A program made the position numbers and the translations under genes. Under the pieces are notes generated by a model that ran no database searches, had not been told where the DNA came from, and was given only the letters and a program-made list of their open reading frames with translations. Positions 1-64,000 of a stretch of DNA of 64,000 bases are shown piece by piece. The DNA lies in assembly GCF_035084215.1 (NCBI RefSeq), contig NC_090325.1:186000001-186064000 (forward strand), written 5' to 3'. The stretch comes from Heptranchias perlo (lineage: Eukaryota). The stretch's first letter is position 1. Every line of letters starts with the position of its first letter.

Positions 1-180
1 GCTGAGGACTGCCATCACTCGGCTTTCAAACGCTTTTCATTTCAGGCATTCAGGAGTAGAGGCTATGTTGCCTGTGCGGGGCTTTGTGCACCAATGGGAA
101 TTCAAGGAGGAAGGGAGTGAGCCACACAAGATTTTCAGCCCAAATTTCCTATATGTGCTCCCAGTGTGTGAAGTGTTCCC

Positions 181-650
181 AGATTGATTCCTGGATGAGA
201 GGGTTGTCCTATCAAAGATTGAGTAGAATGGGCCTATATTCTCTGAAGTTTAGAAGAATGAGAGGTGATCGCGTTGAAACGTATAAAATCCTTAGAGGGC
301 TTAACAGGATAGATGCTGAGAAGCTGTTTGCCCTGGCAGAAGAGTTTAGAACTAGGGGGCATGGTCTCAGGATAAAGGGTCAGCCAATTAGGACTGAGAT
401 GAGGAAAAATTTCTTCACTCAGAGGGTTGTGAATCTTTGGAATTCTCTACCCCAGAGGGCTGTGGATGCTCAGTTGCTGAGTATATTCAAGACTGAGATT
501 GATAGATTTTTGGACACTAAGGGAATTAATGGATATGGGGATAGAATGGGGAAGTGGAGTTGAGGTAGAAGATCAGTCATGATCTTACTGAATGGCGGAG
601 CAGGCTCGAGGGGCTGTATGGCCTACTCCTGCTCCTATTTCTTATGTTCA
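181..650 (+). mobile_element. CR1 LINE 3' fragment (ORF2 C-terminus plus 3'UTR)
   Basis: Translation GLSYQRLSRMGLYSLKFRRMRGD...RTRGHGLRIKG...FFTQRVVNLWNSLP is the typical CR1 ORF2 end. The 3'UTR ends gcctactcctgctcctatttcttatgttc. Confidence 0.9.
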
Positions 651-1024
651 TAGGTCAGCTATAGCATGATTTAATGTGGAGTAAAGTTCTGTCAATTTCA
701 ATTCATCAATGAGCTCACCCCAAACCCATGACTCCCCAAGCTACACTAATGTGGCACTTTCCAATTCCCATCCTGTTCCCATTTTCTAAGGGAAAGTGTC
801 AATTTAAAGGGTAATTTTCCAACTTTGTGCTTCAGACAGGGAGCCTCACCTGTAGCAAATGCACATCAGGAACTTGGGTGTGCACTGCACCAACCATTAC
901 GGTTATAAAATGATATGAGTCATGTGTCTTTATTATTGCAAATATACATTTCTGGTAGAGAAGCACAAAGTCAGGGAATTACCCCTATAATGCCAGTTAA
1001 TGCTGTACTATGCTGTGGATTCAC

Positions 1025-1150
1025 ATCCACTGGGAACTGACATGAGGCTTCCCAAATCCATTTCATTTAGGGCCCTTACAGCCATCCATCAGTCTCGGCT
1101 GGATTTGAGGCAACAGTCCAATGCCTAACCCATCGCACAACCCAGCCCCA
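1025..1150 (-). mobile_element. LF-SINE-like tRNA-SINE 5' fragment
   Basis: Reverse strand tcaaatccagcc...aaatgaaatggatttggg...cagttcccagtgga resembles the copy at 10935-11280 and the LF-SINE consensus as I recall it. Confidence 0.4.
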
Positions 1151-1157
1151 CACAGCC

Positions 1158-1395
1158 TCAGTCTGATGAAGGGTCATGACCAAAATGCTACCCCCTTTCT
1201 TTTGGGGGTAATTTTAACCTAACCTGCCCAGGCGGAAATGTGACAGGATCGGATCGGCCTCCCGTTTTACACGCCACTCAATTTGGAAGTTTCCCCCCCG
1301 GGCGGGTTAGGTTAAAATTGCCCCCTTTGTCTTTGTCTGTTGTGGACTCCCAGCACTTTCTGTTTTTATTTCAGATCCCCACTATTTACAGTTTT
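1158..1395 (+). mobile_element. Penelope-derived repeat remnant with a decayed hammerhead core, split by a MITE
   Basis: CTGATGA-a-gggtca-tgacc-AAAAtg at 1163-1187. A pLTR-like tract resumes after the MITE (cccagcactttctgtttttatttcagat). Confidence 0.5.
1204..1325. mobile_element. MITE with 26-bp terminal inverted repeats (PIF/Harbinger-like)
   Basis: gggggtaattttaacctaacctgccc (1204-1229) matches the reverse complement of 1300-1325, gggggcaattttaacctaacccgccc, with 2 mismatches. TTT flanks both sides. Confidence 0.8.
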
Positions 1396-1494
1396 CTTTA
1401 TACCCTTAAAGCCTAATATAACTACTGCTAAACTGTAGTAATTCTTAAGGAGTACTGTTACTGATCCATTTTTCAATTGTCATTGGTATGCATT

Positions 1495-1772
1495 TAAAAT
1501 AGTCAGTACATCTGCTTGAAGAAAACCAACAATGTCCTTTAGGGGAAAGAAACTTGGTGTCCTTACGCGGCCTGGCCTATTTGTGACTCCAGTCCCACAC
1601 CCACGTGGTTGACTCTTAACTGCCCTCCGAAGTGACCTAGCAAGCCACTCAGTTGTATCAAACTGCTGCCAATGGTTCAAGAAGAAGGCCCACCACCACC
1701 TTCTCAGGGCAACTAGGAATACCCAATAAATGCCAGCCTTGCCAGTGCTGTCCACATCCCGAGAATGAATTA
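1495..1772 (+). mobile_element. tRNA-SINE family B, 3' part (SlmI/MetaSINE-like body with LINE-derived tail)
   Basis: The core gtgactccagtcccacac...gttgactcttaactgccctc...gcaagccactcagttgtatcaaac recurs at 15.9, 34.8, 42.1 and 50.4 kb. The tail is nearly identical to the LINE end at 13095-13195. Confidence 0.75.
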
Positions 1773-2351
1773 AAGTAAACAAGAATCATACTGTAAACCA
1801 CTTGTGATAAGTTCTGATAAAGGTTTGCAGCCCAGCACTGCTGAGCAGATTTTGTGGAACTTGCTATGGGCACACAATAGATCCATTTCTAACCAGCTCC
1901 GTGCCATCAGCTTTATATCTCCCTATCAGCTAATGGCAATCTGCTGTTAGAGATCGATTAATGGCTTTGGTTCTCATGGGTCACATTACTAGATTAGCAT
2001 AGACATTGTTAATGACACTGGTTTAACAGTGTGATTGGTTAATGGGACCATTTTGCTCGTCACATCAGGTGTCCCCATTAAAAGGCTTTTACTGTGCTAC
2101 TGAACAGAGCTTACCCAAATTACAGCCATAAATAATCGCCCAGTAATAAATGATTGAGGCTGGTGCTAGAATGTTATTTTACTGCTTGTATTCATTGTCA
2201 ATTTAGTAAATCCAGAGCAAAATTTTATCCAATTTTAACTGTGGGAAATTGGTATTTGTTTCAATCTGTATCAGCACTAAAATAATAAAAATAACACTTA
2301 ACCTGATGGAACTTAATACGAATATCATCAACTCGATTCCCCAAAATATAC

Positions 2352-2612
2352 AACCAACAACAACAACTTGCATTCATATAACACCTTTAACGTAGTAAAA
2401 CGTCCCAAAGCATTTAACAGGAGCATAAGCAGACAAAATTTGACACCGAGCCATTTAAAAAGATATTATGACAGGTGACCAAAGGCTTGGTCAAAGAGGT
2501 TGGTTTTAAGGAGCGACTTAAAGGAGGAGAGAGAGGTAGGGAGGCAGAGAGATTTACGGAGGGAATTCCAGAGCTTAAGGCCTAGGCAGCTGAAGCCACC
2601 AATGGTGGGGCG
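2352..2612 (-). mobile_element. L2 LINE 3' end
   Basis: Same sequence as 61328-61642 and antisense to 29000-29240, which follows an L2 ORF2 fragment. Confidence 0.8.
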
Positions 2613-3481
2613 AAGCTTTTGATTTTATTTTGCAGCATAAATCCAGCGAAATATAACTCTCCCCAGCCCCAGCCATCATCATGGCAAACCTCTTGTGTTT
2701 TATCGTAAAGGAGAGAGCCTGAGGCTCCCTCAGTAAAACAGCAACAAAATCCTGTACTTCCTCACACTTGCTGTAACGGCTCACAGAGAAGTGAATTATC
2801 GGTTGCCTGTGTGTGAAAGCTCTTTATTTTAATGGTCTATTAGCAAATAAGTTAAAAATGGTCAAAATAAAATCCCAAGCTTGTTTTTATTTTGATTTTA
2901 AAAAGAAAAAAAATCACATTTGACCTCTGTGAGGAGTAGACTCTGCTGTTGTCCTGCACACAGCTATTCCTTCCGTACTGGAATCCCCCGTACTGTGACG
3001 GAAATTCATATAAATTAGGCAATGGTTATTAGTTCAGCGGTGCGTGGAGAATAAGTTGCAAAGAACAAGAGCAACCGTTGCCCTGAGCCACTGGGGAACA
3101 CAATACATCAAAGTCCACGCCTCCTACGCAGGTCTCAAAATAGAATGCATTTTATAATCTTTGGTAGCTCCCCTGGGCCCACTGCCCATCAGAAAGCAAC
3201 AAAGCATCACATGCAGAATACGATTTTAACAGCGATCGCTGACAAAGCGGGTTTGAAATAGCACTTCATTATCACAGCTCCCAATTTTTCTTATCACATT
3301 TGTTGGAACTAAATTGTTCATGCGCAGTGTTACATTCTACCATTGCTCCTCTTCTCTGAACCATATGTTACAAAACAAAAAATAAAATGCCGATGGTTTG
3401 TTTCATATGAAGCATTGCAATTTGTATGACCATGCTGAAATGCACACAAGGCACAGTTTGCACTAAATGTTGAGTTGTTAA

Positions 3482-3541
3482 GAAAAGGAAAAGAAGGGAA
3501 AGATAGAAAGAAGGGAAGAAAAGAAAGAAAGAAAGAAAGAA
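3482..3541 (+). repeat. (GAAA)n-type purine microsatellite at a SINE tail
   Basis: gaaaaggaaaagaagggaaagatagaaagaagggaagaaaagaaagaaagaaagaaaga. Confidence 0.8.
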
Positions 3542-3544
3542 TGG

Positions 3545-3845
3545 AAAGGCCTTTCATGACCTCAGGACATCCAAAGTGCTTCACAGCCAATGAAGTACTT
3601 TTGCAGTGCAACCACTGTTGTAATGTAGGAAATGTGGCAGCCAATTTGCACACAGCAAGATCCCACAAACAGCAATGAGATAATGACCAGATAATCTGTA
3701 TTGGCTAGGACACTGGGAGGAACTCCCCTGCTCTTCTTCAAATAGTGCCATGGGATCTTTTACGGGTAGACGGGGCCTCAGTTTCACCTCTCATCTGAAA
3801 GACGGCACCTCCGACAGTGAAGCACCCTCTCAGTACCGCACTGAG
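3545..3845 (-). mobile_element. DeuSINE (SacSINE1-like), 5'-truncated
   Basis: Reverse complement of the SINE at 3985-4440, including the Deu-like core aaagatcccatggcactatttgaagaagagcagggg. Confidence 0.8.
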
Positions 3846-3984
3846 CAATCAGAAAACAAAATACAGAGTCATAATGTTGGACACTGCATAAATATCCATT
3901 GGTGGCCTGAAGGAGTCATACCATCTGGTAAACAGACTTGGAATAGGAGATGCAAGGTGATTTACTTAAATTAAAATGGTGTCA

Positions 3985-4440
3985 ACCTTGGGTCAGTAGG
4001 TAGCACTCTCACCTCTGAGACAGAAGATTGTGGGTTCAAATCTCACTCCAGAGACTTGAGCACATAATCTAGGCTGACACTTCAGTGCAGTACTGAGGGA
4101 GTACTGCGCTGTCGGAGGTGCCATTGTTGGGATGAGACGTTAAGCCACCTGTCCTCTCAGGTGGATGTGAAAGATCCCACGGCATTATTTCAAAGAAGAG
4201 CAAGGGAGTTCTTCCCGGTGTCCTGGCCTAATAAAAATATTTATTCCTCAACCAACATCACTAAAACAGATTATCTGGTCAGGTACCTCATTGATGTTTG
4301 TGGGACCTTGCTGTGTACAATTTGGCTGCTGAACTTACCTACATTACAACAGTGACTACACTTCAAAAAAGTACTTATATGGCTGTAAAGTGCTTTGGGA
4401 TGTCCTGAGGTCGTGAAAGGCGCTATTTAAACGCAAGTCC
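3985..4440 (+). mobile_element. DeuSINE (SacSINE1-like), near full length
   Basis: tRNA-like head with A box (gggtcagtaggtagc) and B box (gggttcaaatc), a central Deu-like domain, and a tail aaaggcgctatttaaacgcaagt shared with the L2 3' end. Confidence 0.85.
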
Positions 4441-5614
4441 TTTTTAAAATGCATATTAGGCAACAGCAGAGCCTTGACATAATTAAGCAGGACTTGCTAA
4501 TGTTGTTCCATAGGGTCTTCAGACACAAGAATCAAACAGCTGCTCCCCTCCACTAGGGAGCTGCTTAGATGAGGAGGAAATCAAATTTAGGGCTTAGTTC
4601 CCTGTTGTTCCTTAGTGTTCATTGTTTTTTGAGGAATATATGGGCTTTAAACTGAGCTGTTCTATGACTCGACAGTGCTCATATCTTGCCATTCCCATTT
4701 CTCTATTTGGGAATAATTATCAGCTGAAATATGAGTCTTAAACTGTTTTACATAGGAATTGCGAGATGAAGAAAGACTAAGGTCCATCTAGTTCACCTTC
4801 TACCATCCTGGTGATCGTATGATACATCGATAATGGAGTTGTTGACTAACCATAGCAATCAATCCCTATCAATTAGTCTACAACCGACCCAGACATGAGG
4901 TGAGGAAAACCCTCAGTGGTGGAGAGCTTTGGGAAACCATAGGTCCAAAATATTGTGAGATGTTCAGGTTGCAAGTCATGGAAAGGTCGCAATAAAACGC
5001 TTAGTGTCGAGTGAGTAGCTGATTTGCTTACCAGAGTAGTCAGATGCTTACCAGGAAGATTCCGCATTCAATCCCCTGTGTGCTGAGTTTACTGATCTCA
5101 GCCAAGGCTGGTCTAGTGCCTCAATGACCCTAGGCTCAGCAGAGAATTGGGTTCACACTCCTCATCGTGATCCAGCAACTCACTGGAAGTGCATACATGT
5201 AGATGGCGGGTAACAACTGGCTCAGGCTTGGCTGTGACGCCCGCTGTGAGGGAATAGCCTGTCCATGGTCACGGTTGAGGCTCATATGTAAATAATGGCC
5301 ACTAGGGCAAAATACCACAGTGTAACTGTTCCTAGGCAAAGGATCACGGAGGGGCCGATTTGATGCAGGCCGGGTTGGCCTCTGGGTCGCCTGATATTGT
5401 GCCAGCCTGGTGCCGATGAGCTGCAAGGGGACATCCAGTTGGCACCTGCAGCCTGTCAATCGTATGGAAATGAGTCCAGCCCTCAGAATGGACCAGGCCT
5501 TGCAATGTCACAATCAGAAGGCCAGCCAATCATTAATGTCTATCCCAATGCTTTCAGTAAAGGAGGAGAAGAAAAGGGGTGAAGAAACTACCAAGGAAAG
5601 GGAAAAGAGAGTTT

Positions 5615-5815
5615 TCTTTATTATTGTCAGGAACTGGGCTTTGCTGGCAAGGCCGGCATTTATTGCCCAACCCTAGTTGCCCTGAAAAGGTGGTGATGGG
5701 CCTTCTTTTTGAATTACTGCAGTTTTTGTACTGACGGTACTCCCAGTACTCCCAGAATGGTGTTAGTCAGGGAATTCCAGTATGTGAGCCAGAGACGATG
5801 AAGGAATGGAGATAT
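5615..5815 (-). mobile_element. 3' end of the LINE that supplies the SINE-B tail
   Basis: Antisense to 13015-13195 (ggaattccc...aaggcccatcaccacctt...gggcaataaatgccggcc). Confidence 0.7.
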
Positions 5816-6839
5816 ATAGTGCAATAAATAAATCAATATAGAATTAAAAAACCCTTCTTCATGAATTAGTGGCCCTTCAGATACTGTGTACAAAGTGCTA
5901 GACCTTGCTGTCCGCCAGTACTAAACCAGAGCCTGCCATTAATTTATCTCCATTAGACCATTCTGTTGGTAAAACTGGCAATGTAATTTGTGACCTATTT
6001 TCACCCAATTTAATTTTGTTAGCGGCCATACTTAATAGAAATAAAATGAACAACTTTATATTAGGTCAACTGAATGGTGGAGGGCACTGGTGTATTAATG
6101 TGGTACCACGGCATGATTCAATGGTACAAAATCTTGATGGTGCGGCCCACTGATGCATTAAGACAATGACCAATGGTGTTGCTCAGTGATGCAGGGAACT
6201 ATGACATGATGCACCATTCTGTGACACAATGGTACAAGGTATGGATTCACTATATATATATGTTCTAAATGTTGTGCACTGTACTACTGCCCAATGGTGC
6301 AATTTGTTATTCCACAGCATGGCAGGACGTGGGTTTGTTCCGCACAATGAGTTCTGATCTCAACCAGGTCCTCACACTGAGATCATCGAGAGACACTGAC
6401 TCATATGGAAGGTGACAAACTTGGAGTAGGGTTGCATGTAAGCCAAGGGCGTCCACTCACTGGTTACAAAGAGATACTGGAAGAAACATGGGTGAGGTTG
6501 CCTTATTGCCCTGAGAATGACATCATGATGCAATGAAACCAACAGTAGGGAGATAACGTGGCTTCCCTATTTTTAAATATAATTTGGCTCATATAGGATA
6601 TTGAAGCTTTGGCAGGAACGGCACCTCAGCCGAAGAAGATTACTTCAATTATCAGCCATGGAGCTTTCTTTCATCTGCATCACTCACCGGAAAGGGTCAG
6701 TTTTGAAAAAACAGTAGATATGAGAATGGTTTTAACCCTCCAAAGCATTTGTTTATAGCATGTATCATTGTCGATCATTGTAAACCATATGATTAGAAAT
6801 AAAAGAGAGTATTGAGACTTGTCTTTGATTAACTCGTTG

Positions 6840-7620
6840 GCCGGGAAATTACCCTGAGCGGCAAACGGACGTTGCCTGCTGCTCGTAAGTAACTAACTCA
6901 CCCAACAAACTTTTCACAGGCTTCTGGGCGCCAACTTGCTTCAGTGGAGATCTGGAAGAAGTGCAGCGGTCCTTCCTGGACTTCTCTGAGCTGTGAGAGC
7001 GGGGAAGGGATCTCTCCATCCCCTCAAGCAATCAGCTTGAAGCACCAGTGACAAGGCACGCAGTCAGAACCAGGAAGTGAAAGCCTCTTTCACAAGCCAT
7101 GTAGACTAAGAACCAGGAAGTGTCAGGTAGATTAGTAAAGTCTCTATACAATGAGTTAGAGAAAGCAAAATAAAGAAAAGGTAAGACTAAAAGAGAGAGG
7201 TAAAAGAGACAGAAAGAATAAGCAAAAAAATAACAATTTTAAATTATTTTTTTCTTTTAAATATCCCCAACAACAATTACTATCGAGAGGAATGAGACTC
7301 CAAATTTTTTTAAGTTAATTTTCAGTGCCAGAGAAGTTGTTTGGCAGTTGTTAATATTTACCATGCCATTAAAAATTAGTTTAGACCTAAAAAACCCAGC
7401 ATACCTTTTTTTATGGAGAGATTAGTTCGTTTCCAGCTGGACAGCGCAGTAAGTTCACACTGGGCCATTCATTCAGCCAGCAAGATCTCTTTAACTCGAA
7501 GTTTTCAAACAAGCAGGGCAAATGGTAGAGCAATTTCCAGATTTCCACGTTTGACTGTACATATGTGCTCTCTGGAACTTACTCTTCCATTTGCCCTGAA
7601 ATAACGGTGAGCCCTGTAAG
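6840..7620. mobile_element. Diverged non-autonomous DNA transposon related to 32195-32886, in opposite orientation
   Basis: 7290-7375 (aatgagactc...cagagaagttgtttggcagttgttaat) is antisense-similar to 32470-32545 and 46195-46262. Confidence 0.45.
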
Positions 7621-9364
7621 TTTTAATTAGCAGCAATCAGAGGGCGGTTAGGGCCAGTGTTAGACAGATTATAGTTGGCTGGAAGTGGTATCCCTTTGTC
7701 CCAGGTAAATGAGCAGTGGTTCCCTTTAGAGTCCTGGATGTAACAGAAAGTTCAATCGCAAATCACAGCTCTGGTCAATAACTTTGCTTAGTCTATTACA
7801 CAAGCTCATATTCTACATAGTATAACCTATACACTGTAAAGCTGTTAAACCCTTGGATATTTCAGGCACAGGTTTTGACATTTCGATCCCATGTATCTGA
7901 CAGAATACACCTTCTTTTCGAGATCAACAGTGTCATTTTAATGAATTTTATATCATTTCGAGAGCGTGTCTTTGGAAAGATTTGTCGCAACAAATAATAG
8001 GATGGTTTGCAACAAATTTGCCTGTGGTCTCACAGGATTATCGAGATAACCACCTTGGAAACTGCGTCAGATTGTTGTTTATCAAGATCTGTGCAGTTTC
8101 CAGAGCGAGTGGGTGTTTAGCGTGCATCAGTAATACACAGCCCTGCCTGATGAAAGCCAGTAACTTAACTGCTCATATCACTAAATATTTATGTCTTCAA
8201 ATGACTGTAGTTGTGGAATGATGCCAGTCAGTGCTTCTGTTGTGAAATGTCATACTGGTCTATGGTCTATGTATGAGTAAGTACTCGTTCACCTCACTGC
8301 GTCCTCACTGTGTTGAAATAAAGATACATCACATAGTCTTCAAAGTAACTTGATTGTTCCACAGGACCTCAAAAATGTGGAATCCCTTTCCTTCCTCAAG
8401 TTTTCTTTGTACAATCTCCAAGCTTATTAAACCCAAGCTTGACTTCACCTAATCACAACCTCTAGATTTACCTCAGCCTCTCTTCTCCGCTCTTCAACCT
8501 CATGCCTTCCTCATGGTTTCTCGAGAAACAAAACAAATCTCAAACTATTTTTTTAAAACTCTTTGCGGTGCCAAATTCTTTTACTTATGCCACAAAAGCA
8601 GACTTTCCAAAATGCTTAAAACCCATTAGATGAAAAAAAATCCACAAAGTGTTTTATTTTTAATTGATTAAAATTTGGGGAAAATTAAGAAATCAAAACT
8701 TTTGTATTTTAAGTTGGGGAAACTTTCATTGAAACTGGATGATACGTCGTGTCTGCATTAAAACCAGACAAGTCAAAATATCACAAAAATCAACCATGTG
8801 TCATGATGCGAAAACCCAATGATAATTTAACCCAAAACATTAATTGTGACAGATAAAGAAATGGGAGTTAGGACTATCACTCTTCGGTGCCTTCACACAC
8901 ACAACTGCTTTCCTGATGCAAATGCAACGATAGTTCTCATTCTACATGTAAGGTCTCAATTTTAAAGCTGCAAGTTGAGTCTGCAAATCCAGCTAACTGG
9001 GAGAATATGACGAGCTCCCAATGCTGACTCCTGGAGAAAAGAACCTACAGCTCAGTCTTAAATGCCCCAGAAAGAATCTGAACCTCCAAAGGCTTTTCTT
9101 AAAGCAGAAAAACAGGGCAGACTTCCCACTGATCTCCACTTCTTATCATCAATTCCTATTAAATTTGAACTGAAAACATCAAATGTCACATATGATCCTC
9201 TTGTGCTGATAAATCTTTATCAGTGGCTAATAGTAAATAGTCTTATTCTAAAGGTTCAGTGCACAGCAGCTTCATTTAACATAGATTTGTTGGGACTGCA
9301 GTGTTATATGCCTTGAATAAATACAAATGCCGTTACATGTTTCTAGGCTGTTATATTGCAGATA

Positions 9365-9670
9365 CGAAGTGAGTACTGGCTCAGTGGTAGCATTCCCGCC
9401 TCTGAGTTAGAAGGTGAAGGGGTCGAGCCCCAATCCAGACAATCCCAGTGAGTGGAGACTGGAATATGGTCTCTAAATACTGAAGTTGACATCTAGCGGT
9501 GTATTCGGGTCCAGACTGAGTGACCACTGGCTCAGTCCCACCTCAGAGTCAGAAGGGTTGGGGTTGGGCCCCACTCCAAACGGTCCAGGTGAGCGGAGAC
9601 CAGAGCGCTGGCTCTGAATACTGGGTTGATGTCCAGTGGGAGCCCTTGTGCCCCATGGGTGCAGGTGCGT
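9365..9670 (+). mobile_element. tRNA-headed repeat family C with a tandemly duplicated head
   Basis: Two successive ~150-bp units: tggctcagt...cctc(t/a)gagt(t/c)agaagg...gtgag(t/c)ggagac...aatactg...gttga. Homologous to 10690-10930 on the minus strand. Confidence 0.55.
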
Positions 9671-9671
9671 C

Positions 9672-10084
9672 ATAGGAACATAGGAACAGAAGTACGCCAT
9701 TCAGCCTCTTGAGCCTGTTCTGTCGTTCAGTGAGATCATGGCTGATCTGTGACCTAACTCCATATACCCGGCTTAGCCCCATAATCCTTAATACCTTAGG
9801 TTAACAAAAATCTATCAATCTCAGATTTAAAATTAACAATTGAGCTAGCATCAATAGCTGTTTGCAGAAGAGAGTTCCAAACTTCTACCAACCTTTGCTA
9901 ACTAACTTCACTCCTGAAAGTCCTGGCACTAATTTTTAGGCTATGTCCCCTAGTCCTAGACTCCCCAACCAGCGGAAATAGTTTCTCTCTATCTACCCTA
10001 TCAGTTCCCCTTAATATCTTGAAAACTTCAATCAAATTGCGCCTTAATCTTCTACATTGCATGGAATACAACCCAAGTTTGTGT
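9672..10084 (-). mobile_element. CR1 LINE 3' fragment
   Basis: Starts with the antisense tail ataggaacataggaac. Same subfamily as 33056-33283 and 47055-47515. Confidence 0.85.
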
Positions 10085-10689
10085 CTCCCCTCCTACATCG
10101 TAAAGGGTAGGTGGGGCTCTTTAGCCATGGTTGTTACCCACCTAGGAGAAGGTACTCCAAAGACAAAAACTGTGAGGAAGGCACTGAGAAACCACCTCAG
10201 CTACTCTTCCCTAGTAAGTAGCTTAAGAATCTTATGTGTGAGACTTGAGTTCAGACATTCCCTAAGGCAGAACACAACAGATGGACAGATATTGCAGACA
10301 CTAGTCAGACACCAGGATCTGTACAGAGCAATGCACAGACAACAGGCCTACACTACTGGATAGGCTGTGCATCATACTTCAAATAAAGGACCACTTTGCA
10401 TGTGTCCAAGCACGCATGAGCGAATCCCCATCCCCCACAGTAGCTAATGATAATGTTGTGAGAAGCAACTTTTATTGCACTAACAAGAGTCAGAAGTATG
10501 TTGGACACTTTTAAAACCTGCTTCACACCGAGATGGAGTTATAACCACACTATTGCAAAGCCAAAGTAATGTGAGACTACCTGTTCCCAGGTCAGGTATA
10601 ACATGCATTTTTGTTTGTTTTTTGTATCTTCACACTCTTTCCTTGGAGAATAGTGTGTGAAGTAGTGGAAAGATTCGCAGGCTGATTAA

Positions 10690-10930
10690 CTGCGTGACAG
10701 GCCATGACATGAACGCTCCTTCCATGGCCGTAACCATCTTTATACCAACCGATAGGGTGGTTAGTCCTATGCTAACCGGTGGGATTTAAGGGCTCCCACA
10801 CCCATCGGACGCGAACATCCCGCTGGATGTCAACTGGAGCTGCGGTCTCCACTCACCAAGACTGTCCCGGAGTGGGGTTCGAACCGGTCAGAGGCAGGAA
10901 TGCTACCACGAAGCCAAAGGCTCACTCCGA
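10690..10930 (-). mobile_element. tRNA-headed repeat family C
   Basis: Reverse strand reads ggcttcgtggtagcattcctgcctctgaccggttcgaaccccactcc...ggtgagtggagacc...gttgacatccag, with A/B-box-like motifs. Confidence 0.55.
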
Positions 10931-10934
10931 GAAC

Positions 10935-11280
10935 ATGCTTTAGATAGAGAGGGAAGCTCTCACTGGTCTTTCCCTACAATGCCCCTTAATCCCAACTTCA
11001 GATGAGCAACTCTGCCGCACCAGAATGAGATTTCCACTTCCCACACAAGCCTTCCTTACGCCCCCTCTGAATAAGATTGGCAAATTAGTGCTGAACTTCA
11101 CTAAGTTTTTCGCCCCCCTCGCGGGCCTGTGCCCATTAGAAAATGGATTGAAGCTGCCCAAACCAATTTCATTTTGAACTCGTAAAGCCAGCAGGCTTCC
11201 AACCCACCAGTTTAGGCTGGATTTGAACCCAGGTCCAAGCGATAAGAGGTCGGTGTGGTCAGTCACTGAGTCGCCTAGTC
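10935..11280 (-). mobile_element. LF-SINE-like tRNA-SINE
   Basis: Reverse strand has gacctgggttcaaatccagcc, aaatgaaattggt, gcactaatttgcca and gggattaaggggcattg in the same order as blocks of the LF-SINE consensus (recalled, not searched). Confidence 0.5.
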
Positions 11281-12899
11281 TTCCATGTCCACATTATATG
11301 GATGCACACATCACCAACAAGCCCACACTATTAAATAAGGTAACCGGTTTTGGTTGAATTTGTTTTTAAATACAGATGCCATGCTGAGTCTATCCGCAAT
11401 TTACCTGGCACTGTGATTTGGCAGTTGATGATGTGTGCAATGTTAAATATACCAATAAATCTTCATTATCGTTTCAGATGCGCTCCTGCTCGTGTTTAGC
11501 AGTCCCTAGGCATTACATCTGCTCATGTGTAATGTGGAAACATAATTTTCAAAGAGAAGCAATCTCTATGGGAGGCAGTGCTGCTTTCCACTCACTGAGT
11601 GTTTTGTGTAAAGTAATCAAACTGAAGGGAGCTCCCGTATACTCGTGGCGTTCAAAAGAAAAATAAAACGAACTTTTGGCTCAGTAACAGTTGGTCGCAC
11701 TTTCCTTTCCAAATCGAATCTAATAATCAGAAAATTATTTTGATTCGAAGGCTGCATAATTCACCAGCTAATGGACAGAATTATTTCCTTCCCCACAAAC
11801 CCCAAAGAGAACAATTTAATGTAACATAAAATCATCTTGCAACAATTAGATGTAAATATGGTACCTAAAAGTGATGTCTGCATTGACATACAGTGGATTA
11901 ATAATTTTCTGTGTCAAGTTTTTTTGGGCTGGAATAATTTGACAGGCTCCTAAGAGCCACATATGTATTAATGTCAATTATTTCTTGAGATCTCTGACAT
12001 GTCAGATGAAGTCAATTTAATTTAATAAGGAAACATTCAGTCTGAAAAGAAAAACTGATATCCAGTGAGATACATGTACATTGGATTCTTAGAGGGATAA
12101 TGTGAGAAGGGGATTAATTCCACATGGAGTGACAGATTAGGCAGCTCTGACACATCCATGTGAAGAGGGCCAGTTGTAGAATGAACCATTTATCTACCTC
12201 ACGCCTGACAGCTAAAACGTTTGCTTCAGCTCAGGTGCGGTGTGGATCAGATCCAAGAAAAGCTCCTTTGAAGTCCAGCCATCAGCCAGTTTTATTCTGC
12301 TGCGTTTTCATTTAGGTTTTGGGTGGCTGGTTTCTGTGAGCTGATTCCGAGGAGGGTGGGGTGGGGGACATCCGCCGGAAACGGGCGTGAAGTCGGTGCA
12401 GCAGGGGCGTCGCCCGCCTGAAGCCTGAAGGCGTGGGCTGCAGCTCGCTGGTTGTGGGGGGAGGGGGGTGCGGGAAATCAGCCACTTCCCGCACTGAGTC
12501 GGCCAGCAGGTCAGGCCTGGAGGGGGGGGGGGGGGGGGGGGGCGGGGGTGGAGGGGGCCTATCCCAAGTGGCAGGCGAGCACAGGCTGTCGGCGGCCTGG
12601 TGTATTTTTGTAGGGCTAGGGAGAGCCCAATTTCAAGCGCTCATGACTAGTTTCAGAAAGATTGTTTAAGCTGCTTATGGCACAGAATTATTGATTCCAC
12701 ATGTCACTCCAAGCATTTGCCTCAGGTGTCCCCTTTCCTGCTGCTCATCCTATTTCAGGTGTTAATCCACCTCAGTTGCAGCTACCTTACTTCCCGTTCT
12801 GACAGTCATCAAATTGGAATCAGCTGTAAATTAGCGTTCAGCACTGAGGTACAGTCCTGGCAATTTTCTAACTGGTCTTCATCGAAGCATAGAAGGTCC

Positions 12900-13200
12900 C
12901 AAACCCACGACCTCCACCACCTAGAAGGAGAAGGGCAGCCGGTGGATGGGAATACCATCACTTCCAAGTTCCCTCCAAGTCACACACCATCCCGACTTGG
13001 ACTTATATCGCCATTGCTTCATCGTCGCTGGGTCAAAATCCTGGAATTCCCTACCTAACAGCATAGTAGGAGCACCTTCACCACATGGACTGCGGCGGTT
13101 CAAGAAGAAGGCCCACCACCACCTTCTCAAGGGCAACTAGGGATGGGCAATAAACGCTGGCCTTGGCAGTGATGCCCACATATCAAGAATGAACAAAAAA
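12900..13200 (+). mobile_element. CR1-group LINE 3' end (ORF2 C-terminus plus tail), partner of SINE family B
   Basis: Translation FIVAGSKSWNSLPNSIVGAPSPHGLRRFKKKAHHHLLKGN*, then gggcAATAAA and an A-rich end. Confidence 0.75.
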
Positions 13201-13694
13201 TGCAGGAAACAATAAGGGGTTCCAGTAAAGTCACCCTTGTGTTGACTTGGGCCTTAGAAAGGTAAATTCATCGGCCCCAGGCCCAGAGACCTGGTGCTAC
13301 CATGTGCATGTTTCTGAGTCGGTTCCCGTGAGCTCTACTCCTCGCTGGGAGTGGATGATTGGTGGATTTACCCTCTAATGCATTGATAGAAGTAGTTTGA
13401 CACTGATGGCACCTCCCCAAAACTGGCAGCAAATTCCCCAGTAAAGGAAGCAGTCAGCGGCAACGGGCACTGCCATAGCAGATGGTTCTCAGTCATGCCC
13501 TGGATGAAAGACCTATCTGAGGCTCCAGGAAAATGCTTCCTCTGGAGGCGGAGATGGCAAAGACCCTTAGGTGGATTAAGTGGTTTTACTACCAGTGCGT
13601 ACAGACCTTCCTTCGCCATTAGGGAAGATACCAGACACAACAAAATTGATTCCATAGTTGCATTTGCAGTGAAAACATGGAGTGGCAGACAATA

Positions 13695-14030
13695 TTGGAG
13701 ATTTAATAGAGTTGTTCAAAATTATGAGGGGCTTTGATAGAGTAAATAAGGAAATACGGTTTCCACTGGCAAGAGGGTCAGTCACCAAAGAAAACAGATC
13801 TAAAATGAACGAGGGAGGTATTGTGGAGAAAATTCTTTACACAGTGAGCTGGAATGCACTGCCTGCAAGGGTGGTGGAAGCAAATTCAATAATACCTTTC
13901 AAAATAGAACTGGATATATACTTAAAATGGAAAAAAGTGCAGGGCTATGGGGAAAGAGGAGGGGAGTGGGACTAATTGGACGGCTCTTTCAAAGAGCCGG
14001 CACAAACACGATGGGCCGAATGTGATTCTA
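13695..14030 (+). mobile_element. CR1 LINE 3' fragment
   Basis: GDLIELFKIMRGFDRVNKE...WNALPARVVEA...FKIELDIYL. Confidence 0.85.
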
Positions 14031-14270
14031 TATTGGAGTATTGTTCCAGGATGTAGTAAGGCATTCATTTTGCCAGTGCTTTAAGGTTGTAATGGATTGA
14101 GAAAGATGAAAAATAAAATCAAATGGCAGAAAGCTTCTACATGCCATGCAAGGACGGCGAGAGGGAACTTCCATAGCTCTGCTTTGCTCAGGGGACATTT
14201 AGAATCATTGGCCTTGAATTTACACTGTGCAATGGTTAACATTCGTATGCCGATCTTCGCAAAAACATGG

Positions 14271-14374
14271 GGCAGAACTTTCAGTTTCAGCAGGTGCCCA
14301 AAACAGATCAGCCAGTCGGGCTGCCAACCCAATATCGCCCGTTTCACGCCCCTGCTGAAGTTGAAAGTTCCGGC
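14271..14374. mobile_element. ~105-bp MITE
   Basis: ggcagaactttcagtttcagcagg matches the reverse complement of 14351-14374, gccggaactttcaacttcagcagg, at 20/24 positions. Confidence 0.65.
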
Positions 14375-14449
14375 GGTAATTTCAAGGCTGTTGTCTAATT
14401 CAGTCCCTCCATCAGTTCAACCTCTTGCATCCTTAAGAGGGACACTATG

Positions 14450-14890
14450 AGAACATAAGAACATAAGAACATAAGAAATAGGAGCAGGAGTAGGCCAATC
14501 GGCCCCTCGAGCCTGCTCCACCATTCAATAAGATCATGGCTGATCTGATCCTAACCTCAAATCTAAATTCATGTCCAATTTCCTGCCCGCTCCCCGTAAC
14601 CCCTAATTCCCTTTACTTCTAGGAAACTGTCTATTTCTGTTTTAAATTTATTCAATGATGTAGCTTCCACAGCTTCCTGGGGCAGCAAATTCCACAGACC
14701 CACTACCCTCTGGGTGAAGAAGTTTCTCCTCATCTCAGTTTTGGAAGAGCAGCCCCTTATTCTAAGATTATGCCCCCTAGTTCTAGTTTCACCCATCCTT
14801 GGGAACATCCTCACCACATCCACCCGATCAAGCCCCTTCACAATCTTATATGTTTCAATAAGATCGCCTCTCATTCTTCTGAACTCCAAT
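14450..14890 (-). mobile_element. Young CR1 LINE 3' fragment with an octamer tail
   Basis: Clean frame EFRRMRGDLIETYKIVKGLDRVD...[14 protein letters not shown]. The tail is (aacataag)x3 at about 14452-14475. Confidence 0.9.
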
Positions 14891-15754
14891 GGAAGGAAGC
14901 CTGCAGCAGAAACTCTGTTCTAATTGGAAGGAACGAAGGAGGTAACAGAGAATGTGTAAAAACTCAGTGTTGGCATTTGAAAAATCGTCTCGTTTCCAGA
15001 GTTAAGTGGCACATAATAAAAATGGCATAAAGAGAAACACGAGCACTGTTTAAGGTAGGTTGGTTTTTCAACAATATGATTCATATTCATTTCACTAAAA
15101 GCTGATAAATGTGTTCAGTGTTGACAGAAATAGCGGCAGCGCACAGAGACACAACTGAAGACTACTTCACCAGTATAGAGTTATCACCCCAGTTGCACAA
15201 TAAATAATCAGATGTCATTGAAATTATTGCTCAAATTGGTCAAGCTAAAAAGAATTGCGATAAATACACAGGATAATTTATGTCTGAATGTATGTACTGA
15301 TTTCTCCACGTCTTTTACAAACGTAATACCAGACAGAATATGTTGTTGATATGCATGTACTCTTTGGATGATTAACTCTTCATCTGGTACAAAGGCATTT
15401 TAGACAGAATACACTCACCCATGCTTGTGTTAAACAATATCTTTTCACAAGTATATGGCATCTTATGAATGCATCCAACAACAATCTTAGTAAAAACAGA
15501 AGTATTAAAAAGAAATTCAGTAATAAACAACTTTCAAAAGTACTCCTTGCGTAGAAGGGTAAGATTCAATGAACCAGAAGTAGCAGGTGAAAGGGTTAAA
15601 TGATGCAGAAGAAAATTCAAGGGCAAAATGTTAACAAAAAGAGACTTCTTTTTAAAATTGGAAGAAATAAGCCAAGTTGCCATGTGACTGTGAGTGTAAT
15701 CAATGGGACCATTTCGACACCACCGTCACGATGTTAGAAATTGAATTAAGAGTA

Positions 15755-16145
15755 CAATAGTGTAGTGGTAATGTTACTGGTCTAATAATCCAGAGACTGA
15801 GTTCAAATCCCACACTAGCAAGTTGAGGTGAAAAACAATCTTAGAAATTTAAAAAAACTGGTATCAGTAAAATTGACCACAAAGTTGTCGGATTTTTTTT
15901 TAAAAATCCAACTGGTTCACTAATGTCGTTTAGGGAAGGAAACCTGCCGTCCAGTCTGGCCTATAAGTGACTCCACACCAACATGACTGACTCTTAACTG
16001 CTCTTTGCATTGGCCTAGCAAGCCACTCAGTTGTATCAAAACTATTAGTGTTTCAAGAAGAAAATGCCACCTTCTCAGGGCAACTAAGGACGGGCAATAA
16101 ATGCCAGCCTTGCCAGCGGCATCCACATCCTGAGAACGAAAAAAT
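15755..16145 (+). mobile_element. tRNA-SINE family B, near full length
   Basis: Head gtgtagtggtaatgttactgg...gagttcaaatccc, the shared core and the LINE-derived tail. Confidence 0.8.
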
Positions 16146-16979
16146 AGTAATCAGAATTATTACATGCCTCCACAGTCACCACTCTCTATGTATAAAACAT
16201 TCTTCTCTTGGCTACAAGGGGGAAGCACAAATGAGCAAGGTTGCAGAGCACCTCTATAAGGAGGGAGGAAAAATTGGAAGGAGACGCAACACAGGCTGTT
16301 CTTTATTGCACCTTCCAGTGAGTCATTGCACAATATAATTGCATAAGTGTGGAGACAGGTCTCTGCTGTCAAGGCCTGGTTAGGAGATGAGGCAAAGAAA
16401 GAGAGCTAAAGAGGCAGAGAGAAAAAATGCTAAATATATCATCCATTTGCAATTTACCCTAGCGCCATATTCATAAATAATGGCAGATAGAGCAGCATAG
16501 CAGGCAATTTGGAATACTACGATAAAAAGTTTTCCATAAATACAAAGAATTAAATTTATGTTGGCAGCAAGCTGGAAACATTTGGCCCAGCTCTCACCAT
16601 TCACTTTTAATCACAGTGTTTATTCAACTGTATAAATGCTATGTGGTAATTTATAGGGAAACAGCAGGATTGTTGACTGTGAGCACTGGTTCGTCTCAAG
16701 CACTTAGCAAAACATTGAAATATTTTCCTCCAACAAATAACATTTTGTCACAGATAAATCATCTTGCAACATTCCCCTTGCTGTGCTCTCAACTAATACA
16801 TTCAAGCACTGACAAAATATTGTGACTTTGATGGGTATGTTACCTCGCACTACAATGCATTTACTCTGAGACTTATGGATTATGGATGTTTTCATGTATA
16901 ATATATTGCAAATCTATTTTTAAAAAGTACAATCACACAGTATAATGTGAAACCTTTTATTGAACCAACCAGGTGAATG

Positions 16980-17620
16980 TATGTACGCAATACAACTGAG
17001 TTTTTGCCAATGTTGCTGGGATACTGGTGCTTCATCAATACCGATTGCTTTTTCAATCTGTAGTTGCAATGTCCTGGGCTGATGGCTACTGATTTGCCAG
17101 TCAGATGGCGAGGGCTCCAATAAAGAGACTTCCTCTCTGCCAAGGTCTTGGTTAACAATTAGTCCAAGGCATGTCGTTATTCCAGCTTTGGAGAAATAGA
17201 GGTTTCTTGGTCTTGATGGTATCAAATTAAGTTTCCAGGTACCTCCTCGCCATCTTTTCCCTTCCCCCCTCCCATTTCAGTTTCTGGTTAATTGGATTCG
17301 ATTATCAGCTCGGCGAGGTGAGGGGAGATAGAAAAATGTCACCGGAATTACAGCAAGCACGGTATGTGGAAAGACACGAGTACGACATTGTTAAGATGTT
17401 ATTGAAGGCATTCTTTGGAACGGGTCCTGACTGTCGCAGCAGGTATCACTTGGACTCACCTGAAAGCCAACAAGGAAGGAACCCTGCTGTGTGGAGAATC
17501 ATTAACAGCCAAAGCTACAGGTCTGCCTCTGGAACACAATTACAGCACTGTCTGGAAGTAGGGCCCCTCAGTCACCAGTAACACACTTTTCAAAGCCAAA
17601 TATGTTTTTGGGTATAACAA
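16980..17620 (+). mobile_element. Possible ancient L1/Tx1-type ORF2 C-terminal relic
   Basis: Frame-broken peptides GLQ*RDFLSAK, SKACRYSSFGEIE, WRIINS and CLWN occur in the order expected for a Tx1-like C-terminal region. The similarity is weak. Confidence 0.3.
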
Positions 17621-18849
17621 AATGACACAGCTGATGGTCCCTCTTATTTTAGAATGGGATTGCTTCAGAGCGTTGGGACCATAGGCATCCTGTGAGTCTG
17701 CAGTGGCGCTGCCAGAGCTAGAGAGTACTGGATTAGAACAGCCTTTCCCACTTAGCTATTCAATAGCAACTCACACATGGGCAGCTTACACTTGAGTCAC
17801 TGACAAACTGATGACACTCAGGTAAATTTTCAGAGTCTGGCTTGATGGGAGCACGGTTCAGAGAATTGGGCACAGAGGTCAGTGGTCCCAATTCATGGCG
17901 CTCCTGGTTTACAGGATAGTTCGATAGGAAGCTGTTCCTACACAGAGGCTGACGACAATTCCACTTCTCACCCATTTTATAGCAATGTGAACCAGTTGAG
18001 GATATAAGCAACAGGACTTTACTGAGGATCATGTCATTATGATTTGAGAAGCTGGCACGGTTAGAAGAGAGGATGACCAATGTCTTATCATGTTTGGCCT
18101 TTCTTATAAAGTTATTCTGCTCGTATTTTAATCAGGCTGCACACACAAAAACAGAAGATTTGTGCAGACAAACCATAGACATGACCTGTGGGATTACTTT
18201 GATCAAACACAATAATCTGTTGTGACCAGAAAATCCTTCACATCGGTGTCTCAAAAAAGAATCGGATTGTTAAAGTCTTGATAGTTGCCACAGGAAGGCC
18301 CCTTTCTCAACCCTTTTCTCCTTCCCTTTTTCATTGTCTATGTTCCATTGTGTTATTGTCTCACTAAATCCATTACCAGGCCAAGATCTCTCGCCATTAG
18401 AATGCTATGGAGCATAGGTACAACATTAATTAACATCCTTCTGTTTAGAGTAAGGATAGGCCTTACTACAGAATGGAATATCTGATCACTGGACCCAAGA
18501 AATGACCTTCTTGAAACTACAGAGTAAGTTTTGTTGTCATCACCTGGCGGTAATCTGGTGAAGTGGATTCTGGGGAGATTCCTTCAGCTGCCAGTACACA
18601 TCCAATAGCAGCTGGTAGTGATACAGCCAGAGACAGAGGAAGAAACCGCAGCAGACATGGGGGTGGGGAGGCAAGACTAGAACAGCACAGTTAATGGAAG
18701 AAAAAGCCTCACCAGAAATTGCCAAGAAAAGGAGAGGCAAGAAAACAAACAGAAAGGAACCAGTGGAAAGAAAAGGCATTAGTAACAAAGTGAGCAGTAG
18801 ATTGGCTACAGCTTGTTGAAAGCACTGGTGATACTATTTCAGGAAATTA

Positions 18850-19150
18850 CGCCTTTCAGATGATACGTTAAACCCAGGCCCCATCTGCCATTTCAGGTCC
18901 CATGGCACTATTCGAAAAAGAGCAGGAGAGTGCTCCCCGGTGTCCTGGCCAATATTTATCCCTTAACCAACATCATTAAAACAGATTATCTGGTCATTGT
19001 CTCGTTGCTGTTTGTGGGACCTTGCTGCGTGCAAATTAATTGCCGTGTTTCCTACATTACAACAGTGACTACACTTCAAAAATATTTAATTTGCTGTAAG
19101 GCACTTTGGGATGTCCTGAAGTCATAAAAGGCACTGTATAAATGCAAGTT
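18850..19150 (+). mobile_element. DeuSINE, 5'-truncated
   Basis: Matches 4130-4440. Confidence 0.8.
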
Positions 19151-20469
19151 ATTTCTTTCTTTTCACTGCCATGAGACTTATGCTGTGGCAGAACACTTGG
19201 TTTCAGTAACTGACAAAGCAAATGGCAGTATGGAAACAGGGAGCTTCTGGAAATGCACTGTTCTTCCAGTAGACTGGCTCTTAACACTGCATGGTGGTGT
19301 GACAATGATATGTGGCAAGAGGGCTTTTGAGAAGCAGTGGAAGGTGCACATGGAACTCTTCCCCATCGACTGCGTGTCAATGGAGCTCTGGGACTGTGCG
19401 TTGTATTGTCACCAATGGTTTTAGATACGGGAGCATTATTCAGGTCCAACCATCATTTCACTGTTTTATCAGCTCTTCCCTCAGCCTCTTCTTTGATTGA
19501 GGGCCCAGCAAGAACAAGCAATCTTGGAATAAGGCATTTGGTTTTGTACACAGACGTACCTTCTAGAAATAAAGTCAGCCGCCCGTAAAGGCAGCACTGA
19601 TTTTAGCATATCTATTAATTTAGTTATGCAAATTTCACCATTATCTTTACAGATACATTTTTTCCTAACGAGGGGATATATGATTGGATTCTGTAAAATG
19701 CTGAATGAAAATGAATTAAGTCATGAGTGACAAAGTATGTATTGTGTGTATATATAGTTGATTCTCAACAGTGAAATAAAAATTAATGTTTCACTAAAAG
19801 TCTCACTGGACGTTCAGCATATGACATAAAAATGTTTCATTTGTTTTGTCAGGTTATATTTTCAGTGACTATCTTAACAAAAAAGTTATGCCTAAAATCT
19901 GACCCCAGTTGTTCATTGCTGTGCTCTGTCCCCTACTTGGAGTGTTGGAGCTTCATTTGCAAGTCACGTTTGAGGTGGTAATTGTCAGAGAGAAGAGGCA
20001 TCAGAAGAGCAACACTGCAGTGAAGTAACAGCAACAAGAAGATGAGCTTCTCACGATGTGTTGAGTGGGTCAGTGGTGTAGCTGATAAGATACCTGTAAA
20101 TCCGAATGGATTTTGTCTGTCGGAGAGAGTTCAACGTGGCTGTTGATGGACAGTAATGGGTACGTTTAGAGCAGGTATTTCAGTGAAAGTGTTTTTAGCC
20201 ATCAAAATCCTCAGTCACTGGTCCATAATGGAGGTATTTTGTACATTTGAACAGAAGTATAAGAAAACCATAATGTTTTGATCTGATCTGTATAATATTC
20301 ACTCCAGATATGAAGAAATGACTTTTCAGGTGAATATCAAAGATCCCATGGCACAATTCGATGAGGTTAATGGTGTGAAAATCAACGGGTTCTATACCAA
20401 GTGGGTCCCACATTTGACACCCTCCAACCCTTCTGTTTAAATACTACTGATTTCTCATCTACAGTTTGT

Positions 20470-20940
20470 ATTTTCCTTCCATTTAATCTGGACATTTAAT
20501 TTGCTCACCCATCACCTCCGTCCTCACTGACTTACATTGGCTCCCTTCTCCCAATGCAATCTCATCCTCTTTTTCATGGCCTTGCCTGACCCTACCTAAG
20601 GAACCTCCTCCAATCTCACATCCTGCCCCGCACCCTTTGACTCTAGCCCCCTGTACATCCAAATCCTCCCTTTGCCCCATGATTCAATAGCTTCCATCTG
20701 CCTCGGGCTTGCTTTCTCGGACTGTCTCCCTAAGCCCTTCTGATTGTCCACTTTTCTCTTCACCTTTAAAAGCCTTCTTAAAATCCAACAGGTTTGACCA
20801 AGCTTTCACTCACATCTCCTAACTCTTCACCAATGCTGGGTGCCTGTGCCTTTTATTTACCTCCAATTTTTTCCTGCCTTCTATGAAGCATCTTTGGACA
20901 TTTTATAGTTAAAGGCATTAATAAATGCAAGCTGTTGTTT
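20470..20940 (+). mobile_element. Diverged L2 LINE 3' fragment
   Basis: tcacccatcacctccgtcctcactgacttacattggctc (the L2 PITPVLxxLHWL motif) and the tail aaaggcattaataaatgcaag. Confidence 0.7.
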
Positions 20941-21289
20941 AGTTTTATTTTGTTTCTACCAAATGTAATATAATATCTTTTTTATATCTGACTAAAAAAA
21001 GACTTTAAAAATACTTTTCTTACCTTGGTTGTTTTTCTTTCCAACTCCTACAGTTCATTTTGGAAATTGGAAGAAAATATTCTTTTAAATGGGTTTTGTT
21101 GATTAAAAATTAGCTCCAAAGACCATTGTTTATCCAATGAAAGGTGAAGATTGACATGGTCATATTATAGATAATATTAGATTAATCTCTGCTGTCTTTT
21201 TTTGTTTTGAAACAACAAAGGGAGGCTGATCAAGTATAACTACCAGCAACCCCCAGAGAGTGCCCAAAAGGGGCCTCCCAAAAAACTTC

Positions 21290-21686
21290 AAACCAAGAAT
21301 TACTTTCGAAGTGCAGTCACTGTTGTTATGTAGGCAAATTCCACTGTAAATTTGCCAATGGCAAGGTCCTACAAAATGCAAATGACGTGAATGTGAATCT
21401 GTTTTAGCTGGTGTTGATTGAGGAAGGAATGTTGAGCAAGACACTCGGAAGACTCCCCACTCTTCTTCAAATAGTGCCATTGGGGCTCTTACATCAACAG
21501 CAACAGGCAGACAGGGCCTCAGTTTAACATTTCATCTAATAGACGGCACCTCCGACAATGCAGCACTCCCTCAGTACTGCATTGTAGTGTCAGCCTAGTT
21601 ACGTGCTCAAGTCCTGGAATGGGGCTTGAACCTGCAATTTTCTGACACAGAGGCGAGAGTGCTACCGACTGAGTCAAGCTGACACT
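21290..21686 (-). mobile_element. DeuSINE
   Basis: Antisense to 3985-4370. The tRNA-like head is at 21615-21686. Confidence 0.8.
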
Positions 21687-23237
21687 GAGCTCATCCATAG
21701 CAACATCCTACTGTGATAGTATAAAAGGTGCCAATTAAACGTTGATGCACGAGGTCTCCATCCAATGACATCACTGGAACAGCAAGCCTCAATTGTGCTT
21801 AGGGTTCTATGTGTAAGCGGCATTGGGCACTTCAACGCGCATACAGGATAATAAATCTGCAGTGCCTCCCTGGAAAGAAAGATAGCTGCTTTTAGAGGAG
21901 TCACCAGCTGTGTTGTGCCCTCACAAATTGCCTCATTATAACCAGAGAATGCAATAGAAGCCACAGCAAGCTTCCTCTCCTACATTAAAGGCCTGAGGCT
22001 TTATTAGACTTTGGGCAATTACAGACATGACTATAAATATATAATGGTTTTCTTTGTCAAGCTTTGAAAGTCAAAATATATCAAATTGATGAAATTTACA
22101 TAAGAACATGCTCCAAAAATGTTTTTATTGCTCTGCGCTTATTGCATTTAGATAACTGATCATTTATCCCAACAAATTAAAGATTTTAAAAGCATATCAT
22201 GCTGTCTTAAACATCTCACTTATGAAATGCCTCAGGGTGACAATATCAATGCTGCACAAGAAGGCCCGCAGGTTTTAATAATTTCAGTTTTGAAAGTCTT
22301 GCACAAATTTGGGGAAATAAAGCATTTTCACTTAACGTGGGATATAATTTTTTTTTACTGGGACTACATTCACAGGGACAGTCTGATTATAAAGTTACGG
22401 TTGCAAAGAATTACAGTGGCCCCCTTTATAACCAGCGCTTATAAGGGACACAGAGTTAAACTGTTATTTTTTAAAATATATTATTCATTCTCGGCATCTA
22501 GGTATCTCTGGCAAGGCCAGCATTTATTGCCCATCCCTAGCTGCCCGTAAGTGAGTCACTTGCTAGACCACTTCAGAGGCAGTTTAAGAGTCAACCGCAA
22601 TATCAGAAAGCAACATCTGGTTGCATGGTAGCGCAGTACATTTGAATAGCTATAATTTTTAAGCAATTCTCAACTGCACAATAACGTGCTGCTGTGAAAA
22701 TAACTGCTCGTTATATAAAGAGGCGCTCAGAGCAACAGGAGTGCTTCCGTTTTTTTTGTAATCTCTGAAGGTTTGCTAGTGAAATCTCAGAAAGCTCAAA
22801 ATTGTCCGGTTGACATAATCTACAACATGAATGTTAGCAATCACCATTGTCAGTATTTGCTAAACATGTCGTTTCACTCCCCTGTTGTTTCAGGGTGTTA
22901 ATTAAATACAGACAATCAGGCCTATGAAAGGGTGCAATCTCCAGTCATTGTGTCATCTGGGAAGGAATCACAACTTGCGATTGCCTCCGCTGCCAGTGAG
23001 CTGCAACGGTTTCATTCGAAATGTAGTTTACAGAGGTATGAAATTGTGGTGAGGTCCCACTAGCCTGGAATAACCCTGAATAGTTGGCTTTTTTTTTAAA
23101 ACTGTTTCCACTCCTCAGTATTGCTGTACACCATCAGAAGATTGAAGCTCAGAAGGCAGTTAGAAGACCAGCCTGCTTGCCCCATTCAAAGCAGCTCTGA
23201 AACCACCCGCAAGTGTGACTCCAGTTAATGGCCAGTT

Positions 23238-23942
23238 GGGCCGGAATTTCCTGGCTCGCTCTTCCGCTGAAATTAGGTCGAGATTTACACCCGTTTTTAC
23301 ACCGATCTTGCTCGTGGCGACTTGCACCCAAATTTCCTGAGAATCTTACTGGCATACGCCGGAACGTAATAAAATCAACGAAAAACAAGTGGAAATCAGC
23401 TGAACAACTGGGACCAAGGAAAGGATGGAACATACGACAGCTTTATCTTTACCTTAGTGATGTTATGAAAATTGAAGTCTGAAGCCATCAAACCATCTTT
23501 AAGCAAGACATGTTTAAGAAAATATAATTGCGGAAGCTTTTCTCTCTGTATTGTAAAAATTCCGTTGCCATAAAAAGCATTCAGAGATGTACAAAATACA
23601 ATGCAGGTCTCAGTAAGGAGAAAAAAAAATTGCTTAAAAAAAACTATTAAAAAAATCAGAAATACTGACTTTGGGTCCTGCTGCGCTTAAAACTGGCGTA
23701 AATGCAGGAAACTCGCGTTCTCTGGTCATTTGCATGGGACGGGGCTATGTTACTGAGCTAAACGGAGTTATGGCGGACTTAATTCGGGAGCAGTGCAAAT
23801 GATGGAGGAAATTTGCGTGTAGCAATGTTTCGCCATCAAACCGACGTAAATCAGTTATGTGTGAATTTCCTCAGGGTAAAAAATTGAGCAACTCCACTCT
23901 GACACCATAGTTATGCCAAAATCTGCCAGGAAATGCCAGGCC
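23238..23942. mobile_element. ~700-bp non-autonomous DNA transposon (MITE)
   Basis: Left end gggccggaatttcctggc matches the reverse complement of the right end, ggcctggcatttcctggc, at 15/18 positions. The interior is CpG-rich. Confidence 0.5.
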
Positions 23943-24975
23943 AATGGCGTCATGTGAACAACAGCAAGAGAAGGTTTAGTCTTGCCCTTCAAGGTAACCC
24001 TTGGTTATATTTTCCAGAAATAGCATAGTCTTCAATTTTTAAACAGGGCAAAGTGAACAAATGGTGTTATGTGGGCGGCAGCTGATTAAAGCTGCAACAT
24101 GGCAAAGTAAATGCTACGTTATTTATTAAGACATAGTACTACACTCAGCAGAGCATGGTGCACTTTAGAGATTTGGGCCATATCTTCTTGGTGTCACCTG
24201 GGTCAGTATTGAAGCTAAGGGCGGGCTGAGCACTGTACCACTGGAAGCTATTTGCCAACTTGCAATCAGAAACTAGCACCAATGCAAAAATATCTCTTTG
24301 TTCTGTTGTGTAAAGCTTTGCTGCGTATTCATGGAATCTGCAGTTCTGTAGTTCGTTCAGAGCACATTACAGGTGAATTAATGAAAACTATCCCAGGTTA
24401 TTAGAGTTTATTCCCTTTAACCTGATCAAGAGATTTATGGCGAGGAGTCTGCAAGGATTCCCCCCTCATTGTGGTTTAATCCTCATTAGCCAGGGTTCTA
24501 TGCACCAGTTTGAAGGGGATAGTTATAAGTCAATGCTAGATGCACGTCTACATGTACACCAATGGAATTCGGCAGTACGTTAAATGTCCAGTCTTGTTAA
24601 TGAACCTTTCAGAGTCACGCGAATCACCCCATATTTCACTCAAGTCTTTATGAGTTATTAATCTATGAGTTGTTGGAATTTAATCACTGAGCAATGTCTT
24701 ACAAAGACAATGGTGCCCAATTTAAGTTAAGTGCAAATTGTTTGCAGTATAATTAATAATTTGCCAGCTGGGCTCTGGTGGCATTGCTCACTGTGAGTCA
24801 TTGTTTCACGATAATTGGGACATTATCAACAAAGTGTGATGCTTACAGGAAGTGCATGCTACCTAATAGATTTTTAATTTTTATAGATCATAATTCAACC
24901 TTCATGATACGACAAAGCTGCTACGGACATATTTGTTCTAAGAGGTCCTGAGTTTAATAGGTCAACATATCTGTA

Positions 24976-25295
24976 TGTGTACATGTAGACGTGCATCTAG
25001 CATTGTCTCTGACACCATAGTTATGCCAAAATCTGCCAGGAAATGCCAGGCCAATGGCGTCATGTGAACAACAGCAAGAGAAGGTTTACATATCTGTATC
25101 TGTACATGTAGACGTGCATCTAGCATTGTCTTATAACTATCCCCTTCAAACTGGTGCATAGAACCCTGGCTAATGAGGATTAAACCACAATGAGGGGGGA
25201 ATCCTTGCAGACTCCTCGCCATAAATCTCTTGATCAGGTTAAAGGGAATAAACTCTAATAACCTGGGATAGTTTTCATACAGATAGGTCAACATA
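24976..25295. repeat. Templated patchwork at the 5' junction of the Penelope-like element
   Basis: 24977-25005 = revcomp of 24531-24559; 25007-25088 = exact copy of 23897-23978; 25088-25098 = 24965-24975; 25101-25278 = revcomp of 24381-24558 (1 mismatch); 25278-25285 = revcomp of 24968-24975; 25283-25295 = 24957-24969. Confidence 0.95.
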
Positions 25296-26232
25296 CCGCA
25301 AGCCCACGGACAACCTCACGATGCTCCACTTTTCCAGCTTCCACCCTAACCACGTCAAAGAGGCCATCCCCTATGGACAGGCCCTGCGAATACACAGGGT
25401 CTGCTCAGACGAGGAGGAACGCGATGGACACCTACAGACGCTGAAAGACGCCCTAGTAAGAACGGGATATGACGCTCGACTCATCGATCGACAGTTCCGA
25501 CGGGCCACAGCAAAAAATCGCATAGACCTCCTCAGGAGACTAACACGGGACGCAACCAACAGAGTACCCTTTGTCGTCCAGTACTTCCCCGGAGCGGAGA
25601 AACTACGCCATGTTCTCCGCAGCCTTCAACATGTCATCAATGAGGACAAACACCTCGCTATGGCCATCCCCACACCTCCACTACTCGCCTTTAAACAGCC
25701 ACCCATCCTCAAACAGACCATCGTTCGCAGCAAATTACCTAGCTTTCAAGAGAACAGCGTCCACGACACCACACAACCCTGCCACGGTAACCTCTGCAAG
25801 ACATGCCAGATCATCGACACAGATACCACCATCACACGAGAGGACACCACCCACCAGGTGCATGGTTCATACTCCTGTGACTCGGCCAACGTTGTCTACC
25901 TCATACGTTGCAGGAAAGGATGCCCCAGAGCATGGTACATTGGCGAGACCATGCAGACGCTGCGACAACGGATGAACGGACACCGTACAACAATCGCCAA
26001 ACAGGAGGGTTCCCTCCCAGTCGGGGAACACTTCAGCAGTCATGGACATTCATCCACCGACCTTCGGGTAAGCGTTCTCCAAGGCGGCCTTCGAGACACA
26101 CGACAACGCAAAATCGTCGAGCAGAAATTGATAGCCAAGTTCCGCACCCATGAGGACGGCCTCAACCGGGATCTTGGGTTCATGTCACGCTACACGTTAC
26201 CCCACCAGCGAACAAATGTTATCTGTTTTTAA
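25294..26232 (+). CDS. Partial Penelope-like ORF: RT thumb, Cys-rich linker and GIY-YIG endonuclease
   Basis: Uninterrupted frame from tac at 25294 (9 codons before the annotated ATG at 25321) to the stop. Contains IPYGQALRIHRVCS, linker PCHGNLCKTC, and GIY-YIG NVVYLIRCRKGCPRAWYIGET...RQRMNGH...E...GLN. Confidence 0.92.
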   Translation, partial: YRKPTDNLTMLHFSSFHPNHVKEAIPYGQALRIHRVCSDEEERDGHLQTLKDALVRTGYDARLIDRQFRRATAKNRIDLLRRLTRDATNRVPFVVQYFPGAEKLRHVLRSLQHVINEDKHLAMAIPTPPLLAFKQPPILKQTIVRSKLPSFQENSVHDTTQPCHGNLCKTCQIIDTDTTITREDTTHQVHGSYSCDSANVVYLIRCRKGCPRAWYIGETMQTLRQRMNGHRTTIAKQEGSLPVGEHFSSHGHSSTDLRVSVLQGGLRDTRQRKIVEQKLIAKFRTHEDGLNRDLGFMSRYTLPHQRTNVICF

Positions 26233-26449
26233 TATAACGGGTCAGTTGCTGTCTTTTCTATGTTTCTACCTCTCTATCTCTGTTTTTTTTTGTTTGTTGT
26301 TTTTTTTTTGGTGATTTGTATATTCTGTGAGACCTGGCAGGTAACACCTGTCTGTCTGCACACTGATTGCCTTGGCAACGGGCAGTTGAAAAAACTGTCT
26401 GTACTCAATTATAAATGCGATTTCATTTCGAGGATTTCATTTCACATCG

Positions 26450-26488
26450 TTCACCTGACGAAGGGGGAAGCCTCCGAAAGCTTGTGAA
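26450..26488 (+). ncRNA. Minimal type I hammerhead ribozyme
   Basis: ttcac (stem I), CTGACGA core, a, ggggg/aag/cctcc (stem II with one G-U pair), GAAA, palindromic stem III inside AAGCTT, NUH triplet CTT, then gtgaa (stem I'). Confidence 0.88.
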
Positions 26489-26493
26489 TTTAA

Positions 26494-26499
26494 AATAAA
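26494..26499 (+). promoter_or_regulatory. Polyadenylation signal in the element's pseudo-LTR
   Basis: AATAAA 5 nt downstream of the hammerhead. Confidence 0.55.
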
Positions 26500-26769
26500 A
26501 TTGCTGGACTATAACTTGGTGTTGTAAAATTGTTTACAATTGTCAACCCCAGTCCATCACCGGCATCTCCACATCATATCTGTAATGAATGATGGCCAGC
26601 TAATTGTTGGAAGGGTACTCTGAGGCATTGAGTATCATCTACCTTAATTGTTCTTCTAGAGCTACTGAGATTACCTTTTGTTCCAGAACCATCTCAGCCT
26701 TCTGTGAGTAAGCTGATGAGCTTAATATTCAGTTGTGTTATTTGTGAAGTCTCATGTTATAGTAGAAGC

Positions 26770-27208
26770 TAGGCTCAGTGGTACTCTCACTCTAAGTCAG
26801 AAAGTTGTGGGTTTAAACCCCATTCCAGGACTTGAGGACATAATCTAGTTTGACGGTTCAGTGCAGTAATGAGGGAGTGCTGCATTGTGGAAGGTGCTGC
26901 TTTTCAGATGAGGTGTTAAATCAAGGTTCTGTCTGCCTGTTCAGGTGGATGTAAAAGATCCCATGGCACTATTTGAAAGAAGAGCAAGGGAATTCTGAGG
27001 TGTCCTGACCAATATTTATCCCTCAACCAACACCACCAAAAGCAGATTATCTAGTCATTTATCTCATTGCGGTTTGTGGGACCCTGCTGTGCACAAATTG
27101 GCTGCCATGTTTGGCTACACAACAGTAGCACTTCAAAGGTAATACATTGGCTGTGAAGTGCTTTGGGATATCCTGAGGATGAGAAAGGCACTATATAAGT
27201 GCAAGTTC
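26770..27208 (+). mobile_element. DeuSINE, near full length
   Basis: Head ggctcagtggtactctcactctaagtcagaaagttgtgggtttaaaccc, Deu-like core and L2-type tail. Confidence 0.85.
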
Positions 27209-27399
27209 ATTCTTCTTTCTTTTTCATATTCAATGATAATGCAACTGTTTTTGTCAATGGAAGATGGGGGAGGTGAGGAGCAATAATTGGGGTGATAGCA
27301 CTGCTGAGAAAAATTTCCTATGCATATGAGATTTACTGTGGATTCTAACCAATTTATTTAATCTTCTGAGGGGGTAAATAATTTCAGATAAAACATCCA

Positions 27400-27958
27400 A
27401 AGAAGATTATGATGAATCTTTTATAAAACTCTGGAGTACTGGGCACACTTTAGGAAGGATGTGAAGGCCTTAGAGAGGGTACAGAAAAGATTTACTAGAA
27501 TGGTTCCAGGGATAAGGGACTTCAGTTACATGGAGAATCTCGGGTTGTTCTCCTTAGAGCAGAGAAGGTTAAGAGGAGATTTAATAGAAGTGTTCAAAAT
27601 CATGAAGGGTTTAGATAAAGTAAATAAAGAGAAACTGTTCCCATTGGTGGAAGGGTCGAGAACCAGAGGACACAGATTTAAGGTGACTGGCAAAAGAACC
27701 AAAGGCAACACGAGGACAAACTTTTTTACGCAGCGAGTAGTTATGATCTGGAATGCGCTGCCTGAACGTTTGATGGAAGCAGATTCAACCGTAGATTTCA
27801 AAAAGGTATTGGGATAAATATTTGAAGGGAAAAAATTTGTAGGACTACGGGAAAGAGCAGGGGAATGGGACTAACTGGATTGCTCTTACAAAAAGCCAGC
27901 ATGGGCTTGATGGGCCGAATGGCCTCCTTCTGTGCTGTAACCATTCTATGATTCTATG
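27400..27958 (+). mobile_element. CR1 LINE 3' fragment
   Basis: ALERVQKRFTRMVPG...[22 protein letters not shown]...RTRGHRFK; tail attctatgattctatg. Confidence 0.9.
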
Positions 27959-28529
27959 ACTTGTGAAGTAACCCTCTCCCAACTCCTCTTCTGTAAGGGG
28001 TCAAATTAGATCTTGTAACCAGGACTACTTTAAGCTTTCTGTGTTATCTGAAGACATGAGAACATAGTGCTGGAAGTTGAGATGTGCTCTCAGTGGTTCT
28101 TAAGGAATAATTATGTTGGCTAAGCTGATGTTTGCTGGCCCACTTTTGAAAGGGCATGGGCTGCTGATATGTAGAGCAGCTGTCTTGGTTCTTTGGTGTC
28201 TTTCTCATGCCAAGTCTTAAACCCATTTGCTTCTAGGGGTTCACTGCTGTACCAGCTGGAGAAAAGAGCAGACATAAAAAGATAAAAGACTTGCATTTAT
28301 ATAGCACCTTTCACGACCTCAGGACGTCCCAAAGTTCTTCTCAGGCAATGAAGTACTTTTGAGGTGTAGTCACAGTTGTAATACAGGACCCTGGTGTATC
28401 TTCAGTGAGGCACATGCTAGGATGTCTGCCTCTGCTGCTCTTATAGGTGGTGCTAAAAGTTCTATGACCAAGACAATGAGTACTGAGGACAGGAGACAAC
28501 AGTCTCAGTATGGGGAAGCACAACTGGCT

Positions 28530-29240
28530 TCATCACCCTCCCCGACCACTGTCTCTCGTGCCTGGACCAGACCACTCGCAACCTTTGCATCCTATTCAGC
28601 CTTGAGCTTAGCTTCTGACCCCATATCCTCTCCATCACAAAGACTGTATTTCCATCTGCTCTACCCCTACCTGAGCCCATCTGCCACTGAAATCCTCATC
28701 CATGCCTTTGTCACCTCCAGACTTGACTATTCCAATGCTCGCCTGGTCAACAGTCCTCTGCCCTCCAGAAACTTCAGCTCATTCAAAACTCTGCTGCCCG
28801 TATGCTATCCTGCACCAAATCCTGCTCACCCATCACTTCTGTCCTTACTGACCTAAATTAGCTTCCATGCCCCCAACACCTCAAATTTTCATCCTCGTTT
28901 TTAAATCCTTTCATGGCCTCACCCCTCCTTATCTCTGTAAACTCATCCAGCCCGACAACCCCTCTCGAACTCTACATTCCTCTGACTCTGGTCTCTGGAC
29001 CCACTGTTCGCCCCATCACTGACAGCCATGCCTTCAGCCGCCGGGCCCCACACTCTGGAATTCCTTTCCTAAACCCCTCTGCCTCTCCACCTTCCTTTAA
29101 GGCCCTTCTTAAAACCCACCTCTTTGACCAAGCTAATAACTCCTTATTCAGCTTGGCATCCATTTTTTTGATTACCTCTCTGTGAAATGCTTTGGGATGT
29201 CTTTCTATGTTAAAGGTGCTATATAAAGGCAAGTTGTTGT
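28530..29240 (+). mobile_element. L2 LINE ORF2 C-terminal fragment plus 3'UTR
   Basis: LSPSATEILIHAFVTSRLDYSNA and FKALLKTHLFDQA are characteristic L2 motifs. Tail aaaggtgctatataaaggcaagttgttgtt. Confidence 0.88.
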
Positions 29241-29599
29241 TGGCTGGGTAGCGCCCTATAGTCTGTCAGTGCCATTTTTCCAGAGTTTGGAGACACCTGA
29301 TCAAGTTCCAGTCTGAAGTTCCAGTTCTCACTAAAGGTGAAGGAGCTGCTACAGAATGCATGCAGTCCCTACTCATAACTAATATCACCAAAGGCTTCGG
29401 AGGAAGAATTGTAACTCATTTTGCAGGTGACCAAGAGATGACCAATTAGATAGTAACGTCAATACAGGAACCACAGATTTTTTTTATAACTACTTCATTT
29501 TCAGCTAGATTTCGAGAGGTAAATTATTTTGAATATAAAACATTTCCCCATATCTTTTCTACTCTTTTAATTTGTCAAGACTCCTTTGAATGATATCCA

Positions 29600-30070
29600 T
29601 CTCTGTTATGCTGATTATATGGCTATATACAGGAAGTATTCTCTTCTATATTATTTATGAATAGTTTGAACAGCAGGGAATCTATAATGTGTGGAACTTC
29701 TGAAAGCCCACGTAAGACATGTCCATTGGATAGTTCTCACATGCAGGTGTAAGAACTCCATTAGATTTGTGAGGCATGACCAATTGCTTTGAATATCCTG
29801 ATGATTCATCTCTTTAGTCTCTGTGCCTTTCAGATGAACTTTGATATCCCATCAAATGCTCCTGAGCATGTTATCAAATGTTGATGTTAGACTAACCGAT
29901 TTAAAATTCTCTGATTCAAGTGTGACTCCTTTTCTAAATGTCAGAAAATCAACACTCGCTAAAGGTCTCATGTAGTAATATCATGAGTCGATCCTGACTC
30001 ATGAATATAAGACTCCTTTTTTATTTATTCATCAAATGCCCTCATTTCATTCCAAATTCATCTATTGACA
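29600..30070 (-). mobile_element. Highly diverged CR1 RT-domain relic
   Basis: Reverse translation FRKG...ENFKSVSLTS...WSCLTNLMEF...YVGFQK parallels FKKG...NYRPVSLTS...SCLTNLLEF...YLDFQK at 58.9-59.2 kb. Confidence 0.65.
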
Positions 30071-30159
30071 AATTATTCTTATTAACATCTTACTTCCTCT
30101 TAACTCCATGGAGGTAATTCTCACCTTCACTGCTCGGATGGTAACCTGATCGAGCAGAG

Positions 30160-30470
30160 ACAGATCCCATGGCAATATTTGAAGAAGAGCAGGGAGTTCT
30201 CCTGATGTCCTGGCCAACATTCATCTCTCAACCAACAAAAGAAAAGAAAGACTTGCATTTATATATCGCCTTTCACAACCTCAAGGACGTCCCAAAGTGC
30301 TTTACAGCCAATTAAATACTTTTGAAGTGTAGTTACTGTTCTAATGTAGGAAACATGACAGCCAATTCACATAACAGCAAAGTCCCAAAACCAATAATCT
30401 GTTTTAGTGGTGTTGATTGAGGGATAAATATTGGCCAGGACACCGGGGAGAACTCTCCTGCTCTTCTTCG
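30160..30470. mobile_element. Two DeuSINE fragments, tail to tail
   Basis: 30160-30236 is the core on the plus strand. 30250-30470 is tail plus core on the minus strand. Confidence 0.75.
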
Positions 30471-32194
30471 AATTAGTTATGACATATTTTTGTCATGACA
30501 AAACAGCATGACACACTGCTGTATTTCAATACAGTTTATATTATTGCCAAATACTGTCTCTTCTGGCGGAAGATAGTTAACCAAAATCATAAGTCATCAA
30601 AATGATGCCTATCTTAGTAAGTTGTGTAAATGACACTCATTGCAGGTCTAATGCTCTTTTTACCTCAAAAAAAGTTTTCACAAACCTTTTCATGAAGAAA
30701 ACAACAATCATTTGTATTTATATAGTGCCTTTAACATATTTGATGACATTCTTGGGGGAACAAGCCCTTGGGTTTTGCGAGGTGAGAAAGACCGTGAAGA
30801 TAAGCATACAATCTTACTATACGGTGTCATCAGATATGGACCTGCCACATATATAGGAGTGAACAGACCAGGGCCTAGAACAAACAATGCCCCTGAACGG
30901 GTAGGCCCAAGGGGCAGCGGATATTGGGCCTCAGGCCAGTGAAGAGGCTTCGAATTTTGGGCCATTGTGTCGCCAGCAGCGGCCCTCAGGTAGGTCGTTA
31001 AAGGGAAAGGGGTTGCAATTGGGAGGGGGGTGAGGGGAAAGTGAGGGCGATTGGGTAACGGAACGGGGGCACGATCAAGATATCAGGAGCTCTCCTGCTC
31101 TTCCGAGCTCCACATTCAGATAAGTATTTTTTACAAACTTACCTTTCTGGTGGTGGCCTGCAGCGGTCCCTTTAAAGATCACCTGTTAGGCCGCATGTAG
31201 ACAGGTTCAGGGAAATCCAATTTTACACAGGGGGCCTCAAACAGGCTCCTTATTTGCAGTTGAAAAAGGGCCTAACGTCTGTTTCAGGTGCGAGCCCTGG
31301 AGGCCTTTTTTTGGCATACACCAACTTGGCAGGCGGCAAACTTCCAGCTCATAATGAGCGCGCATATTCTGCCCGCCATACTGGAGGTCTACCCGCCCAT
31401 TTAGTGCCAAAAAAAGGGCACAGTGCCATCAAATTTTCAGGCCCAGTTGTTACCAACTCTAAACAAATGGTCCTGAAGAACACTCTCTTAACATGGACAT
31501 AATACCCTGGGTTTTCCAAACATGCCTGCCTGATTATTGGTCAATCTGATCAGAAATGTAGGTGGAGATTAGTTATGCAAGATCCCCGCCCACTTTTCAA
31601 AACATGCAATTTCCTTTGGGTGGGGATCACCATGGTAACATATACCTAGGTCAAACAGGGGGGAGCTTTATTTACATAGTATTTACATAGAATTTACAGC
31701 ACAGAAACAGGCCATTCGGCCCAACAGGTCAAATATTTAAATATAAATATATAAATATTAATTTGGGAACAGTGATATTCTGTTGGATATCAATAGCACT
31801 CTTCCATTCCTGTCACTCCAAAATCTGTTTCTAACCATTCGGGTGCAAACTACACCCACTTTGGATAGCCTACGTGAACATGCCTACATAAATGTGAAAT
31901 TGACCAGTTCGTACTGACTGAGAAATGAATGAATTTCAAACTGCCCATTTGCGTTGCCTTAATCAATAATGCTGTTATTTTTACAGGCGCAGAACAGAAG
32001 GATAAGATTGGCAACTGCAATGTGAAAGGTTTTGGGCCTAATGCGTTTGGAGAGGACTACCAACCAAGAGATATGTACGATATTAAAGTAGATTCTATGA
32101 TTTGGTCCAAAGTGTCCACGCACACTGAGTGCTTTTAATAGGTCATTGAATGACAATACAATAATCAAATGGAAAATGTGCTTCTGTAATCATA

Positions 32195-32886
32195 GGGCCA
32201 AATCATGCTGGAAAAATAATGGCATTATTAATGCACAAATCGGCCAACAAGTTCAGGGGATTAAGAGATAGGTCATGAGTATTGAATGTCCAGAACTTGC
32301 TGGTCGATTTACCTCACTCCGCTGTTTGCTTCGTGCAAACGGCATCGCACCCTTAGCCTCCCAGTGTTATTTTTAAGAACTTGCTGGATTTGCACATTAA
32401 TTGCCCATTAAACTCATCACAGAAAGTTAGGGCTGGTAATTAAGAGCGTAAGTACCTTATTAACAACGTGATCATTGTTAATGCAATGCCAATCAACCTC
32501 TTTGGCCCAGAAAGGGAACAATTTAAACTGTTCAGTCTCATTTCTGCATGTGGTAAATTCTCCTTAGAGATTTAAAATTTTTACATTTTTTTTCCCTCTT
32601 AATTCCAACTTTCCATCCAACTCTTTATTTCTTTCTGTACCTGATTTGACTCTAATTCACCCTCCTTCTCCATTGTTCCTCTGTTTCTTCCTCAATCCTT
32701 AAATCTCATTGGTTAAGGAGATAGACTGTTGGTCCCACCATTCACTAATGTCCTAGACACTGCCCTCGCCACACCATTATCAGCTCGCACTTCCAGAAAG
32801 TTAAGGCGCAAAACATTTTCGAGCTAAAGGGTGAGGGAAAAAAATCTAACTAACAGCATACGCCCCACTCCAGCAAGACTTGGCCC
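32195..32886. mobile_element. ~690-bp non-autonomous DNA transposon with 18-bp TIRs
   Basis: gggccaaatcatgctgga matches the reverse complement of 32869-32886, gggccaagtcttgctgga, at 16/18 positions. The interior is homologous to 45958-46644. Confidence 0.75.
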
Positions 32887-33055
32887 ATTATTGCCCCTCT
32901 CCTTTCTTCACGGAGTGAGGAATAGTCAGCACAGCAACAGCAGTTTCCAAACATAATTTCACCAAGCACCAGTTCAAATAAAAGCACCTTGTGACATTTC
33001 GTGTTCAACAATATACTGCCTGAAACTGAGGGCCCTGGTAACGAAGGGCCAGAAC

Positions 33056-33283
33056 ACGTAGGAACATAGGAACAGGAGTAGGCCATTCAGCCCCTCGTGC
33101 CTGCTCCGCCATTTGATAAGATCATGGCTGATCTGTGATCTAACTCCATATACCTGCCTTTGGCCCATATCCCTTAATACCTCTGGTTGCCAAAAAGCTA
33201 TGTATCTCAGATTTTAATTTAGCAATTGAGCTAGTATCAATTGCCGTTTGCGGAAGAGAGTTCCAAACTTCTACAACCCTTTG
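33056..33283 (-). mobile_element. CR1 LINE 3' end
   Basis: Near-identical antisense to 47290-47515. Confidence 0.88.
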
Positions 33284-33352
33284 TGATGAGGGGCAAGAGG
33301 TCCAGTGGGCTGTTTGAGCCTCTTCAGTTGACTCTGGCTATTGACTTAGTGG

Positions 33353-33785
33353 TGTCAGCCATGGCTCAGTGGGTAGCACTCTCGCCTCTAAGTCAGAAGG
33401 TCATGGGTTCAAGCCCCTACACCAGAGACTTGAGCACAAAATCCATGCTAAGGGAGTGCTGCACTGTGGGAGGTGACGTCTTTTGGATGAGACGTTAAAC
33501 TGAGGCCCGGTCTTCCCTCTCAGGTGGACGTAAAAGATCCCATGGCAGTATTTCGAAGAAGAGCAGGGGAGTTCTCCCCGGTGTCCTGGCCAATATTTGT
33601 CCCTCAACCAACATCACTAAAACAGATTTTCTGGTCATTATCTCTTCGCTATTTGTGGGACCTTGCTGTGCGCAAATTGGTTGCCGCATTTCCGACATTA
33701 CAAGAGCGACTACACTTCAAAAAATATTTCATTGGCTGCACAGCACCTTGGGACGTCCTGAAAGGCACTATTTCAATGCAAGTTC
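33353..33785 (+). mobile_element. DeuSINE
   Basis: tRNA-like head, Deu-like core and L2-type tail. Confidence 0.85.
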
Positions 33786-34639
33786 TTTTTCTCTTTGCTT
33801 TTAAAAACAGGATGTGTTGAGTTGTAACTTGCCTCCTTATAACGAATACCATAGCAGTGGAACTTGGTGCGATAGATTGCTGCAAGAAGCCATGATTGAC
33901 TTCAGCTTGCTTATATATGCATAGAAACAGGCATGGGGGAGAATATACAACTGCCTTCTGTTCTATGCTTAGAGAGATCAGGAAGACCTGATCTCCACAG
34001 AAGCAGGGAGTTAGCATTTCTGGCACTGGCAGTTCAAAGATGTTACATCGATTTACATAAAGAACTGCATCTGAAAGCACGGAGCTCACATCGATTCAAG
34101 GGAAGGGCTGACCCCGGCAGTGATGTGTGTATATCAGAGGAGATCACACATGGAGGCAAGATATGATGTCGCTATCTTGATGACCAGCAGATTGGGGAAA
34201 TCATCAAGGGTAAAAGCTCTGGCTGCCCCGAGGCCTGCTCTGGAAGTCTCTGCAGAGGTGTACGTAGGTGGATGTGTGGTGAAACAGAGCTTTAGTTACC
34301 TGTGTAATGCGACAGTGAGCAGTATTGCAGCTATCTCCTGAGATGTCCCTTGTAGGTTGTTAAGTCGAGGGCAGTGGCACATTTCACTGCCACCAGTAGG
34401 GCAGTGTGGGTGGTTGATGGTCGCTATAGGTCCTCACAGACCAAGTGATCTCCCTAATGAGGCTGAGCTTCTTCATAGAACATTCCCCCTTCATACCCAG
34501 GTAGCTGGATCTGAAGCAGCAGACTGGCCCCAATTTAATCTGTGACTCACACATCTTTTCACTCTGGGATCTTGTGCTCTCCATTTCCTGTCACACTGGT
34601 GATCAAGTCTCTGTCAAATTGACAGATGAGTGCCAGCGA

Positions 34640-35075
34640 TTTTTATTCTCGGGGTGTGGGTGCAGCTGGCAATGCCGGCATTTATTGCCCACCTATAGTT
34701 GCCCTGAGAAGGTGGGGGCGGGCTTTCTTGAACTGCTGCAGTCTGTGGGGTGTAGGTCATGTTATTCTTTGTAGTGGTTTGATATAACTGAGTGGCTTGT
34801 GAGGCTACTTCAGAGGGCAGTTAAGAGTCAACCACATTGGAGTGGGACTGGAGCCACATATAGGCCAGACAGGGTACGGATGGCAAGTGTCCTTCCCTAA
34901 AGGATATTAGTGAACCAGTTGGGTTTTTACGACAATCCAACAGCCTCATGATCACTTTTACTGACACCAGCTTTTTATTTCCAGAATTTTTAATCCAACT
35001 CAATTTCTCTAGATTATTAGTCCAGGCCTCTGGATTACTAGTCCAGTAACATAACCACTACACTACCGTACCCCT
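34640..35075 (-). mobile_element. tRNA-SINE family B
   Basis: Antisense to 15755-16145. The head end is at accactacactaccgtaccc. Confidence 0.8.
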
Positions 35076-35079
35076 GTGG

Positions 35080-35690
35080 GTGTGCTGATGGGAGAAGTAT
35101 ACAATTCTGGCAGCACATATCCCACTGACAGCCAGATGAGGTGGGTAGATGAATGGCTTTGCATGTCAGGGCATTTGGCAGCCAGACCTTGCAACGTCTT
35201 AGCCTCAAACTCATTCAAATCGACATACTGCCATAGTGGTCTGTCGGTGGCTGTGTCTTCCCAAGTGTTGGGGTTAATGCTGCAAGATTTGTGAGGTGGC
35301 CGTTGGTATGTCTTTGTAGCTTTTCATCTGCCCACCTCTGACTTCTGCGTCTGGACTGCAGCTGGCCATAGAAGACATCATTGGGAATTTTATAATCAGG
35401 TACCGCCCAAGTTTCCAGATCAACACACCTGGACCTTTTCCGATCATGGCCTCAGTTCCAGTTATGTTGCAATGCTTCTTGACACCAATCAGTGTTAGGC
35501 ACCCTGTGCCGCCACTTGATGCCAGCGGTATGTCGTAGACAGCGCAAGTGGAAACGGTCAAGTTGCTTGACATTACAAATCCACGACTCTGATGCATGTA
35601 GTAGAGTGATGAGGCCAACAGCTTGGTATATAGTGACATTTGTTACACTTAGATAGAGTGGGCAATGCCACCTTAATACACCATCCACAT
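35080..35690 (-). mobile_element. RTE-clade LINE ORF C-terminal relic
   Basis: TIYQAV..TLLHASESW...LDRFHLRCLRHTAGIKWRHRVPNTD, RGGQMKSYKD and NTWEDTATDRPLW match RTE/BovB-type C-terminal motifs in order. Confidence 0.8.
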
Positions 35691-49399: not shown

Positions 49400-49770
49400 A
49401 CTTAGACTCGAGCACATAACCTAGGTTAACATGTCAGTGCAGCACTGAGGGAGAGCTACATTGTCAGAGGCGCCGTCTTTCGTTAATCCAAGGCCTCTCG
49501 GGTGGACGTAACAGATCCCATGGCACTATTTCGAAGAAGAGCCGAGCAGTTCTCCCGGTGTCCTGGCCAGCATTTATCCCTCACCCAACATGACCAAAAC
49601 AGGTGAATTGGTTATGTAACTGTTACTGGGATCTTGCTGTGTGGAATTTCAGCTGCCGCATTTCCCTATATCACGACAGTGACTACACTTCAGAAGTCAT
49701 CTCATTGGCTGTAATGTACTTTGGGACATCCTGGGGGCTTGGCAGTTGTTGTATAAATGCATCATTCTTT
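49400..49770 (+). mobile_element. DeuSINE, 5'-truncated and diverged
   Basis: gatcccatggcactatttcgaagaagagc...gtgactacacttcagaag. Confidence 0.8.
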
Positions 49771-50329
49771 CTTTCTTGAGACTCCAAGTTTAGGGACGAG
49801 GGCAAAATGAAGGGTCTTCAGAAAAACATGTCCGACCTTTGGCCCGAAAGCCCCTCCCCCAAAATCCCTGGCATCCAGCGATGCGCGACACCAAGGGAGA
49901 GCTGCAAATGGCCCACCCCTTCTTTATGCAAGTGACCTGATCCGTCGGGATTTGCGATGGGATGGCTGGAAGTCCTGCCCTGTCGAACTACCGACAGGGG
50001 AATGAGGCGCAAGGAATTTCTGGCCCCACATCCCTCCTAGTTTTGTGCATTTTCAACCCAGCACCACTTTCAAGGACCTATTTAATCTTCCCTATCTCTA
50101 CCTTGCGGGAATTTAGCAGAAGGAAGTGTTTAAAATGCCCTTTTAGGAATATATAAAAACATACGATAAAAAGACAGTCAGCTCTTTTTTTCTGATGGAG
50201 CATAGATTGTGGTGAATTACAATTCTTCTGCTGCTGATGGCTCACAGCGCCTCATGGATGGACGTGCCTTAGTCGTGTCCAACGTCCATGCCTAGGTCAC
50301 AGCTGAGTAGTTCCTCCAGTTTTATTCTC

Positions 50330-50655
50330 CTAGCAGTTTGATACAACCGAGTGGCTTGTGCGGTCACTTCAGAGGGCAGTTAGGAGACAACCACGTTGGT
50401 GTGGGACTGGAGTCACATATAGGCCCAGACCGGGTAAGGGCAGCAGGTTTCCTTCCCTAAAAGACATTTGTGAATCAGTTCACTAATCCGACAGCTTCAT
50501 GGTCACTTTTACAGATACCAGCTTTTTATTCGGTTTGTTTTTGTTTCAAACTGAATTGAAATTCTCAAACTACCATGGTGGGATTTGAACTCACGTTCAT
50601 CTGGATCATTAATCCAGGCCTTTGGTTTATTAGCCCAGTAACATAACCACTACAC
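50330..50655 (-). mobile_element. SINE family B
   Basis: Matches 34775-35065. Confidence 0.8.
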
Positions 50656-51129
50656 TTCCCCATTCCCTTATGGAAGCATAACCTGTTTCCTCTCCCCACA
50701 GACCTGTATTTTATGTATTTACTTCAGATTCCCAATATCTTCCGTTACTCCATTTAATTTTTCCGTTTGATTTACTGTGGCTTCTCCTCCAGGAATGCTG
50801 TGAAGGAATTCTGTTCTTCTCCTCGTGATTTCTGTTTGTCTCTTTCGTACTGTTCACCTCCATTATTAATTCTCATCCTATTCGTCCTGTGCCTGTATTT
50901 GCTAGGATCAGCTTTTACAGCCATATCTCCTTCTTTTTAGGCTAAATACCTCGCCTCGTGTGTATTTCACAGACATCAGTAAAGCAGGTGAAACAAGGAC
51001 CTTGCATTCGATTTTCCTAAATAATCGTGTGCACAAGTTGCAATAAAGATCATTGCCAGATTTTATTTAATCAGACAAACATTTGTTAATCTCTTAACAT
51101 CCAGAAAATTTGAGCAATGCTCCCAGTAA

Positions 51130-51543
51130 GAAGAAAGAACTTGCATTTATACAGCGCCTTTCACAATCTCAGGACGTCCCAAAGCACTTTACAGCCAATT
51201 AAGTACTTTTGAAGTGTAGCCAATTTGCGCACAGCAAGGTTGCACAAATAGCAATGAGATAATGACCAGAAAATCTGTTTTAGTGATGCTGGTTGAGGGA
51301 TAAATATCAGCCAGAACACCTTCGCTGCTCTTCTTTGAAATAGTGCCATGGGATCTTTTACGTACACCTGAGAGGGCAGAGTCCAGCTTCTCACCTGAAA
51401 GACAGCAACTCCGACAGTGTAGCACTCCCTCAGTACTGCACTGGACTGTCAGCCTAGATTATGTGCCCAAGTCTCTGCAGTGGGACTTGAACCCACAACC
51501 TTCTGACTCAGAGCTGAGAATGCTACCGCTGAGCCACAGCTGA
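51130..51543 (-). mobile_element. DeuSINE
   Basis: Antisense head, core and tail. Confidence 0.85.
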
Positions 51544-52014
51544 GACAGGTACACACAATCTGATGCGTTTTCCAAGCAACAATGTCTGGATATATTTATT
51601 AATGCCAACATTTATCCATTTGAATTGCTTCTGTGTTTTCAACTGGGAGCAATCCTTCACCCAAGGCATAACCCAAGACATACAACCAATCCCACTTATT
51701 CTGAAGTTTGAATAAAATGGGCAGCGCACGGTGGCAATAAAGAAGCTGCATTGAATTCAATTCTGGGGCTACGATCTCTCGGTTGCCCACAGGAAAAGCC
51801 ACTCTTTTTGACTCAGCAGGTGTTGGCATCACCATGGCCAGATGCCAGCTTGCCCACCATGCGGTTGCTGACTAGGGATCTCAGGCCCTCGGGATGAAAT
51901 CAGGAAGTTTAGTGAACTGCACAAAGGTACAGTCAACAGTAAAGAAAGAAAAGAGACAGCAGCAATGGGCACCAAGCGAGCAGCAGGGGGCAATGGGATT
52001 AGGGAAGGGAGAGA

Positions 52015-52600
52015 GAGCAGTACTGGGCACCAGGATTGGGCAGGGGGAGAGTGCAGCAGTAGTGGGCACCAGGATTGGGCAGGAGGAGAGTGCAGCAATA
52101 GTGGGTACCAGGATTGGGCAGGAGGAGAGTGCAGCAGTAGTGGGCACCAGGATTGGGCAGGGGAGAGGGACAGCAGCAGTGGGCACCAGGATTGGGCAGG
52201 GGAGAGGGACAGCAGTAGTGGGCACCAGGATTGGGCAGGGGAGAGGGACAGCAGCAGTGGGCACCAGGATTGGGCAGGGGAAAAGGAGAGCAGCAGTGGG
52301 CACCAGGATTGGGCAGGAGGAGAGTGCAGCAATAGTGGACACCTGGATTGAGCAGGGGAGATGGAGAGCAGTAGTGGGCACCAGGATTGGGCAGGGGAGA
52401 GGGAGAGCAGCAGTGGGCACCAGGATTGGGCAGGGGAGAGGGAGAGCAGCAGTGGGCACCAGGATTGGGCAGGGGAGAGGGAGAGCAGCAGTGGGCACCA
52501 GGATTGGGCAGGGGAGAGGGAGAGCAGCAGTGGGCACCAGGATTGGGCAGGGGAGAGGGAGAGCAGCAGTGGACACCAGGATTGGGCAGGAAGAGAGTTC
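52015..52600 (+). repeat. 39-bp minisatellite, 15 units
   Basis: The anchor gggcaccaggattgggcag recurs every 39 bp from 52025 to 52571. Confidence 0.95.
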
Positions 52601-53089
52601 AGCACTCTCTTGCATCTGGAGTTGAAAAGATGAAGAGTAGCAGTGGAAGCCAGGGCTTAGGAGGGAGCAGAGGTGGCCATTCGGATGGAACTGTAGGTCC
52701 TTCTTTTTCTTCAGAGCTGGATCTCCCTTCTGCCTCACTTTAATCACCAGAGCTCCACAAGATATACTTTATTTGGACTTACAGAATGCTTTGAACAAAT
52801 ATCACAGGAAAGACTTTGAATCAAACAATAATCTAATTGAGGAGCGAATGCATCTAATCAACTGATGAGAGCGAAGCCTGAGCAGTTAATATAACCTAGG
52901 CTTGAATTTCCAAGGTCACGCTGCAGATTTCAGCTCACTCCCTGCCCATTGCTGCTTCTGGGCAATCAACGTGGCAACATTCACTTGTACGTTCTATTCT
53001 ATTTTTGAGTTTGGTTTGCTGTCCTTCATGCACATTATCCATAAAAGGAAAATAGTGCTTGAAACCAGCAAAAAATGGGTTTCTCCGTC

Positions 53090-53350
53090 ACTGTCCTCTG
53101 TGCATTCCCCACTCCCTCCGCCCCACCCCCCTTTTGGTGGCCGTGCCTTCAGCAGCTTAGGCCCAATGCTTTGGAACTCCCTCCACCTCCTTCTCCTTCT
53201 CTAAGACCCTCTTTAAAACCCACCTCTATGGTCACCCCTCCTAATATCTCCTTCTATGGCTCGCTGTCCATTTTGTCTTTACGTCCCTGTGAAGCACTTT
53301 GGGCCATTTTGTTTTCTCTACATTAAAGGTGCTATTTAAATGCAAGTTGT
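53090..53350 (+). mobile_element. L2 LINE 3' end
   Basis: GGRAFSSLGPMLWNSL and tail aaaggtgctatttaaatgcaagttg. Confidence 0.8.
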
Positions 53351-54570
53351 GGCTGTATAGAGAATTATTAACTTATTGCTGGTAACCGCCAGGCAGTGTA
53401 TAATGAAAGGGTCAATACTTCGAAATATCTGTGAGAGTGTGACCATTTCCCTTGGAATTGTCCCCTTATGAATGCACAAAGGAAGCACTGTGAAAGAATT
53501 TGCATTTATATCAAAAGTCATTAATCCAGCTTCACCTCTTTGCGCGACGGGTTTGATCATTTTAATTTGAGATTTCCCCATTAATCGGGGAAAAGCATGA
53601 ATATTTCATCTGAATTTTAATGGGAACAAGTCATCATGTCCAAGTGTTGTTCATTCAGTGATTTAAAGTAACACGTTTTGTAATAGTTTTGCTGCAACAA
53701 CACTATGTCTCCTTGGGTTAGCCCAGCACACTCTGAAACACCAGACAAGAAAGCTGCTACTTCATTACACTCAGGGAATTGCTGAACTCCAGTTCGGTAT
53801 AAATATTTAAATAGAGTCGATCCTGTTCAAAGCTTTGGAATCAAAGCCCAGCGAGAAAGCCAAGGTCATGGAACTGGCAATTAGAATTACCTTGTGCTTC
53901 TGTGTGATAGAAATCAAAGTGATATCAGAAGGTATTATCATCAAGCTTTTATAAAGTACTATCACCTCTCCCCACAGCAAACATCCACCGAACCTCTGAA
54001 AAATGCAATCTTTCCCACAGTTCATCTTAATTGGAAAACAAACAATATGGTGCAATATCCAAATGTCATTGTGCTGGGCCAGGATATAAACTGCTTCATT
54101 TTTTTTTAAATGGCTTTTATCATTTGAGAAATGCCAGTGATAAGAAGGAAAAGTATTTCCTACTTATAGGAGGCAAAATCGGACTTTGTTGCACCCTTTT
54201 TTTAGGCAGAAAATGGGTGCAAGGAGGTCCAATTTAGGGGGCCAAGCTCCCGCGCCCAACAACATCGGAAACATGTCCAACACCATGTTGGTTCGAGCAC
54301 TGCAGAGGCAACCCTGGTGGCCACCTAAAACAGGTGTTGGGCCCCTTGAATATGCTCCTAAGGGGCCTAATATCTGCATTAGGACCCAAACTGGATGTTG
54401 GTTTGCCCTGAAGGCAGCCATCATTGGGCCTGCTGCGTTCAGGGTTACCGGTCTTATAAGTGTCCTTAAAGGGACCGCTGGAGGCCGTCATCAAAAAGGT
54501 AAGTTCTTCTAAAAAACATACTTGCCTGAATGTGGAGAGGCAGAAGTGCTCTCCCGACCCCACATTAAAA

Positions 54571-55293
54571 TTGCGGGATGCTGCTAGCTGTCAGCGACAT
54601 TATCGTACGAATGCTCAATGTTCATATTAAATTTGCCTTCCCACCTTTTTGACGGGGGCTTGAACCCATTTAAAGCACATGTGCAAACACGTTGAATACG
54701 ATTATAGTTACGGTCGCAAAAAAGGACAACGCAACCGCAATAATGATCCATTAATACTTCTCAAGCAGCCCCTCAAATGACAACAAGCAGCGGTAACCCA
54801 GCTGCAGAAGGGTGCTACAGCTTTGCAGAATGGCTACACGGTCATTTTGGAAAGTTTGCCTTTCCCGTGGTGCCCTGCACGACATCCTTGGCAACTTTAT
54901 TATGCAGGAACAGTGGGACCTTTTAGTGAAGGATGGACAGCTCCCACCTACCATGGAGCCAACAATCGTCCCAGAGTGTGTGAGCTCCGCGTCTGCCAAG
55001 AGGCAAGATGTTTGAATGGACAACTTAAAAGAGAGCAAGTAAAGTTGGATACAGGGTTGAACATTAGTCATTATTGTTACAAATATATGCTTGTTAAAAG
55101 CTCCTTGATTTCCGTTATTTCCGCACTTTGTATTATACAGAATGTATTAGAAGATATGTACTGTCTTTTGAATTGTAATAATGGGATCACGTTGTATTGG
55201 TTTGAACTGCATTGCTTGAAATTGTGTCTTTTTACATTGAACTGTGCGTATCTTTAAATTTTATGAAATAAAGTATATTTTGAAATTTAAAAA
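54571..55293 (+). mobile_element. Possible retroposed 3' end (L1/Tx1-like or unknown transcript)
   Basis: Ends in a T-rich tract, AATAAA (55267-55272) and tttaaaaa. It is preceded by ttaaaa at 54565-54570 and truncates a GC-rich repeat. Confidence 0.35.
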
Positions 55294-55331
55294 CAAGTTC
55301 CTTGATTTCCTCTGTTGTAAGCAATATTATT

Positions 55332-55697
55332 AGAATCATAGAACTATACAAGTTAACAGAAAAGAAGGAGGCCATTCAGCCCATCGTGTCCATGCGGGCT
55401 CTTTGTTGGAGCAATTCAAAACTAATCCCACTGCTCCACTTTCTCCCTATAGACCTGTATCGCCCTGGAGCTCTGCTTCAAATATTTATCAATTTTCCCT
55501 TAAAAGAGGCAATGGTCTGTGCCTCAACCAATCCCTGTGGCAAAACATTCCATGCTCCAACCTCTCTCCTCACTCTCTTAGCGATCATTTTAAATTGATG
55601 ATCCCTTATCATTGACTCCCCAGCCAGAGGAAATAGGTCTTTCCCTATTCAGTCTATCAAAACCCTTCATCATTTTAAAACCCTTTATTAAATCTTC
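55332..55697 (-). mobile_element. CR1 LINE 3' fragment
   Basis: Antisense tail agaatcatagaac...ggaggccattcagcccatcg, and tctatcaaaacccttcatcattttaaa (FKMMKGFDR). Confidence 0.8.
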
Positions 55698-56923
55698 TTT
55701 ATAAAAGTACACTCCTGGGCAATAGTTGTGCATTCTTGCAGCCTCTCTCCCATGCTTAAAAACTGAATGGACTTTTCTTCAATCTTCAAAATTTCTCTTT
55801 TAAACCATCTTTCCAAGAAGAATAAGATTTTATTGGCATTGAACTTTAGGGGAAAAAAACATGTCAGAAACTAAAATTTACTGACAAACTTCTGGATACA
55901 GCGGGCAAAGTGATTGAATGATAACAATGGACACTGCCTGAAATATGGATAACAGTCCAATTGAAAGACTTGACCTAAAGACACATTCTTCAGATCGACC
56001 TGTTTATCCTGAATCCCCCAGTTACATATTACTACTTAATTAAAGACTGTGTTTGCAGCTTTAAAACTAAAATTTAGCTTTGATAAAGTCCATTTATACT
56101 CTGGTTAGGATTTGAACTTTGTTTTGTGTTCCCACATTTCCAGTTAAGACTTTCATTGTGGGCAGCTTATGCTGAATGATTAGTTTTACGGCCCCATTGA
56201 ATCACCAAGACAAAAGCCCAGATTAGATTACCAAAGCAATGATATTGAACAGCATTAGTGCTTTGATTGCAGCGGCAATGTAATTAACGTTTTTCAATAC
56301 AGCTGTATCTCTTATTAATGGGTGGAATTCCCAAACTTTAAGTAGCGACAGAACTAGTTTAAGAAATATGCAGGTATCATGCGGATCTCTGACTCGGGAG
56401 GCTAACAGCAGTGACGTAAGAGTGGCACAGAGCTGCCAAGTTCACTTCAATCACTTCACAGTCAATGAAGTACTTTTGAAGTGTAGTCACTGTTGTAATG
56501 TAGGAAACGTGGCAGCCAATTTCCGCACAGCAATGTCCCGCAAATAGCAATGAGAAAAATAAATAGATAATCTGTTTTACTGATGTTGGTTCGAATAGTG
56601 CTTGCTATTTCCTTTTTGTGCCATTAATTCAATTTTCATAGGCACAAAAGGGAAAAGTGACAATAACATTGGTCTAGCTTGAGGTCATATGAAACTGAGT
56701 TTTGTCCCTAGGAGAGCCCAGGCATTTATTCATACATTGATTTGAATGTCCTTTCGCAGAACACCACCAAGGTCTGAAAAATCAAGGCTTCCTTCCAAAG
56801 TCACCCAGCAACAGACGAGAGAAGAGAGTTTCAACATCACCTCAGGCACAACATTGGAACTGACTGAGCTGTACATCGGTTTTTATATATTTTGGGGGAA
56901 AGACAGAAGCTTAGACTGAATCA

Positions 56924-57090
56924 GGGGTCATTTTATCTGTGGGCAAAAAATGGGCGATACTGAATTGGTAGACGGCTTTACACCCTTCCCAATTTTCTTT
57001 CCCACTGAAGTCAAAGGCGGGGTGTAAAATGGGATGCAAATTTGCTGTGGCTCATTTTTTGCCCAACATTAAAAGTTAAAATTACCCCCC
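56924..57090. mobile_element. MITE related to 1204-1325
   Basis: ggggtcattttatct at the left end and aagttaaaattacccc at the right end. Confidence 0.55.
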
Positions 57091-57159
57091 TAAACTGACG
57101 CTAAAACGGAAGAAAAGTTAGTAAAAGAATTTGTTGCTATCTTTTGTGACGTTGCTGTA

Positions 57160-60100
57160 CTGTCAAACAAAATTTGACACCGAGCCACATAGGGAGATAT
57201 TAGGACGGGTGACCCAAAAGCTTGGTCAAAGAGGTAGGTTTTAAGGAGTGTCTTAAAGGAGGAGAGAGAGGTAGAGAATGCTAAAGAGAAATGACAAGGA
57301 AGCAGTGCAGGGAAGTGATTGGGGTAAGGATAACCAGATTGTGTCAGGAAGGAACAGAGCTTACAAACAAAAGAGTGCATTAGCAAAGATGGTCCAGGTA
57401 AGAAAAATGGTAATAAGACAAATAGGGCCATAGTACAAAAAAATGTTAAGATGTCTAAAAATGTTAAAAAGACAAATCTAAAAGGCACTGTATCTGAATG
57501 CACGAAGCATTCGTAATAAGGTAGACGAATTAACAGCGCAAATAGATGTAAACAGATCCGATATAATTGCGATTACAGAGACGTGGCTGCAGGGTGACCA
57601 AGGCTGGAAGCTGAATATCCAAGGGTATTCGATATTTAGGAAGGACAGGCAAAAAGGAAAAGGAGGTAGGGTGGCTTTGTTAGTAAAGGATGAAATCAGA
57701 GCAATAGTGAGAAAGGATATTGGCTCAGAAAATCAAGATGTAGAATCAGTCTGAGTGGAGTTAAGAAGCAGCAAGGGGCAGAAAACACTGGTGGGAGTTG
57801 TCTATAGCCTCCAAACAGTAGCGGTAATGTAGGGGACGGCATCAAACAGGAAATTAGAGATGCATGTTACAAGGGTACTACAGTAATCATGGGTGACTTT
57901 AATCTACATATAGACTGGCCAAACCAAATTAGCAATAATACTGTGGAGGATGAATTCCTGGAGTGTGTACGAGATGGTTTTTTTAGACCAGTACGTTGAG
58001 GAGCCAACTAGGGAACAGGCTATCCTAGATTGGATATTGTGCAATGAGAAGGAGTTAATTGATAATCTTCTTGTGCGGAATCCTTTAGGGAAGAGTGACC
58101 ATAACATGATAGAATTCTTCATTAAAATGGAAAGTGAAGTAGTCCATTCCAAAACTAGGGTCCTAAATCTAAACAAAGGAAACTATGAGGGTATGAGGAG
58201 TGAGTTGGCTATGATAGATTGTGGAGCTTCATTAAAAGGCATGACGGTGGATAGGCAATGGCTAACATTTAAGAAACGAATGGACGAATTGCAAGTTATA
58301 CATTCCTTTCTGGTGCAAAAACACAAAAGGAAAAGCAGCCCAATCATGGCTAACAAAAGAAATTCAGGATAGTATTAGATCCAAAGAGGAGTCATATAAA
58401 GTTGCCAGAAAAAGTAGCAAGCCTGAGGATTGGGAGTAATTTAGAATTCAACAAAAAAGGACCAAGAGATCGATTAAGAGGGGAAAAGTAGAGTATGAGA
58501 ATAACTTGCAAGGAACATAAAAGTGGACTGTAAAAGCTTCCACAAGTACGTAAAAAGAAAAAGATTAGTGAAGACAAATGTAGGTCCCTTACAGTCAGAA
58601 ATGGGAGAATTTATAATGGGGAACAAGGAAATGGCAGAGCAATTAAACAAATACTTTGGTTCTGTCTTCACGGAAGAGGACACAAATAACTTCCCAGAAA
58701 TGCTAGGGAATCAAGGGTCTAGTGAGAAGAAGGAATTAAAGGAAATTAGTATTTGTAAAAAAAAGTGCTGGAGAAATTAATGGGACTGAAAGCCGATAAA
58801 TTCCCAGGGCCTGATAATCTGCATCCCAGAGTAGTAAAAGAGGTAGCCATGGAAATAGTGGATGCATTGGTTGTCATCTTCCAAAATTCTATAGATTATT
58901 GAACATTTCCTGCAGATTGGATGGTGCCAAATGTAACCCCACTATTTAAAAAAGGAGGGAGAGAGAAAACAGGGAACTACAGACCGGTTAGCCTAACATC
59001 AGTAGTAGGGAAAATGCTAGAGTCTATTATAAAGGATGTGATAACAGGACACTTAGAAAATATCAACAGGATTAGGCAAAGTCAACATGGATTTATGAAA
59101 AGGAAATCATGTTTGACAAACCTACTGGAGTTTTTTGAGGAAGTAACTGGTAGAATAGATAAGGGAGAACCAGTGGATGTGGTGTATTTGGATTTTCAGA
59201 AGGCCTTTGATAAAGTCCCACGTAAGAGGTTAGTGTGCAAAATTAAAGCATATGGGATTGGGGGTAATATACTGGCATGGATTGAAAATTGGTTAACAGA
59301 CAGGAAACAGAGAGTAGGAATAAATGGGACTTTTTCAGGGTGGCAGGCGGTGACTAGTGGGGTACCGCAGGGATCAGTGCTTGGGCCCCAGCTATTCACA
59401 ATATATATTAATGATTTGAATGAAGGAACCAAATGTAATATTTCCAAGCTTGCTGACGATACAAAACTAGGTGGGATTGTGAGTTGTGAGGAGGATGCAA
59501 AGAGGCTTCAAGGCGATTTAGACAAGTTGAGTGAGTGGGTGAATACATGGTAGATGCAGTATAACGTGGATATATATGAAGTTATCCACTTTGGAAGGAA
59601 AAACAGAAAGGCAGAGTATTATTTAAATGGTGATAGATTGGGAAATGTTGATGTACAAAGGGAACTGGGTGTCCTTGTACACCAGTCACTGAAAGCAAAC
59701 ATGCAGGTGCAGCAAGTAGTTAGGAAGGCAAATGATATGTTGGCCTTCATTGCCAGAGGATTTGAGTACAGGAGCAAGGCCTTGGTGAGACCACACCTGG
59801 AGTATTGTGTGCAGTTTTAGTCTCCTCACCTAAGAAAGGATATACTTGCCATAGAGGGAGTGCAGCGAAGGTTCACCAGACTGATTCCTGGGATGGCAGG
59901 ACTGTCGTACGAGGAGAGATTGGGTCGACTCGGCCTGTATTCACTAGAGTTTAGAAGAATGAGAGGGGATCTCGTTGAAACGTATAAAATTCTGACAGAG
60001 CTAGACAGACTGGATGCAGGGAGGACGTTTCCTCTGGCTGGGGGTCCAGATCGAGGGGTCACAATCTCAAGATACGGGGTAGGACATTTAGGACTGAGAT

Positions 60101-60480
60101 GAGGAGAAATTTCTTCAATCAGAGGGTGGTGAACCTGTGGAATTCTCTACCACAGAAGGCTGTGGATGCCAAGTCACTGAATATATTTAAGAGGAGATGG
60201 ATAGATTCCTAGACACAAAAGGCATCAAGGGGTATGGGGGGAGAGCGGGAATATGGTATCGAGATAGAAGATCAGCCATGGTCATATTGAATGGCGGAGC
60301 AGGCTCGAAGGGTCGAATGGCCTACTCCTGTTCCTATTTTCTATGTTTCTATGAGAAGTTTAGGGAGGGAATTCCAGAGTTTAGGGTCTGGCAGCTGAAG
60401 GCACTGCCGCCAATGGTGGGGGCAAAGAAAATCGGGGATACAGAAGAGGCCAGAATTGGAGGAACGCAGAGATCTCTGAG
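57160..60480 (-). mobile_element. L2 3' fragment split by the CR1 (57160-57277 and 60355-60480)
   Basis: The two halves join to match the uninterrupted copy at 61405-61640. Confidence 0.8.
57278..60354 (+). mobile_element. CR1 LINE with essentially complete but degenerate ORF2 (APE endonuclease plus RT)
   Basis: ALYLNARSIRNKVDEL...IIAITETWL, IMGDFN, LGKSDHNMI, NYRPVSLTS, VPQGSVLGP, ADDTK, and a 3' tail ttctatgtttctatg. Several stops and frameshifts. Confidence 0.95.
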
Positions 60481-61327
60481 GGTACCCACACAAAAGTAAG
60501 AGAAGCATGTAAAAATACACCTTATGGACACTTACAGCTAAATAGTACAGCTGAATGAAGTTCTCCAGTTCTCTCTAAGGGAGCATGGGGTTCTGGAGTC
60601 TGCATTTATTCCTCACTTCAAACACTGTCAGTTATTTAGAGGGACAAGTTCTGTTTTTGGCAGGTCATTTTTCAGGCAAGCTTGACTCCTTCAATCCATA
60701 CCACGTCGATACATATTAGTATCCAGGCACAATGTTCCAATCTGGAAAGCTCCGAGAGAATGATGCAAACAGAAAGCAGAGTTGGCAGCAACACTTTAAG
60801 TGAGATGAACTGGCATGTCACTCTGCTAATTATTCTAATACATCCAGGTTTTAGAAATCTTTTGTGTGATGTGATTTACTGACACAACCACAACTTTACC
60901 ATCTGCAGCAGTGAAAAATTGCTGAAAAACATGGTAATTGTCTTTACAAATATCGTTTAAAAAAGACCATTAAGACACTTATTTTACCAACTAATAAAAA
61001 GAAATATAGATGGGAAACAGCAGAATGCTTTGTTGTTCTTGACAGAATAACCTGATAAATCAGTGATTCCATTGTGACTAAGATATAAAGTGTAATTAAT
61101 TGGGTATTACATTATCCCTTCCTCCCCACTTCATCCCCTTTTTATCCATGTACAGTCCGTCAGGATGGTTTTATTTAACTATTGGGATTTCAGCTCTTGA
61201 GGGAAATCCCTTCCAATGTATCACGGGAGCTTCAAACAAAGCTTCACCAATAACCCTTGGCAGCAATGAAGTATCACATTTCCCTGAGCTGCTTCAGCCC
61301 CAGATATTACTTCTCTCATGAACGGAT

Positions 61328-61642
61328 CAACAACAACAACTTGCATTTATATAGCGCCTTTAACGTCCCAAGTAAAACGTTCCAAGGCACTTCACAGGAG
61401 CGTTATCAAACAAAATTTGGCACCGAGCCACATAAAGAACTATTTGGACAGGTGACCAAAAGCTTGGTCAAAGAGGCAGGTTTTAAGGAGCATCTTAAAG
61501 GAGGAGAGAGGGGGTGGAGAGGCGGAGAGGTTTAGGGAGGGAATTCCAGAGCTTAGGGCCTAGGTAGCTGAAGGCATGGCCGCCAATGGTGGAGTGATTA
61601 AAATCGGGGATGCGCATGAGGCAAGAATCGGAGGAGTGCAGA
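61328..61642 (-). mobile_element. L2 LINE 3' end
   Basis: Antisense STIGGHAFSYLGPKLWNSLP and a (caa)n tail. Confidence 0.85.
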
Positions 61643-63142
61643 CAATATTTAGGTAACTGCCCAATACAAACTCCAGAAAATTGTAACATTTTTGCTAAGT
61701 GTTCACTGGTAGAGAGCTTGCTTGTGCTGCTCCAATTCCACAGGAGCAGCAATCATTCTGGTCCTGCTGCTGCAATGTACTGTACCTGAATTTGGCAGAT
61801 TTATAGCAATGGCCAGGGAGGAGAGAGTCATTTCAGCCACAATGTTATCGCACTGTGATGAATTTCATATCACACTGGACCTTGATAGTGTCTTATCTTA
61901 CAGGACTTGTCAAATTGTAAGTGTTCAGCCTGAACATACACAGACAGATGGAGAGAAAGTAAAAGATAATTCTGAGCATGATCAGATCAGCAGGATAATG
62001 TCTTGTTGGTAAAGTAAGTGGAACTGAGTTTTATTGCACGAATGCGGAATTTATATTTTCGCATTCTGGAAGTCACAAGTCTCTCCAATATCTTTCCACT
62101 TGGAACTTTGAAACAATTCTGTTCCCTTGTCATTGACTCACAATATAACATGACGGGGTCTAAAGTACAAACAACAAGGAATGTTATCTTCACACTGTGT
62201 CACTCCAACTTCTCTGTATGGAGGAACCAAAGGTACATTCCATTTTATGTATAATAAACACAAAATATTGTAAGAAGTGTTTCTGTAATAAGACGTTTTC
62301 CCCCCACTTATGATGCTGTCAGTTTGGTGTGAATTATCAGGTTGGGCCATTTGTGAAATTATTAAAATATATTCTCCCTCCCCATCCTGTACACTCTCCC
62401 TCCAGTAGACATGAACAGACTCATACTGGTTCAATAATAATAATTGGTTAAAAAAGTATAATGAAGATCTTCCTCACAGAAATAGTTCCAGCTAGGATAG
62501 TGGAGGCAAAAATCCTTACATTCTTTAAGAGACAGTTAGATGCTGTATGTGGGGGGGGGGGATGGGGGAATTGTAGGATATTTCTGGATGGATAGGTCAA
62601 ATAGCCTTCCTTATCTTGTGAGCCTAGGGCTGGTTTCCTGATCGGATGTACCCAGTGCGGAGTGTGGTTTCCAGGGAGCATTGCTCAGGAAATCTTAGGC
62701 CCACAGCCCCCTTTAAACCAGTGTGCCATGCCAGCCCTGCTCCTGACCGGAAGCGGCCGATCGGGGAATGTACCCTCTTGCATCGTCCCAACGTCCAAGT
62801 CAACATTTTTCCTTCAAGCAACACCAGTAAAATGGATGAATTGATTAGTCATTGCATTGGTCTTTGTGGGATTGTGTTACTTACAAAATGCTGCCACATC
62901 TTTGCCTACATACTGACAATTACTGCAAGTGAAGGGCTTTGACGTGTCTGAGAGAGGGAGTAAGCAACTCTACAAACACAAGGCTTTCTTTTTTCCCTTA
63001 GCAATTTAAAATGACCCATGACCTTTTCTTAAAAAAATAATTGAGTCTTATTTCACACGTGAAGTGAAACAAAATGGATTAAATGTAAGCTGCGTTTCAG
63101 TGAGAATGAGCCTGCCCACTTTACTGAAAGAATTCATTAAAA

Positions 63143-63290
63143 GGAGTAGATTTAGACTCTGCGCCATAGTGTAAAACAGGCGATCGTGAATCGGCAGCCT
63201 GTTTTACATCTCTCCCGTCTTTTATTCCCATTGAAGCCAACGATTCGCTGTCACCCATTTTACACTATCGTACAAAGTCAAAATCTACCC
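63143..63290. mobile_element. ~150-bp MITE
   Basis: Left gtagatttagact...atagtgtaaaa pairs with right ttttacactat...agtcaaaatctac. Confidence 0.65.
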
Positions 63291-64000
63291 TAATGAGCTT
63301 AAAAAGATATGAAGAACCTACACGAGTGCATTAAGATGCTGGAGCTAAAGTTGCCTCAAAAATAAATAAAAATGCAAAAGGGCACAGACAACCACAGGAA
63401 GTGGCTTAAGTAGTTAAAAAGGGTGGCAAGGGTACAGGCTGCCTATGACAGTTACTCTACCACTGGTATCTCCTTCCATATAATTCAAGGGTGTCATCAG
63501 TTAAAACCCTTTTAGACACCTTCCAGCCCGCAGCCCATCTCACTTTGACTGAAGGGCAATTCTTCTCCAAGCCTGGAAGTGTCGCTAACGCTTGTAGTGA
63601 GGAAACTGCTCGTCATTCTACTTCAAGTAACGTTTGGAGTGTTTGCACAAAGATATCAAAAACTAACCCAATAAAGAGTTTTTCTTCAGGGCCCTTTACT
63701 CTCGAGGCTGAGACAACAAATGGCCATTTCAAAGCAGTATATCAGCAACTTTGTGCTCTGTGTCCTACACTTCAACTTTCTTGGGTGTTCTAGTAAATTG
63801 GCAATTCCTTCATTAAGTCATAGAAGTGTCCAGGTCAGATATCCCAGGGTGACACAATCTGCATAACGCTGATGGGCGCTCATAGTATTGGCAAAGCTGG
63901 GGTTCCCACTGGGTGGGGGACGGGGCCAGGAAAAGGCAGCTGTGGCCAGCTAACTGCACCAGCCTCATAGATTCAATAGTAACTTTCAAAAGGGAATTGA

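What the first reader, a model, noticed from the sequence alone, without database searches (positions are those of the whole stretch)
24957..25300. Six-segment templated patchwork at the Penelope 5' junction, repeatedly returning to the target site
Seen: about 320 bp of almost entirely locally copied DNA lies between the left target copy (catatctgta, 24966-24975) and the first element base (25294). In order: 29 bp inverted from 24531-24559; 82 bp exact and direct from 23897-23978 (1.1 kb upstream); the target sequence again; 178 bp inverted from 24381-24558; 8 bp of inverted target; 13 bp of left flank (ataggtcaacata); then the ORF, joined through a 2-bp 'ta' overlap. Most joins share 1-4 nt of microhomology, and both inverted tracts start at the same tgtaca site, which matches the target's terminal tgta. 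Known: 5' junctions of non-LTR elements can carry templated inserts from RT template jumping or polymerase-theta end joining. Inference: this is an unusually complete record of repeated prime, copy and release cycles during Penelope integration, reaching more than 1 kb into the flank.
Basis: partly seen in the sequence, partly recalled or inferred. Interest (0 to 1): 0.8.

Follow-up and report, generated by a model that had tools for sequence, protein, structure and literature searches.

The report
Flank-copied patchwork at Penelope insertion
When a jumping gene was pasted in here, 318 bases of nearby DNA were copied back and forth into the joint, an unusually elaborate example of a repair scar already known from other retrotransposons.

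Summary
The patchwork is real. Between the left target copy (24966-24975) and the first base of a 5'-truncated Penelope-like element (25294) lie 318 bp, 316 of them copied from local DNA up to 1.1 kb away. Contig breakpoints in public reads fall where most of these duplications predict, and show no empty allele. Corrections: the first inverted tract is 32 bp, not 29. Both inverted tracts share one difference from the assembled template, and the reads suggest the template carried that letter. Target plus first tract is a 44-bp repeat (43/44), so the two inverted tracts may be one snap-back copied twice. The join out of the long inverted tract fits a 7-nt homology with the right half of the target. 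Among 148 other copies, 6 carry flank-derived junction inserts (11-207 bp, templates up to 2 kb away) and 1 carries 455 bp from another contig; none is this complex. Best reading: repeated microhomology-primed copying during 5' end joining, by host repair synthesis (0.55) or the element's reverse transcriptase (0.3). Known for L1, L2 and R2; I found no report of it for Penelope-like elements. New member of a known kind.

The parts
23897..23978 (+). Template of the 82-bp direct segment, 1.1 kb upstream
   Evidence: 100% identical to 25007-25088
24381..24559 (+). Template of both inverted tracts (24528-24559 and 24381-24558); starts with a 7-mer at 24379-24385 that also lies at 26583-26589
   Evidence: no other close copy in the genome; read contigs imply the junction copies' letter at 24530
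24957..24969 (+). Left flank and start of target; template of the last segment
24966..24975 (+). Left target-site copy (10 bp, 3 of which overlap the element's 3' end in the right copy)
   Evidence: equals 26575-26584
24977..25008 (-). Segment 1: 32-bp inverted copy of 24528-24559, preceded by one extra base at 24976
   Evidence: a read contig runs through this join up to 25006
25007..25088 (+). Segment 2: 82-bp direct copy of 23897-23978, 2-nt overlap with segment 1
   Evidence: a read contig starts at 23949 as the duplication predicts
25088..25099 (+). Segment 3: 12-bp return to the target (24965-24976); start of a 44-bp repeat of 24965-25008
25101..25278 (-). Segment 4: 178-bp inverted copy of 24381-24558, preceded by one extra base at 25100
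25273..25285 (-). Segment 5: inverted target (8 bp exact, 25278-25285); with one base missing it extends into the right flank
25283..25295 (+). Segment 6: 13-bp direct copy of 24957-24969; 3-nt overlap with segment 5 and 2-nt overlap with the element
25294..26577 (+). 5'-truncated Penelope-like element, 1284 bp; frame open from 25294 to 26232 (312 aa), then the 3' pseudo-LTR with its tail
   Evidence: closest sampled copies 97.5-98.5% identical
26575..26584 (+). Right target-site copy

Best explanation
The element's endonuclease cut the target with a stagger, probably about 12 bp as is usual in this family, and reverse transcription from the right end stopped at 25294. The 5' joint was then closed by host repair synthesis, in several abortive rounds primed by 1-7 nt of microhomology. 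One consistent path, all inferred: the left 3' end, trimmed to TGTA, folded back on a complementary 4-mer 410 bp upstream and copied 178 bp. The cDNA end copied 13 bp of left flank, folded back on its own target strand and so gained a 7-nt end complementary to the end of the 178-bp arm. It annealed there, copied the arm and the target, jumped 1.1 kb upstream for 82 bp, and re-entered the arm 32 bp from its start, where the joint was sealed. Shown: the segments, their templates, the overlaps, the position inside the target duplication. Inferred: timing, order, direction and enzyme.
For: Patchwork bounded by the target duplication and containing target copies. Copies are exact if the template carried the junction letter at 24530, as the read contig ends imply (0 differences in 292 bp), so the event is young, like the element with its open frame. 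Irregularities sit only at joins, as reported for templated inserts (PMC5068794 passages). The 7-mer shared by the template end and the right half of the target occurs 20 times on the window's two strands, about 1.6e-4 per position. Family target duplications peak at 12 bp (22 of 57), so the overhang probably included it. Other copies carry flank-derived inserts: L051, L059, L074, L047, L093 (5 of 84) and L151 (1 of 64). Flank-templated extra nucleotides are ascribed to an annealing-based host pathway for zebrafish LINEs (PMC4245944 results; PMC4760211 passages).
Against: Tracts of 82 and 178 bp, apparently error-free and primed 0.4-1.1 kb away, do not look like typical Pol theta inserts, which in worms are mostly under 25 bp, about 85% primed within 10 bp, with about 1 error in 30 bp; a more accurate polymerase or the reverse transcriptase is needed for them. 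The 7-nt match needs one lost base and was noticed after the fact. L125 captured 455 bp from another contig, which template jumping explains as easily. No empty allele. The background scan found many local exact repeats away from junctions, many of them clustered in repeat-rich loci, so it gave no clean enrichment figure.
Confidence: 0.55

Rival explanations
1. The element's own reverse transcriptase made the patchwork by serial template jumps from the truncated cDNA end and from the second nicked strand, onto flanking DNA or a nascent transcript of the locus.
For: A Penelope-clade protein nicks and extends both strands in vitro (PMC11167929 main text). R2 proteins jump templates and cDNA ends snap back (PMC11371274 passages). 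Inserts in L051, L059 and L074 sit at the centre of the inversion, where two cDNA ends meet. L125 holds 455 bp from another contig between target copy and element. The tracts are long and accurate.
Against: No test here of DNA-templated jumping by this protein. Most copies close cleanly (30 of 32 inverted-type copies have an adjacent target duplication). No host exon was found to show that the locus is transcribed (100 of 208 open frames scanned, no hit above a Pfam cut-off). A LINE study found that the frequency of extra nucleotides changes with the host cell type.
Confidence: 0.3
2. Part or all of the patchwork comes from a separate break at this site, before or after integration (for example 24976-25088 pre-existing, with the copy at 25089-25098 as the true left target copy).
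For: There are two full upstream target copies, so the left boundary is formally ambiguous. No empty allele was seen. Local exact repeats occur away from elements.
Against: The last three segments abut the element and reuse target sequence from both sides of the cut. All copies look equally fresh. Similar inserts sit precisely inside target duplications of other copies.
Confidence: 0.11
3. Assembly artefact.
For: No listed read contig spans the whole junction. A contig break predicted at 24381-24410 was not seen, depth over 25124-25221 is only 3.6-3.8, and the right flank is almost uncovered. The runs may come from the assembled individual.
Against: In 2 of 2 runs of that sample, contigs start or end at 23949, 24557, 24530/1 and 25006, the positions predicted by the duplications. 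One contig runs from the flank through the target into segment 1. Depth is about double over 25026-25123 (30 and 23 against 13-14) and raised on the contig that holds the long template (15.8 and 16.1 against 13.2 and 13.7; 16.6 and 17.2 expected if doubled).
Confidence: 0.04

Closest known systems
5' extra nucleotides templated from flanking DNA at zebrafish LINE inserts (ZfL2-2, ZfL2-1, Nimb-2; PMC4245944, parts 2-3 of 5 read; PMC4760211, passages)
   Same: Flank-derived extra sequence at the 5' joint of a truncated retroelement, with short overlaps, inside a target duplication.
   Different: Here a GIY-YIG-type Penelope-like element. The passages read give no case of this length or reach; the original 2012 analysis they cite was not read.
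Templated insertions at somatic L1 insertions (bioRxiv 10.1101/2024.08.27.596794, passages: 22 instances, 3,598 insertions in the figure; PMC11702581, passages: 3 cases)
   Same: Local genomic DNA copied into the insertion during integration.
   Different: Those templates are typically under 250 bp and within 15 bp of the site; here 0.4-1.1 kb, and up to 2 kb in L074. Supplementary figures that show those cases could not be seen.
Pol theta templated inserts and synthesis-dependent MMEJ (PMC5068794, PMC5728401; passages)
   Same: Priming on 1-4 nt, snap-back giving inverted copies, reiterated rounds from one flank, new microhomology made by synthesis, errors at switch points.
   Different: Tracts here are longer, more accurate and more distant than reported there.
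Snap-back and extra-template 5' junctions of R2 protein insertions (PMC11371274, passages)
   Same: The cDNA 3' end primes further synthesis on itself or on nearby target DNA before joining.
   Different: Engineered, site-specific system; no multi-segment flank patchwork in the passages read.
Penelope-like elements with inverted pseudo-LTR and tail (PMC3846280, PMC8557442, passages; PMC11167929, parts 1-2 of 4)
   Same: Single RT plus C-terminal endonuclease frame, tandem units, inverted 5' pseudo-LTR lacking a 30-40 nt tail, short target duplications.
   Different: The window's copy has no inverted pseudo-LTR. These papers mention microhomology joins, palindromes and captured host spacers, but the passages read do not describe inserts copied from the insertion's own flank.

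Membership tests
Penelope-like elements (endonuclease-bearing) | Single frame with reverse transcriptase | tested here: met
   Full-length copy in L095: 902 aa, Pfam RVT_1 E=3.3e-10; window copy aligns to it at 92%
Penelope-like elements (endonuclease-bearing) | C-terminal GIY-YIG endonuclease | tested here: inconclusive
   No Pfam GIY-YIG hit and only weak PHROGs endonuclease hits (E 0.06 and 0.15); Atlas neighbours at 0.97 carry GIY-YIG on 22-35% of members; motif-like residues seen by eye
Penelope-like elements (endonuclease-bearing) | Tandem units with pseudo-LTR running into the frame's start | tested here: met
   3086-bp tandem unit in L095 and a similar one in L040
Penelope-like elements (endonuclease-bearing) | Inverted 5' pseudo-LTR lacking a 30-40 nt tail | tested here: met
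   An inverted piece in 54 of 82 loci, mostly starting at unit position about 3047-3055 of 3086; 32 of 64 in the second set; absent from the window's own copy
Penelope-like elements (endonuclease-bearing) | Hammerhead ribozyme in the pseudo-LTR | tested here: inconclusive
   No Rfam match; fold no better than shuffles, z=-0.13; a core-like motif near 26455-26482 by eye, from a recalled consensus
Neptune or Nematis clade | CX2-5CxxC linker between RT and endonuclease | tested here: met
   CX4CxxC in the window's frame; criterion from PMC8557442 passages
Neptune or Nematis clade | Placement by RT phylogeny | not tested
   No tree built
Flank-templated 5' extra nucleotides of non-LTR insertions | Extra sequence between left target copy and element, copied from local DNA with short overlaps | tested here: met
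   316 of 318 bp templated; 5 of 7 joins overlap by 1-3 nt
Flank-templated 5' extra nucleotides of non-LTR insertions | Absent from the empty site | not testable with these tools
   No relatives held; no empty allele in 2 runs of one sample
Pol theta-mediated end joining scar | Short, error-prone inserts primed next to the break | tested here: not met
   82 and 178 bp, 0.4-1.1 kb away, no internal errors if the read allele is the template, against under 25 bp, 10 bp and 1 in 30; the short segments 3, 5 and 6 do fit
Pol theta-mediated end joining scar | Genetic dependence on POLQ | not testable with these tools
   Needs an experiment

The most novel reading that the evidence does not exclude
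This Penelope-like reverse transcriptase itself makes serial, accurate jumps onto DNA or nascent RNA 0.3-2 kb from the cut, and onto other chromosomes, with a polarity rule: copies without an inversion take from the upstream flank (window, L047, L093, L151: 4 of 4), and inversion centres take direct copies of the downstream flank (L051, L059, L074: 3 of 3). With about 28,000 young ends in one genome, the family would be a steady source of local duplications and a record of the unresolved second-strand step.
Probability: 0.2. Interest if true: 0.62.

Novelty: new member of a known kind. Interest (0 to 1): 0.32.

Why it matters
How the second end of a Penelope-like insertion is joined has not been validated experimentally (PMC11167929). 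This junction, and six or seven smaller ones, show that the step can copy flanking DNA from kilobases away. One locus is an anecdote with no sign of function. The testable part is at family level: tens of thousands of young copies allow the frequency, reach and left/right polarity of the inserts to be measured against CR1 and L2 in the same genome, which would separate element-encoded from host-encoded synthesis.

Tried and rejected
A DNA search with the element's 5' part found nothing because common words are skipped; a 3' pattern gave 28,449 matches. Pfam and solved-structure searches of the window's 312-aa piece gave no useful hit. Rfam and folding did not support a ribozyme. Spacers in L011, L046 and L077 were not found in 8 kb of right flank (best 9-10 nt). 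Rejected as flank inserts: L083, L102, L117, L133 (other repeats, 96-99.5% like copies in other loci), L126 (253-bp inverted pair outside the target duplication), L164 (minisatellite), L007 and L008 (inside dispersed repeats, ambiguous). A background scan for exact local repeats of 30 bp or more in 698 kb of non-element sequence returned many hits away from junctions and was not a clean control. No host exon by Pfam in 100 of 208 frames. Earlier findings: none for this place or for the full word set.

Full report
Observation. The region 24976-25293 (318 bp) separates the left target copy (24966-24975, equal to 26575-26584) from the first element base. Exact-match tiling and repeat finding give six segments: 24977-25008 inverted from 24528-24559; 25007-25088 direct from 23897-23978; 25088-25099 direct from 24965-24976; 25101-25278 inverted from 24381-24558; 25278-25285 inverted target; 25283-25295 direct from 24957-24969. 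Only 24976 and 25100 have no template. Overlaps at the seven joins are 0 (one extra base), 2, 1, 0 (one extra base), 1, 3 and 2 nt. The element start at 25294 is confirmed by loose ends in all four runs laid and by a full-length copy. The 178-bp and 82-bp pairs are the only dispersed pairs of 50 bp or more at 99% or better in the window, and 24300-24980 has no other close copy in the 3.25-Gb genome, so the templates are local.

(1) Both inverted tracts differ from the assembled template at the same site, 24530. (2) 24965-25008 recurs at 25088-25131 with one mismatch, including the base after the target. One snap-back product copied twice therefore explains why both tracts start at one site; two independent primings at that site remain possible. 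(3) The template of the long tract begins with a 7-mer (24379-24385) that also lies at 26583-26589, across the end of the right target copy. It occurs 20 times on the window's two strands. The junction fits annealing through it with one base lost. This was noticed after the fact.

Read evidence. Four of seven listed runs, all from one sample, hold 0.91 of the sampled words; they may be the assembled individual. Two were laid. Both have a 609-bp contig at 23949-24557 with one other letter and a 477-bp contig aligned at 24531-25006. A k-mer simulation predicts starts and ends at 23949, 24557, 24530 and 25006 if the duplications exist and the template carries the junction copies' letter; with the assembled letter it predicts 24500-25007 instead, and an empty allele would break the contig at 24975. 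So the reads support the join into segment 1, the 82-bp duplication and the shared start of the inverted tracts, show no empty allele, and imply that the copies are exact (292 bp). Against: a predicted break at 24381-24410 was not seen (graph cleaning beside a repeat of million-fold summed depth is my untested explanation); depth on that contig is 15.8 and 16.1, between single (13.2, 13.7) and doubled (16.6, 17.2); no listed piece spans the later joins; the right flank is almost uncovered; most pieces are not shown.

The element. It is the last 1284 bp of a 3086-bp tandem unit with a 902-aa frame and an RVT_1 domain. Pfam did not report GIY-YIG; Atlas neighbours carry it on 22-35% of members. 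A CX4CxxC linker points to Neptune or Nematis by the criterion in PMC8557442 (passages); no tree was built. Its 31-nt 3' end has 28,449 exact matches and a subfamily marker 3,491.

Family survey. Set 1: of the first 100 listed matches, 90 loci were oriented and 6 tandem or run-off loci dropped, leaving 84; 68 have a target duplication and 16 do not, 3 of those in tandem-repeat flanks. Lengths peak at 12 bp (22 of 57 clean cases, range 8-16). Flank-derived inserts: L051, 126-130 bp direct from 330 bp downstream (99-100%; best other locus 86%) plus small inverted pieces; L059, 203-207 bp from 0.9-1.1 kb downstream (97%; other loci reach 95% over 181 bp, so probable only); L074, 37 bp exact from 1.97 kb downstream; L047, two rounds of left flank plus target; L093, an 11-bp snap-back. 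Set 2: 100 listed matches gave 71 regions, 64 of which were fetched. 30 of 32 inverted-type and 10 of 32 truncated copies have an adjacent target duplication. An alignment scan for flank copies of 16 bp or more near element edges returned five loci, none of which I counted. By eye, L151 has two short returns to the left flank. L125 has 455 bp between target copy and element that match another contig at 97.8%, with no element there. In all, 6 of 148 local and 1 of 148 distant; these are lower bounds, since flanks were 1.3-4 kb and short inserts are under-detected. None has more than one distant template. The window's copy was picked for being striking, so it is the tail of the distribution. Both sets come from one contig. 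The background control was noisy, and CR1/L2 junctions were not tabulated.

Mechanism. Shown: segments, templates, overlaps, position inside the duplication. Inferred: a staggered cut of about 12 bp, truncated cDNA, then rounds of microhomology-primed copying. A path in which the left end snaps back once and the cDNA end then copies flank, its own target strand, the snap-back arm, a distant flank piece and the arm again accounts for every segment, the 44-bp repeat and the 7-nt homology. Synthesis wholly from the left end, with both strands or a sister chromatid as template, cannot be excluded. The short segments resemble Pol theta and SD-MMEJ products (PMC5068794, PMC5728401; passages). The long ones are too long, distant and accurate for the worm figures and suggest strand-invasion synthesis or the reverse transcriptase. 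Odds: host repair 0.55, reverse transcriptase 0.30, separate event 0.11, artefact 0.04.

Comparison and novelty. Flank-templated 5' extra nucleotides are reported for zebrafish LINEs (PMC4245944, parts 2-3 of 5; PMC4760211, passages), for L1 (bioRxiv 10.1101/2024.08.27.596794 and PMC11702581, passages) and, as snap-backs, for R2 (PMC11371274, passages). PMC12016303 (passages) gave nothing relevant. For Penelope-like elements, four searches and passages of PMC3846280, PMC8557442 and PMC11167929 (parts 1-2 of 4) showed no report of inserts copied from the insertion's own flank; the library lacks most subscription journals, and preprint supplements were closed. Verdict: real, a new member of a known kind, extreme in complexity and reach, with one bolder lead (the left/right polarity, 7 cases, seen after the fact). 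Interest 0.32.

Noticed in passing
window 25294-26042, runs X6 and X7: Two other organisms hold single contigs of this element at about 99% identity (8 differences in 749 bp; 5 in 706 bp) at depth 59 and 23, against about a million summed in organism A. Recent horizontal transfer, close kinship or cross-contamination.
   Followed up: no
L125:2685-3134 and L179 (G000 C5): 455 bp from another contig, 97.8% identical, captured between a 12-bp target copy and a truncated element; the source has no element beside it.
   Followed up: partly
family-wide: Many copies stop 120-140 nt from the 3' end, next to a hammerhead-like motif seen by eye; this may mark a self-cleaved RNA 5' end. Rfam and folding gave no support.
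   Followed up: partly
set 2, L111-L177: Inverted-type copies nearly always keep an adjacent target duplication (30 of 32); truncated copies often do not (10 of 32), which suggests two ways of closing the 5' end.
   Followed up: partly
L111, L114, L126, L139, L156, L159, L168, L174, L177: Copies that end at unit position about 3047-3053, without the tail and without an inverted partner: priming at the second start site alone.
   Followed up: no
window 24530: The assembled base differs from both junction copies and, by contig ends, from the reads: a later substitution, a heterozygous site or a consensus error.
   Followed up: partly
window 26594-26760: The right flank is almost uncovered by contigs of the two same-sample runs; the tool's filter may have removed them.
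   Followed up: no
L126:151-403 and 1860-2111: 253-bp inverted pair at 97%, unique among the loci, ending 30 bp before the element but outside its target duplication.
   Followed up: no
L119 and L120: Two loci 12 kb apart with near-identical element pieces and flanks: a local duplication.
   Followed up: no
window 51978-52604 and 48281-48805: Two tandem-repeat arrays.
   Followed up: no
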